Sequence record: KJ190158
Length of the DNA: 64,000 nucleotides
Direction: 5' to 3' (one strand)
Origin: Escherichia phage FFH2
Positions within the stretch are counted from its first letter, which is position 1; every line of letters begins with the position of its first letter. Shown in pieces: positions 1-64,000 of this stretch. The translations under genes and the position numbers were made by a program. The notes under the pieces are model-generated. The model did not search any database. It was given only the letters and a program-made list of their open reading frames with translations, and was not told where the DNA came from.

Positions 1-30
1 TTTGCTACCGGATTGTTCATTAAGCACCCC

Positions 31-609
31 TCAGCGTTCATAGTAAATCTTATTTAACATTACCTCATCCTTTGCAGAAAGGATATCTAGATATGCATCA
101 CCGAATCTACCTGCAACAACCTCTGCATGATACATCACTTCGTTAATATCGTCAAGAGTGATAACTGGATGACCGTATCTCTCTGAGTATTGTCTCAGAG
201 TGCGATGTAGGGAGTCATCATCATAGGCAGACTTTTTAATATCACAAACACGACGAATAGCCTTGATGTCGAAAAACCCTGTACGATACCAACCAAGAAA
301 AAGGTTTCGTGCAGTGTCAACATCTACATCAATACCATTAAGAACCTTATCTACAAGATAGCTGTCATCCTTTGGACCAGCTTCCTTAGTGCGAATGTAG
401 TTGCCATCTTTTCCAGGTGACATCTCCTTCTCATCACCAACCTGCATGCCATCATTTGGCGGTGTTAGCCACTTATCCGGATGCTTACGATCACGAGCGT
501 TAGAATGATTACGCTGGAAACCAGGCTTCCACTTGAAAGTTTTCTCCATCTGTTCTTCATTCTGATAACGTTTTGCAATCTTTTCACGGTCATCTTTGCG
601 TGAACCCAT
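31..609 (-). CDS. hypothetical protein (192 aa)
   Basis: Long ORF at window edge; no recognisable motif. Confidence 0.4.
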   Translation of the reverse strand: MGSRKDDREKIAKRYQNEEQMEKTFKWKPGFQRNHSNARDRKHPDKWLTPPNDGMQVGDEKEMSPGKDGNYIRTKEAGPKDDSYLVDKVLNGIDVDVDTARNLFLGWYRTGFFDIKAIRRVCDIKKSAYDDDSLHRTLRQYSERYGHPVITLDDINEVMYHAEVVAGRFGDAYLDILSAKDEVMLNKIYYER

Positions 610-1012
610 AGCTGCCTCCTCTTCAAGTTATAGAAAAACTCACTGTATCACTTTGTAACGAGCTTTTCTATCAAACTGGTGCGATTGCATTACCTGGTAT
701 AGTTTATATAGCTGTGGAGCGATTTAGGGGCCTTCTTGTCAGTTTCCACACATAAACTTCATCCAAGCTCGCGCGGGAGACTCTCAACCGACTCCTTACT
801 GCGCTGGCAAGCTTTCGTCGGTGGTCCACATCAGTGCTCGGCCTTTGGCCTGCGCTATCGCTTCGCTCCCACACATGTTAACAGACCTGCATGTATGCAC
901 TTCTGTTATTGTGTGCACCAAGGAGGCCCGGCATCTCGCCCCTCGTAGGCGAGTGCCAATGAAGGGCCGACACTACCTATAGTAAGTAATAATTTTAAAA
1001 CATGGTACTTAG

Positions 1013-1084
1013 GATCTAGTATATTCTACATAAGTTAAGTATATGTACTTAGTATCATAAGTACTAGATCTTTTATTTTTTATT
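1013..1084 (+). terminator. putative intrinsic terminator (nested inverted repeats followed by T-run)
   Basis: gatctagta(1013-1021)/tactagatc(1062-1070) outer stem, inner stem gtactta/taagtac, then ttttattttttatt. Confidence 0.45.
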
Positions 1085-1113
1085 ATTTAGTTATTTTAGT
1101 TATATTCTTTATG

Positions 1114-1172
1114 TGTCCGTATTACGGGCAGATGTGTCCGCGTGACGGACAGTAGTGTCCGTATCACGGACA
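1114..1172. promoter_or_regulatory. three tandem palindromic operator-like sites (TGTCCG-N5-CGGACA) with 21-bp periodicity
   Basis: tgtccgtattacgggca / tgtccgcgtgacggaca / tgtccgtatcacggaca read directly at 1114, 1135, 1156. Confidence 0.5.
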
Positions 1173-1247
1173 GTTACTGACCTCTGTTCCAGAGCGAACA
1201 TAAAACATACGAATCCTTATAGTACAGATATTTAAGTTTTTACTGGT

Positions 1248-1598
1248 CTAACCAGTTGTTGACATTCGAATAACCTCTTCTGGTGGCAAAACTTTGGAAA
1301 ATGTACATCTTTTACCTCTCCCTTGTGTGGATATTTCAACCACTCCTGCACATTCTAAAGTTTTAACGCACGCTGCTGCTTTTGTTTTCTTTATCCCAAC
1401 ATCTGCTGCAATTTTCCTTGTGCTTGGTGTGAAGCGTGAATTTCCTCCAAGCTTATACCAGTTGTGCAGGTAGCAGTATACGATCTTGTCATATAAGTCA
1501 AGAACAACAACCTCCCCAGTTGTGTCATTCAAAACTTTTGACATAGACAGTATTTCAAGGGGGACTTTAAGATATAGCAGCTTATCCCCATCTTTCAT
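1248..1598 (-). CDS. hypothetical protein, possible DNA-binding (HTH-like segment)
   Basis: 116-aa ORF; basic segment IAADVGIKKTKAAACVKTLECAG resembles an HTH; lies next to the operator-like triplet. Confidence 0.3.
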   Translation of the reverse strand: MKDGDKLLYLKVPLEILSMSKVLNDTTGEVVVLDLYDKIVYCYLHNWYKLGGNSRFTPSTRKIAADVGIKKTKAAACVKTLECAGVVEISTQGRGKRCTFSKVLPPEEVIRMSTTG

Positions 1599-1645
1599 AT
1601 CTCCTGATTCTCCTTGTGTGGCAATTTTCTTTAAAATAGCAGGGA

Positions 1646-2200
1646 TTACTCCCCGCTGTCAATAGCAAGACTCATTGCAATACGGTATGCCTCTTCTAAT
1701 GGTAAGAGTCTCCCCCACACATCCCAACCGACATCAAACTGCCTGCCAAACAACTGCTGTGTGGTTCCGTGAGCATGACCGAACAGTTGGACTGATCCGT
1801 GAGGCTTTCTGTTCCACTTTGCAAACTGGTAATGGCTCATACAGATCAAATTCTTGTTGTGGCGAAGCTCGTAATAATCTACAACCTCATGACCGAACTC
1901 TTTCATAATTCTGACAGTCGTCCTTGTGTCATGGTTACCACGAACAAGAATAATATGTCCGTTCAACATATTTAGAACATCTGGGAGCAATTTGTTGATA
2001 TTCTTATCATTAGTGCACGCAATATCTCCCAAGTGAAACACAGTGTCTGCAGGTGACACAACAGAGTTCCACTTGGTGATGATTCCCGCATTCATACTGT
2101 CAAGATTGTGATCATACTGAGATCTGTGTTTTTGACATGAATCGAACTCCATGACCCGCTGGTGGAGAAAGTGTGTGTCGCTTGTTACAAAGTATTTCAT
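1646..2200 (-). CDS. calcineurin-like metallophosphoesterase (putative RNA 3'-phosphatase of the repair module)
   Basis: Motifs SDTHF (DxH), HLGDIA (GD), GNHD; start reassigned to ATG at 2198-2200 (MKYFVTSDTHF), 7 nt after the kinase stop. Confidence 0.7.
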   Translation of the reverse strand: MKYFVTSDTHFLHQRVMEFDSCQKHRSQYDHNLDSMNAGIITKWNSVVSPADTVFHLGDIACTNDKNINKLLPDVLNMLNGHIILVRGNHDTRTTVRIMKEFGHEVVDYYELRHNKNLICMSHYQFAKWNRKPHGSVQLFGHAHGTTQQLFGRQFDVGWDVWGRLLPLEEAYRIAMSLAIDSGE

Positions 2201-2207
2201 ACATTCC

Positions 2208-2618
2208 TCATTTAAGTTTAATGCAGTTTTTAAGCTGGCGTTCCATACGATCCACAACCCTGTCTGGAACATCATGAATGCTTTTATTACCATGGCGGTT
2301 TTCAACCACGATCACGGTATAACTATACCCATGACTGATCGCCATGTCAATATATTCTTGCACATATTTTTCTTTTGTAAACGTATTACTTACCACGATA
2401 CGGTCGTATCCCATACGCATCATATCTTCTACGTTATCTTTGCACCATTTTGCTGCAAGTGTTACTTTACTTGCATCCCAGTTATAATTTCCATCATCAT
2501 CGTACCAGAACATGTCGTTCTCAAAATGTGGATACAGACCTTCTAAAGATAGCGCATTTGCCAGTGTTGATTTGCCAGACCCTGGCAGACCACGCACGAT
2601 ATATAGCATTTTAGACAT
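2208..2618 (-). CDS. P-loop polynucleotide kinase-like protein (T4 Pnk kinase-domain-like)
   Basis: Walker A GLPGSGKST near N-terminus; start reassigned to ATG 2616-2618 with GGAGG SD 6 nt upstream; directly upstream of the phosphatase. Confidence 0.65.
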   Translation of the reverse strand: MSKMLYIVRGLPGSGKSTLANALSLEGLYPHFENDMFWYDDDGNYNWDASKVTLAAKWCKDNVEDMMRMGYDRIVVSNTFTKEKYVQEYIDMAISHGYSYTVIVVENRHGNKSIHDVPDRVVDRMERQLKNCIKLK

Positions 2619-2718
2619 AGCAATCCTCCGTTTTAATTTTAATGATAGTATACCTAACTGTTTTGTTAATTTCAAGTGTTGACACTAGGTTATTTGTGTG
2701 GCAGGATAGACTGACAAA

Positions 2719-3654
2719 ATGACAAATGAGGAACGTATGATGAAGTATTTTAATGCAGATGACCTAGTAGACAAAGGTCTTGTAACCAGTCGGTATTATC
2801 CAGATCTTGGATTAAAGATCTATAAATATGCCAGAAAAGTATTCTACAACAATCTGTGGCATTTGTCTCCGCGTTTACTGGAGTGCCGAGGTATTGTTGT
2901 TGGCAATGAGGGGAATGTTGTGGCATGGCCTTTCACAAAAGTATTCAACTTAGGAGAAAACTCCACCAATCTACCGGACAGTAAACTTGTTACTGCGGTA
3001 GAGAAAAAGAACGGATTCCTCGGTGTGGTATCATCTCATAAAGGTGAACTATTGTTCTCAACAACCGGGTCTCTTGATTCCCCATATTGTAACCTCGCAA
3101 AAGAAACCATCAGGGAGCAATGTGGTAATTTAGATCTTATCAAGAAGGTTATGGGCAATGAAAACATGACATTCATGTTTGAAATTTGCCACCCTTCAGA
3201 TCCGCATATTGTTCAGGAAGATCATGGCGCATATTTGATAGGTTGCAGATATAATGATTCTGGAATAATGCTACCAGAAGCAGCTTTAGATGGGATTGCC
3301 AAATACCTTGGTGCAAAACGTCCTCACACTGTGCGTGAAATTCCGTTCAGCTATGCAAAAGAATTAGCTGCAGAAACAAGAGGTGAAGGGTATATGATTC
3401 GTAAGCCTTACTACCCTTATGATCTGCAGCTGAAGATCAAGTCTCCATACTATCTGGCACGGAAGGCAGTAATGAGGGGTAAAGCTTGGAAGATTTGGGA
3501 TGATGATATCTTTAAACGTGTTGACGAAGAGTTTTACGGTATGGTAAAATTTATTCGTAGCAACTATACAGAAGATGTGTGGAATTGCTTATTAGAGCAG
3601 GAGCGTCGTGAGATACTGGACTACTATTTCCACAACGAGGACTATATGCAATGA
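2719..3654 (+). CDS. rnlA: RNA ligase, T4 Rnl1 (gene 63) family
   Basis: LLECRGIVV, KVFNLGENS and nucleotidyl-lysine motif VEKKNGFLGVVSS match T4 Rnl1 (ECRGIMF, KFFNLNENP, ILTKEDGSLVS) as recalled. Confidence 0.8.
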   Translation: MTNEERMMKYFNADDLVDKGLVTSRYYPDLGLKIYKYARKVFYNNLWHLSPRLLECRGIVVGNEGNVVAWPFTKVFNLGENSTNLPDSKLVTAVEKKNGFLGVVSSHKGELLFSTTGSLDSPYCNLAKETIREQCGNLDLIKKVMGNENMTFMFEICHPSDPHIVQEDHGAYLIGCRYNDSGIMLPEAALDGIAKYLGAKRPHTVREIPFSYAKELAAETRGEGYMIRKPYYPYDLQLKIKSPYYLARKAVMRGKAWKIWDDDIFKRVDEEFYGMVKFIRSNYTEDVWNCLLEQERREILDYYFHNEDYMQ

Positions 3655-4001
3655 AGAAGTGGATTGTGTGGCTTGATGATTTTAGAGATCCGTCAGATTA
3701 TGGACTCCCAGACGCTCTGTGGCTAAAGAATTCTTCTGAGTTTATGGATTTTCTTAATGATAAGAGAAAGCTCTACAGACGCGTATCTGAGTGGTATTTT
3801 GACAATGATCTAGGTGAAGTGCTTGAAGGGTACGACTGCTTCTCTGCGCTAGAGGAGAAACTTGTATTCGGAAAGCCACCACTTATTGACAACGTGATTA
3901 TTTTCGTGCATACTTCTAATCCATCGGCAGCTCGTAAATTTATGCTTGCTGCTGACTCATTCAAGAAGTTTGGAATAGAGATTAAACAAAACATCTACTG
4001 A
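3651..4001 (+). CDS. hypothetical protein (116 aa), translationally coupled between rnlA and the sirtuin
   Basis: ATGA overlap with rnlA stop; 8 nt before sirtuin start; no recognised motif. Confidence 0.45.
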   Translation: MKKWIVWLDDFRDPSDYGLPDALWLKNSSEFMDFLNDKRKLYRRVSEWYFDNDLGEVLEGYDCFSALEEKLVFGKPPLIDNVIIFVHTSNPSAARKFMLAADSFKKFGIEIKQNIY

Positions 4002-4009
4002 GGACACTT

Positions 4010-4771
4010 ATGCGACGACTGATTATTATCTCCGGTGCTGGTTTGAGCGCTGAATCTGGTATTCCCACTTTCCGATCTGGTAGCACTGCAATGTGGGAGA
4101 ATTTCAGCATCGATGAGGTGTGCAACATCCACACCTTTGCCAAGAACTACTATAAGGTGCATGACTTTTACAATGCACGTCGTGTAGCTCTGGGCAGTGT
4201 TGATCCTAACCTTGCACATCTTCGGATCGCTGAGTGGTATTCCCGCTGGTCTGGTCGTGTGATCAACCTTACCACCAATGTAGATGATTTGCTGGAGCGT
4301 GCTGGTGTAAAACATGAAGATATTTTACATGTCCACGGGTATTTGCCTGAAATCACCTACGAAGATGCTGAAGGTAATGATGTAATTAAAAATATCGGAT
4401 ACACGGAGGTAGATACAGGCAAGTATACCTGGGTTAAGCCCAATGTAGTGTTCTTCGGTGAGGTTGCTCCTAAGTATACAGACATGTATGACCTGTTGAC
4501 ATCTCTCACAAGCAATGATATGGTGATCCTAGTAGGTTGTTCTAACACAGTTATTAATTTTAACTGGGAATTGTTTCCTGCTACTTGTAAAGGCACAAAA
4601 CTGCTGATTGTAAACAAGTATGACTCGCAGAGTGCAGATGGAAGTGGCATTTCACGTAGCGACCTTTATCAATATGAGGATCGCGGGATCCCTGTATGGT
4701 TTAACGGTGCTGTTGACGCTTTCTCTGATAAAGCATTTATTGAAACTGTAGAAAACTTTATGGAACTTTAA
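4010..4771 (+). CDS. Sir2/CobB-family NAD-dependent deacylase (sirtuin)
   Basis: GAGLSAESGIPTFR, FYNARR, PNLAHL, TTNVDDLLERAG, catalytic HVHG, VVFFGE; near-collinear with E. coli CobB as recalled. Confidence 0.8.
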   Translation: MRRLIIISGAGLSAESGIPTFRSGSTAMWENFSIDEVCNIHTFAKNYYKVHDFYNARRVALGSVDPNLAHLRIAEWYSRWSGRVINLTTNVDDLLERAGVKHEDILHVHGYLPEITYEDAEGNDVIKNIGYTEVDTGKYTWVKPNVVFFGEVAPKYTDMYDLLTSLTSNDMVILVGCSNTVINFNWELFPATCKGTKLLIVNKYDSQSADGSGISRSDLYQYEDRGIPVWFNGAVDAFSDKAFIETVENFMEL

Positions 4772-4784
4772 AAGGAGACCTTTA

Positions 4785-5498
4785 ATGCTGAATACTAAAC
4801 TGATCGACAACCTGGAAAAACTGTCTCAGCCTGAAAACTACCTTTGGTCTGCCAACTGGGTGGAAAACTGGAACCGTGTGGCAGCTAAAGTGAAAAAATC
4901 ATACACACCATTCGAATTACAGCTTAGCTTCATTGAGGAAGAGTTCAATGAGGTTTTGGAAGAGCTGGAGAAAGGTGATGGTGGAGATCACCTGCTAAAA
5001 GAGGCCTGCGATCTTCACGTTGTCACAAGTTATGCCGCTTATCTTGTTAATGATAATCACGAAAAGTGGTCAAACCTGTTTGATAATCCACGAGGTCTTA
5101 AGTTCAAGATCGGTGAGTTCTATGATACACTGATCGCTGCGAAAAACACATCCAAGCAAAGAGCGTCAGCTTACCGCTTAGCGGAGTTGTCAACAGCTTT
5201 GCTGTTCCAGCTTCGCGGCGATGTGTGTGGGATGATGCGGAAGGTTCTCAAATCGAATGACAGCAAGTTTGCACGGGTCAACCATCTACGGTATTCACAC
5301 GGTGCCAGTGCAGATATGCCTGCTGAACAACTCATCGAGTTGGAGATTAAAGATCTTGAGCGACGCTTTGATGGTCGATATGAAGGTTTTGTTGCTAAGG
5401 AAGAATTCTACAACGGTAATAAAGTTATCATATTCCTTGACAGTAAAGGTAAGATCATGAAGCCTTCAAGCTTCAAGGATGTAACAGAGTATATTTAA
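4785..5498 (+). CDS. hypothetical protein, possible MazG-like all-alpha NTP pyrophosphohydrolase
   Basis: Acidic EEEFNEVLEELEKGDGGDHLLKEACDL segment resembles the MazG/HisE E-x-x-E ... D motif; weak. Confidence 0.3.
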   Translation: MLNTKLIDNLEKLSQPENYLWSANWVENWNRVAAKVKKSYTPFELQLSFIEEEFNEVLEELEKGDGGDHLLKEACDLHVVTSYAAYLVNDNHEKWSNLFDNPRGLKFKIGEFYDTLIAAKNTSKQRASAYRLAELSTALLFQLRGDVCGMMRKVLKSNDSKFARVNHLRYSHGASADMPAEQLIELEIKDLERRFDGRYEGFVAKEEFYNGNKVIIFLDSKGKIMKPSSFKDVTEYI

Positions 5499-5538
5499 CA
5501 ACATAGCCGGGGATCACCCGGCTTTACTTGTTGTACAA

Positions 5539-5862
5539 GTGAGGCAGATAGTTATGTACAAGCACTCTAGAGATCTTGAAAACGATGCTGTGTTTGGAGA
5601 TCAGATGAAAGAGTTGGTTAAACTCATAGGCAGGATAGAGGATAAGTTTGACACTAAGATCTACATCGACAGCAAAGTATTCAACCACAAAATATGGACA
5701 AATCTGTGTGTTGGACTCCATGGAGATAAAGATGTGGTAAATTTAGTTGTAATTAAGTTCATAGTGTGGCAGAATAAAACTATAAATTATTACGATCCAC
5801 ACCTGCTTGTTTACCCGATAAAAGACCTATTAGATAAGGAGGACTGCAATGCCGTTATTTAA
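5539..5862 (+). CDS. hypothetical protein (107 aa)
   Basis: Co-oriented ORF in operon context. Confidence 0.3.
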   Translation: MRQIVMYKHSRDLENDAVFGDQMKELVKLIGRIEDKFDTKIYIDSKVFNHKIWTNLCVGLHGDKDVVNLVVIKFIVWQNKTINYYDPHLLVYPIKDLLDKEDCNAVI

Positions 5863-6118
5863 TCTTGCTAAACCTGTAGAAGCACACCAGTTTGATGGAA
5901 GCTCTTCATCAGTATCTGATCTGCAACGGTGGATTGATACAGGTGTGTTTACATCGTCACCTGTTCGGACCAGAGATATTCGTCGCATGTGTGAGCTTGT
6001 CGAGCCGTTTGGTAACCTGGTCTTGTACCAGGGAGATTGGTTAGTTGACTTTATGGGAGACTGGTTGGTAATGAGTAAAGAAGAGATGTTTAACATTTTT
6101 AAGGAAGAGGCCGAGTAA
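5849..6118 (+). CDS. hypothetical protein (89 aa)
   Basis: Co-oriented ORF; stop overlaps ligase start. Confidence 0.35.
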   Translation: MPLFNLAKPVEAHQFDGSSSSVSDLQRWIDTGVFTSSPVRTRDIRRMCELVEPFGNLVLYQGDWLVDFMGDWLVMSKEEMFNIFKEEAE

Positions 6119-7401
6119 TGCATCAGATCAAAACAACACTGTACGCACTGAACAAAGATGGCAGCTACCAACAGTGGAAAGTATTCACGGATGGTGATAA
6201 GGTTATCGTAGAGTTTGGCAAGCTTGATGGTAAACTGCAATACAAAGAGACGATCTGCACACCTAAGAACGTGGGTCGCGCCAATGAAACTACAGCTGAG
6301 CAACAGGCCGAGCTGGAAGCGATCAGTAAGTGGGAAAAACAGGTCCGACTCGGGTACGTGGAGAGTATGGAAGATTGTGAGCAAGGTGTTGATCTTTTAC
6401 CCATGTTGGTGCATGACTACCTGAAGCGTGGCAAGGCACTTAAATTACCTTGCTGGATCTTGCGTAAGTTAGATGGCCTTCGTCTACTTGTTGTTTTCCA
6501 GAATGGTGAGCCTAAATTTATTTCCCGTGGTAATAAGTCCTACCCTATTCAAGGGAAGCTTCTGGAGCAACTTCGCTCTTTCCACCTAACCACCGGGATT
6601 AAACAGCTCGACGGAGAGCTCTATATTCATGGTCTGCCTCTGCAGAAAATAGTGTCTCTTGCTAAACGGTGGCGCACACAGGAAGAAATTCAGGCCGAGA
6701 TCGATAAAGACTACAAGGCAGATAAAAAACGCCGTCAGGCTGCTATTAAAGCAGGTTTAGCAACATACAAAAACTTCAACAAGATGGACATTCCTGTTGA
6801 TGTTGAGCCTGTTCGTGATGATTTGCGTTACGGAGGGTACTGCAGCTACGACTTAGAGTATCATATTTTCGATATTCCTAGCGATAAGGTGTGGTGGGAT
6901 CCTGAAACAGAGTCTGGACGCTGTAAGGATCTTATGGAGGCAAATGGTGCTATTGCTTCTTTGATGCTTGATCATATTAAGGTTGTTGATGCAGAGCTTG
7001 CATACACAGTTGATCGGTGCGAAGAGTCTGTTGGTATATTTATGTCTGAGGGATATGAAGGTACCATTATGCGTAACTTCTGTGGTAAATATGAGTATGG
7101 TCAGCGAACATCTGAAGCATTGAAATGGAAAAAGTTCAACGACGCAGAGGTGAAAGTTATTGACGTTGAGAAAGATAAGAATGATGAAGGTGTTCTTATC
7201 TGTGTTGACAAGGAAGGTGTTATTGTTAAAATGAAGATGAAAGGCACGCACGAGGAGCGTAGCTATGACAGGATGCAGGAAATGATCGGCAAGTTTGTCA
7301 CCTTCAAATATCAATCAAGGACAGAAGACAACAACTACCAATTCCCTGTCGGTATCTGCGTCCGAAATGTTAACCCAGACACTTGGGAGGTGCTGGAATA
7401 A
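6118..7401 (+). CDS. ATP-dependent DNA ligase
   Basis: Motif I KxDGxR (RKLDGLR), motif III (QLDGELY), motif IV (EGTIMRN), motif V (KWKKF). Confidence 0.75.
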   Translation: MHQIKTTLYALNKDGSYQQWKVFTDGDKVIVEFGKLDGKLQYKETICTPKNVGRANETTAEQQAELEAISKWEKQVRLGYVESMEDCEQGVDLLPMLVHDYLKRGKALKLPCWILRKLDGLRLLVVFQNGEPKFISRGNKSYPIQGKLLEQLRSFHLTTGIKQLDGELYIHGLPLQKIVSLAKRWRTQEEIQAEIDKDYKADKKRRQAAIKAGLATYKNFNKMDIPVDVEPVRDDLRYGGYCSYDLEYHIFDIPSDKVWWDPETESGRCKDLMEANGAIASLMLDHIKVVDAELAYTVDRCEESVGIFMSEGYEGTIMRNFCGKYEYGQRTSEALKWKKFNDAEVKVIDVEKDKNDEGVLICVDKEGVIVKMKMKGTHEERSYDRMQEMIGKFVTFKYQSRTEDNNYQFPVGICVRNVNPDTWEVLE

Positions 7402-7543
7402 TTTAGGTATGTTTAGTAGCCAATTGAATAAGTGTTTTCAATTTGCACCTACATATGCCCTGATGTATGAACTGTGCAACCTAGCCACACCACACAGTGG
7501 TGCTGATCGGGGCTCGTTATGAGTGAACTGGAGAGTATGAAAA

Positions 7544-8014
7544 ATGAAACTTGATAAAAATGTTCAACGAAAGGCTTTCTTGGATATGATCGCATATTCG
7601 GAAGGCACAGATAATGGTAGACAACCTACCAAGGATCGGGGATACGATGTCATAGTCGGAGGCAAGCTGTTCAGCGATTACAGCAAGCATCCCGGTGTTT
7701 ACGTTAAGCTAAATGCTAAACTTACCTCCTCCGCTGCTGGGCGTTACCAGGTTTTGGAGAAGTTTGCTAAACACTACATGGAACAGTTAGGATTGCCAGA
7801 TTTTGGCCCTGCCAGTCAGGACAAGATTGCGTTGCAACTGATCCGTGAGTGCAAGGCTCTCGCCGACATTGACGAAGGGCGTATCCACGAGGCTATCCAT
7901 AAATGCCGTTCCCGCTGGGCTTCGTTGCCTGGTGCTGGATATGGTCAGCATGAACAGAAGATTGAGAAGTTGATCGAGGTGTTTAAAAAGGCAGGCGGTG
8001 TTGTCCTTGATTGA
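7544..8014 (+). CDS. endolysin, lambda R-like lytic transglycosylase
   Basis: QRKAFLDMIAYSEGTDNGRQ...GYDVIVGG...AGRYQ...WASLPGAGYGQ is near-collinear with lambda R as recalled. Confidence 0.85.
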   Translation: MKLDKNVQRKAFLDMIAYSEGTDNGRQPTKDRGYDVIVGGKLFSDYSKHPGVYVKLNAKLTSSAAGRYQVLEKFAKHYMEQLGLPDFGPASQDKIALQLIRECKALADIDEGRIHEAIHKCRSRWASLPGAGYGQHEQKIEKLIEVFKKAGGVVLD

Positions 8015-8077
8015 TCATTGACATAACCACACGGACGTGGTATTGTTACCTCATAAAATGTTTAGGAGGGTTTAACC

Positions 8078-8284
8078 ATGAAAGACTTTCTGTTGGCAAT
8101 TTTGTTCATGGCAGCATGTCTGGCCTGTGGTGTCGTGTTTGCAGGTGAAACAGCGTATCTTGTCGATGTATATCGGGACAATGGTAAACGTATTTGCCTT
8201 TATGAGACAAGTCAAGGTGAGCTCTACGAGCTTGTGAAACAAGGCGAGGCTGGATCTTGTCCTCGCACCCATTTCTTTGAGTGA
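8078..8284 (+). CDS. small secreted/lipoprotein-like protein (possible lysis accessory)
   Basis: N-terminal hydrophobic segment with Cys (LFMAACLACG); immediately downstream of the endolysin. Confidence 0.35.
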   Translation: MKDFLLAILFMAACLACGVVFAGETAYLVDVYRDNGKRICLYETSQGELYELVKQGEAGSCPRTHFFE

Positions 8285-8293
8285 GGAGAATAC

Positions 8294-8758
8294 GTGGAAG
8301 ACGGACGTTTAATGAAGTCTGAACGCAGGCTTATTGTGCAACTGATCCCAGAAACAGCTTGGTATAATAACCTCCGAAACGCTGTGAAGAAGAGTGAGTG
8401 GGATAAGATCCGCAAGAAGTGCTATAGAGAAGCCAACTACACCTGTGAGGTGTGCGGCGGTAAAGGAAGCAAACACCCAGTGGAGTGTCATGAACTTTAC
8501 ACTTTCGAAGAGGGAGTGATCCGGCTTGTCGGACTGATAGCGTTGTGCCCAGATTGCCACACATCGGTGCATCCTGGGTTAGCAAATATCCGTGGAAAGT
8601 ATGCTCAGGCAGTTAATCAGTTGGCTAAGGTGAATAAGATCACCAAAGGTATGGCAGAGGCGTATTACCGAGACTGCTTTGCAGAGTGGCGTGAGCTTAG
8701 TAAAGTTCCAGAATGGAAGACTGACTTTTCGTGGATAGAGGGTTACCTTGATGGCTAA
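8294..8758 (+). CDS. HNH-type zinc-finger nuclease-like protein
   Basis: CEVCGG ... ECHELY ... CPDCH..VH cysteine/histidine pattern. Confidence 0.45.
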   Translation: MEDGRLMKSERRLIVQLIPETAWYNNLRNAVKKSEWDKIRKKCYREANYTCEVCGGKGSKHPVECHELYTFEEGVIRLVGLIALCPDCHTSVHPGLANIRGKYAQAVNQLAKVNKITKGMAEAYYRDCFAEWRELSKVPEWKTDFSWIEGYLDG

Positions 8759-9041
8759 GAGACCTGTAAAAGAGAAATTCGATAAGACAGCTTTTGTATT
8801 CGATACACCTCTGGACGATATCATCAGAGGTATGCAAGCCTTGTATAGGAAGGCTGAATCTGAGCAGTTGTCTGAATCAGAACTTTACTGGCTTGGTTGG
8901 TGGGAGTTAAACCTGCCTAAAGCTGAAAGTTCTTGTCTGAGAACTGTTAAAACGTGCGCCCAAGAAAACGCTGCACTTGGAATCTACCACAAAAGGAAAA
9001 GATCAACAAAAAGCTCTCCAAGAAAGACTAAAAAGTCTTGA
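8748..9041 (+). CDS. hypothetical protein (97 aa)
   Basis: Co-oriented ORF. Confidence 0.3.
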   Translation: MMAKRPVKEKFDKTAFVFDTPLDDIIRGMQALYRKAESEQLSESELYWLGWWELNLPKAESSCLRTVKTCAQENAALGIYHKRKRSTKSSPRKTKKS

Positions 9042-9067
9042 CAAAAGTGTTATTAATCTGATATTAT
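9038..9067 (+). promoter_or_regulatory. sigma70-like promoter (TTGACA-18-TATTAT)
   Basis: Hexamers read directly; upstream of ORF 9101. Confidence 0.45.
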
Positions 9068-9100
9068 CGGTCAGATATCTATAAACTAGGAGAACTAGAT

Positions 9101-9409
9101 ATGCTTAAAATTTTTATTATTGAAGATAAAGATATTGTCCAGTTGTATGCAAACGAGAATCATAAAGGTATGATTCTGAAGAAGGCAAGCAACCTTCATG
9201 AAAACACAATTCAACCTGGCGATGTAATTAAGATCTGTGGTTATATGATACCAGACTCCTTGATGAAAATAACCCACCACTGGGGGTCTAATCCGTTCCT
9301 TTTTGAAAAGTATTGGGATGTTGAGTCACTTATTGCAGAGAGTGATGATGCATTCCATTACAGCATTCAACCATCTTGCAGAATAACTAACAGGAGGGTC
9401 TTTGAGTAG
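9101..9409 (+). CDS. hypothetical protein (102 aa)
   Basis: ORF with AGGAG SD. Confidence 0.4.
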   Translation: MLKIFIIEDKDIVQLYANENHKGMILKKASNLHENTIQPGDVIKICGYMIPDSLMKITHHWGSNPFLFEKYWDVESLIAESDDAFHYSIQPSCRITNRRVFE

Positions 9410-10541
9410 AGAATATCCACTTATTGAGTCCATAGATTGTCTGGCTGATCTTCTTGAACCTGACGCTATAGTTTATTATGACTTCGATCAGGTTGCATAT
9501 CAAGCTGCAGCAAGTTGTGAAAAAAGGACAATTGAGGTAACACACAAAGCCTCCGGACGTAAGAAGATGTTTAAAACACGAACAGAGTTCTGGGGGCGGC
9601 AGAAGAACACCGTTGGTGGTTGGTTAAAAGCTGAGAATACCAACCGTGAAGCTGCATGTAAAAAGGCTGGCAAGGAGTTTATTCCGTGGACACGGGAAGA
9701 TTTTGATGTCTTGGATATCCAAACCCCTGATCCTGTAGAGAACTGCTTGCACACAATTAAGTGTAAAGCTAATGCAGTCCTTAATTATCTCGGTATTCCG
9801 GAAGATCGGTGCGTGGGGGTACTTGGAGGCACAGGTAATTTCAGACTAGATCTTCCCATGCCGGAAAGATATAAAGCCAACCGTAACAATACTCTTCGAC
9901 CACTGCTGCTTGGAGATGCAAGACAGTATCTCCAAAAGCAGTATAATGCTCAAGTGATCAACGGTATCGAGGCTGATGACTGGTTAGCTATCCAGCAATT
10001 TGAAGGTTGGAACCACTACCAAAAAACAGGTAAGTTCAACAAGTTTATTATCTCTATTGATAAGGACCAAAGAACACTACCGGGGCTTGTGTTCGATCCC
10101 ATGCGAAACGATAAGGGAGATTTTGTAAGGGAAACCCCTATGCTGATCGATAACGGTATGGGTAACATCTTCATGAAGCCTAATGGAGAGGTTGGTGGTT
10201 ACGGAATGCTGTTCTTCGGATACCAAATGCTGTGTGGTGACTCTGCTGACAACATCAAGCCGTATCAAGGACTTATCGGTAAGGGTAAGTTCGGGGATGC
10301 CTCAGCATTCTACCTGCTGTCTCAGTGCAGCACTCCAAAGGAGATGTGGGTGGCTATTATTGATCAGTACAAGAAGTGGTTCCCGAAAGGTGTTGTTAAG
10401 TATACTGATTTCAATGGTATTGATCGTAGAATTTCCGTAGGTCAGTGGATGAGTATAATTTTTGACTGTTTGTATATGAAGCGAACATTCAATGATCAAA
10501 CAAAACTTGTTAACGTTCTTAGAAATGTTGGAGCAATTTGA
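9402..10541 (+). CDS. 5'-3' exonuclease / flap endonuclease (FEN, RNase H-like)
   Basis: ERYKANR and GIEADDWLA match the YKxxR and G-EADD motifs of 5' nucleases; TTG start with AGGAGGG SD. Confidence 0.65.
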   Translation: MSREYPLIESIDCLADLLEPDAIVYYDFDQVAYQAAASCEKRTIEVTHKASGRKKMFKTRTEFWGRQKNTVGGWLKAENTNREAACKKAGKEFIPWTREDFDVLDIQTPDPVENCLHTIKCKANAVLNYLGIPEDRCVGVLGGTGNFRLDLPMPERYKANRNNTLRPLLLGDARQYLQKQYNAQVINGIEADDWLAIQQFEGWNHYQKTGKFNKFIISIDKDQRTLPGLVFDPMRNDKGDFVRETPMLIDNGMGNIFMKPNGEVGGYGMLFFGYQMLCGDSADNIKPYQGLIGKGKFGDASAFYLLSQCSTPKEMWVAIIDQYKKWFPKGVVKYTDFNGIDRRISVGQWMSIIFDCLYMKRTFNDQTKLVNVLRNVGAI

Positions 10542-10873
10542 TGACTAAAAACTCTGTAGATAGTGCAATTATGGAAGCTGTTTTTGAGGATGATCATACA
10601 ACAGGGGCCATTAAAACAAAAAATACATTCGTTGTTGCCACAGGTATGTGGCGGTTGTATGAAGATGACACCATTTCATACATCCTGTACACAGATGATT
10701 ACGCAGATGACCGTGTATGGTCTGCTGTTTTAAAAGAGGATTGTGAGTTGATTGAGGGCGAGCGGTTATGCATGTTCACCAGTGTGGAAACAGATGTTAA
10801 GCTTTGCTCTCTCGTCTTGTTCAAAGATAAGGCTTATGCTCCTGATGAAGGAGAGGAGGATGAGGAAGCATGA
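10538..10873 (+). CDS. hypothetical acidic protein (111 aa)
   Basis: Overlapping start/stop with neighbours. Confidence 0.35.
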   Translation: MMTKNSVDSAIMEAVFEDDHTTGAIKTKNTFVVATGMWRLYEDDTISYILYTDDYADDRVWSAVLKEDCELIEGERLCMFTSVETDVKLCSLVLFKDKAYAPDEGEEDEEA

Positions 10874-11499
10874 GAGAGCGTCTATTATCCATAGACCAGT
10901 CGTTGACACACACAGCTTGCGTTGTATGGGACGATGGAAAGCCTGTTCATAAGGTTGTGTTACGAACTCAAAGCTCATCTGCAAAAGAGAAGAAACCAGG
11001 GACGGTTTCTTTTGCAACAGCTGCTGAGCGTATTGACTGGATCTGCAAACAGGTCAGATATTATATCCACACGCATCACGTTGACACCGTGGTTATGGAA
11101 GGGCTTTCCTTTGGATCACGCGGGGATGCCACACGTGAACTGGCTGGGTTGTTTTACGGTCTTGAAATTATGCTTTGGGATGCCTTAGCTGATTGTGAAA
11201 ATGACGGCCTGTTTAAGGTCCACACAGTGACACCAACAACTGCCAAAAAGTTTGCTCGTAGTCATCTTCCTGAAGAACTTGCTTTTGAGGAGAAGAAAAA
11301 GCTTGACAAAAAGACAGGTAAAGAGCATACTGTGAAGAAACCTGTTACAATGGATAAAAAGTTGATGGTTAAGGCCTGCGAAGTATCTGAACCTGGGTTC
11401 CTAGACGGGATCAATTTGGTACAAGGTAAGGCCGATCTCGCAGATGCTTATTGGATAGGCAGGGCTCATCTGGAGGGATTATCGCAAAGCGTAAAATAA
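10870..11499 (+). CDS. putative RuvC-like Holliday junction resolvase
   Basis: N-terminal SIDQSLTHTACVV resembles the RuvC GIDPG...G.. strand-1 motif; weak. Confidence 0.4.
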   Translation: MRERLLSIDQSLTHTACVVWDDGKPVHKVVLRTQSSSAKEKKPGTVSFATAAERIDWICKQVRYYIHTHHVDTVVMEGLSFGSRGDATRELAGLFYGLEIMLWDALADCENDGLFKVHTVTPTTAKKFARSHLPEELAFEEKKKLDKKTGKEHTVKKPVTMDKKLMVKACEVSEPGFLDGINLVQGKADLADAYWIGRAHLEGLSQSVK

Positions 11500-12056
11500 G
11501 AAAGAAAGCTGTCAAAGCCCCAGTTCATAACGGGTGGTTAAAAGATTCTAAGGACATAGCCAACTTTCGAAAAGAATTGTCAGAGGAGCAGGATGGTCTT
11601 GATCCGATCTTGTGCGAGCCACTTCGTAAGCCTTGTTTAGATCATGATCATCTGACTGGTCGTTGCAGGGGTGTTTTGTCTCAATGCACTAATACCTTTG
11701 AGGGGTATGTGCTTAAATACTGGATGAAATACTGTAACGAGTATACAGATTGCAGTTTATCAGAGGCGTTGCGCCGGATGGCTGACTATTTGGAGAAAGA
11801 CTACAGCGACTTCCCGCTCCACAAAAACTACAGAGATGATATGACAAAGTTCTTGAGGAGATGCTCTAAAGCTACGATTATTGCACGAGCAGAATCAGAT
11901 CTCAATCTTGTCATTGATCCGGAGTGCACCAAGCATGAGGCTATTGAGTTCTACATGCAAGAGTTTATAAAGAAAACTGAGGAGAGAGATTTCTATGGGG
12001 ATGAAAAAGGTATTCAATCCTTGCGACTCGGTCCTGATCAGGATGAAATACCGTAA
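11451..12056 (+). CDS. endonuclease VII-like (T4 gp49 family) protein
   Basis: CLDHDHLTGRCRGVLSQCTN matches the Endo VII Zn/HNH-like core (DHDH.TG..RG.LC..CN); annotated start overlaps upstream gene. Confidence 0.55.
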   Translation: MDRQGSSGGIIAKRKIRKKAVKAPVHNGWLKDSKDIANFRKELSEEQDGLDPILCEPLRKPCLDHDHLTGRCRGVLSQCTNTFEGYVLKYWMKYCNEYTDCSLSEALRRMADYLEKDYSDFPLHKNYRDDMTKFLRRCSKATIIARAESDLNLVIDPECTKHEAIEFYMQEFIKKTEERDFYGDEKGIQSLRLGPDQDEIP

Positions 12057-12216
12057 CTGGAAAGGTGTTGTTGCAGATCGCTGCGTTACTGAGCCTAATT
12101 TATGGTTTGGCTCTACAGAGTATCATAAAGAAGAGCAGTGGTTGATGCGTGCCTTCGATGTAGACAAGGGCGAATATCGTGACTTCGCTTTAAAAGACAT
12201 TCTTCAGTTTTACTAA
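11995..12216 (+). CDS. hypothetical protein (73 aa)
   Basis: Co-oriented ORF. Confidence 0.3.
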   Translation: MGMKKVFNPCDSVLIRMKYRNWKGVVADRCVTEPNLWFGSTEYHKEEQWLMRAFDVDKGEYRDFALKDILQFY

Positions 12217-12228
12217 GGAATCTTAACG

Positions 12229-13212
12229 ATGATGACAAAGTTAACTCTTGAGCAAATTTTAACACTAAAGCAACAGGGATACACTAATAGACAAATTGCT
12301 CGTGAATTTTTAGGCCGTGAGTCACGTGAGAGCTGGATCCGACTGCAGCTTAAACGTGCACAAGAGAATATGTCAGAGATTGTAGGAGAAGCAACGGAGC
12401 GCTTCCTTGAAGAGCACAAAGGTGCTAAAGTTTGGGTGTATGATACAGAGACATCTCCAACAAACGGCTGGTTCTTTGGGCACTATAAGACCAACATTCA
12501 AACCTGCGGTATTGAAATTATGCCATATATGCTAACTTTCGCAGGTAAGTGGTTAGACAGTCCTAGTGTGGTTGACTGCGCTCTTCCTGATTATAAAATG
12601 TGGAGCGAAGATATTCACAATGATCTTGAATTGATTCAGGACTTGTGGTATTATCTTGATAAATGCGATGTAGCAGTAGCCCACAATTCAGGTTTTGACT
12701 GTGGGTGGGCCAACCAACGATTTGCATTTCACGGGTTGCCTCCAACAAGCTCCTACAAAGAGGTTGACACCCTTAAAATGATCAAGAAGGCATTCCGTTT
12801 GAATGCAAACACTTTAGAGTATGCATGCAAATACTTCCAACTGGCCCGACAGAAACTGATTGACCACACATTTGAAATGTGGATCAAGTGTGTCCATGGC
12901 GATCTTGAGGCATTTAAACAGATGCGGGAGTATAATGTTGGTGATATCCTGTCTCTGGAAGGCTTGTATTTGCTGGCTCGCCCGTTTGCTAAGCAGCACC
13001 CAAACATGTCATTGTACTACCAGGACGAGGAGCCAAAGGTTCGTTGCCCACGCTGTGGTGGAGAACACCTTCACGAGGAAGAAGCTTTGGCGTATACTCA
13101 GCTGAGTGCATTTAAAACATACCGCTGCGAAGGTTGTGGATCTGTTGTTCGTGATCGTAACAACATCCGTACCAGAGAAGAGATGAAAAACACCCTGATT
13201 CAGATAATCTAA
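12229..13212 (+). CDS. DEDDy 3'-5' exonuclease with N-terminal HTH and C-terminal zinc ribbon
   Basis: Exo I VYDTETS, Exo II HNSGFD, Exo III YNVGD; CPRCGG...CEGCG. Confidence 0.6.
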   Translation: MMTKLTLEQILTLKQQGYTNRQIAREFLGRESRESWIRLQLKRAQENMSEIVGEATERFLEEHKGAKVWVYDTETSPTNGWFFGHYKTNIQTCGIEIMPYMLTFAGKWLDSPSVVDCALPDYKMWSEDIHNDLELIQDLWYYLDKCDVAVAHNSGFDCGWANQRFAFHGLPPTSSYKEVDTLKMIKKAFRLNANTLEYACKYFQLARQKLIDHTFEMWIKCVHGDLEAFKQMREYNVGDILSLEGLYLLARPFAKQHPNMSLYYQDEEPKVRCPRCGGEHLHEEEALAYTQLSAFKTYRCEGCGSVVRDRNNIRTREEMKNTLIQII

Positions 13213-13216
13213 CAAG

Positions 13217-13248
13217 TAGAGGGAGGCTTGCGCCTCCCTTTTCCTTTT
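13217..13248 (+). terminator. intrinsic terminator-like hairpin (GGGAGGC ttgc GCCTCCC + T-rich)
   Basis: Read directly; overlaps the annotated non-ATG start of the next ORF. Confidence 0.45.
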
Positions 13249-14076
13249 GGAGGCACTTTGAGCAAGAAAGAGTCTAACGACAAATACTACACAAACCCTG
13301 AGTATGCAGAATATCTTGTTGGTAGAGTAAAAGACAAGTATGGGAATTGTGCATACGTTGAGCCTTCTGCTGGAAGGGGTTCTTTTTCAAAACTATTTTC
13401 AGAGATACTGTCGTACGATCTAGTACCAGATCCTGAATTTGAAGGACCAACACCGTGCATTCAGGCAAACTTCTTGGAGGTGCATCCCAAGGCAGATGTC
13501 TTCATAGGTAACCCACCATTTGGCAAGAATTCATCTTTAGCTTGCAAATTCTTTAACCATTGTGCATCGTTGCTAGATCTTGGCGGGGCTATAGCCTTCA
13601 TCTTGCCACGGACATTTGAAAAAATATTTTTTGCAAACAAACTGGACATGTCTATGCACCTTGTCTACAGCGAAAGGTGCCCTAAGAACTCGTTTTTACT
13701 TAATGGCAAACCTTATGACGTGCCATGTGTTTTCCAAATTTGGGAGAAAAAGGCGTGCAATAGGGATCCTGTAGAGATTGGAGAGAATAGGTTATTTTCT
13801 TTTAGCACACCAGATGACTACGACTTCTGTGTAAGACGTGTTGGGTATAATGCTGGAAAAGTATTGGGTGATGATGACCCAAAATCTAAAGAATCTACAT
13901 ATTTCATAAAATCTTTAGTTGACGGTGTTGACAGAGTGTTTGCTGAATGCTATTCTTCTTTTCAAGAAGAAGCAGGTAAGACTGCTGGAATGAAGAGTAT
14001 AGGCAAGAAAGAACTACAATACATTTTGGAGACCCGGTATGATCAAAAGTATAGACTTGACCAAAGAACTTACTGA
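13228..14076 (+). CDS. N6-adenine DNA methyltransferase-like protein
   Basis: AdoMet motif VEPSAGRGSF and catalytic NPPF (FIGNPPFGKN); non-ATG start, exact start uncertain. Confidence 0.6.
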   Translation: MRLPFPFGGTLSKKESNDKYYTNPEYAEYLVGRVKDKYGNCAYVEPSAGRGSFSKLFSEILSYDLVPDPEFEGPTPCIQANFLEVHPKADVFIGNPPFGKNSSLACKFFNHCASLLDLGGAIAFILPRTFEKIFFANKLDMSMHLVYSERCPKNSFLLNGKPYDVPCVFQIWEKKACNRDPVEIGENRLFSFSTPDDYDFCVRRVGYNAGKVLGDDDPKSKESTYFIKSLVDGVDRVFAECYSSFQEEAGKTAGMKSIGKKELQYILETRYDQKYRLDQRTY

Positions 14077-14497
14077 TGCAAAAGCTTTTGGTGAGACAGC
14101 AGTACAAAGGGGGCAGGCGATGGGACTGGCACTACCTTTCGTCTTAAAAGAGCACTTTACAGATTTTCAACTTATCAAGGGTGATAAGGGAATGCTTATC
14201 CTGGAGCATAAGTTGAGTAAGAAACGCTATAAAGTTGTTTTTAATTCTAAAGCTCCAACAAAACTGGGATTCAGAACTTACAATCTTAACCCATCCTACA
14301 CTAAGGGTGTTGGAAGGGTAGAACAACAGCATTTCAGTGCCAGAGCTTCTTTAGCCCCTTTGATGCTAAATTTCTCAGGGGTGGCTTTAGGATACCTTGA
14401 TAAGAAAAGAGTTCTTCATGTCCGTTTCACAGACTTTGTAACGCTCTTAGCTAACAACGAGGTTGATGAAAAGGGACGTGTAAAAACAAACTTCTAA
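14039..14497 (+). CDS. hypothetical protein (152 aa)
   Basis: Co-oriented ORF. Confidence 0.35.
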   Translation: MIKSIDLTKELTDAKAFGETAVQRGQAMGLALPFVLKEHFTDFQLIKGDKGMLILEHKLSKKRYKVVFNSKAPTKLGFRTYNLNPSYTKGVGRVEQQHFSARASLAPLMLNFSGVALGYLDKKRVLHVRFTDFVTLLANNEVDEKGRVKTNF

Positions 14498-14512
14498 TAA
14501 CGCATAGTATGA

Positions 14513-14716
14513 TTGGAGACCGAAATGACACTAAAGTTAACAATTCCAGACAGCTTTTCAGAAAACTTTATCCCAGAAATGATGAGTAAGATGCGATCAT
14601 TGCTTGATCAGATTGAGGAGGCTGTTTGGGAAGACGATGCTGTAGTGGCTAACGAGCTGGTAGATAAGTGTAAAAGTATTATTGATGCAGTTGAAGAATA
14701 CCACGGAGGTTTTTGA
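14513..14716 (+). CDS. hypothetical protein (67 aa)
   Basis: ORF; ATGA overlap with next gene. Confidence 0.35.
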   Translation: METEMTLKLTIPDSFSENFIPEMMSKMRSLLDQIEEAVWEDDAVVANELVDKCKSIIDAVEEYHGGF

Positions 14717-15330
14717 TGGATATTATTGTTCTTAACGCCCCACCCAGCAGTGGTAAGGATCACATTGCAGATCTCTTGTTGGAAGCTATTCCTAACTCAC
14801 ACCACCGCGAGGTTAAGGAGATGCTCTTTAGTGTGGCAATTAAGGCAGCTGGTGTAACTCCTCAACTCTGGAATGCACTTTATGACCGCCACTACAAAGA
14901 AGAGCCTTGCCCTTTCTTAATGATAGACGGCAAGCATGTTTCTCCGCGAGAATGGATGATCCATTGTAGTGAAAATCTGATTAAACCTATCTTTGGTGAA
15001 GATGCTTTCGGTAAAGCCGCAGTCGCATCTTTGAAGAAAGATTTCCCTAAAGGTAAAGGGGTTGTTGTTTACTCCGATGGTGGATTCAAAGAGGAGCTGG
15101 CATGCCTTAGCGAGTACGCATACAGCACAGGTGGAGATCTGTTGTTGTTCCGTATTCACCGTGTCGGATATGACTGGGGAAATGATTCCAGAACCTATCT
15201 AAGTCTGGAAAAGAACGGAATAAAAGGAATTGAGTTTGATGTTGTAAACCCTGAAGGTGCACCTTGGGAATGTGCATCGGAGATTGTGTGCAAGTATATT
15301 GATGCTAAAGAGGCCCAAGAAGAATGTTAA
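14713..15330 (+). CDS. deoxynucleoside monophosphate kinase-like P-loop protein
   Basis: N-terminal IIVLNAPPSSGKDHIADLL resembles the T4 gp1 dNMP kinase P-loop (SGKD..AD). Confidence 0.5.
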   Translation: MMDIIVLNAPPSSGKDHIADLLLEAIPNSHHREVKEMLFSVAIKAAGVTPQLWNALYDRHYKEEPCPFLMIDGKHVSPREWMIHCSENLIKPIFGEDAFGKAAVASLKKDFPKGKGVVVYSDGGFKEELACLSEYAYSTGGDLLLFRIHRVGYDWGNDSRTYLSLEKNGIKGIEFDVVNPEGAPWECASEIVCKYIDAKEAQEEC

Positions 15331-15917
15331 TCGGAATTGATGTAGATTTGACACTGGTAGATTCAGGAACAGCATGGTGGGAGTGGTTGGAGCGTTTGTA
15401 TGGTCCAGCCAGTAAGACAGTCGCTAAACCTTCTAATGGACTGATGTATTACGATCTGTCAAAGTATTGGCCTGATCGCCCCAAAGAAAACATCATAGGG
15501 CCTTTTGATTTCTGGAGTGACCCATTCCTCTACGACTTTCTTAAGCCTGAAGAGGGGGCTATTGAGGTTATGAAAGATTTGGTGGCTCGTGGTCACAAGC
15601 TTGCATTTATCTCGGTATGCAAGAAAGGTCACCTTGCATCTAAATCAAGGTTCTTAAAGCGTTGGACCAGTGATTTTATGGATCTGGACGATCACACCCA
15701 GGGTCACGGCTTCTACGCCACACATTTCAAAGGAAATGTGGCTGTAGATGTTATAATTGACGACAGGCATGAATACCTTAACCAATTCGCTTCACGACCT
15801 GAAGTTATTAAAATCCTAAAAGATACGCCTTATGAGCAATTCGAGGAGTTAAAGGTCAGTGTTGACTATACCGCTAATAGTTGGTATAAAATAGGAAAGT
15901 TTTTAGAAGGTATTTGA
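15324..15917 (+). CDS. HAD-superfamily phosphatase (putative 5'-deoxynucleotidase)
   Basis: N-terminal DxDxT motif (GIDVDLTLVD). Confidence 0.45.
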   Translation: MLIGIDVDLTLVDSGTAWWEWLERLYGPASKTVAKPSNGLMYYDLSKYWPDRPKENIIGPFDFWSDPFLYDFLKPEEGAIEVMKDLVARGHKLAFISVCKKGHLASKSRFLKRWTSDFMDLDDHTQGHGFYATHFKGNVAVDVIIDDRHEYLNQFASRPEVIKILKDTPYEQFEELKVSVDYTANSWYKIGKFLEGI

Positions 15918-15918
15918 A

Positions 15919-16119
15919 ATGGGCAGATGTTCTAAAGGTGGCGATCCTGTAGTCAGATACGGTGACTGGCTGGAGGTATATGATCTGGGGGGTAAGCTAG
16001 TGTATGCCTCCAGGATCACCCAAGATATGTGCTCTGATATGTTTAACAGATACCTTGCATTTAAGGCCAATATAAACCCAGACGAAATTTCCAAAATTAA
16101 AACAAGGAGAGCTAAATAA
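15919..16119 (+). CDS. hypothetical protein (66 aa)
   Basis: ORF abutting thyX. Confidence 0.3.
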   Translation: MGRCSKGGDPVVRYGDWLEVYDLGGKLVYASRITQDMCSDMFNRYLAFKANINPDEISKIKTRRAK

Positions 16120-17102
16120 TGCTAAAACTGTGCACTGCAAAGATCATTGCTGACAGCATTTCCGAGAAAGGTAAGCGTATCACCACTTTTGAACTAGAGT
16201 ATCCTCGAATTATTCACTCAGAGCTTATGACGCACCGAGTATTCAGCCGAAACGCCATGTCTTCCCGTGCAGTGCCTGTCGGCAAGATGCTGCAGCAGAT
16301 TGTGGAGAATCCGGCAATGCCAGTTCGCTTCGGTGTAAATAAGCGAGGGATGGAAGATGGTGGGGAACACGATCAAAAGATCCGTGTAGAGTACACTGAC
16401 ATGGAGCTAACCCCTGAAGAGTTTTGGAAAGAAGCTGCAAAAAACGCCGCTTGGCATGCAGAGAAGTTCGCCCTTGCTGGTTACCATAAACAAGTATGTA
16501 ACCGCTTAGTGGAGCCGTTTCAGCGCATGAAAACAGTTGTAACAAGCACAGAGTGGAATAATTTTTTCCATCTCCGTTGCTGGCACGATGCGGATCCTAC
16601 GATTCAGATGTTGGCTAATTGTATGTGGGAAGCTCTTGTGAATAGCACTCCTGAAATCCTTAAACCAGGTCAATGGCACACTCCATATGTAGAGCACGTT
16701 TATTTGGACGGAGAGTTTAACTACGCTGTACGTGACACAGAAGGAAAGCTCTGCATTCTTGATACTAAAGAAGCTCTGTCTATTAGTGCTAGTTGCTGTG
16801 CACAAGTATCTTATCGAAATATTGACAGCACGTTTGAAAAGGCAGACAGTGTGGCTAAAAAATTGATTGGTGGGGATCGTATTCATGCAAGCCCTTACGA
16901 ACACCAGGCAACACCTATGGATCATGATAACGCAATGGAACGTTTAAACTACTACCTATCTTCATGTGAAATCACACAAGACATTAGTACTTGGCAGGAA
17001 GGTGTAACCCATCAAGACCGTGATGGTAAATTCTGGTCTGCCAACTTTTGTGGGTGGGTTCAGCACAGACAACTGCTTAATAACCACTTCGTGAAAGGTT
17101 AA
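16119..17102 (+). CDS. thyX: flavin-dependent thymidylate synthase ThyX
   Basis: ThyX signature RHRxxSxxxxSxR present (THRVFSRNAMSSRAV). Confidence 0.85.
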   Translation: MLKLCTAKIIADSISEKGKRITTFELEYPRIIHSELMTHRVFSRNAMSSRAVPVGKMLQQIVENPAMPVRFGVNKRGMEDGGEHDQKIRVEYTDMELTPEEFWKEAAKNAAWHAEKFALAGYHKQVCNRLVEPFQRMKTVVTSTEWNNFFHLRCWHDADPTIQMLANCMWEALVNSTPEILKPGQWHTPYVEHVYLDGEFNYAVRDTEGKLCILDTKEALSISASCCAQVSYRNIDSTFEKADSVAKKLIGGDRIHASPYEHQATPMDHDNAMERLNYYLSSCEITQDISTWQEGVTHQDRDGKFWSANFCGWVQHRQLLNNHFVKG

Positions 17103-17131
17103 TCCTATCACAGCGATAGGTAACTTTTGTG

Positions 17132-17160
17132 TTGACTAATAGTATCAGATAATCTATAAT
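17132..17160 (+). promoter_or_regulatory. sigma70-like promoter (TTGACT-17-TATAAT)
   Basis: Read directly; immediately upstream of ORF 17162. Confidence 0.5.
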
Positions 17161-17161
17161 A

Positions 17162-17662
17162 ATGGCTCACTTTGTTGGTGAGCCAGAAATGGAGACAGAT
17201 ATGAGTAATGTTATGATTCCTAAAAAGACATTTATTTCAGTTACTTTAGATTTCCTAGCTACCGTCCCTGGGTTTAACGTTCGCACACGAAACGGTCTCC
17301 GAGCTGCACTCTTCGCCGTAGGGTTTGATTTAAAAAATATTGATGTTCTTCGTGGAAAAAACGTTAGATGCAAAAATAAGCCAACCCATTATCGAAAGGC
17401 AGATGTATTTGCTGGTGTCATGCGTGCAGACTTTAGATACCCACAAATGTATAACGGTGTAGATATTTTAGATGTAGATAAAGCACCTGGTGAGGCAATG
17501 CTTGTTCAAGATCTTCCGTATGATATCCCTGTAGAGGATCGTGTTAATGTAAGAAAGTATACAAAACAATCTGAAAAGGCTGAAGATATTCATATTGTTG
17601 ATGAACCTTTCAATTTTGAAGATCTGCATCGCCTAGAAAAATTATTCGGTATTGAAAGCTAA
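17162..17662 (+). CDS. hypothetical protein (166 aa)
   Basis: ORF downstream of consensus promoter. Confidence 0.4.
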   Translation: MAHFVGEPEMETDMSNVMIPKKTFISVTLDFLATVPGFNVRTRNGLRAALFAVGFDLKNIDVLRGKNVRCKNKPTHYRKADVFAGVMRADFRYPQMYNGVDILDVDKAPGEAMLVQDLPYDIPVEDRVNVRKYTKQSEKAEDIHIVDEPFNFEDLHRLEKLFGIES

Positions 17663-17903
17663 GGTGGTGAAGATGAGTCATAACTCCAAGTGGAAGGATC
17701 TTGGTTTTGCAAGTCGGGCAGAATATGTTGGCTGGCTTTGGTTCAACGGCCTGACAAACGATATTAAAATGTATGATGATGTTTATTATGACGAGTATAC
17801 AGGTAAAATTATAAATATCTCTGTAGAAGAGGATACCTTTGTCCAGCAAGATACTGATACCTGCCTTGATAAATACGTTAATGAAGCGGAGGAAGCAAAT
17901 TGA
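17652..17903 (+). CDS. hypothetical protein (83 aa)
   Basis: ORF overlapping nrdA start. Confidence 0.35.
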   Translation: MKAKVVKMSHNSKWKDLGFASRAEYVGWLWFNGLTNDIKMYDDVYYDEYTGKIINISVEEDTFVQQDTDTCLDKYVNEAEEAN

Positions 17904-20215
17904 TCACCAAGGTAATTAAAAGCAACGGATGTGAAGTGGCATTCGATCCAGAACGTTTAAATAAGGCAGCTATTTTCGGTGACGACGGTAACGGCAATTG
18001 GTCACACATTGCACTGGATGCATACAAACGACTGTATGATGGATGTACAACCAAAGAAGTTAACCAAGCTATCATAGACTCCTGTGTTAGCCGTAAAGAC
18101 GAAGCACATTCCCGTATGGCTGGTCGTGTTCTTATTGGTCAGATTTATAAAGAGGCTTTTGGAGGGTTTACAAAGATCCCTTCCTTACCATCATTCTACA
18201 ATACCATGGTTGAGAAAGGGTATTGGGAGGATATGGGCTATAGCTTTACCGAGCTAAACACTTTAGACGCTGTTATTGACCACAGTAAAGATCTCGGTTA
18301 TGGCTATGCAGTCCTTAAACAGTTTCGCGACAAATACGGGATCAAGGATACTCTTAAAGACACCTTGTTTGAATCTCCCCAGATGATGTTTATGGGGATA
18401 GCAATGGCTGTCATGAAGAATATGCCGAAAGAACGTCGTATCAACGATGTTGTAAAATTATACACTTATCTGTCCGACTTAAAGATCAATGCCCCGACAC
18501 CGTACTTAAACGGGCTGCGCACAGGTAAGACAGGGTATGCATCTTGTTGTGTAATAAAAGCTGATGATACAGCAAAATCTATTGGTGTGGCACGTGAAGT
18601 TGCGTACACAATGACGGTTAACCAAGCAGGTATCGGCTACTATTTATCATCAAGATCTGCAGGCGATGGTGTTCGTGGTAACACTATTAAACACATGGGT
18701 AAGATTCCATATTATCGAGGTATTGATGCTGGGGTTAAGGAGAACAGACAACAATCACGTGGCGGTTCTGCAACAGTATCATTCCTTGCACTAGACCCGC
18801 AGATTGATGAGCTAATCCGTTTGAGAAACCCTATGACTGTTGCTTCAAAAAGAATCAACACCATGGACTACTCTATAGGTATTAATAGGTCGTTTATCAA
18901 CCGTGTGGCTAAGAATTTAGATTGGATGCTTGTTTCTTATAAGCACGCGCCTCAACTGCATGAAGGTATCTTCACCATGTCTATGGAGGAGTTTGATGCA
19001 GAGGTTGATCGTATCGCTAAAGATGACAGTATTCCTAAAACATGGATCCGAGCTAGAGATCTTGCTGTTGAACTGCTCACGCAGCGTATTGAGGTTGGAA
19101 GGCTGTTCGTATACTGGACAGACGAGATGAATAGACATACACCTTTTAAAGATGTGATCTATTCAAGTAACCTGTGTGCAGAAATAGCCCTCCCGACAAA
19201 AGGCTATTCAGATATGCGTAATATCTTCAAGCACGATGTTGATGATGGCGAAGTTGCATTGTGCTTCCTGTCATCACTTGTAGCTGGAAGGGTTACCCCA
19301 GAGGAGTATGAGGATGTTGCATATTACACGGTGCTTATGATTGACAATGTTATGGAAATCATGACATATCCGTATGAAAATATGGAGAGCACTGTTAAAA
19401 AACGCAGATCCATCGGAGTTGGCCTTACCAATGTTGCACATTTTATTGCCAGCCACAAGGTTACTTACGGATCTCCTGAAAGTAAACAGCTTGTTCACGA
19501 TCTTGCAGAACTTCACAGCTACAGCTTGCATAAGGCAAGTTTACGGTTGGCAAAAGAGCGTGGTGTCTGCGAGTGGATGCATAAAACAAAATATCCAGAA
19601 GGTTGGTTACCAATCGACACCTATAACAAAGAGGTCGATAGCGTGGTGAAAGATCCTTCTCTTAAACAGGATTGGGAAGGGTTACGTAAAGAAATCATTG
19701 AAAATGGTGGGCTACGTAATAGCGTTCTTGAAGCATATATGCCTAATGAAAGCTCTTCGCTGGCAACAAACACCACTAATGGGGTTTATCCTGTCCGTGA
19801 GCACATTATCTTTAAAAAATCGCCACAAGGGCAGGTGCTGTTTATCGTTCCTGACTATGATGAGTTGAAAGAGTATTACACCTCGGCTTGGGACGTTGAT
19901 ACTAACGACATGATCGATATGTATGCTGTGATTCAAAAATTCACAGGTCAGGCAATCAGCGCGGATTTATACATAGACTACACCAAGTTGAAAGATGGTA
20001 AAATTTCAATGAAGGAGCAGCTAGGGTATCTTATCCGTGCCACTAAATTCGGGATGAAGACATGGTATTATTTAAACTCCAGGGTTGGTGCTGGTGACTC
20101 CTTGGCAGAGGAACTTCATGCCAAGAAACAGGCTGAAGATGAAACCAGAAAGAACTATCCTTTGATTGCAGATAGTTCAGTTGAAGATCCGTATTGCGAA
20201 AGTTGTGCACTATAA
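17900..20215 (+). CDS. nrdA: ribonucleotide reductase class Ia alpha subunit
   Basis: 771 aa; N-terminal ATP-cone (VIKSNGCEVAFDPERL); C-terminal Cys pair (CESCAL); TTG start with GGAGGAAG SD. Confidence 0.88.
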   Translation: MITKVIKSNGCEVAFDPERLNKAAIFGDDGNGNWSHIALDAYKRLYDGCTTKEVNQAIIDSCVSRKDEAHSRMAGRVLIGQIYKEAFGGFTKIPSLPSFYNTMVEKGYWEDMGYSFTELNTLDAVIDHSKDLGYGYAVLKQFRDKYGIKDTLKDTLFESPQMMFMGIAMAVMKNMPKERRINDVVKLYTYLSDLKINAPTPYLNGLRTGKTGYASCCVIKADDTAKSIGVAREVAYTMTVNQAGIGYYLSSRSAGDGVRGNTIKHMGKIPYYRGIDAGVKENRQQSRGGSATVSFLALDPQIDELIRLRNPMTVASKRINTMDYSIGINRSFINRVAKNLDWMLVSYKHAPQLHEGIFTMSMEEFDAEVDRIAKDDSIPKTWIRARDLAVELLTQRIEVGRLFVYWTDEMNRHTPFKDVIYSSNLCAEIALPTKGYSDMRNIFKHDVDDGEVALCFLSSLVAGRVTPEEYEDVAYYTVLMIDNVMEIMTYPYENMESTVKKRRSIGVGLTNVAHFIASHKVTYGSPESKQLVHDLAELHSYSLHKASLRLAKERGVCEWMHKTKYPEGWLPIDTYNKEVDSVVKDPSLKQDWEGLRKEIIENGGLRNSVLEAYMPNESSSLATNTTNGVYPVREHIIFKKSPQGQVLFIVPDYDELKEYYTSAWDVDTNDMIDMYAVIQKFTGQAISADLYIDYTKLKDGKISMKEQLGYLIRATKFGMKTWYYLNSRVGAGDSLAEELHAKKQAEDETRKNYPLIADSSVEDPYCESCAL

Positions 20216-20254
20216 TTTTAAAGGGGCTTCGGCCCCATTTTAGAGGTTAGAATA

Positions 20255-21343
20255 ATGGCTGTATTTAATGCTGAGAACACCGCTCATAAAACTGGTGACT
20301 ATCCGCTGTTTCTAGGACAGCAAATGGGTATGTACGACTCTATCAACAAAAAATATCCACAACTGTTTGAACTATACAAAAAACAAAAAGAACAAGACTG
20401 GGCAGAGGATGAAGTGGATTTGTCGCAATCTATTTCAGATTTTGTAACATGCTCCAAGTCAACTTATGATGTGATGGTGCAGACCTTGATGTGGCAATGG
20501 GAGGCTGATAGCGTTGCGGCAAGATCGATCATCTGCCTCTTTTCACCATTCATCACTAATAGTGAGCTTTTCACTCTATTGATGAAACAGTCAGAGATTG
20601 AAGTTCTTCACGCACTAACTTACTCAGAGATTGTTAGACAATGCCTCCCCAATGCCCGTGAGATTATAGAAGAGATTCAGGAAAACCAAAACGTTCTGAG
20701 CAGATCTGGCGTTATTGTCAAATACATGCAAGAGCTTGAGGTTATTGGTGCAAAATACCGACTGGATCCTTCTAGTGTTAAAGAAGATATTGTGCGGAAA
20801 TGCATTCTTAGAGCGCTTTTTGCACTTTTAGCCCTGGAAAGTATTGAGTTTATTGCAAGTTTTGCATGCACTTTCGCAGTAGCTGAACAGGGTATTTTTG
20901 TTCAGGTGGCGCAGCTTGTTCAAAAAATCATGCTTGACGAAATGCTACACTCGAAAGGTGATTTTGCCATCATTGATATCCTGCTTAATGATCCGGCATG
21001 GGAGAAAAGCTTCCTTGAGATAAAAGGGGAGTTAAAAGAGATTCTTGATGAAGTACGAACCAAAGAGTACGGTTGGAGTGACTATATTTTCAGCGAAGGA
21101 AGAGCGATTATAGGTCTTAACTCACCGTTGCTTAAAGAATGGGTTGACTATAACTGCTCACCAATTTATGATTACTATGGCATCGACAAAGACTTTGTGC
21201 CGCCAACAAAGGACCCTCTACCGTTTATGCAGGTGTGGATGAAACCTTCATTGCAACAGACGGCGAACCAAGAAATGTCGAACACTGACTACCGCGTCAA
21301 CACAACTGTTAACGACGCTGAAGAAGAAATTTGGGAGTTTTAA
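20255..21343 (+). CDS. nrdB: ribonucleotide reductase class Ia beta subunit
   Basis: 362 aa directly after nrdA; ExxH iron-ligand pairs (EVLHA, DEMLH). Confidence 0.82.
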   Translation: MAVFNAENTAHKTGDYPLFLGQQMGMYDSINKKYPQLFELYKKQKEQDWAEDEVDLSQSISDFVTCSKSTYDVMVQTLMWQWEADSVAARSIICLFSPFITNSELFTLLMKQSEIEVLHALTYSEIVRQCLPNAREIIEEIQENQNVLSRSGVIVKYMQELEVIGAKYRLDPSSVKEDIVRKCILRALFALLALESIEFIASFACTFAVAEQGIFVQVAQLVQKIMLDEMLHSKGDFAIIDILLNDPAWEKSFLEIKGELKEILDEVRTKEYGWSDYIFSEGRAIIGLNSPLLKEWVDYNCSPIYDYYGIDKDFVPPTKDPLPFMQVWMKPSLQQTANQEMSNTDYRVNTTVNDAEEEIWEF

Positions 21344-21346
21344 TAT

Positions 21347-21625
21347 ATGAGCTGTGAAAAATCTTTTTTCTTTATTATTTACGGTAAAGATAACTGCCCA
21401 CATTGTGTAAGAGCAAAAGAATTTGCAGTCAGTAAGGGTCTGCCTTTTGTATATAAGACACTTGGCGAGGGTTACACAAAAGAAGAGCTTATTGAGAAGT
21501 GCAGTCCAATCGTACCCAGAACGTTGCCGCAGATCTTCTTAGAAAGTAATCTTGAAAGTGTCCATATAGGCGGTGCCGACGATTTCATCTCTTTTGTTAA
21601 AAATGGTTTTGGAGAGAAAAAGTGA
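21347..21625 (+). CDS. glutaredoxin/NrdH-like redoxin
   Basis: CxxC motif (DNCPHCVRAKEF); between nrdB and nrdD. Confidence 0.6.
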   Translation: MSCEKSFFFIIYGKDNCPHCVRAKEFAVSKGLPFVYKTLGEGYTKEELIEKCSPIVPRTLPQIFLESNLESVHIGGADDFISFVKNGFGEKK

Positions 21626-22482
21626 AAGTTGTAAAACGGGACGGTAGAGAAGAGTTCTATAACGGAATTAAGGTGATCAAGGCGGCAGAGTCCGCCTTAC
21701 TTGAGTCTGGACATACTGAAGAAGAAGCTTACCGGATCGCCTGCGCGGTTAATGAAGTTGTTGCTAACAATCTACCAACCGACCAGTGCACGATCTCTGT
21801 AAAAAATATCCATATCCTTGTTGAAGACGCTCTTATGGATATGGGTTTAAAATGTGCAGCCAGAGAATACATCCAGTATAGGCAGACAAGAGATAATAAC
21901 AGAGAGGCAGGTGGAAAACTGCTTGCAGATATTAGTGGCTTCTTGGATCGCACTTGTGATGAATTTACAAAAGAAAACGCAAATAAGCCTACCAATCATG
22001 TACACACTCATCGTGACCTGCTTGCAGGCATCCTTAGCAAACACCTTGCATCAACACAGATCCTGACAGACCGTGTCTCAGAAGAGCACAATAAAGGCTT
22101 CATCCATGTGCATGATCTTGACTACTTGATCAGTCCGTTAACAAACTGTTGTTTGGTAAATTATCCAGATATGTTGGAAAACGGATTCAACATTGGTAAC
22201 GCCCATGTCAGTAAGCCGAAGTCAATAGGGGTTGCAACAACAATCCTTAGCCAAATCTCTAGTGCAGTAGCTAGTGCTCAATATGGAGGTCAGACTATGA
22301 GCCATATTGATCATTATCTGGCACAGTATGCTGAAGCGACCTATGAGAAGAACCTTAAATTTTGCCAGGAACATTGGTTGCCAGATGCTGAGACTGTTGC
22401 AATGCAAATGACAGATAAAGACGTATTTGACAGCATGCAGACTTTGCTCTATCAAATCAATACGTTAACCTCTGTCAACGGT
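21622..22482 (+). CDS. nrdD: anaerobic ribonucleotide reductase NrdD, exon 1
   Basis: ATP-cone N-terminus (VVKRDGREEFYNGIK); reading frame ends ...SVNG then stop at the proposed 5' splice site (exon ends in U). Confidence 0.75.
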
Positions 22483-23280
22483 TAACAAACTGGCCGTTGT
22501 AAAACTCTCCTAACCTCATAAGAGGGGTCGGTAAATCCGGCTAACGGGGAACGCTAAGGCGAAAGCTATGCCAATCCCGTGACTAGTTCTTACAGGAGTT
22601 GGAACGGTTGTAACGACTAACGAAAGGCAGAGATGCTTGACAAACATTTCTGAACCAAGTAGTGTAGAGGTTAGTTGAAATACTAACTTCGAAATGGAGA
22701 GGCTCTATGAAAAAGATCATTCTTAATGGTGAAGAATCAAACTATGTGATTGATGAGGTTGGAAACGTATACGGAAAACGTGGAATGCTACACCCAATAT
22801 TGTGGGGAGGTTATGGAAAAGGTAACAAGCATGTTAAACGCCGTTATATGTACTCTTTCAACCACAAAGGTAAAAAGATTCGAATCCAAACCTCAAGGAT
22901 TGTTGCCTTGTATTGTTTGCCAGATGTCCCAGAAGACCCTGAAAACTGGGAAGTGAATCATAAAGACGGCAATACATTGAATGATCATCCGTCTAACCTA
23001 GAGTGGGTTTTGCCGGAAGATAATAAGAGACATGCTTTCCGAACAGGGCTTTGCCCAGGCAAGTGCTATAGGAAAGTGCAGGCATACAAAGGGAAAACCT
23101 TGGTGGGTGAATATCCTTCACTCTATGCCTGTGCAAAAGCCTTAAATTTGAACGTAGGTAACGTTCATAGGGCTATCGAAGGAAATGCCGAAGGTAAGCA
23201 TCTCACAATAAAGGGTTATTATCTTATTGAAGTAGAGTAAGAGATAGTCTGGCCCTGTGGAAACACAGGGGAGGAGACAG
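22483..23280 (+). mobile_element. putative group I intron interrupting nrdD, with internal HNH endonuclease ORF
   Basis: 798-bp insertion; splicing after T22482 and G23280 joins ...SVNG to QTPFITLSLG in frame; structured GC-rich flanks. Confidence 0.6.
22707..23240 (+). CDS. HNH homing endonuclease (intron-encoded)
   Basis: EVNHKDGNTLNDHPSNLEWV HNH motif; sits in the nrdD gap. Confidence 0.7.
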   Translation: MKKIILNGEESNYVIDEVGNVYGKRGMLHPILWGGYGKGNKHVKRRYMYSFNHKGKKIRIQTSRIVALYCLPDVPEDPENWEVNHKDGNTLNDHPSNLEWVLPEDNKRHAFRTGLCPGKCYRKVQAYKGKTLVGEYPSLYACAKALNLNVGNVHRAIEGNAEGKHLTIKGYYLIEVE

Positions 23281-24543
23281 CAGACTCCATTCATCACATT
23301 AAGTTTAGGACTGGATACCTCGGTCTTTGGTAGAATGATTACCAAAAATTACTTGAAAGTCCACAAAATGGGTCTTGGTGAAGAACGTATCACACCTGTG
23401 TTCCCTAAAGTGCTGTTCTTCCTAGAAGAGGGTGTCAACATGAACCCTGGAGATCCTAACTATGATTTGAAAAGATTGGCTCTGGAATGCTCTGCAGAGC
23501 GGATTTATCCTGACTTTGTTTCTGTTCCACTAAATCGTAAAGTGACAGGCTCGACAGATGGTAAAGTAACGAGCATGGGTTGCCGGAGTTTTCTTAGCAA
23601 ATACAATGACTTGGAAACAGGCGAGGAGAAATACCTTGGCAGATTTAACTTAGGCGTTGTTAGCCTTAACCTGCCAATGATTGCGGCAAAAGCTAAAACG
23701 GAAGGTGTTGATTTCTTTGCAGTTCTTGACGAATACTTGGATCTTGCATACGAGGCTCACCTTGTAAGGGTTAACCGTCTAAAAGGAACAAAGGCAGGGC
23801 AGAACCCTATCATGTGGTGTGAAGGCGCTCTTGCTCGCCTGGATCCTGAAGAGAGTATTGATAAACTCTTCTATGACGGGTACGCTTCCATCAGTATTGG
23901 GTATATTGGTGTGTATGAAACCTGTCAGATTTTGGGCAGAGAGGGTGACAAGGCTTTAGCTCTTGGAATCCTTCAGCACATGAAAGATGCTTGTGAGCGA
24001 TATAAGAAGGAAAGTGGACTAGCATTTAGCTTGTACGGCACCCCTTCTGAGAGTTTATGCTATAAAGCTGCAACCTGTCTGGATCGTGAATATCCAGAAG
24101 TGTTGAAGCACGAGCATGAATACCTCACCAACAGTTTCCATCAGCCAGTATGGATCAATAGTTCACCTTTTGATAAGTGGAAGTATGAAGAAGGTTTTGC
24201 TATGATCTCTTCTGGTGGCAACATTGGATATATAGAGACACCTAACCTGAAAAACAACCTGGATGCTTTAGAGGCTCTTGTTGACTTCGGGTATAAACAC
24301 ATTATGTATTTTGGTATTAACCAACCTGTGGATAAATGTCTCAAGTGTGGTTTCTCTGGTGAGTTCAGTGCAACAGCTAAAGGCTTTGTATGCCCAGAGT
24401 GTGGAAACCATGAAGAGGGAACGATCAGTGTAATTCGACGTGTGTCCGGATACCTTTCCAGTCCTAACTCCCGTCCTTACAATAAAGGTAAGCAAGCGGA
24501 AGTTATCGAGCGAGTTAAGCACTATGGAAGTTGTAGTTGCTGA
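23281..24543 (+). CDS. nrdD: anaerobic ribonucleotide reductase NrdD, exon 2
   Basis: C-terminal glycyl-radical motif RVSGY and Zn ribbon CLKCG...CPECG. Confidence 0.78.
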   Translation, partial: QTPFITLSLGLDTSVFGRMITKNYLKVHKMGLGEERITPVFPKVLFFLEEGVNMNPGDPNYDLKRLALECSAERIYPDFVSVPLNRKVTGSTDGKVTSMGCRSFLSKYNDLETGEEKYLGRFNLGVVSLNLPMIAAKAKTEGVDFFAVLDEYLDLAYEAHLVRVNRLKGTKAGQNPIMWCEGALARLDPEESIDKLFYDGYASISIGYIGVYETCQILGREGDKALALGILQHMKDACERYKKESGLAFSLYGTPSESLCYKAATCLDREYPEVLKHEHEYLTNSFHQPVWINSSPFDKWKYEEGFAMISSGGNIGYIETPNLKNNLDALEALVDFGYKHIMYFGINQPVDKCLKCGFSGEFSATAKGFVCPECGNHEEGTISVIRRVSGYLSSPNSRPYNKGKQAEVIERVKHYGSCSC

Positions 24544-24606
24544 TACTTGACAAAAGCTACAAGGATGTGGCATATTATTGACACACAGTGAGCTAGGAGG
24601 TACAGT

Positions 24607-24723
24607 ATGTCTACAGGTATTTATAAAATTTGCAAGTGTGGTTGTCGTTGCAATCTTCGTTGGTGCAAGGCACTGGACGATTTTATTTGGCATTGCCCTA
24701 AATGTGATGCGGAGTATCTATGA
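24607..24723 (+). CDS. small Cys-rich zinc-ribbon-like protein (38 aa)
   Basis: AGGAGG SD; CKCGCRC ... CPKC; ATGA overlap with nrdG start. Confidence 0.4.
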   Translation: MSTGIYKICKCGCRCNLRWCKALDDFIWHCPKCDAEYL

Positions 24724-25193
24724 ACATTGCCGGATACACAGAAATATCTTACACCGAAGGACCAGGTATTAGAACTGCCTTATGGGTATCTGGGTGCCCA
24801 CACGCTTGCCCTGGTTGCTTTAATCAGGCATTTTGGTCAAAAGATAAGGGGAGAGAGTTTACTGAAGAAGATTTGCAAAAAATCTTGTCAGATTTAGATA
24901 ACCCGTCTGTGTGCGGTATCTCTCTGCTGGGTGGAGAACCATTAGCATACTATAATGAGCCAGATATTATTAGCCTGATGGAGAAAATTAAGGAAAAATT
25001 TGGTGACAAGAAAACTATTCTTGTATATACTGGGTTCACATTTGACCATATCTCTAGTGATGTTCTTAAACTGGCTGATATCATCATTGACGGTAAGTAT
25101 GTAAAAGATTTACCAACCAAGAAACCGTTCCGAGGTAGCGATAACCAAAGAATGTTTAAAAAAGTAGCAGGCGGTTGGGTTCAGGTAGACTAG
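24720..25193 (+). CDS. nrdG: anaerobic RNR activating protein (radical SAM)
   Basis: CPHACPGC (CxxxCxxC) in GPGIRTALWVSGCPHACPGCFN. Confidence 0.85.
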   Translation: MNIAGYTEISYTEGPGIRTALWVSGCPHACPGCFNQAFWSKDKGREFTEEDLQKILSDLDNPSVCGISLLGGEPLAYYNEPDIISLMEKIKEKFGDKKTILVYTGFTFDHISSDVLKLADIIIDGKYVKDLPTKKPFRGSDNQRMFKKVAGGWVQVD

Positions 25194-25196
25194 TTG

Positions 25197-25226
25197 TTGA
25201 CAAAGCTTTGTTTAGATAGGTATAAT
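25197..25226 (+). promoter_or_regulatory. consensus sigma70 promoter (TTGACA-18-TATAAT)
   Basis: Perfect hexamers read directly. Confidence 0.55.
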
Positions 25227-25257
25227 TATCGTAAAATGAAAGAAGAGGGGGTGCCAA

Positions 25258-25371
25258 ATGGCTAAAAAAGCCTTGAAGAAGGCGTACAAAAAAGAGATTG
25301 CGCTTGAGCTTAAGAAAAAACACAAGCGTGAAAAGAAATATCATGAGGATGAAGAGGGGGTGCAACAGTGA
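25258..25371 (+). CDS. small lysine-rich protein (37 aa)
   Basis: Below ORF-track cutoff; SD present; stop overlaps the GTG start of the next gene. Confidence 0.35.
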   Translation: MAKKALKKAYKKEIALELKKKHKREKKYHEDEEGVQQ

Positions 25372-25718
25372 CACAAGAACGTATCGATTTGGCTAATAAG
25401 TTTGTAGATCTCATTTTGCCACGGTTAGTTACTCAACATGCAGATGCTATTTCTACTAATCTTGATGGCTTACGTCTAATGCTGAATCGCACAGATGACC
25501 CTCGTATTCGGGCTGATTTAGAAGCCTCTGCCAACAAACTGGAAAAGTTCTTGCAAGTGGACACGCAAGAAGCCTTGCACAAGATCATGGTGGAAGGTTT
25601 CTCTAAAGAATTTACCGTTAAAGAGCTTAAGGAGCTGATCCACCAAGAAGAGATGAATATCCGAGTTCAGGCTGTTGCAAGCAGCATGGAAGCGGCTATT
25701 GAAAAACTGTTGCAGTAA
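25368..25718 (+). CDS. hypothetical protein (116 aa)
   Basis: Co-oriented ORF. Confidence 0.4.
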   Translation: MTQERIDLANKFVDLILPRLVTQHADAISTNLDGLRLMLNRTDDPRIRADLEASANKLEKFLQVDTQEALHKIMVEGFSKEFTVKELKELIHQEEMNIRVQAVASSMEAAIEKLLQ

Positions 25719-25756
25719 AAGTACTTGGCACATCTCAATCTGAAAGGAGTCCCAAC

Positions 25757-26545
25757 ATGGGTCGAGCTAAAGAAACAAAACGCATGCGTGATGAAGCTAG
25801 AGAGGCTCGCAAATCTGATCGCCTGCGTAAGGCTGCTGAGAAATTTGCTGACGAAAGAGAGCACACTGCTCCAGCTCTCCGACCAATGAATAAGAAGCAG
25901 CAAAAGTATCTTGATTATCTAGGGTCACGTAAGATTATTATTGTAAACGGTGTGTTTGGATCCGGTAAGACGTTCATGGCATCTGCATATGCAGGTGATC
26001 TTCTGCGTAAGAACGAGATTGATAAGATCATTGTTGCACGTCCTTACGTTCAGACAGGAAAGACTTCAGGATTTAAACCTGGAAATGCAATGCAGAAACT
26101 GTGGCCCTATCTTCGAAGCATGATGGACACGATTTGTCGTCGTGTTGGCAAAGGTGCTTTTGCCGCAATGCTGGGAGACGGTCAGAACAGCCGTATCGAG
26201 ATTTGTGAGGTTGAAAGCATTCGTGGTCGTAGTTTCGATGAGCGATGCTTTGTCCTGATTGACGAGGCACAGCAAACTAACCCTGAAGAAATGTTGTCAA
26301 TTATCACAAGGATCTCTGATCAGGCCACCCTTGTAATTATGGGCGATAATAGCCAACGTGACATCCCTGGTAAATCTGGCCTTGCATGGGTGACGGATTT
26401 CTTTACTCGTCATCCAGATCCTGAGGTTGGAATGATCAGCTTTGATAGTCCAGACGATGTTGTTCGTTCCGGGTTGGGTCGTCAGATTGCACTCAATCTT
26501 ATTGAGGATCGTGCAAATCATATTTGGACCCCTGTTTCCGAGTAA
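25757..26545 (+). CDS. phoH: PhoH-like ATPase
   Basis: Walker A GVFGSGKTF; PhoH-like length and layout. Confidence 0.8.
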   Translation: MGRAKETKRMRDEAREARKSDRLRKAAEKFADEREHTAPALRPMNKKQQKYLDYLGSRKIIIVNGVFGSGKTFMASAYAGDLLRKNEIDKIIVARPYVQTGKTSGFKPGNAMQKLWPYLRSMMDTICRRVGKGAFAAMLGDGQNSRIEICEVESIRGRSFDERCFVLIDEAQQTNPEEMLSIITRISDQATLVIMGDNSQRDIPGKSGLAWVTDFFTRHPDPEVGMISFDSPDDVVRSGLGRQIALNLIEDRANHIWTPVSE

Positions 26546-26589
26546 TACAGAAGGGTGGTTATTCCACCCTTAGATATCTAAAACAGCTG

Positions 26590-26618
26590 TTGACAAACAG
26601 GTAAGATTTAGATATTAT
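26590..26618 (+). promoter_or_regulatory. sigma70-like promoter (TTGACA-17-TATTAT)
   Basis: Read directly. Confidence 0.45.
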
Positions 26619-26648
26619 TACCGGACAAGACAAGGAGAAGGAGATAGT

Positions 26649-26960
26649 ATGGCTACAATACAAGAGAGGCTGAATAAAATATACTGCCTGTTTGTCTATA
26701 ACGGCGAGACAATTTTGGCATATAAAGGATCCAAGAATGTATGGATCAAGGACAGTGGTGGTAATATAATCAACTTAGCGTTGCTACGTGAGCGCCGACA
26801 CAGATTCTTTATCGAGTCTCGGATTATTGAAAGCAACACCTGCTACAGAACAGGCGATAAAGTGATTGTTGACAATGATACGTGGTATGTGGTAGACTGG
26901 CAATCATTGAGCTGTGATGCTTCTGACAATCGTAAGTATTCCCTAGTGATTGCTAAATAA
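26649..26960 (+). CDS. hypothetical protein (103 aa)
   Basis: ORF with GGAGAAGGAG SD. Confidence 0.4.
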   Translation: MATIQERLNKIYCLFVYNGETILAYKGSKNVWIKDSGGNIINLALLRERRHRFFIESRIIESNTCYRTGDKVIVDNDTWYVVDWQSLSCDASDNRKYSLVIAK

Positions 26961-27020
26961 AGGTAAATGTGAATCAGGTTTAAATAAATAGCTTTCAACT
27001 TCCAATATTAAGGATTTCTC

Positions 27021-28070
27021 ATGAATTTAACACCTCGCAGCACCATGGTACACGGCATGAAAGAAAAACAGAACGGTTTCGAACCTATGAGTAATAAAAT
27101 GTTTGGTATGCCGGGTGGTATTATGGAAACATACAGCTACCCAACACCTGTTGTTGACCACGTTCTTTATATCGACGATTTGGAAGACTTACAAGATCAT
27201 ATGTCTCGTCTGCAGACGATCCGTATGGCTCAGCCGGAAGAAAGCATTCGGGTGATCATCAATAGCCCTGGGGGTTGCGTGCACATTGCAATGGCTTATC
27301 TGCAGGCATTCCGCGAGTCTCAGGCAAGCGTTGTTGCACATGCCGAAGGGATGTGTTGCTCTGCTGGAACAATCTTATGGCTTGGTTGCAAAGAACGTAC
27401 TGTGGCTCCGGACACAGAATTTATGTTCCACTACTATCAAGGTGGCACTTATGGTAACGGTGTGAACATGAATACTCAGGTCAGCTACTGGAAAAAACGT
27501 TTTGAACGCCTGATCGAAAAATACTACGGTGGGGTGCTGACAGAAGATGAGATCGCATCCATCACAGCTGGTGGCGAAGTGTGGTTGGACGGAGAAGAGC
27601 TGGCAGCACGCACTGGAGCTATTATTCTGGATGAAGGCAACATACAACGCATCCAGAACGGACAAAAACCGAAAAAGCTTCTGGCAAAAGGTGATGAGGA
27701 AGGCGTGTTAGGTGAAGCAGGTCTTCCGGAGATTCACCAGTGCACATCTTTAGATGAGTTAGTTCATGCTGTTGAATCTGCAAAAGCGGGCGGTTCGAAA
27801 GGTGATGTTCACACCGTGTTCCTGAACCTGCAGATGGAAAGTGGCGAGACCGTCAGAATTGCCCTGGGTGAAATTACTTCAGAAGATCTGCAGAGATTCT
27901 CTGTCGTTGAACTTCAGGATATTCTGTCTCAATTGAAGACTACTCTGAACGGCGGTGAAGAGGTTAAGGTGAAAGATAAGACTCGCAAGCGTCTGGTGGA
28001 TAATATTATTAAAACAGCAAAAGAGCTCAATGAAAAAATCCTGGGTGCAGGAATTGTCGAAGAAGTTTAA
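27021..28070 (+). CDS. ClpP-family serine protease with C-terminal extension
   Basis: INSPGG, active-site Ser context GMCCSAGT, His context MFHYYQGG parallel ClpP. Confidence 0.7.
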   Translation: MNLTPRSTMVHGMKEKQNGFEPMSNKMFGMPGGIMETYSYPTPVVDHVLYIDDLEDLQDHMSRLQTIRMAQPEESIRVIINSPGGCVHIAMAYLQAFRESQASVVAHAEGMCCSAGTILWLGCKERTVAPDTEFMFHYYQGGTYGNGVNMNTQVSYWKKRFERLIEKYYGGVLTEDEIASITAGGEVWLDGEELAARTGAIILDEGNIQRIQNGQKPKKLLAKGDEEGVLGEAGLPEIHQCTSLDELVHAVESAKAGGSKGDVHTVFLNLQMESGETVRIALGEITSEDLQRFSVVELQDILSQLKTTLNGGEEVKVKDKTRKRLVDNIIKTAKELNEKILGAGIVEEV

Positions 28071-28082
28071 ACATTAATTCTA

Positions 28083-28106
28083 AAGCCCTCTTCGGAGGGC
28101 TTTTAT
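28083..28106 (+). terminator. intrinsic terminator (AGCCCTC ttcg GAGGGCT + TTTT)
   Basis: Read directly after the protease gene. Confidence 0.7.
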
Positions 28107-28121
28107 GATCTGGAGATTTGC

Positions 28122-28655
28122 ATGACTTGTGCTAGAAAACCTGATGAACAACGTAACGCCTACGATGAGTATGTGACACCGGAGTGGTGTGCAGAAGGGC
28201 TGTATGACCTTATTCCGTTCCCAGAAGACTGGACCTACTTAGAGCCTTGCAGGAATAGTGCCTCAGGTGTGTTCTACTCCCGTATGCCGTTAGGATCTGC
28301 ATGGGGAGAAATCCAAGAAGGTGTTGACTATCTGAATACAGAATACAACCATGTTGACTGTATTATCACCAACCCACCATACAGCTTGGCTCGTGAGTTT
28401 GTAGACAAGGCGTTGAAAGATGCTGACGTAGTTATTATGCTTTTACGTCTTAATTTTCTGGAAAGCAAAGCCAGATTTGAATGGTGGCTTGATAATGCAC
28501 CTACCACTGTGATCACAATATCTAAGCGTCCATCATTTCAATCAAATGGTAGAACTGACGGGCAAGCATATGCATATTTTGTATGGGACAAGAAAAACCG
28601 TCTAGACTTGCCGCCATTTATGTGGTTGGCACCACCAGAGGCAGATTTGAAATGA
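28122..28655 (+). CDS. small N6/N4 DNA methyltransferase-like protein
   Basis: DCIITNPPY (DPPY catalytic motif) and EPCRNSASGVF (motif I-like). Confidence 0.55.
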   Translation: MTCARKPDEQRNAYDEYVTPEWCAEGLYDLIPFPEDWTYLEPCRNSASGVFYSRMPLGSAWGEIQEGVDYLNTEYNHVDCIITNPPYSLAREFVDKALKDADVVIMLLRLNFLESKARFEWWLDNAPTTVITISKRPSFQSNGRTDGQAYAYFVWDKKNRLDLPPFMWLAPPEADLK

Positions 28656-28936
28656 AAATGAGTGCTAAGGACAAGTTGCACCAGTTAGCGCTAAAACGTC
28701 CTGTAACGCTCCCTGACGAGCTTAACTCCATTTATGATGCGATTGTAGGGGAGATACAAAATAAAGCGTTAGCAGGCTTTCTGGGATGCGGATTTTCGAT
28801 AAATCTACCCTCGCATCTCTCAGATTACTTCCCGCACATTGTTGGGGATTTGAGGGCAGGAGGTCTGCAGGTGGATGTTGTTGGCATCTCTCCGGAGAAA
28901 AATAACACAGTTGCCTACTTGACAGTGACCTGGTAG
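28651..28936 (+). CDS. hypothetical protein (about 95 aa)
   Basis: Start reassigned to ATG overlapping the methyltransferase stop (ATGA). Confidence 0.35.
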
Positions 28937-28938
28937 TA

Positions 28939-29211
28939 GTGTATTTTGTTTTCAACAAGAGGGGGTCATTTATGTACAAGTCATTCTCAATCTACTCAAG
29001 ACAGGCGAAACACTACACAGAGATCCTGATCACTCAGAAAAAGTCTGTAGAAGGTGAGTGGGAGTATCACCATAAAATGTTGCGTCCAGATTGGGTTTTT
29101 GATAGACTTATTGCTATGATCCCTCTTGGAGAAGTATACCCTCTGACAGGTCATAGGGATGCTTGGGATTTAATTGATTACATAGATTCATTTAAGGAGC
29201 CCAGTGTATGA
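28939..29211 (+). CDS. hypothetical protein (90 aa)
   Basis: Co-oriented ORF. Confidence 0.35.
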   Translation: MYFVFNKRGSFMYKSFSIYSRQAKHYTEILITQKKSVEGEWEYHHKMLRPDWVFDRLIAMIPLGEVYPLTGHRDAWDLIDYIDSFKEPSV

Positions 29212-29606
29212 AGATTGAGATCACTAAAGAAGGTAAGAAAGTGTCTGGAGACTATGCAACAGTAATTCGAGATTTAATGTTTGAAACCACCAAGTTCGGC
29301 ACATCTAAAGTTGGTCAAACTGTTAGTGTGCAAGGCAATATCACCACAGGGGAGAAGATAATCATCGTGATCAAAGGACAAGATCCTGTGGAAGGAACAG
29401 TGGGCCGAGGAGGCTACCTGTGCATTTCTGAAGAACCGCGCATGCTGGTTGCTGATAACTCCACAGGTAAAAAGCGGGTATGTAACACGGACGAGGTGAT
29501 GATTATCTATCCAGTCAATCCAGATGATCCGGCAACATGGATTGTGGGAAATGAAATCTTCTCTTTAGAAGAGTTATCCTTTCCAGCTCCGCGCTCTGTT
29601 CAGTAA
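29208..29606 (+). CDS. small protein in the acidic small-gene array (MKIEIT N-terminus)
   Basis: N-terminus MKIEIT like ORFs 36728 and 40177. Confidence 0.4.
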   Translation: MKIEITKEGKKVSGDYATVIRDLMFETTKFGTSKVGQTVSVQGNITTGEKIIIVIKGQDPVEGTVGRGGYLCISEEPRMLVADNSTGKKRVCNTDEVMIIYPVNPDDPATWIVGNEIFSLEELSFPAPRSVQ

Positions 29607-29645
29607 TAATTTATCTTACCAGGGACGGTAGAAGTAGGAGGTAGC

Positions 29646-29879
29646 ATGAAAGTTAAATTTCTTACAGATTTAGGGTACCCTTCCTTGGTTGACTGCATTG
29701 GTAAAATTGTGGAAGCAAAACGGCTATCTGCAAACGATAATGTTGTCATGGTTAAGGGAAAAGATTTATTAGCTGCAGGTGCAGAGTCTGGCAGGATCTC
29801 TCCTGACTATACATATTACTTATCTTTAAGTAATCTACCAGAACGAGGCGGCAAAGGCCTTGAAGTTGTGGAGGAGTGA
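29646..29879 (+). CDS. small acidic protein, paralogue group A (MKVKFL ... GKDLLAAGA ... VVEE)
   Basis: Shares motif layout with ORFs 33306 and 33523. Confidence 0.45.
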   Translation: MKVKFLTDLGYPSLVDCIGKIVEAKRLSANDNVVMVKGKDLLAAGAESGRISPDYTYYLSLSNLPERGGKGLEVVEE

Positions 29880-30421
29880 CAGGTATGCTTCTGATTAACT
29901 GGGAAGACCTCTATGGGGACAAAGACCCTGTTGCGTTTGTTGATCGTAGATGGAGATACACTGAAGAACAACTGGCTGCAAAAAATTTAACTGCGAAACG
30001 CAGAAAGATCATCCAGTGCAAGTACAAATACGCACAATTTGCTGCAAAAGTGTCTCCACAAATCGAGAGTTTTGTACTTAAATTGTATGACGAATACCTC
30101 AAGTTCAAATTGGATTTTGTACAGGTGTACCGTGCACAGGTACGCCCAGATACCAACATATGTAGATGGAAGGTTGTTTGTGACGGTAAAGATTTGCCGC
30201 TCAGCTTGACAATTGAGTGGCGTTATGGGTATCATGAGTGTGGTCTGTATGATACTTGGGATGTCATTGTAGATCCTGCTAAGTACCTGAACACAGAGGA
30301 GCTGGAATATATCAATAAGGTTATTCTCGATATGTTTTTCAGATACACCCGTGAAAACTCTGAGAAAGAACGGGATGATTTTCTTGACACCATCAGCAAC
30401 CATCTGCAGTATACAATTTAA
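29876..30421 (+). CDS. hypothetical protein (181 aa)
   Basis: Co-oriented ORF. Confidence 0.4.
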   Translation: MTGMLLINWEDLYGDKDPVAFVDRRWRYTEEQLAAKNLTAKRRKIIQCKYKYAQFAAKVSPQIESFVLKLYDEYLKFKLDFVQVYRAQVRPDTNICRWKVVCDGKDLPLSLTIEWRYGYHECGLYDTWDVIVDPAKYLNTEELEYINKVILDMFFRYTRENSEKERDDFLDTISNHLQYTI

Positions 30422-30439
30422 CCTACAAAGGGAGGGCTA

Positions 30440-30664
30440 ATGAGTATAAATGTTGTGCTAATAGGCTACCTGGTAATAGCCGTTATAACAGCGGTATTCT
30501 TGACAGGTATATGCATCGTGTCTAGACGAAAGGTGAAGTTTGATGATTTTATCACCATCATCACTGCTGCACCTTTTTGGCCTATTGTTATCTTCATCGT
30601 AATAATGTGCCTAGTTGATTACTACAAGAATATTCGTAAGGAGAAAAAGGAGAGTAGGGATTGA
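30440..30664 (+). CDS. small membrane protein (74 aa)
   Basis: Two hydrophobic helices. Confidence 0.4.
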   Translation: MSINVVLIGYLVIAVITAVFLTGICIVSRRKVKFDDFITIITAAPFWPIVIFIVIMCLVDYYKNIRKEKKESRD

Positions 30665-30877
30665 GACCGCACCTAAAACTGTTTATACTGTTCTTAAAGA
30701 GATTGCGTTCTACGCAGATCTTAGCCAGGCACCTTTATGGGAAAAGAGCATGTATTTAAAATGGTGCGTTAATTTAGGGAGACCTTCCAGTGTTTCAAGC
30801 CATGTTTATTGAGATGCTATCTGGGGTATTGTTACTGGTAGCCATCTTAGGTGGTGCAGTTCTGATGTATAACTATC

Positions 30878-31081
30878 TTGAAAAAGGAGACAGCAATGGC
30901 AAAAAATAAATCTTTAGAGCAGGCTGAAAACCTTCTCCACGAGCTGGTAAAGGAGTGGAAAGTTGAATACTCAGATTTTAATGCACGAGAGGGTGAAGAT
31001 TATTGGCCTACGGAGCGCTCAGAGGGCGAATGGTATCAAGATTTTATAGAGTGGTTATATCAGACGTGCGATGAGGGGTGA
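30878..31081 (+). CDS. hypothetical protein (67 aa)
   Basis: ORF with GGAGA SD. Confidence 0.35.
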   Translation: MKKETAMAKNKSLEQAENLLHELVKEWKVEYSDFNAREGEDYWPTERSEGEWYQDFIEWLYQTCDEG

Positions 31082-31539
31082 CGATGTTTGTTAAATATGT
31101 AAAAACGTGCCTCAACAGTCTTGGCAGAGAGCATTGGTACACCTTACTTGAAAAAGGAGAAATTTTAACAAAATCTGGAAAGATAACTTTGATACCCTTG
31201 GACGATAAAGACCCGTCACTCCTTGTCATAGATGATTACGTTACAGGTGTGTCGTACGAGGTCTCTGTGGAGAGGTTAATACGCAGAGCTGGCGGCCCTT
31301 GTGATCAAAGAGAGTATGTTTTCGATTCCGTTACAGAGAGGGATCATCCGTCTTTAATGTTCAGGATGGTAATCAGGGATATGAGGTCATCTATAGATAG
31401 GATCGTAAAGGACATTAAGGAACCTTTTAGGGTAAAAGTTAAGAAGTTTTTTGATTCTAAGATTAACATACTTGCTGTTGTGCTAGGCGTAATTCAACTT
31501 CTGTTAATTTTGCACTATTTTGAACTGTTGTTTAAGTAG
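31078..31539 (+). CDS. hypothetical protein with C-terminal membrane anchor (153 aa)
   Basis: C-terminal hydrophobic helix. Confidence 0.4.
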   Translation: MTMFVKYVKTCLNSLGREHWYTLLEKGEILTKSGKITLIPLDDKDPSLLVIDDYVTGVSYEVSVERLIRRAGGPCDQREYVFDSVTERDHPSLMFRMVIRDMRSSIDRIVKDIKEPFRVKVKKFFDSKINILAVVLGVIQLLLILHYFELLFK

Positions 31540-31599
31540 TGTGCAACAAGGCACAAAGGATGTGCCATAATTAAACAAATTAAGAAAGAGGTAGAGAGA

Positions 31600-31947
31600 A
31601 TGTCAAAGATTAAATCGATATTAATGTGGGTAGCTGTTGTGGCTTTTGTAGGATACTGGACTTGGGAAACTGAATTAAAAGATATCGGATATACCAGTCT
31701 TGAGAGCAAGGCATGCATTGGCATAACCGATGCATTCAGGCAAAATGCTATGGATCACGAATGTGTCGATGCAGATATAGATGAGAAACTGTCTAAGGAC
31801 AAGGATTTTTACCATGGTCATGCCTTGCTTGATAGTGGTGACACTGTAGAATTCTGGTCGTGGTTCCGTGAAGATGGAACAATAAAGACAGCAGTAAAGA
31901 TTTCCAACAAAGAGTTAATGCTGTTGCAGCAGAAGGAGGTGCAATGA
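31600..31947 (+). CDS. hypothetical protein with N-terminal membrane anchor (115 aa)
   Basis: N-terminal hydrophobic helix. Confidence 0.4.
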   Translation: MSKIKSILMWVAVVAFVGYWTWETELKDIGYTSLESKACIGITDAFRQNAMDHECVDADIDEKLSKDKDFYHGHALLDSGDTVEFWSWFREDGTIKTAVKISNKELMLLQQKEVQ

Positions 31948-32231
31948 TTTGGATATCCTACACTGATGGCACCATGCTGTATACTGCAGGTACTAGGTAT
32001 GAAGTTCAGGAGGACGATAAAAAATTTATCGTAAAAACATTTGACAAGGACGACAACCTTTTGTTAGAATTGACTTACAAGGTTGGGGAGGTATCTAGCA
32101 TCCAATTGGATTGCGGTCATAAAGATAACCCGCTCAAGAAACCTGGGGTAGGTAAAGCTTCAGAAGAACGCCTGTCTCGTATTGCAGAAAGCGTTTCTGC
32201 ACAAAAATCTAAGAAGAGGATTAGAAAATGA
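31944..32231 (+). CDS. hypothetical protein (95 aa)
   Basis: Overlapping start/stop. Confidence 0.35.
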   Translation: MIWISYTDGTMLYTAGTRYEVQEDDKKFIVKTFDKDDNLLLELTYKVGEVSSIQLDCGHKDNPLKKPGVGKASEERLSRIAESVSAQKSKKRIRK

Positions 32232-32428
32232 GTGACAAAATTCTTAAATTTAATACCTACTATGAGAATGATTTGAACGATCTGTATTATATAGTGCGTA
32301 GCGAAAACCCAAATGTAGTACTGTTTTGCCGAGAACCTTTCAAAAAAGAGGAGATTGAATCTACCATGGATGTGGATCAGATTTCACACCTGCTGCTCCT
32401 TGGATCATTAAAAGAGGCAGTATTCTAA
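32228..32428 (+). CDS. hypothetical protein (66 aa)
   Basis: Overlapping start/stop. Confidence 0.3.
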   Translation: MSDKILKFNTYYENDLNDLYYIVRSENPNVVLFCREPFKKEEIESTMDVDQISHLLLLGSLKEAVF

Positions 32429-32447
32429 ACCAGGATGGAGGGTTTTT

Positions 32448-32633
32448 ATGAAGCACTATTGTCTGTCTGGTAGAATGGGTGCAGATTGTGATTGGGTTTT
32501 CTTAAAACTTGTCAGCATTCGAGAGTCCATTTCAGAGGAAGAGCAAGAAAGTGAGCTAATGTCCTGGATCAACCATTACGGTAACACTTTTCGGCATGTT
32601 AAGGTAGAAGAGTTGCCAAGTGAGGCTGATTGA
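32448..32633 (+). CDS. hypothetical protein (61 aa)
   Basis: Co-oriented ORF. Confidence 0.3.
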   Translation: MKHYCLSGRMGADCDWVFLKLVSIRESISEEEQESELMSWINHYGNTFRHVKVEELPSEAD

Positions 32634-32728
32634 CTATGATTGCATCAATATTAACGTTTATGGGTGGCGTGGCATTCGGATTCATTGTTTGCCTGTTTAT
32701 AGTGATTATGTCTATGCGAGGCTGAATT

Positions 32729-33025
32729 ATGAAACTTTTTGAGTGGTTTAAAAAGTTTAAATATAAAGCTGTAGCCATCGTGCCGTGGTCCATTCAGTGG
32801 GTTGATGAAGGTGGTCTACCAATACCTGGTGACAAAGATACTGGGTACTGGATTATGATGGAGAACGGGTTTGGAAAGCGAAAGTATACGTGCACAAACT
32901 CTACTCGATCTGCGCTTAATAGAGTGCCTGGTTACAAACTTATGGTTGTGTGGAAAATGTCAGGCGTGCCTCCAGCTAATGCTCAATTTCTTACTGACAA
33001 TCCGACCACGGTAGAGGAAGATTGA
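32729..33025 (+). CDS. hypothetical protein (98 aa)
   Basis: Co-oriented ORF. Confidence 0.35.
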   Translation: MKLFEWFKKFKYKAVAIVPWSIQWVDEGGLPIPGDKDTGYWIMMENGFGKRKYTCTNSTRSALNRVPGYKLMVVWKMSGVPPANAQFLTDNPTTVEED

Positions 33026-33309
33026 TAATGAAAAAGATTAACAGTGGTGAAGTTGAGTTTAAACTTGTCGGGAAAGGCACTTACTGGGAAGTTCGTCAAA
33101 AGGTATATTTGTTCGGTCTTATTCCCTATTGGTCTAAATTCTACTGGGGAGCTAACGAGTGGGGAAGATACGCCACCAAATCAATGGCACTTATTGGTAT
33201 AGCAGAGTACATTGCAGCCAGAGATAGGGTTGGAGACACTTATTACTATACTGCGGACGATATTCGTAACAGTGTTTACGTCCCACAACCACCTGATGGA
33301 GACCGTTGA
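33022..33309 (+). CDS. hypothetical protein (95 aa)
   Basis: Overlapping start/stop. Confidence 0.35.
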   Translation: MIMKKINSGEVEFKLVGKGTYWEVRQKVYLFGLIPYWSKFYWGANEWGRYATKSMALIGIAEYIAARDRVGDTYYYTADDIRNSVYVPQPPDGDR

Positions 33310-33533
33310 TGAAAGTTAAAGTTTTAGATTCAAGCTTCTATATTGGTCAGGAGCCTTTAGTAGGAAAAGTGTTTACTGCTGTCCCTAACGAAGATTACCC
33401 TGACCTTTTAAAAATAAAAGGAGCAGATCTTATTGCCGCTGGTGCATCTCAGGAATGCTTTGACAGTCAGTGGACCTACAACTTTGCCCTAGGTGAGGAT
33501 GTAGAGGTAGTGGAGGACGATCATGAAGGTTAA
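33306..33533 (+). CDS. small acidic protein, paralogue group A (MKVKVLD ... GADLIAAGA ... VEVVEDD)
   Basis: Clear paralogue of ORFs 33523 and 29646. Confidence 0.5.
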   Translation: MMKVKVLDSSFYIGQEPLVGKVFTAVPNEDYPDLLKIKGADLIAAGASQECFDSQWTYNFALGEDVEVVEDDHEG

Positions 33534-33777
33534 AATTCTTGATTCTAACGTCTACTTGGGACAATCCTTCCTGAATGGAAAGGTCGTTCCTGCGGTATAC
33601 TTTGAAGGGTTGCCGTGGGATGATCCTGTGCGGCAACATCACAGTTATGTAGGCCACAACGTGGTGTTTATCTTGGGATCAGACCTGATCACCGCTGGTG
33701 CACCTGAATATTATTTCGGGGAAGAGTCCTACTATGCCTTTGGGGTAGGGTCAGATGCAGATATTGTAGAGCTGTGA
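33523..33777 (+). CDS. small acidic protein, paralogue group A (MKVKILD ... GSDLITAGA ... DIVEL)
   Basis: Tandem duplicate of ORF 33306. Confidence 0.5.
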   Translation: MKVKILDSNVYLGQSFLNGKVVPAVYFEGLPWDDPVRQHHSYVGHNVVFILGSDLITAGAPEYYFGEESYYAFGVGSDADIVEL

Positions 33778-33789
33778 TGGGTAACCGTT

Positions 33790-34188
33790 GTGAAAAATAA
33801 ACTGTTTAAAGTTACAATGAAAATTCGCGGGGCTTGGAGCGTAAAGCAAGGGCGTATTCCAGAATTTGAGAAAGACTTCTACGTAGTCTCCACCTCGGAG
33901 GAGGCTGCATGCTGGCAGGCTGGCTATGCCTATGCAAGAACCTGGTACGAAGGGTACCAGACTGGGGGCTATGACGGAGAAATTATCAGCAAGGGTGTAG
34001 AAGAAATTAATGTGTTGACAAGTGAAAAAGTTTTTGTTATAGTGCATCCAGATTCCAGAGTGAAGCATTACTGGAATGCCAGAACAAAAACTTGGACACC
34101 GTTTGCAGATTCTGCTACGCCACTTTTAAACCAGAAAGCTCTTGACTCTGCCCCAAGTTATGGGGTTGTTGAAGAAAAGCTAAACTGA
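33790..34188 (+). CDS. hypothetical protein, paralogue group B (HP.S...YW...WTP)
   Basis: FVIVHPDSRVKHYWNARTKTWTP parallels FVMRHPHSNIAYYWDVLNNEWTP in ORF 35995. Confidence 0.45.
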   Translation: MKNKLFKVTMKIRGAWSVKQGRIPEFEKDFYVVSTSEEAACWQAGYAYARTWYEGYQTGGYDGEIISKGVEEINVLTSEKVFVIVHPDSRVKHYWNARTKTWTPFADSATPLLNQKALDSAPSYGVVEEKLN

Positions 34189-34205
34189 AACAGTGAGGTG
34201 TCACC

Positions 34206-34496
34206 ATGATGGATTTAATTCTAAATATTGATAACGCAGGAGAGTTTAAAGACGATGGTGTAACAAGCATGGACAAACCCTGCTCTGCTAAGGTTGACTC
34301 AAAATGGACCTACAAGTTTGACGGAGAGATCTTCGCAAATGATGAGAAGGTTGTAGATGCTGCAGCCATTTTAAACGCTCTAGGGTACGACCCTGTGAAT
34401 TCTTTGATCAAGGATCCTGTTGAGTTTGCAGAGTATGTTCGAAAAATGGCAGATCTTGCTGTGGATATTTTAAAAACTATCGACAACAAGCTGTAA
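34206..34496 (+). CDS. hypothetical acidic protein (96 aa)
   Basis: Co-oriented ORF. Confidence 0.35.
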   Translation: MMDLILNIDNAGEFKDDGVTSMDKPCSAKVDSKWTYKFDGEIFANDEKVVDAAAILNALGYDPVNSLIKDPVEFAEYVRKMADLAVDILKTIDNKL

Positions 34497-34502
34497 AAAC
34501 TG

Positions 34503-34531
34503 TTGACACAACGCTTCAGATTTAGTATCAT
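34503..34531 (+). promoter_or_regulatory. sigma70-like promoter (TTGACA-17-TATCAT) for the HPF-like gene
   Basis: Read directly; followed by 5' UTR hairpin GAGGGtttggttCCCTC. Confidence 0.45.
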
Positions 34532-34578
34532 TGTTTTCAAAGAGGGTTTGGTTCCCTCTTCTTTAAAAGGAACACGTT

Positions 34579-34896
34579 ATGCAAATTGAAATCACTGGCA
34601 ACGTAGAAATCACTGAAGGTATGGTGTCTTTCATTTCCCACAAAATGTCTAAGCTGGAGCGTTTGCACCCCTCTGCCAACTATGCACGTGTGAGTGTAAA
34701 AGTTGAAAATGATCACCAGGAAGTTATGGCGCTCATTTTTGACAATTCTGGAAAAGAAGTTATTGCCAGGGCTAAAGGTAGTGATGCTTACGAGGCAACT
34801 GACCGTATGGTAGATGTTGCAGCACGTCAGCTGGCTAAATGCGGTGGAAAGAAAGGTAAGGGGAAAGGCAAAGTAAAGATTGACTTTGGAGAATGA
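34579..34896 (+). CDS. hpf: ribosome hibernation promoting factor / RaiA (YfiA) family protein
   Basis: MQIEITGNVEITEGM...KLERLH...VSVKVEN...GKEVIARAKGSDAYEATDRMVDVAARQLAK parallels bacterial HPF/YfiA (MQLNITG.NVEIT...KLE.....V.V.....HA...D.Y.AID...KL.RQL.K) as recalled. Confidence 0.75.
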   Translation: MQIEITGNVEITEGMVSFISHKMSKLERLHPSANYARVSVKVENDHQEVMALIFDNSGKEVIARAKGSDAYEATDRMVDVAARQLAKCGGKKGKGKGKVKIDFGE

Positions 34897-34905
34897 GGTG
34901 CTACA

Positions 34906-35007
34906 ATGGGCGTGATTAAGAAACTAGTCCCAAATGTAGAGATTGCATGCTTTGAAATTATGTTTGCAATCGCAGTTGTAGTTAATGTGTTAGGTTACGG
35001 CTATTAA
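34906..35007 (+). CDS. small hydrophobic peptide (33 aa)
   Basis: Below cutoff; GAGGTG SD; single transmembrane-like helix. Confidence 0.25.
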   Translation: MGVIKKLVPNVEIACFEIMFAIAVVVNVLGYGY

Positions 35008-35033
35008 TATCAAATAATTGAGGAGACCTCTAA

Positions 35034-35303
35034 ATGAAAATTAAATTATTCAAAACTGAGCTGGCAGACAAAAACTGTGGACTGGTTGAAGGCATGATTG
35101 TCGAAGCACGACCAGTTGACTATATGAAGGTGGTTCGTGATGCCCTGGGTGAAGGTTTTGATCTGATGGAGCCAGCTCTGCGAGAAGATGTTATCGAGAT
35201 GGCTAAAAAGCACACACCTGAAGGAATGGTGGTGTTTGTTGCACCAGGTAACGGAGAAGAGTTGATTGTAACTCCGGATGTGTATGAGATTGTAGAGGAA
35301 TAA
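35034..35303 (+). CDS. small acidic protein in array (MKIKLFK ... EIVEE)
   Basis: Similar termini to neighbouring small acidic ORFs. Confidence 0.4.
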   Translation: MKIKLFKTELADKNCGLVEGMIVEARPVDYMKVVRDALGEGFDLMEPALREDVIEMAKKHTPEGMVVFVAPGNGEELIVTPDVYEIVEE

Positions 35304-35394
35304 TCCTGCTTGGATTAGCATACTTCCTCGACAAGGAAGGTTTGTAATTATTTGTGGGAAAGGAATCCCAATCTCTTACCATAGGTGATACTAT

Positions 35395-35658
35395 ATGATT
35401 GTTTATTTTAAAACTTCAGGTGGATACCCTGATTCTCAAAGCTTGATCGGAAAAACGTGCACAGCATACTCACCTCTTGATGAGGAGGTAGGCGATATTC
35501 TACGAAATATGTATCGGATTGATCCCCAAGAAGCCTTTGATCAAAACCTTGTATTTGTCAAGGGCTCAGACATGAAGTCTTTGGGAGCATTCCCTGAAGC
35601 AGATGATGATGCCGTTTATTCGTTCATGACCCCTTTTGAAGCTATGGTTGTCGGGTGA
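35395..35658 (+). CDS. small acidic protein in array (YPDSQSLIGK ... VFVKGSDMKSLGA)
   Basis: Resembles ORF 29646 (YPSLVDCIGK ... VMVKGKDLLAAGA). Confidence 0.45.
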   Translation: MIVYFKTSGGYPDSQSLIGKTCTAYSPLDEEVGDILRNMYRIDPQEAFDQNLVFVKGSDMKSLGAFPEADDDAVYSFMTPFEAMVVG

Positions 35659-35995
35659 TAATATGAAAGTACGCTTTATTGGTGAAACAATTCCTGTGCA
35701 TCTCCGGTCGCCTGAAGATTCTGCAGATCTTGCATCTCAGAAGGCGAGAGGTTATGATAAGAAAGTAATCTCAACCGATGTAGAACTTGAGGCTACTAGT
35801 CTACCTGACCCTGCTGCATTCTTTAATCATTATGGATACTATTTCAGCAATCTGATGAATATCGGTGAGCTTGTGTTTATTAGTGGTGGAGAAATTGTTA
35901 GCAAGCTTGGCGGCGATCCGGATGTCTTTCATGAAACCTGTCCTTTTGCATTTGTGGTAGGTTCAGATGTGGAAGTTATTGAGGAGGTGCGGTAA
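35636..35995 (+). CDS. small acidic protein in array (119 aa)
   Basis: C-terminus VVGSDVEVIEEVR like group A tails. Confidence 0.4.
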   Translation: MKLWLSGDNMKVRFIGETIPVHLRSPEDSADLASQKARGYDKKVISTDVELEATSLPDPAAFFNHYGYYFSNLMNIGELVFISGGEIVSKLGGDPDVFHETCPFAFVVGSDVEVIEEVR

Positions 35996-36390
35996 TGGTA
36001 AGCCTATACCGTGTTGAGTATAGCTCAGATACTGTGTACAACGTAAGAAGCAAAGATCGCAGCGACAGAGTGCAAGAAATGTATGTTCTTGCCGACAGTC
36101 CGTTATCTGCAGCGTTCAAGGCAGGGGCTCTTGCATCTCGTTGGAAATTTGAAGGCGGATCTTTCTATGAAGAAACCCTTGAAGATTCTGTTGTTATTTC
36201 TTCTGTAGAGGTTTCAGATGACTACGAAGGGAAAAAGTTCGTAATGCGGCACCCACACAGCAACATTGCGTACTACTGGGATGTTCTGAACAACGAGTGG
36301 ACCCCAGATCTTCAGAAGGCTACTGTGCTAACACCGTTTTTGGCAGATAAGTTCCCACCAGAAGGTAATTTATCCGCACTGTTTCAGTAA
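35995..36390 (+). CDS. hypothetical protein, paralogue group B
   Basis: Paralogue of ORF 33790. Confidence 0.45.
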   Translation: MVSLYRVEYSSDTVYNVRSKDRSDRVQEMYVLADSPLSAAFKAGALASRWKFEGGSFYEETLEDSVVISSVEVSDDYEGKKFVMRHPHSNIAYYWDVLNNEWTPDLQKATVLTPFLADKFPPEGNLSALFQ

Positions 36391-36408
36391 TTTTCTTGCA
36401 CACAGGTG

Positions 36409-36437
36409 TTGACAACACCAACCCTGTGTGAAATAAT
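36409..36437 (+). promoter_or_regulatory. sigma70-like promoter (TTGACA-17-AATAAT)
   Basis: Read directly. Confidence 0.35.
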
Positions 36438-36466
36438 ACCTTCATCTTAACAAGACGGGAGACTGA

Positions 36467-36727
36467 TTGATGAAGATTAAACTGAAAAACCTTGAAATGG
36501 CAGAGATTCAGGATGGTGTTGATTTCCGCTCTAAAGATGGTGACATCTTAGAGGTAAATCTTCCAACCTACGAGCTGATTAAAGGTTTTGGCAACGTTCA
36601 GGAAGAGGATATTCCAGAAATTCTTATGATGTTGATTCTTGACGGAACTGTGTTTGTAGGTGAAGGTGAGAACGCTATTGCAATCCCAGGCCATTTTTAT
36701 GAAGTAGTTGACGAAGAGGTGCTGTAA
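36467..36727 (+). CDS. small acidic protein in array (MKIKLKN ... EVVDEEVL)
   Basis: Acidic C-terminus. Confidence 0.4.
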   Translation: MMKIKLKNLEMAEIQDGVDFRSKDGDILEVNLPTYELIKGFGNVQEEDIPEILMMLILDGTVFVGEGENAIAIPGHFYEVVDEEVL

Positions 36728-37078
36728 ATGAAAGTAGAAATTACCGGTTTTGATGTGAATGTGGTTCCGGAAGATATTTTAGCTAAACTTCCAGAAGGTT
36801 TTGGTAACGGCGTTGTGGTGGATGCTGTTCCTCCTACCAAAGACATTCTGCTGCAGTATGGTGTAGCAGAGGAAGATGTCGATAAAGTTCTTACAATGAT
36901 GGCAATCGATCGTGTTGTCGTTGTTAAAGGTCTCGATAATTTTGAGAGTGATCCACTGATTATTCGTGGAGATGACTACAAAATCATCGATAATGAAGGC
37001 CAAGAGTTCTATGAGCCTTGTGCAGAAGATATTCTTAACTTATTACTGGAAGCAGGCACCGAAGAGGAGGACGAATAA
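36728..37078 (+). CDS. small acidic protein in array (MKVEITG ... TEEEDE)
   Basis: Acidic C-terminus. Confidence 0.4.
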   Translation: MKVEITGFDVNVVPEDILAKLPEGFGNGVVVDAVPPTKDILLQYGVAEEDVDKVLTMMAIDRVVVVKGLDNFESDPLIIRGDDYKIIDNEGQEFYEPCAEDILNLLLEAGTEEEDE

Positions 37079-37407
37079 TGAAGATTGACCCGTTACTGAA
37101 GGCTCGTGCAGAAAAAGCGTACACCATTAAGTTGACCAACTTGGTTCCTACTTGTCATCCGGATGTAGGTTGGCCCGAAGGTTTGGTGGAGGGAACTGTA
37201 ACAGCTGCATACCTTCCTAACATCAAATACCTCATGGAAATCTTGGAGCTGGATGAGGAAACGGCAGAAGAGTTCCAGTTGGACATGAAACAAAGTGGGA
37301 CTCTGGTTATTCACGGGTGGTATAATACTAAAGATGCAGAAGACCCTCTGGTAACTTCTAATCTGGCATATGAAATCTTAGGGCCTTTGAACCTGGAGGA
37401 AGACTAA
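37078..37407 (+). CDS. small acidic protein (109 aa)
   Basis: Overlapping start/stop. Confidence 0.4.
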   Translation: MKIDPLLKARAEKAYTIKLTNLVPTCHPDVGWPEGLVEGTVTAAYLPNIKYLMEILELDEETAEEFQLDMKQSGTLVIHGWYNTKDAEDPLVTSNLAYEILGPLNLEED

Positions 37408-37694
37408 TGAAAGATCTGGTTAAGATTAAGATTAAAGATACCAATGGAGAACTCAGTCATTTTGGAATTAATGATGGTGACGAGCTGATCGCACACCTGC
37501 CTACCAAGGAGGTTGTAAGCAAAGCAGTTGCCGGAGAAGAAGCTGCAATGCAGGCTGCAGGTGTGGATGAAAACTATGTAGCTATGTGCATGTGCCGAGA
37601 TCAGGTTGTTCTGTATAAAGCGTATCGACCAAACGGAGCCACGGAGTGGCTTGTATTCCGACCCGAAGGATATGAAATCTTAGAGGCACTATGA
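37407..37694 (+). CDS. small acidic protein (95 aa)
   Basis: Overlapping start/stop. Confidence 0.4.
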   Translation: MKDLVKIKIKDTNGELSHFGINDGDELIAHLPTKEVVSKAVAGEEAAMQAAGVDENYVAMCMCRDQVVLYKAYRPNGATEWLVFRPEGYEILEAL

Positions 37695-37783
37695 TAAATC
37701 TTGCCAAGGTTGCAACGGCACTGTTAATTATTTGCTGGTCAGTAACCTTAACACTGTGTCTTGTATTTCAGTGAGGTGCTTGT

Positions 37784-38047
37784 ATGAACATCCTGATGTG
37801 GGTTATAGCAGTGGCGTTTGTTGCATGTTTTTGCTGCTGGGTTGCGGTGAGGATTTCTGTAGCTACCCTTCGGAAGTTGGGGTTCTCAGAATGGGATATT
37901 AATATCCTTTCTTTTCGCAATGAAACAATCTCAGCCGCCCTGCTTTGTAAGAAATTTAAGTGGGAACCTTGTGAGGTCATGAGCTATCTAAGAACAGGCG
38001 ATATCCCTGAAAGATTTAAAAAAGTTCTTGACGGCAAGGATAAATGA
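37784..38047 (+). CDS. small membrane protein (87 aa)
   Basis: N-terminal transmembrane helix. Confidence 0.35.
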   Translation: MNILMWVIAVAFVACFCCWVAVRISVATLRKLGFSEWDINILSFRNETISAALLCKKFKWEPCEVMSYLRTGDIPERFKKVLDGKDK

Positions 38048-38202
38048 CAGTATAGTGACTAACAAGAGGTGAGGGGTGACTGATTTTACTGAAGCTTTAA
38101 TGATGGCCTTGTCTGTTTTAGCGCTATCGGTGTGTTTTGGGGCGTTATTCACATCTCTGGTTAAAGTTTTACATACAGTATTATTACCCAAGGAGCGCAG
38201 TA

Positions 38203-38454
38203 ATGACGAAGATTGACTTGAATGCTGGTGATCATGTTGTTGTCAAATGCATTGGAGATTATCTTGGATTCACAATCGGCAATACTTACGAGGCGGTAGT
38301 GGCGAAGGTTTATCATGATAAAGTCCTCAGTCTTGTATTTGACTGTGATGATGACGGAGATGACCGTTACGTCTGTGAGGTGCTGGCTCGTGACGATAGT
38401 GAAGACCAGAAATTCCTGGTTATTGAACTGAACGGTATTTTTGTAGAACGTTAA
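38203..38454 (+). CDS. small acidic protein (83 aa)
   Basis: Start reassigned to ATG 38203 with AGGAG SD. Confidence 0.4.
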   Translation: MTKIDLNAGDHVVVKCIGDYLGFTIGNTYEAVVAKVYHDKVLSLVFDCDDDGDDRYVCEVLARDDSEDQKFLVIELNGIFVER

Positions 38455-38482
38455 TTTAAAACAACATAAGGAGACTCTTACT

Positions 38483-38788
38483 ATGGCTAAATCTAAAGTT
38501 GAACTGTTCACCTCTCTTCCTTCTGACACTGCAGAGCGTGATCGCCTTCGCAAAACAATCGAAGAACTGGTGGAACTCCAACTTCAGATTAAAGATCTGA
38601 AAGATGCCATTAAGGATATCATTCTCGTTGAGAAGCAGGATCACCTGTATTCTCCTAAATTCATCAAATCTCTGGTTGCTACCGAGTTTGATATTCGCTA
38701 TGAGGCTGAAAAACGTCGAGCTAAAATCGAAGAAGAGGTTGAGCACATGTCCGAGGCAGACATTCTGTTCAAACGCTCTGTAGAATAA
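38483..38788 (+). CDS. hypothetical coiled-coil protein (101 aa)
   Basis: ORF with AGGAGA SD. Confidence 0.4.
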   Translation: MAKSKVELFTSLPSDTAERDRLRKTIEELVELQLQIKDLKDAIKDIILVEKQDHLYSPKFIKSLVATEFDIRYEAEKRRAKIEEEVEHMSEADILFKRSVE

Positions 38789-38793
38789 TGACA

Positions 38794-38822
38794 AAGAGGG
38801 GGGCTTGGGCCCCTCTTTTTAC
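38794..38822 (+). terminator. intrinsic terminator (GAGGGGC ttgg GCCCCTC + TTTTT)
   Basis: Read directly. Confidence 0.6.
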
Positions 38823-38843
38823 TATCTATGGAGGAGATTTAAG

Positions 38844-39176
38844 ATGGGTATACCGATCACTGTAAAAGAATTGAATGAACGTGATGCAGGTGGTCTATGG
38901 CCTGCACGAAAAATACGCTGCATCCGTATGAAAGAGAACCTTGAGCATCTTGAGCAACAGAAACGGATTGAGGTTGGCGATATTTTCGAAGTATTTTATT
39001 CTGATCGCCGTAACTGGGAAACCATTCAACCTTCCGGTTTTGTTCTTGCTAAGCTTGACACTGGAGAAGTGATTGTTCCTGGGTTGGATATTGTCTTCGA
39101 AATTATACAGGAGTGGGATCCGGACAAGATTAGATACGAAGAGCTATTCGGTGAAGGTATTATCAAACCTGTGTGA
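38844..39176 (+). CDS. hypothetical protein (about 110 aa)
   Basis: Start reassigned to ATG 38844 with GGAGG SD. Confidence 0.4.
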   Translation: MGIPITVKELNERDAGGLWPARKIRCIRMKENLEHLEQQKRIEVGDIFEVFYSDRRNWETIQPSGFVLAKLDTGEVIVPGLDIVFEIIQEWDPDKIRYEELFGEGIIKPV

Positions 39177-39484
39177 GGTGGATTATGTCTACAAAGGCGG
39201 CTAAATACTCCTATATGCCATCAACCTCTGCAGAGGTAGACTTTAGTTTCGATGTGTTTCCACTGTTTGAGGTGGTTCTGGCATACCCAACAATACTATC
39301 TACTCCTGAATCACTTGTGCCTGTTAAGTTGCAGAACGCTATGCATTACATGCACTACAACAACAAATGTAGGCACAGATGGTGTCAGGACGAGGAAAAA
39401 GATTTGGATAGTTTGAGAGATTTTGACAGTCACCTTTTGACACCTTTCAGCTACTCCAACCTTGATAAGCCCTCGTGGGTATAG
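39173..39484 (+). CDS. hypothetical protein (103 aa)
   Basis: Overlapping start/stop. Confidence 0.35.
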   Translation: MRWIMSTKAAKYSYMPSTSAEVDFSFDVFPLFEVVLAYPTILSTPESLVPVKLQNAMHYMHYNNKCRHRWCQDEEKDLDSLRDFDSHLLTPFSYSNLDKPSWV

Positions 39485-39506
39485 CAAAATATCAAATTTA
39501 AGACAC

Positions 39507-39535
39507 CTAGGACGCTCTGTGGCGTCCTTTTCTTT
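39507..39535 (+). terminator. intrinsic terminator (GGACGC tctgtg GCGTCC + TTTTCTTT)
   Basis: Read directly. Confidence 0.6.
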
Positions 39536-39844
39536 ATCTGGTGCACGATTGCATACCTTGGGTAGTTAATCTCATTACAGAGCGTTTAAGAGCTCCCTAC
39601 AAACAACTCCATATTTCGAGCGTAGCGAGAACGCACGTCCGTTTTGACCCAAATCACCATACGCTCGGATTTTAACCAAACCCTCGCGGCGTTTCTGTGG
39701 ACACATTACCGATCCAGTGATAGTATCCACACATAGTTTGTAGAATATGGAGTACACAATGAGAACATTGTCCGAAGTTTTAGTGGTGATCCTGATGATC
39801 ATTACGTCCATAGCGGCTGTTGCCGGAATACTCACGGGTGGAAC

Positions 39845-40057
39845 ATGATCAACACACATGCATCTGAAGAGACATCCGAAGGAGTTACCATCTGTCCCTT
39901 GGCTGAGCCAGTGAAAGAGGAAAACTTCGATTCTGAAGATTATCCATCTCCGTCCCAGGTAGATCCTGAGGCTGATGACCTAACGTGGGAAGACATCGTA
40001 GATATCTGGTTCTCTATTATGCCTGAGCACGAAGAGTTCAGGGGTGGTAGACTATGA
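39845..40057 (+). CDS. small acidic protein (70 aa)
   Basis: Start overlaps (ATGA) the stop of a 33-aa hydrophobic mini-ORF at about 39749-39850. Confidence 0.35.
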   Translation: MINTHASEETSEGVTICPLAEPVKEENFDSEDYPSPSQVDPEADDLTWEDIVDIWFSIMPEHEEFRGGRL

Positions 40058-40176
40058 AGCACCGAGCCCACACAGGTTCCTCATACTAAAGCATGGCCTG
40101 AAGAGGCAAACGTGCATAATTCCTGCGCATTTGGACGTATAATCCTGTTCACACTCTCATTTCCAGAGGAGATTTT

Positions 40177-40392
40177 ATGAAGATAGAAATATTTGGTGGA
40201 GCTGACAACACTCGTGGCCTGATTTACCTTGAATTTGATGAATCATACCTGCCAGAGGTGTTAAATATAGACTCTGTTGCTGAGGCTTTGGGAGTAAACC
40301 CTAAAGAACTCCACTCTTGTGCTGAGATCGATGGTTGGGAAGAGACCATGAACATTGATTTCAGTGAAGTAGAGGATGAACCGCTGGACTGA
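40177..40392 (+). CDS. small acidic protein (71 aa; MKIEIFG N-terminus)
   Basis: GGAGA SD; last gene of the rightward block. Confidence 0.4.
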   Translation: MKIEIFGGADNTRGLIYLEFDESYLPEVLNIDSVAEALGVNPKELHSCAEIDGWEETMNIDFSEVEDEPLD

Positions 40393-42805
40393 CACACAAT
40401 TAGCTGCCCGGCTAAAGTGCTGGAAGCACCTATAACACATCTTTCAACTAAATTTCCTACCACCACAATCACTTACCTCCCACACATGACTGTTTGCTTG
40501 TTTAGTGAGCAGTCATGCCTTGACATTCTTGCCTATCCTGATAAAATTAAGTTCTTCTCTTTTCTTTTACCGAGTAATTCGGGTTTTCTGTTCTCTTCGG
40601 TTTGAAGGGGTATAGAGATACACCTGAGTGAACAGGGTGAACAACCGAACATTTGGCTATGGCATTAGCATGGCGAAGCGGACGGGTGACGAAAGAGGGG
40701 CCGGAGGACACCAGTCACTGCCATATGATATATGGGTGATAACCTGAAGAGTCTGAATAAGTGTTTAAGTACCAGTCAGAGGAAAAGGTGAATGGTAGCC
40801 GAAGGGGGAGGGGGGTTTCTTGTATCTTTAATTTGTATATTATGTATACACTTGTAAACCAATCTCATCTGAATTTGTTTACCACACAAAGTGGATAGGG
40901 ACAAATATTACCTATTAAACTTGAATTATTTATAGAAATACCACAACACCACTTAAGTCTTTGATTTTACACACAAATCCTACAGATATTCACCCTCCAT
41001 ATTTAACATACCTGTAACATATTCCATACCCTACCTGACCGATCAATTCACCCAACTACATCCCCATATTTTCCCTGTCTGTACTACCCCTGCCCCGCCG
41101 GGAGTCCCGTCATATCTGGCTTTCCAGCAAATATCACACCCACAAATATCATTGCCTGAAGAGGGTTTCATCCCATAATACATGCCTTACCTGAAGAGCG
41201 CTTCATACACCACGTAAATTTTTTAATTGACCCCCTCCCCGCCGCCGGAGAGGTTGGCTTTTCCCACACAGACCTGAAGAGTCAGCCAGAAATATCTGAA
41301 CAGGTCCAGCTATGCCACGATTTTGTGCTTGTCCTACAGGAGTGCCTCCCTGTCAGGAGCCGGTAGCGACTGGAGTGCTGCCAGGCGGACGAAATGGGAA
41401 TCATTCTCATTCTTATAACAATTCTCAAATATCGAGGCAGTGAGGCAAATTAATAGGTGAGGCCGTTCACACAATGGCACAACATTTGCAACCTATCTTG
41501 TGGGAGTGAATGAGAATACCTATCATTGTGAGAATAGTTATCATTACGGGCAATTTAACATAATACCCATTATGCGCACCACTGGCGATCCATACAGGGA
41601 TTGATAACATGGGTTACTGTTTACACACATAACAATTATATTTCTTACTATTTGTGTGGGATATAGTTAGCAGCCGATAGATTAGATATTGACCTGTAGA
41701 CTTCCAACCGTCCAGACGTCTAAACGCCCACACAACAAGGGTTATACATACACAACTGAATGTAAACAGGGCCGCAAAAATGCTACCATACAAGCTTGTA
41801 AATTTTTCATGCAGCACTTGACAAAGAGGAGGAAAACTTGTCTGACACTTTAGACACAATAGTGACATAATATGACATAATGGTGACACTGAACATAATT
41901 GACATGCCTGACTGTTTACATAGCTAACTATTCATACAGAAATGATAAGCCATGCCATTCGTTTGCATGATAATAATTAACTTGTTTACAATAGATGACA
42001 TAATATAAAAGCAGGGCAACTATTAGAAGATCTATAGTTGCCTTGCTTGTTATGTCATGATTAACTAAATACAAGGCAACTATGATCTGATTAATAGTTT
42101 GCAGACAAACTATCACGGGGGTGATGGTTACTGCTTTTATATTATGTCGCGACTCCGTCGCGCCATGCCATTCGTTTGCATAGTTGCCTTATTGTTACAG
42201 ATAAAATAATTGTATTGTTAATTATTTCTTATCTTTCTCTTAGTCATCTAATGATTCCAGTCAGTATAGTAATGTACAGTAAACATTAGACGACTAAAGA
42301 TTTCTCTGTTTATTATAACTTACCGTGACAATTTCAGGCTGTTTACGAAAAATGTTGACACCTGGGCCGATTTATGTTATGCAGTTTACACGAATAATTA
42401 TTTTATGCAGGTATTGACTATTCCGTTATTCTATGGTTGGAATAAATACTTAGCAGACTATAGAATGGTGAGCGTACGTAAATTCTGAGATCTGGCGGCT
42501 ATAGTTATACTCGATTTTTCACGTAGAACACGCTTTTGTTAGTGTGTAAGTGTATGACTTATAAAGATTTTTAGTTGTTGACAAGATATTGAAGATGTGC
42601 ATCAGGTTAAATTTTGTGCAATAGCGGCATTACGTGCAATTTTGAGAGAGAAAACGGGTAAAAATGGCCTTGCTATCACACAATGAAAAATTATGCAATA
42701 GTTATTTTACATGTATGTTTGTACAGTGTGTGGGATTGATGGCTAGTCAATTATTCCACTTGCCAGGCTGGGCCGTTTGTGGTAGGAGAAATACAGACAA
42801 AAAGA

Positions 42806-42830
42806 AAGGGGCCTTTTAAAGCCCCTGATA
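42806..42830 (-). terminator. intrinsic terminator for the leftward block (GGGGC tttaaaag GCCCC + T-run on minus strand)
   Basis: Read directly just downstream of the stop of ORF 42845..43264. Confidence 0.55.
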
Positions 42831-42844
42831 GTTTAGTTAAGAAA

Positions 42845-43264
42845 TTATAATGATTCGTATATTTCATAGATTCGATTTGCCAGGTCGTTACGGTAGCGGA
42901 ATTTTTCCTCACGTTTGATCATCAGATCTTTAAAGCCATATTCTTTAAGCACTTCATTAACTTTATGGCGGCATACCTTCATATTATCCTGTGCGTCACC
43001 AATAAACCTGTTGCTATGGTGCATGGCTTTAATTTCTTCTTCCAGGACCAGAGCAACTATGCGGACCGGATCAAGCTGATAGGCGGTAACATCCATGCGG
43101 CATTGTAAACGACTTTTTACGTCTGCCACCGGATATACTGCAACCTCTTCCCCGTCAACATTGACAATAATTAGTTTACCATCGATTTCGAATCCTTTCG
43201 CCGCCGGACCGTGACAAAAAGCGTTATCAAAGCTATATGCCGGATTATTAGATTTAATGTTCAT
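42845..43264 (-). CDS. hypothetical protein (139 aa)
   Basis: AAGAGG SD; promoter TTGACA-17-TATATT upstream. Confidence 0.45.
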   Translation of the reverse strand: MNIKSNNPAYSFDNAFCHGPAAKGFEIDGKLIIVNVDGEEVAVYPVADVKSRLQCRMDVTAYQLDPVRIVALVLEEEIKAMHHSNRFIGDAQDNMKVCRHKVNEVLKEYGFKDLMIKREEKFRYRNDLANRIYEIYESL

Positions 43265-43410
43265 GGTGTTTTTACCTCTTAGTTAATTTTCTTACAACTT
43301 CCCTTCAAAAAAGAATATAGCAAAACTGCCGATCCTTGTCAACCAAGGATAGCATAATTTTTATGTGATCAAGGGGCTTTATTGCCCCCCTGATCGTGCA
43401 ACTTGTTGTA

Positions 43411-43674
43411 TTATTTGTTGCTCATCCAGTTTTCCCAAGCTGCCTGATAATCTGCCTCACTGCGGCGGATCTCTTCTTGTTCTTCAAGCCGGATCTCTTC
43501 TTCCAGGTACCCCAGGATATCGGCTTTTTTGGTCTGGCGTAACATCCAATCATCTTTTTTACGAGTAAAGATCTTATAAGCTTTCTCGCAAACCTCTTTT
43601 TTGCTACCTTTTTGGACTTCAAGAACACGATAAGCCATATATTGAACTAGTTTGAGCTGGTCAAGACGTTTCAT
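43411..43674 (-). CDS. hypothetical protein (87 aa)
   Basis: Strong SD. Confidence 0.4.
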   Translation of the reverse strand: MKRLDQLKLVQYMAYRVLEVQKGSKKEVCEKAYKIFTRKKDDWMLRQTKKADILGYLEEEIRLEEQEEIRRSEADYQAAWENWMSNK

Positions 43675-43734
43675 AGTGTTTTCCTCTTTGTGCGGTTCTG
43701 ATTAGTGGGCCTTTTGGCCCGTGTCATTATCTTA

Positions 43735-44007
43735 TTACTTATGGCGGCAGAATTCAAGCGTTTTTAATTGATAATCTTCCTCAGCCTGGAGTACTACCGC
43801 CTCGATCATTTCGTTGGCATTGTTAAAGCCATAACCTTTAGCGAACTCATCCGCGCCACCTTCGTGATCATGTTCTGCGTTCATCGCTTCCACAAAATGG
43901 AATTCCAAATTGTTGAGGTAGGGGCTTGATGTTCCGTCCTCTTTTTCGATGAGATCCCAGATAGCATTAAAACGTGATTCGACTTCTTGATTAATCCAGC
44001 TTGACAT
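43735..44007 (-). CDS. hypothetical acidic protein (90 aa)
   Basis: Promoter TTGACA-17-TAACAT and 5' hairpin upstream. Confidence 0.4.
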   Translation of the reverse strand: MSSWINQEVESRFNAIWDLIEKEDGTSSPYLNNLEFHFVEAMNAEHDHEGGADEFAKGYGFNNANEMIEAVVLQAEEDYQLKTLEFCRHK

Positions 44008-44218
44008 AATGTTTTCCTCTCTTCTGGTTGTTGTGTGGGCACTTTTGCCCCTTCAAGATAAATGTTACCCCACCCCCTGGCAGATGTCAACGGTTTTTAT
44101 AGTTCTTATATGACAGGCAGGCCCGGTGATTGTCTCCCCCCGTCGCCAGGTGCCTGCCGTTGAATAAGTATAACAAAAAACAGGACCATTGCAAGCCCTG
44201 TTTTCTAGTCAATAAGGA

Positions 44219-44410
44219 TTATATTTTTTCGCCTATGTAGTCCGGTCGGTTTTTCTCTGTCATGCGCTTTAGCAATTCTTGCATGTTACTTATGGCTTGT
44301 AGTGTATCCCCTTCCAGGCTTGAATCAACATAATCAGGATCGTCTATGACCTTTCTATGATTATGATAACGCAGTACCGCTAATACCTTTCTAACTTGTT
44401 CGATATTCAT
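44219..44410 (-). CDS. hypothetical protein (63 aa)
   Basis: ORF followed by terminator-like hairpin. Confidence 0.35.
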   Translation of the reverse strand: MNIEQVRKVLAVLRYHNHRKVIDDPDYVDSSLEGDTLQAISNMQELLKRMTEKNRPDYIGEKI

Positions 44411-44559
44411 TTTTACCGCTCTTTAAAACAAGGTGCCAACCGTTTCCAATAGATCACTGACTACCAGGACAATACTGATCAGCACATACCTAACCATAAG
44501 GGGAAAGAGCGCCAGCGATCCCGCCACAATCCCCAAGGTGATGATTATCTTTCTCATGG

Positions 44560-44844
44560 TTAACGGTTTACGTAAGCTTTACCGTTTACGGTGATGGGCA
44601 GATCTTCCAGGTCTGGATCTTCCTTAAGGTCGCGAGCAAGCTCACCGCACCGGATACCCTCGAATCCGTAGTACTCTGTCGTGCCGTCCTGGAAAGTTTT
44701 AGCGGCAAGGCATAAGCGATAAGTAACCCCGATTTGATTGACGGCATGAATATCCGTTAGATTAACCTCTTTTGCCAGCTCTTTAGCCATTACAGGCGCA
44801 TTAAGTCCAACAACCAGGGCAACCACTGCGATCATCTTTTTCAT
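44560..44844 (-). CDS. secreted small protein with signal peptide (94 aa)
   Basis: N-terminus MKKMIAVVALVVGLNAPVMA. Confidence 0.45.
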   Translation of the reverse strand: MKKMIAVVALVVGLNAPVMAKELAKEVNLTDIHAVNQIGVTYRLCLAAKTFQDGTTEYYGFEGIRCGELARDLKEDPDLEDLPITVNGKAYVNR

Positions 44845-44935
44845 TGTGTCTATCCTCTTTCTGCTACGTTTAAGGCGGCGGTAACCGCCTGTTTATGCTT
44901 TGTTGGTTAATTTTCGGGTATCGGTATAAATTAAA

Positions 44936-45151
44936 CTATGCTGTACGCTCAACTATAACAACGGTTTGGGGGATCTCCCCTTCCACCACTAGTAAGGCCT
45001 TTTTCTGCGTGATAGATATCTTTACCCGTTGCAGCGTGGCGGTGAAGTCTTTCATTTCGTCACGTGGTGTTTTAGTGCAATGCCAGATTTCAGGCTTGCC
45101 GATCTGTAAGTTGCGTAAAAATTCTGTTTTTCCTGTTTTGTTAGTGATCAT
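44936..45151 (-). CDS. hypothetical protein (71 aa)
   Basis: Co-oriented ORF. Confidence 0.35.
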   Translation of the reverse strand: MITNKTGKTEFLRNLQIGKPEIWHCTKTPRDEMKDFTATLQRVKISITQKKALLVVEGEIPQTVVIVERTA

Positions 45152-45160
45152 TTGTCAACC

Positions 45161-45265
45161 TCACCCGATACCGTTGGAAGACAAGATCACATTAGCCATG
45201 GTTGCAATCAGGCCAATACCTAAGGCAATAACCAGGATCACAGCATCAATTAATTTTTGTTTCAT
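45161..45265 (-). CDS. small hydrophobic peptide (34 aa)
   Basis: Below cutoff; AGAGAATAAACACC-ATG SD context shared with neighbours. Confidence 0.3.
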   Translation of the reverse strand: MKQKLIDAVILVIALGIGLIATMANVILSSNGIG

Positions 45266-45342
45266 GGTGTTTATTCTCTTCTGTTAGTAACCTTATTCAT
45301 GGGGCCGTAGCAGCGGCCCCAGGGTAAGGCGGCTATATGCTT

Positions 45343-45588
45343 TTAGTGTTTCATTCCAACCATCGCGGCACGGATCGCCGTAGTGCTGTACTTGAAGCCG
45401 TCCGGGGTCTTATCTTGTCCGGTTAGCTCCAGAAAAAGCATCATATCCCGCGCCGCATCATTACGATTAGCATTGGCGTTAATAAAGCCTTGGGCCAACC
45501 GGTACAATGACTCATCGTTATTAATCCAAAGGCTTACATTCCAATGAGTTTTGTTTTTGTAACCGTTATAACCTTTATTGCTTTTCAT
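45343..45588 (-). CDS. hypothetical protein (81 aa)
   Basis: Strong SD (AAGAGGTAAACACC). Confidence 0.4.
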   Translation of the reverse strand: MKSNKGYNGYKNKTHWNVSLWINNDESLYRLAQGFINANANRNDAARDMMLFLELTGQDKTPDGFKYSTTAIRAAMVGMKH

Positions 45589-45679
45589 GGTGTTTACCTC
45601 TTCTTTGTTCCAGGTGGCGGATCATTCTACCACCTTATGTATTATGCTTTGTTAGATGGTTGTTTGTTGTCAAACTATT

Positions 45680-45859
45680 TTAACGATAATCATCATATGC
45701 TTTATTGACCTGGCGAATATAACATTCAAAAGCTAGATCAATAGATTTATATTCACGGATATATTCACCGTAGGAAACCACATACATTTCTATAGCTTCC
45801 TCATATGCGAGTAGAATAGAATCTAAGCCTACGATCTCAGTCTTTGCAATAATAGCCAT
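45680..45859 (-). CDS. small protein (59 aa), below ORF-track cutoff
   Basis: AAGAGGA SD; fills an otherwise empty 346-bp gap. Confidence 0.3.
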   Translation of the reverse strand: MAIIAKTEIVGLDSILLAYEEAIEMYVVSYGEYIREYKSIDLAFECYIRQVNKAYDDYR

Positions 45860-45934
45860 GATTTTTATCCTCTTTGTGGTTGGTGGGGCTTGTTGCCCCC
45901 TTTGATTTATATATTACAGTCTTATATGGTCATG

Positions 45935-46168
45935 TCAACTATTTTCAAAAAATTTTTCTGCTGTGATATTCTTCCCGGTAGGGTTCGCTACTTTCAAAAT
46001 TTTATCATGCACTGGACGCCCAAAAGAATAAGCGCCGTACACAGTAAACCAATAATCGCCGTCAGGTTGTACTATTACCGCCGCATATGGTACGCCTTTT
46101 TCGTTTTTGCTGACAAAATAGATCACATTGCCATTAATAGCCTCAGCGCGTTTAATTTGTTCCATCAT
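45935..46168 (-). CDS. hypothetical protein (77 aa)
   Basis: Strong SD. Confidence 0.4.
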   Translation of the reverse strand: MMEQIKRAEAINGNVIYFVSKNEKGVPYAAVIVQPDGDYWFTVYGAYSFGRPVHDKILKVANPTGKNITAEKFFENS

Positions 46169-46222
46169 GATGATTTACCTCTCTTTATTTTCATAATTGG
46201 GGCCTTTTCGGCCCCGCCAGGT

Positions 46223-46507
46223 TTATTTATTGATAGCGTGCAGTGGGAAAGGTACGCCAGGTTGATAAATAACCTTTACAACCTCATCAGGACAAAAGAA
46301 GTTGCAGAACTCACCGCAATATGCCTCATCCTCTTTCAACTCTTCATCAACATACTCAAAAAAGTAGTCGATGCTTGGATAATCCTGGCCGGGATTATAG
46401 TCAACCATCGTTAATAATAACTCTTGATCATTCCGTAGGATGTGCATACCCGCTTTTAAGTATTTTGCTTCCATTTCTACTACATCGCCAGCGGTAACAA
46501 TAGCCAT
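46223..46507 (-). CDS. hypothetical acidic protein (94 aa)
   Basis: ORF with GGAG SD. Confidence 0.4.
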   Translation of the reverse strand: MAIVTAGDVVEMEAKYLKAGMHILRNDQELLLTMVDYNPGQDYPSIDYFFEYVDEELKEDEAYCGEFCNFFCPDEVVKVIYQPGVPFPLHAINK

Positions 46508-46637
46508 GATTTTAACTCCTATCTATCTGGTCAACGATTGGGGGCCTCCCCCTCGACAACTCTTATTATCCATATTGTCGGGAATGATGCAAGTACTTCT
46601 TTAAAAATTTTTTAAGCGCCCCGTATGCCGTTGTAAC

Positions 46638-46673
46638 GCCAAAATAATAAAGGCCATGCGGTTGCATGGCCTT
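46638..46673 (-). terminator. intrinsic terminator (GGCCATGC aacc GCATGGCC + TTTATTATTTTGG on minus strand)
   Basis: Read directly. Confidence 0.6.
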
Positions 46674-46709
46674 TATGTGATTATATTGCTGCAGGCCCTG
46701 CTAGGGGCC

Positions 46710-47060
46710 TTATTTTGCATTCTTGCCTGTATTGCCGCCACGGTACCAGCGTCTGCGGTGAAAATGGTAATAATCACCCTCGGCATTAAACATCAGATGA
46801 TTTTCAATAACCAGCTTACGAAGGTAGGCCGGATCTTGTTCCATTCTTGCCAGATTCCAGCGGCTGTTACGTAAGCGTATAAATTCCATATTCAGGCCGT
46901 TGATTGCAGTATGGATGTCAAAGTAACCACCTTTGAGACGTTCACGCATGGCGTTAAGCTCAACACAATATACAGATTTCTCACAAATCAAGGTATTAGC
47001 TATGGCGCGGACCTGGGCAAGGGGGTTAAGCTCATTAAGGTAATATAGTTTTATTTTCAT
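46710..47060 (-). CDS. hypothetical protein (116 aa)
   Basis: Co-oriented ORF. Confidence 0.4.
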   Translation of the reverse strand: MKIKLYYLNELNPLAQVRAIANTLICEKSVYCVELNAMRERLKGGYFDIHTAINGLNMEFIRLRNSRWNLARMEQDPAYLRKLVIENHLMFNAEGDYYHFHRRRWYRGGNTGKNAK

Positions 47061-47077
47061 AAAATCACCTGCTGAAA

Positions 47078-47386
47078 TTAGTTTGAGAAAACATCGTTCA
47101 CAATAGCGATCACAATGCCGCCCACCTTGTCACGGTCAACAACGCACAAATCACCATAGATCATGCGGTAGTCTGGATGATCTTTCACAGAATAGTCAAT
47201 AAGTGTTTTCTTGTCGTCCAGCTTCGTAACTTCCATTCTCATAACGATATGAGAATCATCAAAGGCATTATTCCGAAAAGTCATAGCCTGACCGCCAGGG
47301 CACCCGGTGATCTCCACTTCCACACCATCTACGATCTGACCATCAAAGAAATAAAGATTATTAGCCTGGATAAACATGTCTATCAC
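47078..47386 (-). CDS. hypothetical protein (102 aa)
   Basis: Preceded by the conserved promoter-hairpin repeat. Confidence 0.4.
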   Translation of the reverse strand: MIDMFIQANNLYFFDGQIVDGVEVEITGCPGGQAMTFRNNAFDDSHIVMRMEVTKLDDKKTLIDYSVKDHPDYRMIYGDLCVVDRDKVGGIVIAIVNDVFSN

Positions 47387-47424
47387 TCCTTGTTAACTGC
47401 GTGGTCTTTTAACAGGGTTTAAAT

Positions 47425-47470
47425 TTACTTTATTGATGGCCCTGAAGTCAAGGCCATCTAAAAATAAATT
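47425..47470 (-). repeat. conserved 45-bp promoter-associated hairpin element, copy 1
   Basis: tttactttattGATGGCCctgaagtcaaGGCCATCtaaaaataaatt; minus strand carries TTGACT in the loop and TAAATT 18 nt downstream. Confidence 0.5.
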
Positions 47471-47671
47471 TTACAGGCCTACAATCTCTTTGATTCGTTT
47501 AACCGCCGCCTCAGCGCCTTGGGGGTAAAAATTATGGTAACCAATCACGCGAGTGATACTAATCGCCGTTTGATGATCTTCATAGTCGCCCTTGAAGATT
47601 TCTTGACCGTCAATCAGCACGGCAATTTTTTCTTCTTTTTTGAAGTTAATAACGCGGATATTGTTGCTCAT
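47471..47671 (-). CDS. hypothetical protein (66 aa)
   Basis: Strong SD. Confidence 0.4.
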   Translation of the reverse strand: MSNNIRVINFKKEEKIAVLIDGQEIFKGDYEDHQTAISITRVIGYHNFYPQGAEAAVKRIKEIVGL

Positions 47672-48149
47672 TTTTGTTTCTCCTTTCTGGTTTTTGTGTT
47701 GGTGGGGATGTTTCCCCGTTGATTGTTATTATCCATATTGCGGACCAGATTGCAACACCCTGGAAGAAAAATTTTTTGAAAAAGTTAAGCCCCCATGATC
47801 GGGGGCGTTATCAGTTACTTATAGCAATAAAGTACATTCCTACCCCTAACAATATTTCAAGGGCGATGATCTCAAGCCATACCATAACACGGCGCACCTT
47901 ATCAGCGCATGGCTTATCCTTGGTTGTCATCGTCTCCCCCTTCCCTCCTGTTAGTAGTGACGTGGTTTACAATGGCCCCCAGGAGTCCTATCACCACGCA
48001 CACCACAAGAAAAATTATCTCCGCTGTTGTTCGATCCATTGTTATAAAATTCCTCAAGATCAGGCCTGAAAATAAAGCGTTCGTTATTGAATCCGTCACG
48101 CCAGGCGGCTGGCTTCAAATCTTCACTAAAGGGATTAATTAACGTGACG

Positions 48150-48521
48150 TTATTTAAACGGCTGGTCCACATATTTTCTATTCCTCTCAAATAGGCGATC
48201 CGCCTCAGTTAAACATATCTCATGGGCTTGGTCTCTGGTTTTAGCCTCATCAAAAACCTGTTGTGCCAGGCTGCAGCGTAGGGAGACTGGAAGATCACTA
48301 TAATAGGCGTTGACAAACGTTTGTGCGTCATACAGGTCGGAAAACACTTTACCCTTTCTATTATCGCCCTTGTCAACAATTGCAAGGATAACCAATACAA
48401 TAGTTGCAACCACTCCCAGGAAAATAGATATAACAAACCATAGAAAAGCGGATCTACCTATCTTGCCAGCGATCCAGGCGTTGAACAAGGCAACTACTAC
48501 AGCCAAAATAATAAATTCCAT
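48150..48521 (-). CDS. small membrane protein (about 123 aa)
   Basis: Start reassigned to internal ATG 48519-48521 with AAGAGG SD; 2-3 hydrophobic helices. Confidence 0.4.
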   Translation of the reverse strand: MEFIILAVVVALFNAWIAGKIGRSAFLWFVISIFLGVVATIVLVILAIVDKGDNRKGKVFSDLYDAQTFVNAYYSDLPVSLRCSLAQQVFDEAKTRDQAHEICLTEADRLFERNRKYVDQPFK

Positions 48522-48585
48522 TCTATGTACCTCTTTTGCAGTTCTGTTTAACAATAAGGCGGCAAATATGCCGCCTGTTACCTGA

Positions 48586-48966
48586 TTAAAAATTATCGCC
48601 GTAAATCTTTCCGCTTTCTGCCCACACCACCACGCGGGGCATGTTATCCCATACATCTTGTTTCAGATTTAACGCGTGCAATTCTTCGGTGGTGCTCATA
48701 CCAGGCACGGGCTGATTGTATACTGCAAAACGACCACCTGCATAATCATAGGCCAGGGTTAAATCACACTGAATCATCTTTTTGATCATGGCGTTGAGCA
48801 TAGCGTTAGCCGCATACTGGTCACGTTTTAAAGGCAACTCTTTGATTAGTTTGCGATAGTTTTCAATGTGATCGCACACTGTTTCACGTGGAAGATCTTT
48901 CATATCCTCGCGAAAGGTAACCAGGTTAAACATAACGGTGTCAATAGCTTTAGTAGTGTTTTTCAT
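48586..48966 (-). CDS. hypothetical protein (126 aa)
   Basis: Promoter TTGCAA-16-TATATT and 5' hairpin GGGGGCAAGacgtttGCCCC upstream. Confidence 0.4.
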   Translation of the reverse strand: MKNTTKAIDTVMFNLVTFREDMKDLPRETVCDHIENYRKLIKELPLKRDQYAANAMLNAMIKKMIQCDLTLAYDYAGGRFAVYNQPVPGMSTTEELHALNLKQDVWDNMPRVVVWAESGKIYGDNF

Positions 48967-49055
48967 AATGTTTTCCTCTTTGTTTTGTGTGGGGCAAACG
49001 TCTTGCCCCCTTGAGTTTTAATATAGCAGGTTTTTAGATTATTGCAACACTTTAT

Positions 49056-49679
49056 TTATGAAAAACTCATCTCTCCATATTCATCTACATCAAACCGCCA
49101 ATCATTGGCCTCAATAAGGCCGATCAGGTTTTCGGTAGTGAACTGCTCTAGATAGGCCTCCTCCAGGTCTACGTAAACCTTGCGGGATAGCTCCCGTACC
49201 GTCTCGGTGATCAGCTCTTCCAGGTCTTCCACTTTGTTTTCTTGTTTGGCGGTCAGATCTAGCCAGGTGGTATCAATGTATCCGCTTACAGTGTTTTCAT
49301 GGCTGTAATGGCTGTACTTGTCGCGTTCAATACTGGCTGATAACTCGCCATCGTGCATTGTGCCGAACAAGTGACGAATTGATCGGAACTTGGTCAGGGC
49401 CTTTACTTTACGCAAGAATTTTTCTAAATCCACGTTTTCAGCACTGATTGACGCGCCGTCACCCTGGCACCAAAAGCCGGACCAATGTACATCGGTATCT
49501 TCAAGGCCGTACTCTGGAAAAACTTGTTCTTTATAATATTCAATTACACTTTCTGCGAAAAAATCCTCTCCGCTGTGTTCTTCTCTTTCGCGGACCATTT
49601 CAATAGCTTTTTCTTTTTGTTCGTCGGTCAGCACGTCGAAAGATAAATTGCAACCTGTGGTAATGTTAACGGTGGTCAT
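49056..49679 (-). CDS. hypothetical acidic protein (207 aa)
   Basis: Promoter TTGACA-16-TATAAT and 5' hairpin upstream. Confidence 0.45.
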   Translation of the reverse strand: MTTVNITTGCNLSFDVLTDEQKEKAIEMVREREEHSGEDFFAESVIEYYKEQVFPEYGLEDTDVHWSGFWCQGDGASISAENVDLEKFLRKVKALTKFRSIRHLFGTMHDGELSASIERDKYSHYSHENTVSGYIDTTWLDLTAKQENKVEDLEELITETVRELSRKVYVDLEEAYLEQFTTENLIGLIEANDWRFDVDEYGEMSFS

Positions 49680-49736
49680 GATATTTTCTCCTGTTTTCTT
49701 TGTTAGTGGCGGGAAGTTTTCCCGCCTGTGTGTTTA

Positions 49737-49764
49737 ATTATACTTATTGAGATTTACTTGTCAA
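49737..49764 (-). promoter_or_regulatory. sigma70-like promoter (TTGACA-16-TATAAT) followed by 5' stem-loop GGCGGGAAaactTCCCGCC (49708-49726)
   Basis: Read directly on minus strand. Confidence 0.5.
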
Positions 49765-50014
49765 CACTATTTTTTAAATTATTGTGGCGCAAAATGTTTA
49801 AAATCTCTTCAACGTCATCAACACGGCGGCAATTTTTAAACGCTACCAATTGCCCCATGATTTTAATCACTGGGCGGCCTTGCCAGTGCCCCTGGAGAAA
49901 GCGCGCCTTGACTTTATCGGTGGGACTATCACGCCACCAAATGGCCTTGTTATTGCAGTAGTAAAAATTATTCAGGACAATATCAACTTTATCAAAATTT
50001 TTTAATTTACGCAT
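49754..50014 (-). CDS. hypothetical protein (86 aa)
   Basis: Co-oriented ORF. Confidence 0.35.
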   Translation of the reverse strand: MRKLKNFDKVDIVLNNFYYCNNKAIWWRDSPTDKVKARFLQGHWQGRPVIKIMGQLVAFKNCRRVDDVEEILNILRHNNLKNSVDK

Positions 50015-50259
50015 AGTGTTTACTCCTTCCTTCTTGCTTTGATGTGGTTAGTATATCCGGACTATTCCAAGGTGTCAAGCTTTAAATAAAATCACTGTCA
50101 ATGATATTTTTAACACCATAAAACGGCCCTAGGCGATGTTTTCAGGTTAATAAAGGGGATTGCATAGGTAGGGGCTTTTGTGGCGTTTGTGGGGCCAACC
50201 AGGGGCGCTATTCGTAGGATAGAAATAAAAAGCCCCGCACAATGGCGGGGCGTTGGTTG

Positions 50260-50481
50260 CTATTTGTCTTTGTGGCGGTATCGTTCCGCCTGTCGTTCAC
50301 GTTCCAAAAGCAGGCCCGGTAATTTGCGATCATAGTGATTTCTCCAGATCTTCCCGAACCTTTTCGGTTTATTCAGTTTATTGTTACGCTGGCGGCGTTC
50401 CGGCAGCTCTTCGGAATCGTGGGGGCGCTTTACAATTTTTTCGAAATTAATTTTCATAAACGCCCCCTTTACTGATCTCAA
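50260..50481 (-). CDS. small highly basic protein (73 aa)
   Basis: Arg/Lys-rich; possible nucleic-acid binder. Confidence 0.35.
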   Translation of the reverse strand: MRSVKGAFMKINFEKIVKRPHDSEELPERRQRNNKLNKPKRFGKIWRNHYDRKLPGLLLERERQAERYRHKDK

Positions 50482-50818
50482 TATTTGCCTGAATCGCCCG
50501 GATACGACGTTTTATAGTCTCCTGATCCTTGCAATCATATCCCCAAAAGTCTACGATTTTTGCGCCGCCAGCCTTTAAGCGGTATAATGTTTCTTGCATC
50601 TTGTAAGCTGGGATCGGTCTCGGTGTTACCTGGTCCCCTTTCCCATCCTTGTACTTGATAATGTAGTCTTCGTTGTCGTTGAATACCCAAAATGGGTATT
50701 CTGTAAGCGCGTTGCTCTCTTTTTCGTTTTTGGATTGGATCTTGTTTACAATTAAAGCCGTAGCAATAGCGCCAATAATAAAACTTGCCCCGCTGATCAT
50801 GTTACTTTCTCCTTTCAT
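50447..50818 (-). CDS. membrane-anchored protein (123 aa)
   Basis: N-terminal hydrophobic helix. Confidence 0.4.
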   Translation of the reverse strand: MKGESNMISGASFIIGAIATALIVNKIQSKNEKESNALTEYPFWVFNDNEDYIIKYKDGKGDQVTPRPIPAYKMQETLYRLKAGGAKIVDFWGYDCKDQETIKRRIRAIQANIEISKGGVYEN

Positions 50819-50876
50819 TGTGCTGATAAACTATCTTTATAGATGGCCCTGCCACCAGGACCACCGAAAAAACAGT

Positions 50877-51122
50877 TTATTTGACGATACCGACAAAACA
50901 GATCCCGCCTTCCCCTATATAGGCAATATCGGTAATTTTATAATTTGTCAAGATCCGCGTGTTCAGATCATTAATAAAATCGGTCATCGCGTTGGTGTAG
51001 TTGTCTTCCGTGTCTAAGGCATAATCCCAGGTGTAAACCTTTTTACGTCCGAAGCCTTTTACCATGATACGGGCGCTTTTGGTGTTGGTAGGGGCATAAT
51101 ATTTGGTAATTAGTGCGGCCAT
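50877..51122 (-). CDS. hypothetical protein (81 aa)
   Basis: Preceded by conserved promoter-hairpin repeat copy 2. Confidence 0.4.
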   Translation of the reverse strand: MAALITKYYAPTNTKSARIMVKGFGRKKVYTWDYALDTEDNYTNAMTDFINDLNTRILTNYKITDIAYIGEGGICFVGIVK

Positions 51123-51165
51123 TGTTTTAACTCCTCTATATTAGTTCAGTGTTAACAGTGTAAAG

Positions 51166-51213
51166 TTTACTTTATTGATGGCCCTGGAGTCAAGGCCATC
51201 TAAAAATAAATTT
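51166..51213 (-). repeat. conserved 45-bp promoter-associated hairpin element, copy 2
   Basis: Near-identical to copy 1 (ctggag in place of ctgaag). Confidence 0.5.
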
Positions 51214-51553
51214 ACTCGTTTTCTTCCAGTTCTGCAAGCTCTTCTTTCACTTCTTCAAGCTCTGTCTGTAATTCTTGGTATTCTTCATCGTCCTCAATAT
51301 CCAGGCTGTCGATGTAGTCGCTAAATCCGCAGCGGTAAGCGATAGGATCTAGCTCCTTGAGGATACGCGACGGAAGAAAAGAAATGTTTCCGATCATAAT
51401 TTCGCCGTAGATCTCGTCTAACCATTCATCATAGTTTTCGTCGTACTTGTCCTCGTCGATTTCAAAGTTATCGATCTTATTCTCAAGGTCTGCGATCTGT
51501 TTTTTCAGCGCGGCGATCTGCATGGCTTTTTCTGCGGCGGTCATAGTAGTCAT
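51212..51553 (-). CDS. hypothetical acidic coiled-coil protein (113 aa)
   Basis: Promoter TTGACA-18-TACTAA and 5' hairpin upstream. Confidence 0.4.
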   Translation of the reverse strand: MTTMTAAEKAMQIAALKKQIADLENKIDNFEIDEDKYDENYDEWLDEIYGEIMIGNISFLPSRILKELDPIAYRCGFSDYIDSLDIEDDEEYQELQTELEEVKEELAELEENE

Positions 51554-51631
51554 GGTGTTTTCTCCTTTTGTGTGTTCTGGGAAGTTTTCCCGTTTATGTG
51601 TTTAGTATACTGATCTAAGTTAGCTTGTCAA

Positions 51632-51751
51632 TTAAAAGTTTAAGAAAAATTTTGCGATACCGTTGGCGCTACCCATCAACATTTGCGCCAGGATGTAACC
51701 AATGATGCAAACGATAATAGTTACCTTTGTGTGCTGGCGTGTAGTACTCAT
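51632..51751 (-). CDS. small hydrophobic peptide (39 aa)
   Basis: Below cutoff; AAGGAGG SD; downstream of promoter-hairpin repeat copy 3. Confidence 0.3.
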   Translation of the reverse strand: MSTTRQHTKVTIIVCIIGYILAQMLMGSANGIAKFFLNF

Positions 51752-51783
51752 CTTCAAGCCTCCTTTTAGCTTAACTGGGATTA

Positions 51784-51830
51784 GTTTACTTTATTGATGG
51801 CCCTGGCGTCAAGACCATCTAAAAATAAAC
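51784..51830 (-). repeat. conserved 45-bp promoter-associated hairpin element, copy 3
   Basis: Near-identical to copies 1 and 2. Confidence 0.5.
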
Positions 51831-52226
51831 TTAGTAAGTTTTCAGTACTTTCCCGTCCAATCTGTCAAGCTGGATCTCGATAGCTGCAGAAAACCTATTA
51901 TAAACCACATCGCCCATGGAGTCCAGCCAATCTATGACGTTATACACCTGCTCTTTATTCTTGCAAGTCCGGATCCGTTTCATTACGTAAGACGGATCAA
52001 TATTAGTGCTCTCGTTGTTGTGGTCATGCGCCTGGCCTGCTGCATTAGTTATAGATTTTACAACCACCTGAAAGGGCTTTAAGGTGCCTTTTGCGTTCAT
52101 CTCACGCGCTTTTGCGGCGCGGTTGTTATATGTTACACAACGGCGGCAAATGTTGACCAAATGCATATCAATAATTTTTTCATCGTTTGCCAGTTCGTTC
52201 ATGATGCGGCGTACGTTCTTATTCAT
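51831..52226 (-). CDS. hypothetical protein (131 aa)
   Basis: Promoter TTGACA-16-TAAACT and 5' hairpin GGCGGGAAtgttTCCCGCC upstream. Confidence 0.4.
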   Translation of the reverse strand: MNKNVRRIMNELANDEKIIDMHLVNICRRCVTYNNRAAKAREMNAKGTLKPFQVVVKSITNAAGQAHDHNNESTNIDPSYVMKRIRTCKNKEQVYNVIDWLDSMGDVVYNRFSAAIEIQLDRLDGKVLKTY

Positions 52227-52312
52227 GATCTTTTTCCTTTGTGTTGGCGGGAAACATTCCCGCCTTTTGTGCCCAGTTTACTTTAATTTTGCAGCGTGTC
52301 AATAATTTTTTT

Positions 52313-52711
52313 TTATTCGTGGGCGCATGTCACAATGTGCTTTTTATACCCCAGGTGGGCAGCAAGTGCTGACAAAAACTCATCTTCATAGATCCAGCCG
52401 TTGGCAGTGATCCCCATAGCATTTAACGCGCTTTCAAGTGCTGCATTGGCCTTATCATAACCGTGACCGCTCGCCTTGCCACCAGTATAACCGTACTTGT
52501 TGTTCTTGCTGTCGTGCATCCAAAAGACGCAATAATGAGTGTTACCGCTGGAGGCGGCATAGTACCGGATCTCCGCTACTTCGTGCAAATTATTATCATC
52601 GTCCAGGCCAACCAGATTATAAGCCTTGTAAAATCCACGATCACGGCGGCAGTTCTTGACATCAGAAAAAGAGAAGTCGGCATTGTCAAAATTAAAGGTT
52701 GTGGTTTTCAT
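52313..52711 (-). CDS. hypothetical protein (132 aa)
   Basis: Co-oriented ORF. Confidence 0.4.
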   Translation of the reverse strand: MKTTTFNFDNADFSFSDVKNCRRDRGFYKAYNLVGLDDDNNLHEVAEIRYYAASSGNTHYCVFWMHDSKNNKYGYTGGKASGHGYDKANAALESALNAMGITANGWIYEDEFLSALAAHLGYKKHIVTCAHE

Positions 52712-52775
52712 GATTTTATCCTCTTAGTGTCTTTTGTGATTTCAGTATATTTTGTGTCGGGGCGTATGTCAATAC

Positions 52776-52973
52776 TTATTTTTTATTAAACCAGTGATTG
52801 ATCTGACCTTTTGTCAGGGCGCAACGATTAAGTTGGTGCCGGGTATAGCTCTGACCGCGACGGAATTTATAAAGGCCTTGCCCGTTGTTGATGGTTACGT
52901 CCACCTGGCAAACCATTTGATCGGTGACCACCTGGCGAGCGTTGCGACGTACTTTGATTCCGTAGGCGTTCAT
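52776..52973 (-). CDS. small basic protein (65 aa)
   Basis: Co-oriented ORF. Confidence 0.35.
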   Translation of the reverse strand: MNAYGIKVRRNARQVVTDQMVCQVDVTINNGQGLYKFRRGQSYTRHQLNRCALTKGQINHWFNKK

Positions 52974-53058
52974 GATTTTTTATCCTCTCTGTTAATTAGT
53001 GTGGTGTTGTTCACCTTGCGAGGATAAGAATAACAAGAACTGTCCGAGCTGTCAACTA

Positions 53059-53235
53059 TTAGTTAAAATTATTTTTTGGGCGGAATTCTCCAGCCGCCGC
53101 CCCTGCCAGGTTAACCATCATTTTTTCGTACTCTTCTTTATATTCCAACGCTCCCGCTATAGCCTTTTCAACCAGGGCGATAGCCTCAGCGTCATTAATA
53201 GCTACATTTTCCAGGGGGATCATATTACCTTTCAT
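53059..53235 (-). CDS. small protein (58 aa), below ORF-track cutoff
   Basis: GAGGAGG SD; Ala-rich. Confidence 0.3.
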   Translation of the reverse strand: MKGNMIPLENVAINDAEAIALVEKAIAGALEYKEEYEKMMVNLAGAAAGEFRPKNNFN

Positions 53236-53394
53236 TTTTGTACCTCCTCTTCAATTGTTACCTATCCTATAGCATAGGCCCACCAGGTTTACAAGCCTTC
53301 ATTCTCTCCTACCTGGTCAGTTAGGTCCTGCCAGGCTGGCCCCACTAGGTTGCAGCGGTTAGTGCATCAGGTTAGAAAAATTTTTTGAAAAGTG

Positions 53395-53520
53395 TTGACA
53401 GCGGCCCCGCCAGGTGGCACAATATACCTATCGAAAGGACGGCAGGCACCGGTGACGGGGGAGACAACCACCGGGGATGGGCGCTGCATAAAATGAGAAC
53501 GGTTATCATTATCATTTAAA
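53395..53520 (+). ncRNA. candidate small RNA unit 1 (promoter, GC hairpin with GGGAGACAACCACCGG, then GAGAACGGTTATCATT tail)
   Basis: TTGACA at 53395; shares hairpin and tail motifs with unit 2. Confidence 0.3.
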
Positions 53521-53538
53521 AATTTATGCAAAAAATCC

Positions 53539-53660
53539 TTGCTTTCTTTGTCCTGTGTGATACTATAATAACAAGCCGGGGCAACAGGGGCCGGGAGACA
53601 ATCACCGGGCCTGCCCGTTATTCTGCAAACGAGAATGATTATCATTCAAAATTCTAAATG
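53539..53660 (+). ncRNA. candidate small RNA unit 2 (TTGCTT ... TATAAT, GGGAGACAATCACCGG hairpin, GAGAATGATTATCATT tail)
   Basis: Tandem to unit 1 in a non-coding island. Confidence 0.3.
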
Positions 53661-53762
53661 AGAACTCCTCGCATTTAATAAATTTAATTAGCACGCTAAT
53701 TACACTCCGTAACAATTTACTATAAAATAGTATCCACTAAAATATTCCCATATAGAAATTTT

Positions 53763-53950
53763 AAAAATCCATTTCTGAAAACGAAAAATCGATTTCGTCC
53801 CTAAAAATTTCAGGCCTAGATCCGGAACGATTTCCAGAAAATCCGATTCAGAAAACGAAAAACAGATCGAGTACTGAGAAATTTATCGAGAAAAATTTTC
53901 AGAAAATCCAAGCCCTGAAATGAAAAGTAGATCGAGTACCTGGAAAGCTG
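53763..53950. repeat. three degenerate tandem direct repeats (about 65 bp each; core AGAAAATCC ... CTGAAAACGAAAA ... GATCGAGTAC)
   Basis: Read directly; inverted partial copies at 54112-54215. Confidence 0.55.
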
Positions 53951-54251
53951 CACCGCAACTTCAAGATAGTGGTTAGATTGTTACCATAGAAGGTCAAGGG
54001 TAAGTGGAGGAAGTTCTAGTAGAGGGAGGTTAGCATGTGTGGGAAATCTATAATGGTGGCCTGGAATATAGTGCAAACGATAGGATGAGTTATTCAGCTT
54101 GTCGCGCCTACTCTGAAAAATCCATTTTAGTTTTCGATCCATTTTCTGATTTTCTAAGAATTTTAAAATATCCGGCCCGGTGAAATATCAAAAGGAGGAA
54201 ATCCATTTTAGAAATCCCCCTTATACTTGATATGCCAGGAATTTTCAAGTA

Positions 54252-54581
54252 TCAGCTGTCTTTGTTTTTAGGTTTGTACATGCGCAGAGGTATGGTCTTT
54301 GTAACATTCCATTTCCTCAACCCTTCCCAGCTCCAGTTGTGGGCGTGATACCCGGTTATGCATGCACTGCTGGCGTGATCATAAGCATAAGAGAACGCTA
54401 TGTGCACCAGGTGGGGCCAGTCCTTCCACGGCTGTGGACCGTAAGCCTTTCTCCAACACCGACACAAACTAATTGTCTCAAGAATAGGGAGAATAACAAT
54501 TCCATATACCACCACCAGAATGGTCAGTGCAATGATTGTCAGGAACACATACCCTGCAGTTGAAATGATGATCTCTGTCAT
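54252..54581 (-). CDS. membrane protein (109 aa)
   Basis: Two hydrophobic helices. Confidence 0.4.
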   Translation of the reverse strand: MTEIIISTAGYVFLTIIALTILVVVYGIVILPILETISLCRCWRKAYGPQPWKDWPHLVHIAFSYAYDHASSACITGYHAHNWSWEGLRKWNVTKTIPLRMYKPKNKDS

Positions 54582-54781
54582 TTGTCGTCCCCTTTCTTAC
54601 GAATATAGATGTGAGAGCCTGCCTGTATATAAATTTCTCGACCATCCTCTGCAAAGATATGAAATACACGATCACCTTCGTACTCGATACGAGATATCTT
54701 CATAATGGTCTTTCCACCTGGGATACGGATCTCGTCCCCCACAGCGATGTTCCATGCAGATTTAAGCTTAAACATCTGCAC
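54578..54781 (-). CDS. hypothetical protein (67 aa)
   Basis: Overlapping start/stop. Confidence 0.35.
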   Translation of the reverse strand: MQMFKLKSAWNIAVGDEIRIPGGKTIMKISRIEYEGDRVFHIFAEDGREIYIQAGSHIYIRKKGDDK

Positions 54782-55013
54782 CCTCCTTTGGGAACTTGAA
54801 CTCTGGCATAGCCATATACGCTACAACAGGGTTGTGATCAAAGTAGAACTGACCGTTAATTATCCCGGTTTTGTCCACATAGTTACCAGATCCTGCAAGA
54901 ACAACCTCGCAAGCTCCGAAATCCACATTGCCATTCTCATCTGCCATGGCTACAATATACTTTCCTAGAGGCATGTTTTTAACGCCGTCTACAAATGTCC
55001 ACCCTTTGTTCAT
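54768..55013 (-). CDS. hypothetical protein (81 aa)
   Basis: Co-oriented ORF. Confidence 0.35.
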   Translation of the reverse strand: MNKGWTFVDGVKNMPLGKYIVAMADENGNVDFGACEVVLAGSGNYVDKTGIINGQFYFDHNPVVAYMAMPEFKFPKEGADV

Positions 55014-55034
55014 AACTTTATCTCCTGGACTTTC

Positions 55035-55367
55035 TTAAGGTAACCAGTAAACAATTTCGCCTTTCAGTTCCATGTCGTTACCGACATAGATTTTCCAGCC
55101 ATCCATTTTAGCCACTGCAGGAGTGAAGTCCGAAGAACCACTAACCTCTTTCCAAGTCCCGTAGTCAGGTTGCCAGATATAGAATCCACCTTCCTTGTCC
55201 CATGCTCCATATACCACATCGAGCAGGTTGCCCATTGCAACAATAGTAGGCCGTGGGAACAATGCATCTACAGATGCGCCACAATATCTAGTATCTTTTA
55301 AATTGCACTCCCAAAAGATGTCTGCCAGTGTGGCGGCGATAGCTTTACGTCTTTCTAATGTTACCAT
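55035..55367 (-). CDS. hypothetical protein (110 aa)
   Basis: Co-oriented ORF. Confidence 0.4.
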   Translation of the reverse strand: MVTLERRKAIAATLADIFWECNLKDTRYCGASVDALFPRPTIVAMGNLLDVVYGAWDKEGGFYIWQPDYGTWKEVSGSSDFTPAVAKMDGWKIYVGNDMELKGEIVYWLP

Positions 55368-55374
55368 ATCATAC

Positions 55375-55566
55375 TCACTTGTTGTTGATAAGTTCTAAAA
55401 CTTTCTGTCTTACTTTGTCAAGGTCTGTGGATTCAAAAACTGTACGATATCCCCAACTTTGCCCATAGGAGTGACTGCAATCCCCGTAGCACCATTGCTC
55501 AATTTGATAGTATTCAAGGAACGGGTGCTGTCTAACTATGATACCATCCCGGTTAAAAATTACCAT
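55375..55566 (-). CDS. hypothetical protein (63 aa)
   Basis: Co-oriented ORF. Confidence 0.35.
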   Translation of the reverse strand: MVIFNRDGIIVRQHPFLEYYQIEQWCYGDCSHSYGQSWGYRTVFESTDLDKVRQKVLELINNK

Positions 55567-55629
55567 AATACATCACTCTCTGTTAGTTTATGCATATATT
55601 ATACACTGCAGTTTTCAGATGTCAATCTT

Positions 55630-55881
55630 TTACAGGTTACTCCAGTATAATCGGCATTTACATTTTGGGCAATAAGGTTCTTTTATGTAATAACCATCAG
55701 TCTTTGGAACACTTTTTGGTGCAGTTTTAAGATTGTACCTGGTAAAACATCGGAAGCAGGTTACCTCTCCCACCTGTTGATCGTTGATCCACTCACCAGA
55801 GTAAAGCTCTTTCTTGTTTCTCATAATTCTCTCCCAAATCCTCTGCAATCTTATACCAAAATCTCCAGCCAGAAAGCACAC
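55630..55881 (-). CDS. small Cys-containing protein (possible zinc ribbon; start uncertain)
   Basis: CFRCF ... CPKCKC. Confidence 0.35.
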   Translation of the reverse strand: MCFLAGDFGIRLQRIWERIMRNKKELYSGEWINDQQVGEVTCFRCFTRYNLKTAPKSVPKTDGYYIKEPYCPKCKCRLYWSNL

Positions 55882-56074
55882 GGGAACACTTTGAGGATTG
55901 AATCTTTACTTGGCTCGGAAGTTCTTTTTCCGTATGGTAGGTAGAAATACCCTCCTGCAGACTCTAACACAGCCCCTTCGGTTGTATCTATCACAGCCAG
56001 AATTAAGATTTTAGTCTCCATAGTGCTCCCTCTCTCAATCGTTGTGGTGACTATACCATCTCAAAAACCAGCTG

Positions 56075-56614
56075 TCAACACTTTTTGTACTCCACCACGA
56101 TAATATCCATATCAAAAGTGGCAAGGTTAATAACGTCCTCTACGTGCTCCCACTTCAAACCGCCTATGCCGCACCCGATCTTAGGGATGTAGAATGGTAA
56201 AGTCGATCCACTGAATACCTCATTGACTAGCTCAAAGCCTTTCAGGATTGAGAAATATTCAGCATTAGGTCCTGGGTAGAACTGAGTATACAGATTGATT
56301 CCGTAGACAATACCTCTCGGAGATAAGTGCTCCCATCGGGAGAACGCACCCAGTTTACTTAGGCAACCATGTCTGGTCTCTTTGTCAGCTGCCAATGCTT
56401 GAGGGAACTCACGGGCAATCTGTTTTGCTATCCCCTTGCCCATTGTGTGGAAGCAGTTACAACCGTGGATCAGGTGACCAGCACCACTCTTAAAAAGGGA
56501 GATTAAATCTCCCTCTACAGTATCAATAATCACGGTATGCCAGCTCCTCTTCCACAATTTCAAAAAACTCATCCCAACCTTGTGGCATATTTGAGTTACC
56601 GAAGTGGCTTTCAT
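56075..56614 (-). CDS. macro-domain protein, Poa1p-like (ADP-ribose derivative phosphatase/hydrolase family)
   Basis: HGCNCFHTMGKGIAKQIAREFP and IPKIGCGIGGLKW match the Poa1p-like macro signatures (N-C ... MG.GIA and GCG.GGL.W); start uncertain (possible GTG near 56533). Confidence 0.65.
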   Translation of the reverse strand: MKATSVTQICHKVGMSFLKLWKRSWHTVIIDTVEGDLISLFKSGAGHLIHGCNCFHTMGKGIAKQIAREFPQALAADKETRHGCLSKLGAFSRWEHLSPRGIVYGINLYTQFYPGPNAEYFSILKGFELVNEVFSGSTLPFYIPKIGCGIGGLKWEHVEDVINLATFDMDIIVVEYKKC

Positions 56615-56948
56615 AGTAAAGGTTCTTACCGCTAGGAAGGTAGAAATCTGTTACCTCATAAAATCCACAATCGTCGCACTCACCTTCTTCAAACTTGGCC
56701 TTAACCTTAATACCGAGGAAGGTGAAAAGTTTATGGACATCTTCAGTTTCGAACTCCCAGGGAATGTTGTTTTCCGCATCGGTGTAGAACTGGATCAGCA
56801 GACCATTGTCCAGTTTACCAAAATACTCTGTGAAGTAACTTCCTTCCCAGAAATCTTTATGACAAATAATATCCATGCGTTTGCCCATAATAATGGTGTG
56901 AGCGTTTTGGGCATCGTCACGAATCAGTTTTGGCATTTCATAGATCAT
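56523..56948 (-). CDS. hypothetical acidic protein (141 aa)
   Basis: Co-oriented ORF. Confidence 0.4.
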   Translation of the reverse strand: MIYEMPKLIRDDAQNAHTIIMGKRMDIICHKDFWEGSYFTEYFGKLDNGLLIQFYTDAENNIPWEFETEDVHKLFTFLGIKVKAKFEEGECDDCGFYEVTDFYLPSGKNLYYESHFGNSNMPQGWDEFFEIVEEELAYRDY

Positions 56949-57016
56949 CTTAGTTCTCCGGGTTCAACAGGTGGTGGCGCTACAGGAAGATCATAAAACA
57001 TAGCTATCACAGTCTC

Positions 57017-57214
57017 TTACACAGGAATTGCTTCAAACAGGCCGTTATCTATACCGTCCTTCAGATAGAGATTATATTCTATGTCGGTATCTGTGTAAAG
57101 GGCAGCATCCAGCATTCTATCTGTGAGTCCATCCATTGGGTGGAGAAACCACCACCCACGCCAGTCAAAGTAACAGCCTGGTGCATCTTCTCTTACACGG
57201 ATTCGATAAATCAT
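57017..57214 (-). CDS. hypothetical protein (65 aa)
   Basis: Co-oriented ORF. Confidence 0.35.
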   Translation of the reverse strand: MIYRIRVREDAPGCYFDWRGWWFLHPMDGLTDRMLDAALYTDTDIEYNLYLKDGIDNGLFEAIPV

Positions 57215-57310
57215 GGGCAGTGGCCTCCTGTTAGTTATACATCCCAGTTTTCTTCGTTCATCACGTCCTCCCGTTCTATGAAGTTATAATTGCACACCTT
57301 TCAACCTGTG

Positions 57311-57727
57311 TCAACAGAAAACTTCAACAAATTCTTCCACAGTTTTAATGTCGTGGGAAAAAGGTTTACGGCTATAACGGGCAATAGCACTATCAACCAC
57401 CGCCCGGTACTCTAAATCTTCAGAGTATTTCATGAAGCATTGTAGCGTCTCTGGACAGATAGCTAAATAGCTCCACCACCCCTCTTCAGATTGGTAGTCG
57501 AATCCCATACTCTCCAACCATGAAGCGTACACACCTGCACCCTCTAGCCAGTGGGTATTTTCATCAAGAAATTTATTCACCGACATGTGTGCTTCCAGGC
57601 ACTCGTCAAGCTCTTTTCCGTTAACCAGCCATGCACTGACTGTGGCGCATCCGAGGTCTACAGATTGAGTTGACAGGTTGTATTGGTCATAGTTCTCAGG
57701 TTTAACAATGATATCTTCTAATGTCAT
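57311..57727 (-). CDS. hypothetical acidic protein (138 aa)
   Basis: Co-oriented ORF. Confidence 0.4.
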   Translation of the reverse strand: MTLEDIIVKPENYDQYNLSTQSVDLGCATVSAWLVNGKELDECLEAHMSVNKFLDENTHWLEGAGVYASWLESMGFDYQSEEGWWSYLAICPETLQCFMKYSEDLEYRAVVDSAIARYSRKPFSHDIKTVEEFVEVFC

Positions 57728-57789
57728 TTTTCAGATCTCCTTATACAAAAATGCCCCACCCTTTCGGGCAGGGCTATGTTAACTAGATG

Positions 57790-59016
57790 TTAAAACGGTA
57801 TGTCATCATCAAAGGCGTACTGTGCTGGATTCTGATCCATCGGGTCATCTTCCTCATCATTTACAGGAGGAGCGTCTACAGTGTTTTGCTGTGGAGCTGC
57901 TTCCTGTTTGGCAGCCTGAGGTTCTTGATGGTCAGTTGACCCAGCACCGTTCTTGATCCAATCGTACAACGGCTCAGCCAGATTAGTCAAGACATCTTTT
58001 GCTTCTGCAGTAATTGCCACTGCAAAATCATCAACTTTCGTTTTCTTGTCAATACGGCGACAAGCGTTCAACACCGCATTACCGACACTGGCACCTACTT
58101 CATCTTCAGTTCGGTTGGTGGCTTGAGCATACTCTTTCTTAAGCTCAATGGTGACTACGTGCAGTGTTTTAGCCACTCCCAGTGGGTCGTCTACCTTAAA
58201 CCCGCGATCCAGGATGATCTGCAACGCATTGATGCTATGCCCCGTTTCCACACCGATAGGGTCGTAAGAGGATTTACGCTTGCCACCAGATCCTTGAGTG
58301 CCGTTCTCTGCCTTAGGGGGATAGGCCTTGAAACCACTGATAATGTTTCCGGTGTCTTTGTCAACAATGGCTGCAACACGACCACCTACCACCAGGTCTT
58401 TAAGCTGCTCATCAGTTACAACCATAGCACCTTCGCCAATCTTGTGGTCATTAACAGTAACCACGTTGCCAACAATCTGAGTCACATCACCATAGATGCG
58501 TAAAACGTCCTGATTGGCATTCTGCTGAGGTTTCTGCTTCTGGCCTTGTGATTGTGCACCTTGTTGCTGTTTTTGCTGCTGAGTCGCTGCTGGAGCCTCT
58601 CCTGCACCCAGCTTAACCATCTTAGCCAGTGAGCCCTTGTAATAGGTCTTACCGTTATGCTCGTTTGCCTTCAAAGGGATATTTACGATCCATCCTGGCG
58701 TTACGGTTTCCCACTTGTCATCAATCTTAACAGAGACAGAGTCTTGATGACCTGGTTTAAGCAGCTTATCACCCATGCTGATCCAGACTTCTTCACCACC
58801 TTGAAGCAGGTTATCAGAGGAATCCAGTTCAGAAATCAGTAAAGAGATGGTGTGGCTGGATTCAATTTTCTTACCTTGCCACACAGTGGTTTTAATACCT
58901 GTTGTAGGATCAGCACCTTTAATAGGCTTGATGCTAACACGTTTAATCATGCCGTGAGCTAGTAAAACAGTTTCACGCGGATTCATTGGGTTAGCGAATT
59001 GTTGAATAACGCTCAT
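57790..59016 (-). CDS. putative ssDNA-binding protein with bacterial SSB-like C-terminal tip (DDDIPF)
   Basis: C-terminus ...AFDDDIPF matches the E. coli SSB acidic tip; Gln/Gly-rich linker; sits in the replication cluster near the DNA polymerase. Confidence 0.55.
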   Translation of the reverse strand: MSVIQQFANPMNPRETVLLAHGMIKRVSIKPIKGADPTTGIKTTVWQGKKIESSHTISLLISELDSSDNLLQGGEEVWISMGDKLLKPGHQDSVSVKIDDKWETVTPGWIVNIPLKANEHNGKTYYKGSLAKMVKLGAGEAPAATQQQKQQQGAQSQGQKQKPQQNANQDVLRIYGDVTQIVGNVVTVNDHKIGEGAMVVTDEQLKDLVVGGRVAAIVDKDTGNIISGFKAYPPKAENGTQGSGGKRKSSYDPIGVETGHSINALQIILDRGFKVDDPLGVAKTLHVVTIELKKEYAQATNRTEDEVGASVGNAVLNACRRIDKKTKVDDFAVAITAEAKDVLTNLAEPLYDWIKNGAGSTDHQEPQAAKQEAAPQQNTVDAPPVNDEEDDPMDQNPAQYAFDDDIPF

Positions 59017-59381
59017 TATTTGTCTCCTTGTTCTTCGTTAGTGCTTGCCGTGTGTGCGAACCCTGCTTGAATTAATTTGTCCTGAACTTGAGCCAACAGG
59101 CCCATTGCAAAACTTGTGGTCCCAGAGAGGGCCATCAGCATATCCCGTTGTTGAGCTACCCAACCTAAGGCATAGTCCAAACGACGATATTTTTCTTCTT
59201 CACGCAGAGCCTGAAATAATTGTTCAGCCTCCGGTTGTTGTGTGAGCTCCTGAAGTCTTCCCATGAAAGAAGAAAGCACTAGCAAAAGAGACACTTGATC
59301 TTTACTTAACCCTAAGAAAAATTCTTGAGGTTGTTCTTGCTCGTTCATCGCAACCGACTCTTGATCGTTCATTTGTTCCAT
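59016..59381 (-). CDS. hypothetical protein (121 aa)
   Basis: Start/stop overlap with neighbours. Confidence 0.4.
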   Translation of the reverse strand: MEQMNDQESVAMNEQEQPQEFFLGLSKDQVSLLLVLSSFMGRLQELTQQPEAEQLFQALREEEKYRRLDYALGWVAQQRDMLMALSGTTSFAMGLLAQVQDKLIQAGFAHTASTNEEQGDK

Positions 59382-59464
59382 TATGGAATCTCCGATTTTA
59401 TTTGAACAACATAGAAGGAGACACTATTTTAGCATCCCCTTCTGTAAATTACAATAGGTATTTG

Positions 59465-59710
59465 TTAGCCAATCACTTCGAAAGTTCCCCAATTCCCGTC
59501 CAGCAGGCAGGTGATCGGATCCCCATCGTCGTCAAAGATTTCAAAGTTTTCAGCATCCAGGATGTGGCCCTCGAACACAATACTTTCGTCGCCACCACCA
59601 GAGATAACAGCGTATTCCTTACCTTGAGTCAAGTTTTGACACCCTTTGCCACCAAAACCTACTTCAACACAACGTACTTTCTGTCCTGCGCGAGCAACTA
59701 CTTCAGTCAT
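59465..59710 (-). CDS. hypothetical protein (81 aa)
   Basis: Co-oriented ORF. Confidence 0.35.
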   Translation of the reverse strand: MTEVVARAGQKVRCVEVGFGGKGCQNLTQGKEYAVISGGGDESIVFEGHILDAENFEIFDDDGDPITCLLDGNWGTFEVIG

Positions 59711-59727
59711 CTTAAGGTCTCCTGATA

Positions 59728-60048
59728 TTAATCGTCAAGTTCAAAATAGATTTTAACAGCTTCATCGAAGATTGGAATCCCGATGTTGTTGATAAGCTGC
59801 CAAACTACCATATCTTTACCTGGATCTGGGAGAATGTCAACCTTTCTCCATGCGCTGTATACCCAGTTCGGACCGCCTTCTGCACTAACTGGCAGATTTT
59901 CACCAGCCTCCTGTAGATACTTATACAGCAAAAGATATTCTGGATACTCCAGAACACTGTCCTCTGTAGTATATAGCAGTTCACGGTATACTTTTAAGAA
60001 CCCTGCTGGGGTGATGTTTTCAGTCTTCATTTGCTGCTTCTCCTGCAT
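59728..60048 (-). CDS. hypothetical protein (106 aa)
   Basis: Co-oriented ORF. Confidence 0.4.
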   Translation of the reverse strand: MQEKQQMKTENITPAGFLKVYRELLYTTEDSVLEYPEYLLLYKYLQEAGENLPVSAEGGPNWVYSAWRKVDILPDPGKDMVVWQLINNIGIPIFDEAVKIYFELDD

Positions 60049-60409
60049 TCATCAGATCTGCCATAGCGTCACCCACGAAGAGAACAACCACATCGTTTAC
60101 CGCGTCAGCATCATCTTTGTTGACGTTGCTGAATTTAGGACACACAGCAATAATCATATAGACACCGTTACCCACCTGAACTGTCCGTGTGGTGCACATC
60201 ATGGCGGTATTTGTGCCTTCTTTGAAGGCGAAGCCTTGAAGACGCTCCTCTAGAGTGTTACCGGTAGACTTCAGAAGCGCCAGCTCGTCCAAGGCATAGA
60301 TGATATCTCCGGAAGTTAGTGTTGCCTTGCCATCAGACACCATAATCACTCCATCAGCACCGTCAAGCTTAGAGGCTTCAAAGATATCAATATCCCAAAT
60401 ATTTTTCAT
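60020..60409 (-). CDS. hypothetical protein (129 aa)
   Basis: Co-oriented ORF. Confidence 0.4.
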   Translation of the reverse strand: MKNIWDIDIFEASKLDGADGVIMVSDGKATLTSGDIIYALDELALLKSTGNTLEERLQGFAFKEGTNTAMMCTTRTVQVGNGVYMIIAVCPKFSNVNKDDADAVNDVVVLFVGDAMADLMNAGEAANED

Positions 60410-60741
60410 TACGCTTCCTCGTCGTCTAAGTAATCATCAAGAGAGGTGAAGATTTCACCGAAGTATTCTAAGATTTCTAGCTCACGTGTGGTGCAGCAAA
60501 CATAATCGCCTTGGTCGTCCTTAATAGTGGCCTCTTTACCCAGAATATCTACTTCAAGTTCATCGTTCAACAGGACGGCCCCTGTGTAAACTTTGTCAGC
60601 TGTGCAGTCCCGAAAAGCAGAGTCCTTCTCCAGATAGTCTGGCTTAACCTTGGCTTTAATTCGTTGGTATTGTTTGGTCATTGTTGTGGTCCCCTTTCGT
60701 TTTGATAGGACCATTGTATTAGGTCCTATCGCTGTTGTCAA
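60409..60741 (-). CDS. hypothetical protein, tandem paralogue with 60745..60999
   Basis: KPDYLEKDSAFRDCTADKVY vs KPECVANDRAFKDCTVGAIY. Confidence 0.45.
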   Translation of the reverse strand: MTTAIGPNTMVLSKRKGTTTMTKQYQRIKAKVKPDYLEKDSAFRDCTADKVYTGAVLLNDELEVDILGKEATIKDDQGDYVCCTTRELEILEYFGEIFTSLDDYLDDEEA

Positions 60742-60744
60742 GTA

Positions 60745-60999
60745 TTAATGTTCAGGTTTTACAAAAACGACTTCATTAACAGTGCACCAGACAGAGTCTC
60801 CTTCATCATCTTTAAAGGTAAGGCACTGTGCTGAGTTTTCCAGCTCATCGATCTCTTCTTGTGATAAAGGGGCCCCTTCTTCCAGAAGGGCTTTTACCAG
60901 AGGGTTCTCACAAAACTCTGCTTCATAAATTGCACCGACTGTGCAATCTTTAAAAGCTCGGTCATTTGCAACGCATTCTGGCTTCAAAGTAATTTTCAT
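60745..60999 (-). CDS. hypothetical protein, tandem paralogue with 60409..60741
   Basis: Shared motif and acidic tails. Confidence 0.45.
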   Translation of the reverse strand: MKITLKPECVANDRAFKDCTVGAIYEAEFCENPLVKALLEEGAPLSQEEIDELENSAQCLTFKDDEGDSVWCTVNEVVFVKPEH

Positions 61000-61075
61000 C
61001 TTGGCAGTCTCCTTAGTTATTTAAAAATCACCGATCTGTTTGTGTGAAGCATCTTATATCTAATCTTACTTCTTG

Positions 61076-61474
61076 TCAATGGCTATTTTCAATCAGCCAC
61101 ACAGGGTCGAGGTAAATTTGTTGGCGTGTTGCCCAATGACAAACTTCATTGTACATCTGAATCTCTTTGTCCGTCAGTTCACGAATAGGCTCATCTATAC
61201 CCTCATTTTTGTGGTAATCCCAGTCGGCATCGATTTCCCACAGCCATGACTTGTTGTCACCACGCTTACGCACACAGAAGTCACCGGGACGGCCTGCCAA
61301 TGCATTTAAGAACTCGTTCTCCGCTCGCTCTTGGAGAATACTAAGGAGCAAAACGTTAGAACATGACCGTAGAATATGCTTCAGCTCACAATCATCAATC
61401 TCAACTTCAATACGTTGTTTGACTGTGTGGGTACCTTTTACTAACATCCTACCTCCTCTAAACGAACTCTGCAA
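61076..61474 (-). CDS. hypothetical protein (132 aa)
   Basis: Co-oriented ORF. Confidence 0.4.
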   Translation of the reverse strand: MQSSFRGGRMLVKGTHTVKQRIEVEIDDCELKHILRSCSNVLLLSILQERAENEFLNALAGRPGDFCVRKRGDNKSWLWEIDADWDYHKNEGIDEPIRELTDKEIQMYNEVCHWATRQQIYLDPVWLIENSH

Positions 61475-61652
61475 GGGTTGTGTTGTTCACTGCACCGCAG
61501 TAAATGGAGTATCCCAGCCCATTAGAGTGCAGAAACCACGGCGTTCCGAAATTATCTTTCACGTAGACATCGCCGTTGCTTGTAAAGGGCCAATATTCTT
61601 CGCCAAGGGTAAAATACCTACTCATACCTTCAGCAAGATACTTTACTTTCAT
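61458..61652 (-). CDS. hypothetical protein, tandem paralogue with 61649..61876
   Basis: GTPWFLHSNGLGYSIYCGA vs GIAWFISHLANGEYHIYGT. Confidence 0.4.
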   Translation of the reverse strand: MKVKYLAEGMSRYFTLGEEYWPFTSNGDVYVKDNFGTPWFLHSNGLGYSIYCGAVNNTTLAEFV

Positions 61653-61876
61653 AGGTCCTCTTCTACAGCTACAAACTTGGCAAGCAGGGTGGTTCCGTAG
61701 ATATGATACTCACCGTTTGCCAGATGGGAGATAAACCAGGCAATCCCTTCCTCGTCTTTAATCATCTTGTTTGCACGATTTTTATCGTAATAAACCTCGT
61801 AGGTCTTTCCTTCTTTAAAGAATGACAGGTCTGTCATCTTTTCTTCTACAAAAGTAGCTTTAACCAAAGTTGTCAT
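61649..61876 (-). CDS. hypothetical protein, tandem paralogue with 61458..61652
   Basis: Shared motif. Confidence 0.4.
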   Translation of the reverse strand: MTTLVKATFVEEKMTDLSFFKEGKTYEVYYDKNRANKMIKDEEGIAWFISHLANGEYHIYGTTLLAKFVAVEEDL

Positions 61877-62190
61877 TGATCGGTCTCCTTCTTGTTAAGT
61901 CTGAATACTGCAATAATAACATTCCCAAGGTGCAGTGTCAAATCATTTCCAAGATACCACAACATTCCACGGTCATCTTTGATGAAAGGGTAACAATCTG
62001 GTGCCTTCCAGACATTGTACACTTTCCCAACCTGAAAGAAATCAGGCCCTGTTGGGATTTTGGTACCAGGCCACACTTGAGATACCTGAACACACTCCAC
62101 CTGCATAATAACAGGGATAGTCATAGATGTAAATGTTTTTGTTGGTTCTACTACCATAAAAGTCTCCTCTTTGCTCAACAACACTTCCAT
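61873..62190 (-). CDS. hypothetical protein (start probably internal ATG after polymerase stop)
   Basis: Annotated ORF overlaps the polymerase 3' exon by 40 nt; internal Met gives a non-overlapping start. Confidence 0.3.
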   Translation of the reverse strand: MEVLLSKEETFMVVEPTKTFTSMTIPVIMQVECVQVSQVWPGTKIPTGPDFFQVGKVYNVWKAPDCYPFIKDDRGMLWYLGNDLTLHLGNVIIAVFRLNKKETDQ

Positions 62191-62206
62191 GTGTTGATAG
62201 TTTACA

Positions 62207-62560
62207 TTAGTGACAATCACCCCAATTACGACCACACAAGTATTCACCTGTGATCTGGAACGGGACTCCCATCATTTTAGAAGCTTGCCAGAAGCAATGT
62301 ACCACCATTTCGCCCACAGGACTCCAGATAAGTTCAAGCTTTCCGTCATCGTTCAAGATAGGATCGTACACCGTGTTTCCGTCTCTGTCAACCACTTCGT
62401 TTCCGTCCTCATCCTTGCGTGCCTTTTTGTACTTATGACCGTCGAACACATGAAGTTTGGCCTCCTGCTCTGCCTTAAATGCTTCCAGTTCTTCGATTGT
62501 GTCGAAGGTGTACACAGTCTTATACTTCGGTGTGTCAGGGACTTGAAGCTGATATTCATC
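62207..62560 (-). CDS. family A (T7-like) DNA polymerase, 3' exon (motif C to C-terminus)
   Basis: Spliced junction reads YYH/DEYQLQV (motif C HDE); C-terminus ...GRNWGDCH parallels T7 gp5 ...GPNWAICH as recalled. Confidence 0.7.
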   Translation of the reverse strand, partial: DEYQLQVPDTPKYKTVYTFDTIEELEAFKAEQEAKLHVFDGHKYKKARKDEDGNEVVDRDGNTVYDPILNDDGKLELIWSPVGEMVVHCFWQASKMMGVPFQITGEYLCGRNWGDCH

Positions 62561-63403
62561 CATCTGTTCAGGTAGGTCGTTAAGCTACCCCGCACCATTA
62601 CGTGCATAGCCATACAGTTTCCTGTATGGATCGGACTACCTCACTGCCTTGGTAACAAGGCACCTCCCATTTCGACCGCACTTGCTGGCCTACTCTACTC
62701 GCTTCTTCACACCAACCTATGTTGGAGCTATGCTTTCGATAGTCTCTGAACGTTACTACCAGGTGTAGTTTTTAGAGATATGTTTCCACTGTCTTCTTTG
62801 CTTTATAGCCCTGACGGTCTCATAAGGATATCCAAGATCCCTAATCTCGCATTGTCGTAGACCACTCTGCAACAGTTCGCAAATCTCTATTACCTCATCT
62901 TCTGTCAGCACAGCGTTAGCATTATACTCACCAACTGGCCTTACTCTGAGGTCATTATCATAGGCGTGCTTGATATTTCCACCAGGGGTGGTCCATTCTA
63001 GGTTCCAGTATGCATTGTTGTACTTATTCCCATCCTTATGGTTCACCCATGTGAGTCTTTCAGGATCTGGGTTTGATACAAAGCATTCAGCAACCAGGTG
63101 GTGGACACCTTTTGTGCACTGCTTCCCCTCGATTAGCATGGTTACGCAAAGGTAACCTCTACCATTATCAAAACAAAACATTGTTGTATGATCACGTTTC
63201 GATAAAGGTATTGTTCCATCATCAAACACGGTATACCCGTGATAATCAGCTGTTCTAGCCATTTTAACTACACCCCTTTAGTCTTCGCTGCGGATTAGCA
63301 TATTGAGCTTTTACCATACTCAGGTGTAAAAGTCAACTTAGCTTCCCCGTCAATTAAAGAGGTTATTCGACATAGATTACTCTATGAAGCCACAATGTTA
63401 TTT
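62561..63403 (-). mobile_element. putative group I intron in the DNA polymerase gene, carrying an HNH homing endonuclease
   Basis: 843-bp insertion exactly before motif C; upstream exon ends in U (CAT), intron ends in G; the upstream frame stops immediately after the junction. Confidence 0.6.
62756..63262 (-). CDS. HNH homing endonuclease (intron-encoded)
   Basis: VNHKDGNKYNNAYWNLEWT HNH motif, similar to the nrdD-intron endonuclease. Confidence 0.7.
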   Translation of the reverse strand: MARTADYHGYTVFDDGTIPLSKRDHTTMFCFDNGRGYLCVTMLIEGKQCTKGVHHLVAECFVSNPDPERLTWVNHKDGNKYNNAYWNLEWTTPGGNIKHAYDNDLRVRPVGEYNANAVLTEDEVIEICELLQSGLRQCEIRDLGYPYETVRAIKQRRQWKHISKNYTW

Positions 63404-63997
63404 ATGGTAATAAATAATACGACGAACACCTTCATCGTACCACCCACGCTTCACCATTTGGTGGTGCATGAGTATCCCAACTAAGTCACACAACGATGCA
63501 CCACCATTTTGTTGGTATGCATTAAGTAAAGAGTGTTTAGATCGGGTCCAGATGGCATGACCATCAAAAGAGTAGATAAACTTCTTACCCGTTGCTTCCC
63601 AGAATTTCTCCAGATCCTCTTTACGGCCCTTAAGACCAGGGTTGGCATCCCAAAGCGCATCGATTACCCTTTGTCCCAACTCTGGAGAGATGTCCAGCAT
63701 ATCTGCAACTTTATCTTTTTGTGCCCCGTACATAACCCCATACGTGATAGGTTTACCGTCGTTACGGGACACCTCTCTGCCTGCTACTTTTGTATATGCC
63801 TCAGCATTGTTTTGGTGTGCGTCTCCGTTACTTACAACATCATAATACAAGCCGTTGTCGAACTCAAAGGCACCCCAAGCCCCGATAAGCTGCTCTAAGT
63901 TGGACCCGTCAATACCGATCTCAAAGTATCCAGGAGGAACACCCCACAGACTACGCATCTCTTTACCCATAACCACTTTAGGAGATGGTTTAGGCAT
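63404..63997 (-). CDS. family A (T7-like) DNA polymerase, 5' exon fragment (motifs A and B); N-terminus lies beyond window end
   Basis: GIDGSNLEQLIGAWG...FDNGLYYDVVSNGDAH (motif A region) and RNDGKPITYGVMYGA (motif B) parallel T7 gp5 GLDASGLELRCLAHF...RDNAKTFIYGFLYGA as recalled. Confidence 0.75.
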
Positions 63998-64000
63998 GTT

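Follow-up and report, generated by a model that had tools for sequence, protein, structure and literature searches.

Positions 62561 to 63403 of the window are very probably a mobile group I intron of subgroup IA2, which interrupts the family A, T7-like DNA polymerase gene of a Vequintavirus (an rV5-like coliphage). The window is the whole stretch of DNA that was analysed, 64,000 nucleotides from Escherichia phage FFH2 (KJ190158). Within motif C (HDE), the insertion separates the His codon from the Asp codon. The element is already known: it has been annotated, and splicing of a homologue has been shown by experiment.

Polymerase exons and insertion boundaries

The polymerase gene, its interruption and the gene inside it are arranged as follows.

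63404..64000, minus strand: DNA polymerase exon 1, the 3' part that lies in the window (matches to T7 DNA polymerase, DNA_pol_A and slur16)
62561..63403, minus strand: group I intron, 843 nt, IA2-like (absent in slur16; RF00028; covariation)
63398..63400, minus strand: in-frame UAA stop, one codon inside the intron (ORF end ...YYHK and stop)
62756..63262, minus strand: HNH homing-endonuclease gene, 168 aa, I-HmuI-like (phrog_59 and I-HmuI matches)
62561..62561, minus strand: omega-G, the intron's terminal base at the 3' splice site (slur16 boundary)
62207..62560, minus strand: DNA polymerase exon 2, DEYQLQV...GRNWGDCH plus stop codon (ORF reading, slur16 collinearity)

The 5' portion of the polymerase gene runs past 64000 and is outside the window. 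The minus-strand ORF at 63398..63997 ends with ...RRIIYYHK and a stop, AAA TAA standing right after the CAT at 63406-63404. Exon 1 itself ends with ...RRIIYYH, the last codon being CAU and the final base U63404. A second minus-strand ORF (62207..62563) reads M-DEYQLQV...GRNWGDCH and a stop, and the AUG that gene callers assign to it (62563-62561) is the last three bases of the intron. These ORFs bear out the preliminary description, which had one polymerase frame stopping a codon after ...RIIYYH and another beginning 843 nt downstream.

The splice junction had been placed behind U63404 and G62561, and the allele of phage slur16, which lacks the intron, agrees with this to the base. It aligns to window positions 63600-63404 and then, without a gap, to 62560-62150; it is without exactly the 843 nt that separate U63404 from G62560. 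Since the bases flanking the junction differ (U/G upstream, A/G downstream), the junction cannot be shifted. The insertion starts with AAAUAACAUUGUGG and ends with ...GAACAGAUG. Its ends match the group I rule of an exon-terminal U and an intron-terminal G, and the terminal G is found in all ten homologous introns. An intein was also considered and is ruled out by the in-frame stop one codon into the insertion.

Joining the exons gives ...IYYH/DEYQ..., which aligns to motif C of T7 DNA polymerase, ...WVH/DEIQ..., and motif C is restored as had been claimed. Against T7 DNA polymerase, the joined protein gives E = 1.4e-13 in an alignment that crosses the junction (query iyyHDEyql, T7 awvHDEiqv), spans T7 gp5 residues 469-658 and covers DxSxLE, YG..YGA and HDE. 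After joining, motifs A, B and C, including the catalytic Asp-Glu, stand in one continuous chain, and the intron-less slur16 polymerase protein gives the same T7 alignment. At the level of sequence the match at the junction is far beyond chance. The partial exon 1 matches Pfam DNA_pol_A with E = 2.4e-7 (30.5 bits; cut-off 34.3). The C-terminus of exon 2 is T7-like, as the first reading of the sequence had it: ...GRNWGDCH aligns with ...GPNWAICH of T7 (GxNWxxCH, followed by the stop in both) in a direct pairwise comparison, with E = 0.026 for that single comparison. The exon-2 protein by itself gave no polymerase match in PDB, because it has about 65 extra residues after motif C. As read from the sequence, the spliced junction would be ...UACCAU/GAUGAAUAU..., within the predicted spliced sequence ...UAUUACCAU/GAUGAAUAUCAG..., and the predicted junction-spanning peptide of the joined polymerase is ...IIYYHDEYQLQVPDTPK. 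Unspliced RNA would give a polymerase that breaks off immediately ahead of the catalytic Asp-Glu in motif C.

Structure of the ribozyme

Ten homologous introns, all at the same YH/DE site, were aligned. They represent five groups, namely four genera of Vequintavirinae and a Vibrio phage. The structure was modelled from P1 to P9.2 with 88 pairs, and shifted partners and 500 shuffles were used as controls. The predicted helices of the window intron are as follows.

63390..63407, minus strand: P1, exon CCAU plus intron AA (63407-63402) with guide UUGUGG (63395-63390) (also in the Rfam alignment)
63371..63386, minus strand: P2 hairpin CAUAGA-GUAA-UCUAUG, GNRA loop (covariation)
63357..63363, minus strand: P3 5' strand ACCUCUU, partner 62668-62662 (covariation)
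63289..63352, minus strand: P4-P5-P5a-P5b domain (covariation and fold)
63352-63346 / 63294-63289, minus strand: P4
63342-63341 / 63299-63298, minus strand: P5
63336-63333 / 63306-63303, minus strand: P5a
63332-63326 / 63314-63308, minus strand: P5b
62750..63288, minus strand: P6, GCG 63288-63286 / CGU 62752-62750, which closes a 533-nt loop with the endonuclease gene (covariation)
62740..62744, minus strand: P7 5' strand GACUA, partner UAGUC 62638-62634 (covariation)
62674..62739, minus strand: P7.1 (62739-62699, tip hairpin 62725-62712) and P7.2 (62690-62674) (covariation)
62662..62668, minus strand: P3 3' strand GGGAGGU (covariation)
62646..62661, minus strand: P8 hairpin GCCUUG-UUAC-CAAGGC (covariation)
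62634..62638, minus strand: P7 3' strand UAGUC (covariation)
62571..62628, minus strand: P9 (62628-62611, GAAA loop), P9.1 (62606-62591) and P9.2 (62589-62571) (covariation)

The full P1-P9 structure, for which folding of the insertion had been suggested, was found. Standard pairs fill 94.0% of cells in the ten introns (36-40% with partners shifted), and compensatory changes occur at 41 of the 88 pairs. None of the 500 shuffles reached the observed value on four of the five measures; on the remaining one, further pair types, 9 of 500 did. Every helix but the invariant P1 covaries. P3, P4, P6, P7 and P8 of the core all have compensatory pairs, and P3 and P7 form a pseudoknot. The helices of the window copy contain no non-canonical pairs.

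In P1, the wobble U63404-G63393 marks the 5' splice site. All six pairs of this helix are invariant in the ten homologues, and hence P1 is uninformative for covariation. A P10 candidate, read from the sequence, pairs CAUU (63397-63394) with the first exon-2 bases GAUG (62560-62557). P2 has compensatory changes at all six pairs and 100% of its cells paired, and P3 has two such pairs and 90% of cells paired. The helices from P4 to P5b were recovered by the unconstrained minimum-energy fold of an ORF-less allele. Compensatory changes are also seen in the P6 region (alignment helices 8-10), where the ORF-less alleles have a 14-nt P6a hairpin, CAUCCGAGAGGAUG, in place of 528 nt of the P6 loop (window 63282-62755). 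P7 is paired in 100% of cells; at one of its pairs, rV5 and K54_rec2 show a compensatory change from U-A to C-G. P7.1 and P7.2 are joined by the linker GUAGAGUAG; helices 12-14 of this region show compensatory changes, and P7.2 is 100% paired with two compensatory pairs. Four of the six P8 pairs have compensatory changes. P9, P9.1 and P9.2 are all 100% paired and have 4, 1 and 3 compensatory pairs, respectively.

Extra helices P7.1 and P7.2 between P7 and the P3 3' strand are a mark of subgroup IA, and a GUA-containing linker between them is the criterion given for IA2 in PMC3428280. By its P7.1/P7.2 the present intron is probably IA2, or IA2-like.

RF00028, the Rfam model of group I introns, has a curated gathering score of 50 bits. 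A search of the whole window against Rfam at gathering thresholds gave no matches, and in a permissive search the window intron scored 26.8 bits (E = 1.8e-4), below the cut-off. The score is low because a 528-nt insertion, which includes the 507-nt HNH ORF, interrupts P6; even so, the window copy does not pass the direct search. ORF-less alleles score above the threshold (JLBYU08, 72.5 bits; JEP1, 73.7; rV5, 64.7), as do the homologues 24-2-1 and Vibrio phage K470 (91.2 and 77.3 bits). Leaving the ORF aside, the window intron and that of JLBYU08 share 98-99% identity. Together with the covariation from P2 to P9.2, these scores uphold the group I identity proposed in the preliminary description.

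The score below the Rfam cut-off is what might be expected if the window ribozyme were a defective copy, or if the interruption were an assembly artefact, leaving no working polymerase gene. This is extremely improbable: the 2-kb arrangement recurs, at 94-98.5% identity, in 28 independent phage genome records, the helices predicted for the window copy consist entirely of canonical pairs, and the core is nearly identical to that of an allele scoring 72.5 bits.

A different reading of the same gene is that no splicing takes place, and that the polymerase consists of two polypeptides, the N-terminal one ending ...YYHK and the C-terminal one 118 aa long, which assemble after translation. Such split polypeptides have a precedent in Aeromonas phage Aeh1, whose NrdA is interrupted by the mobE endonuclease gene. 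The AUG at 62563-62561 directly opens the exon-2 frame, an AUG, UUG or GUG is at this position in 10 of 10 homologues, many GenBank records have two separate 'DNA polymerase' CDSs, and split genes that do not splice exist in phages (PMC7344957). However, no Shine-Dalgarno-like run is present in the 15 nt that precede this AUG (CGACCUACCUGAACAG), and the break would part His from Asp-Glu within the catalytic motif. The complete group I core is under selection, as its compensatory changes indicate, and is kept in ORF-less alleles; a non-splicing spacer, which would have no need of the core, is therefore disfavoured. The homologous CB7 intron, moreover, does splice. Two separately made polypeptides are thus very unlikely, and a spliced group I intron is the preferred reading. 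Splicing in the window phage would be expected by analogy with CB7, where it is backed by RT-PCR.

Endonuclease gene and intron mobility

The HNH ORF announced at 62756..63262 was recovered by matches to phrog_59 and I-HmuI. It has a Shine-Dalgarno-like GGGGUG 8 nt upstream of its AUG. It matches phrog_59 over full length (residues 6-165, E = 1.5e-36) and the I-HmuI structure 1U3E over residues 34-100 (E = 3e-5; vHhLVA...vNHKDGNkyNN...NLeW). Its match to Pfam HNH_3 (E = 0.0028, 17.7 bits) is below the curated cut-off of 24.8, and an NCBIfam search with both HNH proteins, from the polymerase and nrdD introns, gave no matches. Sequence membership, which includes the beta-beta-alpha-metal motif and its conserved His and Asn residues, supports its assignment as an HNH (His-Me finger) endonuclease of the I-HmuI type. 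The product would probably act as an endonuclease. Note that it has Asn (vNHKDGN) where I-HmuI has the metal-binding Asp that precedes the catalytic His, and its activity is therefore not assured.

Among 119 records of related phages surveyed for presence and absence, 28 have the intron with the HNH gene. The rest have either an ORF-less intron (276-329 nt) or an empty site. In genomes more than 95% identical to each other the site occurs in all three states. As judged from these genomes, this three-state polymorphism is typical of a mobile intron.

It could be argued that the intron splices while the HNH gene is a decaying passenger, which persists by vertical descent and ordinary recombination only. 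The species group has many ORF-less derivatives, which fit the gain-decay-loss cycle of homing endonuclease genes. The Asn at the metal-binding position and the Pfam score under the cut-off point the same way. The ORF, however, is intact at 168 aa and its protein is 96-100% conserved among intron-plus phages; Av-05 has an intact ORF of matching length at 72% nucleotide identity, the phrog_59 match is full-length, and the three site states among such similar genomes fit ongoing mobility. A passenger gene is unlikely, though it deserves some weight, and a mobile intron with its own endonuclease is preferred.

The insertion point in P6 is occupied in two genera either by a short P6a hairpin (JLBYU08; 24-2-1) or by an HNH cassette of roughly 528 nt that is homologous between the genera (the window phage; Av-05), and the intron cores surrounding it differ by about 30% between the two genera. 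This raises the possibility, a rather unlikely one, that the endonuclease cassette has a mobility of its own, separate from that of the ribozyme. If the pattern is not due to repeated exact deletion, the HNH gene or its enzyme would spread between resident ORF-less introns. I-HmuI acts on intron-containing alleles. If the cassette does move alone, the site is a natural system for the invasion of an intron by an endonuclease gene.

The preliminary description had also likened the HNH ORF to that of the nrdD intron and suggested two related invasions. The two proteins do belong to the same family, phrog_59, but this family is very large and their likeness is distant (35% identity over 91 aa, E = 6e-6). 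In a nucleotide comparison the two intron RNAs showed no similarity. The ORF is in the P6 loop in the polymerase intron and near the 3' end in the nrdD intron, and in related phages each element is distributed independently of the other. Both are mobile introns of one general type, but they do not stem from a recent duplication.

Proposed pathway and significance

The proposed splicing steps follow the standard group I pathway. Transcription of the polymerase gene would run through the intron, and the intron RNA would fold into P1-P9.2. An external guanosine would attack after U63404, held as a U-G wobble in P1. The freed 3'-OH of exon 1 would then attack after the terminal G62561, with P10 aligning exon 2. 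Ligation of the exons would give ...IYYH-DEYQ... and one full-length polymerase. In mixed infection, the HNH product may act on polymerase alleles by nicking or cutting them close to where the intron inserts, and recombinational repair would copy the intron into the cut alleles (homing).

The main value of these results is in correct annotation: the real polymerase would be one protein, made only after RNA splicing. In most GenBank records sampled it is listed as two unrelated CDSs, named 'DNA polymerase' or 'hypothetical protein'. Phages of this kind include some with food-safety uses and some that have been put forward for therapy. The site also offers a natural series in an essential gene, from empty site through ORF-less intron and mosaic intron to intron with endonuclease. 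The covariation-backed pair map could serve studies of homing and of splicing control of polymerase expression. The current understanding of group I introns is unchanged by these results.

Relation to known introns

The closest described case is Escherichia phage HeinrichReichert/Bas58 (MZ501073), which has the same element at the identical insertion site with 96% nucleotide identity; in its record the polymerase CDS is a join of two pieces on either side of the endonuclease gene. The genome paper of LL12 mentions a predicted intron in the polymerase (PMC6658697). In Pectobacterium phage CB7, splicing of the CB7_50 intron in infected cells was demonstrated by RT-PCR and Sanger sequencing (PMC7344957). 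The introns of CB7 and phiTE are at the same YYH/DE codon boundary and have a homologous ribozyme core. They differ from the window intron in their P5 extension and in their HNH ORF, which is a different, shorter one (384 nt) starting upstream of P4'. No secondary-structure or covariation analysis of the Vequintavirinae polymerase intron was found in searchable papers.

The T7-like phages PhiI and W31 are reported to have an intron at E. coli Pol I position 881, which also carries an HNH endonuclease (PMC3428280). Position 881 is the His of the HDE motif C, the same site as that of the window intron. The likeness is one of reported insertion site; PhiI and W31 are T7-group podoviruses, and the window phage is a 137-kb myovirus. 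IA2-type introns with HNH genes are likewise found in the family A polymerase genes of SPO1, SP82, Bastille and Pf-WMP3, and their nicking enzymes (I-HmuI, I-HmuII, I-BasI and I-PfoP3I) are of the same family as the window ORF. phrog_59 also occurs in polymerase introns of Bastillevirinae (PMC11878797). Those four introns, however, are inserted at position 674 in the fingers subdomain and not in motif C (PMC3428280), and the ORF of the SPO1 intron is in P8 (PMC3073962), not in the P6 loop.

One further polymerase intron, examined in looking for a T7-group phage with the window's intron, was rejected as a homologue at this site. Salmonella phage S.Kent 1-2-1 (43 kb) has a group I intron scoring 51 bits at a different site, TGRLSASNP/NMQQLP, and it resembles the window intron only around P9.

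The T4 introns in td, nrdB and nrdD (sunY) are of subgroup IA2 with P7.1/P7.2, like the window intron. They too interrupt essential genes for DNA metabolism in a myovirus of E. coli, can be missing from close relatives and have a homing endonuclease within a peripheral loop. Their endonucleases differ, being GIY-YIG enzymes (I-TevI, I-TevII) or a defective HNH-type one (I-TevIII), and so do their host genes.

The split polymerase gene

The T7-like DNA polymerase gene is encoded on the minus strand and extends past the window edge at 64000. Its split is defined by the following features:

ends 63398, minus strand: polymerase exon-1 frame, reading ...GVRRIIYYHK*
62207-62563, minus strand: polymerase exon-2 frame, reading M-DEYQLQV...GRNWGDCH*
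62756-63262: HNH ORF of 168 aa, within the polymerase insertion

As the preliminary description stated, the first frame stops one codon past RIIYYH and the second (DEYQLQV...GRNWGDCH) lies 843 nt downstream (U63404 to G62560). Its observation and main interpretation, a polymerase split at motif C by a group I intron with an HNH endonuclease, are correct. The intron is already annotated, and in a homologue splicing has been shown experimentally. GenBank record MZ501073 (HeinrichReichert/Bas58; 96% identical at this region) gives the polymerase CDS as two joined pieces with a 'putative homing endonuclease' between them, and treats nrdD likewise. For LL12, the genome announcement says of the polymerase gene that it is 'disrupted by predicted intron sequences' (PMC6658697). 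In the rV5 genome paper the only introns covered are those of the terminase, and the polymerase is given as gp228 of 775 aa (PMC3606486), a product that corresponds to exon 1 only. In the T7-like phages PhiI and W31, introns of the family A polymerase are reported to fall at position 881 in E. coli Pol I numbering (PMC3428280), which is the His of HDE and the same site as in the window. Those of SPO1, SP82, Bastille, and Pf-WMP3 are at position 674 and that of phiL7 at 676 (PMC3428280). New here are a covariation-supported base-pair map, the finding that the ORF sits in P6, and a catalogue of allelic states.

The 2 kb around the insertion match 28 Vequintavirus (rV5-like coliphage) genome records at 94-98.5% identity, ECML-10 being the closest. 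Comparison with intron-less alleles, proposed in the preliminary description, gives the exact boundaries: slur16 aligns to window 63600-63404 and its next base continues at 62560-62150. Because the bases flanking each boundary differ, the insertion is exactly 62561-63403. It is preceded by an exon U and its last base is G. The exon join translates to ...IYYHDEYQLQV... and can be aligned with residues 469-658 of the T7 DNA polymerase (E = 1.4e-13), as can the uninterrupted slur16 polymerase. Joining thus restores motif C, with HDE opposite the HDE of T7, and the T7-like C-terminus is also confirmed (...GRNWGDCH* lines up with T7 ...GPNWAICH*). Exon 2 alone has no match among solved polymerase structures because about 65 extra residues follow motif C.

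Group I identity and allelic states

At curated thresholds no Rfam family matches the window. A permissive search with RF00028, the Rfam group I intron model (cut-off 50 bits), gives 26.8 bits on the intron, with only the 5' half covered correctly. Related phages explain this low score, as the ORF is inserted in the P6 loop. The polymerase site exists in several states: empty (slur16, Murica, V18, and others), with an ORF-less intron of 329 or 328 nt (JLBYU08, JEP1), with a 276-nt variant (rV5 itself), and with the 843-nt form. On either side of the ORF, JLBYU08 and the window share 98-99% identity, the sole difference being that JLBYU08 has a 14-nt hairpin in place of window 63282-62755 (528 nt). 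RF00028 scores 72.5, 73.7, and 64.7 bits on the ORF-less alleles of JLBYU08, JEP1, and rV5, and 91.2 and 77.3 bits on the more distant copies of Avunavirus 24-2-1 and Vibrio phage K470. In the Rfam alignment the splice-site U is in the U-G pair of P1 and the ORF insertion is in the P6 loop. These matches, together with covariation, support the group I assignment; the insertion is a textbook mobile group I intron. Empty, ORF-less, and ORF-containing alleles among genomes more than 95% identical are the footprint expected if homing occurs and the endonuclease gene is later lost.

Structure and covariation

Ten homologous introns, all at the codon boundary between YH and DE, were aligned by their cores with the ORFs removed. 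They are from Vequintavirus (this window, JLBYU08, rV5, JEP1), Avunavirus (Av-05, 24-2-1), Certrevirus (CR9, phiTE), Klebsiella phage K54_rec2, and Vibrio phage K470. A model of P1, P2, P3, P4, P5/5a/5b, P6/6a, P7, P7.1, P7.2, P8, P9, P9.1, and P9.2, drawn from the window sequence, has only canonical pairs in the window copy. Standard pairs occupy 94.0% of the alignment cells, versus 36-40% in controls with the 3' partners displaced by 1-3 columns, and 41 of the 88 pairs show changes on both sides. None of 500 shuffles reaches the observed values on four of the five measures; for further pair types, nine did. Compensatory changes are found in every helix except P1, which is invariant; they affect, for example, each of the six pairs of P2, four of the six of P8, and three of the five of P9.2. 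There is also support for the P3/P7 pseudoknot and for P7.1 and P7.2, joined by a linker that contains GUA; P7.1 and P7.2 with such a linker are the mark of subgroup IA2 in the usage of PMC3428280. An unconstrained fold of an ORF-less allele recovers the local helices. A possible P10 of 4 bp can be read between intron CAUU and exon-2 GAUG.

Probable splicing of the polymerase pre-mRNA

Splicing is needed because translation of unspliced RNA stops after one intron codon, short of the catalytic Asp-Glu. The pre-mRNA would follow the usual two-step group I pathway started by guanosine, and splicing is most likely in the phage of the window. The ribozyme is under purifying selection in distant relatives and is kept even in alleles without the ORF, both of which support splicing. 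The homologous intron of Pectobacterium phage CB7 is removed from mRNA, as shown by RT-PCR and Sanger sequencing (PMC7344957). It contains the HNH gene CB7_50 (between CB7_51 and CB7_49) and has the same boundary, RRIIYYH/DEYQ, and a homologous core, which by analogy supports splicing in the window. Alternatively, the polymerase might be made as two polypeptides, and most records do have a separate exon-2 'DNA polymerase' CDS. The last three intron bases (window 62561-62563) are AUG, UUG, or GUG in all ten aligned homologues, so gene callers start a CDS there. No Shine-Dalgarno sequence or other ribosome-binding site is found before the exon-2 AUG of the window, which argues against two polypeptides.

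HNH endonuclease and possible movement of intron modules

The presence of an HNH ORF in the insertion is borne out by a nearly whole-length match of its product to phrog_59 'HNH endonuclease' (E = 1.5e-36) and a match to the nicking homing endonuclease I-HmuI (structure 1U3E; E = 3e-5) across the catalytic motif. The Pfam HNH_3 match falls below the cut-off and an NCBIfam search with the protein gives nothing. Where I-HmuI has the Asp preceding the catalytic His, the protein has Asn, so endonuclease activity is plausible but not assured. A tblastn search gives relatives of it in 1,451 phage records; intron or homing endonuclease is a frequent annotation among them.

At the same point in P6 (window 63285-62753; JLBYU08 locus L001 3219-3232; the equivalents in L006, Av-05, and L007, 24-2-1), introns have either a short hairpin (CAUCCGAGAGGAUG in JLBYU08, CAUCCCUACGGGAUG in 24-2-1) or, in this window and Av-05, a homologous HNH cassette of ~528 nt. 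Each state is present in two genera, between which the cores diverge by about 30%, a hint of a possible spread of the endonuclease gene between resident introns. The 276-nt rV5 intron (L004 3098-3373) is mosaic in make-up: its P1-P3 and P9-P9.2 are almost the same as those of the window, and P4-P8 is a divergent version (short P5; different P6a, P7.1, and P8; P7 in a G-U/C-G variant). This pattern points to recombination, at this one site, between different introns.

A polymerase group I intron with an HNH ORF (RF00028, 51 bits) is also found in the 43-kb Salmonella phage S.Kent 1-2-1 (L015 1841-2527), at a different site (TGRLSASNP/NMQQLP). It is about 79% identical to the window intron in the P9-P9.2 region only, which suggests exchange of intron modules.

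Comparison with the nrdD intron

The nrdD gene is also split, by a 798-nt insertion relative to intron-less rV5:

21622-24543, plus strand: nrdD
22707-23240: HNH ORF of the nrdD intron

Placed at 22483-23280, the insertion has canonical group I ends (exon 1 ends ...GGU, intron ends ...CAG), with junctions ...AACGGU/UAACAAAC...GAGACAG/CAGACUCC. The RF00028 score is 27.7 bits for the window copy and 29.8 bits for the ORF-less HeinrichReichert allele, both below the cut-off of 50; the full-length match in the latter has the 5' splice site after GGU. The suggestion that two related elements invaded two essential genes holds in part. They are of the same kind, both HNH proteins falling in phrog_59, but not close relatives: the proteins are 35% identical across 91 aa (E = 6e-6), the intron RNAs have no detectable nucleotide similarity, and the nrdD insertion, polymorphic among relatives, assorts independently of the polymerase intron (for example, of the two, nomine has only the nrdD intron and APECc02 only the polymerase intron).

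Other insertions around the polymerase gene

Mangalyan (L002 2687-3658), JEP1 (L005 2687-3658), and VB-EcoM-WM have 972 nt inserted in frame in exon 1, between ...NGDAH and NNA...; the window (equivalent ~63812-63815) lacks this insertion. It is probably an intein, since the annotated CDS is a single long protein. A second interruption of the polymerase gene besides the intron, in the motif B region between ...ITYG and (I/V)MYGAQ, mostly holds another HNH ORF; the window equivalent (63737/63736) is empty. In Av-05, K54_rec2, and CB7 a free-standing HNH endonuclease gene is immediately downstream of the last polymerase exon, overlapping the exon end in the first two. In the window this position (61873-62247) has a 124-aa ORF, where tblastn with the intron HNH gave no match.

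L006 (Av-05) 2084-2814: motif B-region interruption
L007 (24-2-1) 448-1181: motif B-region interruption
L009 (phiTE) 1973-2685: motif B-region interruption
L010 (K54_rec2) 466-1179: motif B-region interruption
L013 (CB7) ~1497-2209: motif B-region interruption
L006 (Av-05) 4262-4900: free-standing HNH gene
L010 (K54_rec2) 2622-3284: free-standing HNH gene
L013 (CB7) 3528-4013: free-standing HNH gene

There are also 16-20 GenBank 'Campylobacter phage' records (MG065635, MG065644, MG065690, and others) with Campylobacter jejuni as the stated host. Over the polymerase region they share 94-98% identity with E. coli Vequintavirus genomes, and their host labels look doubtful.
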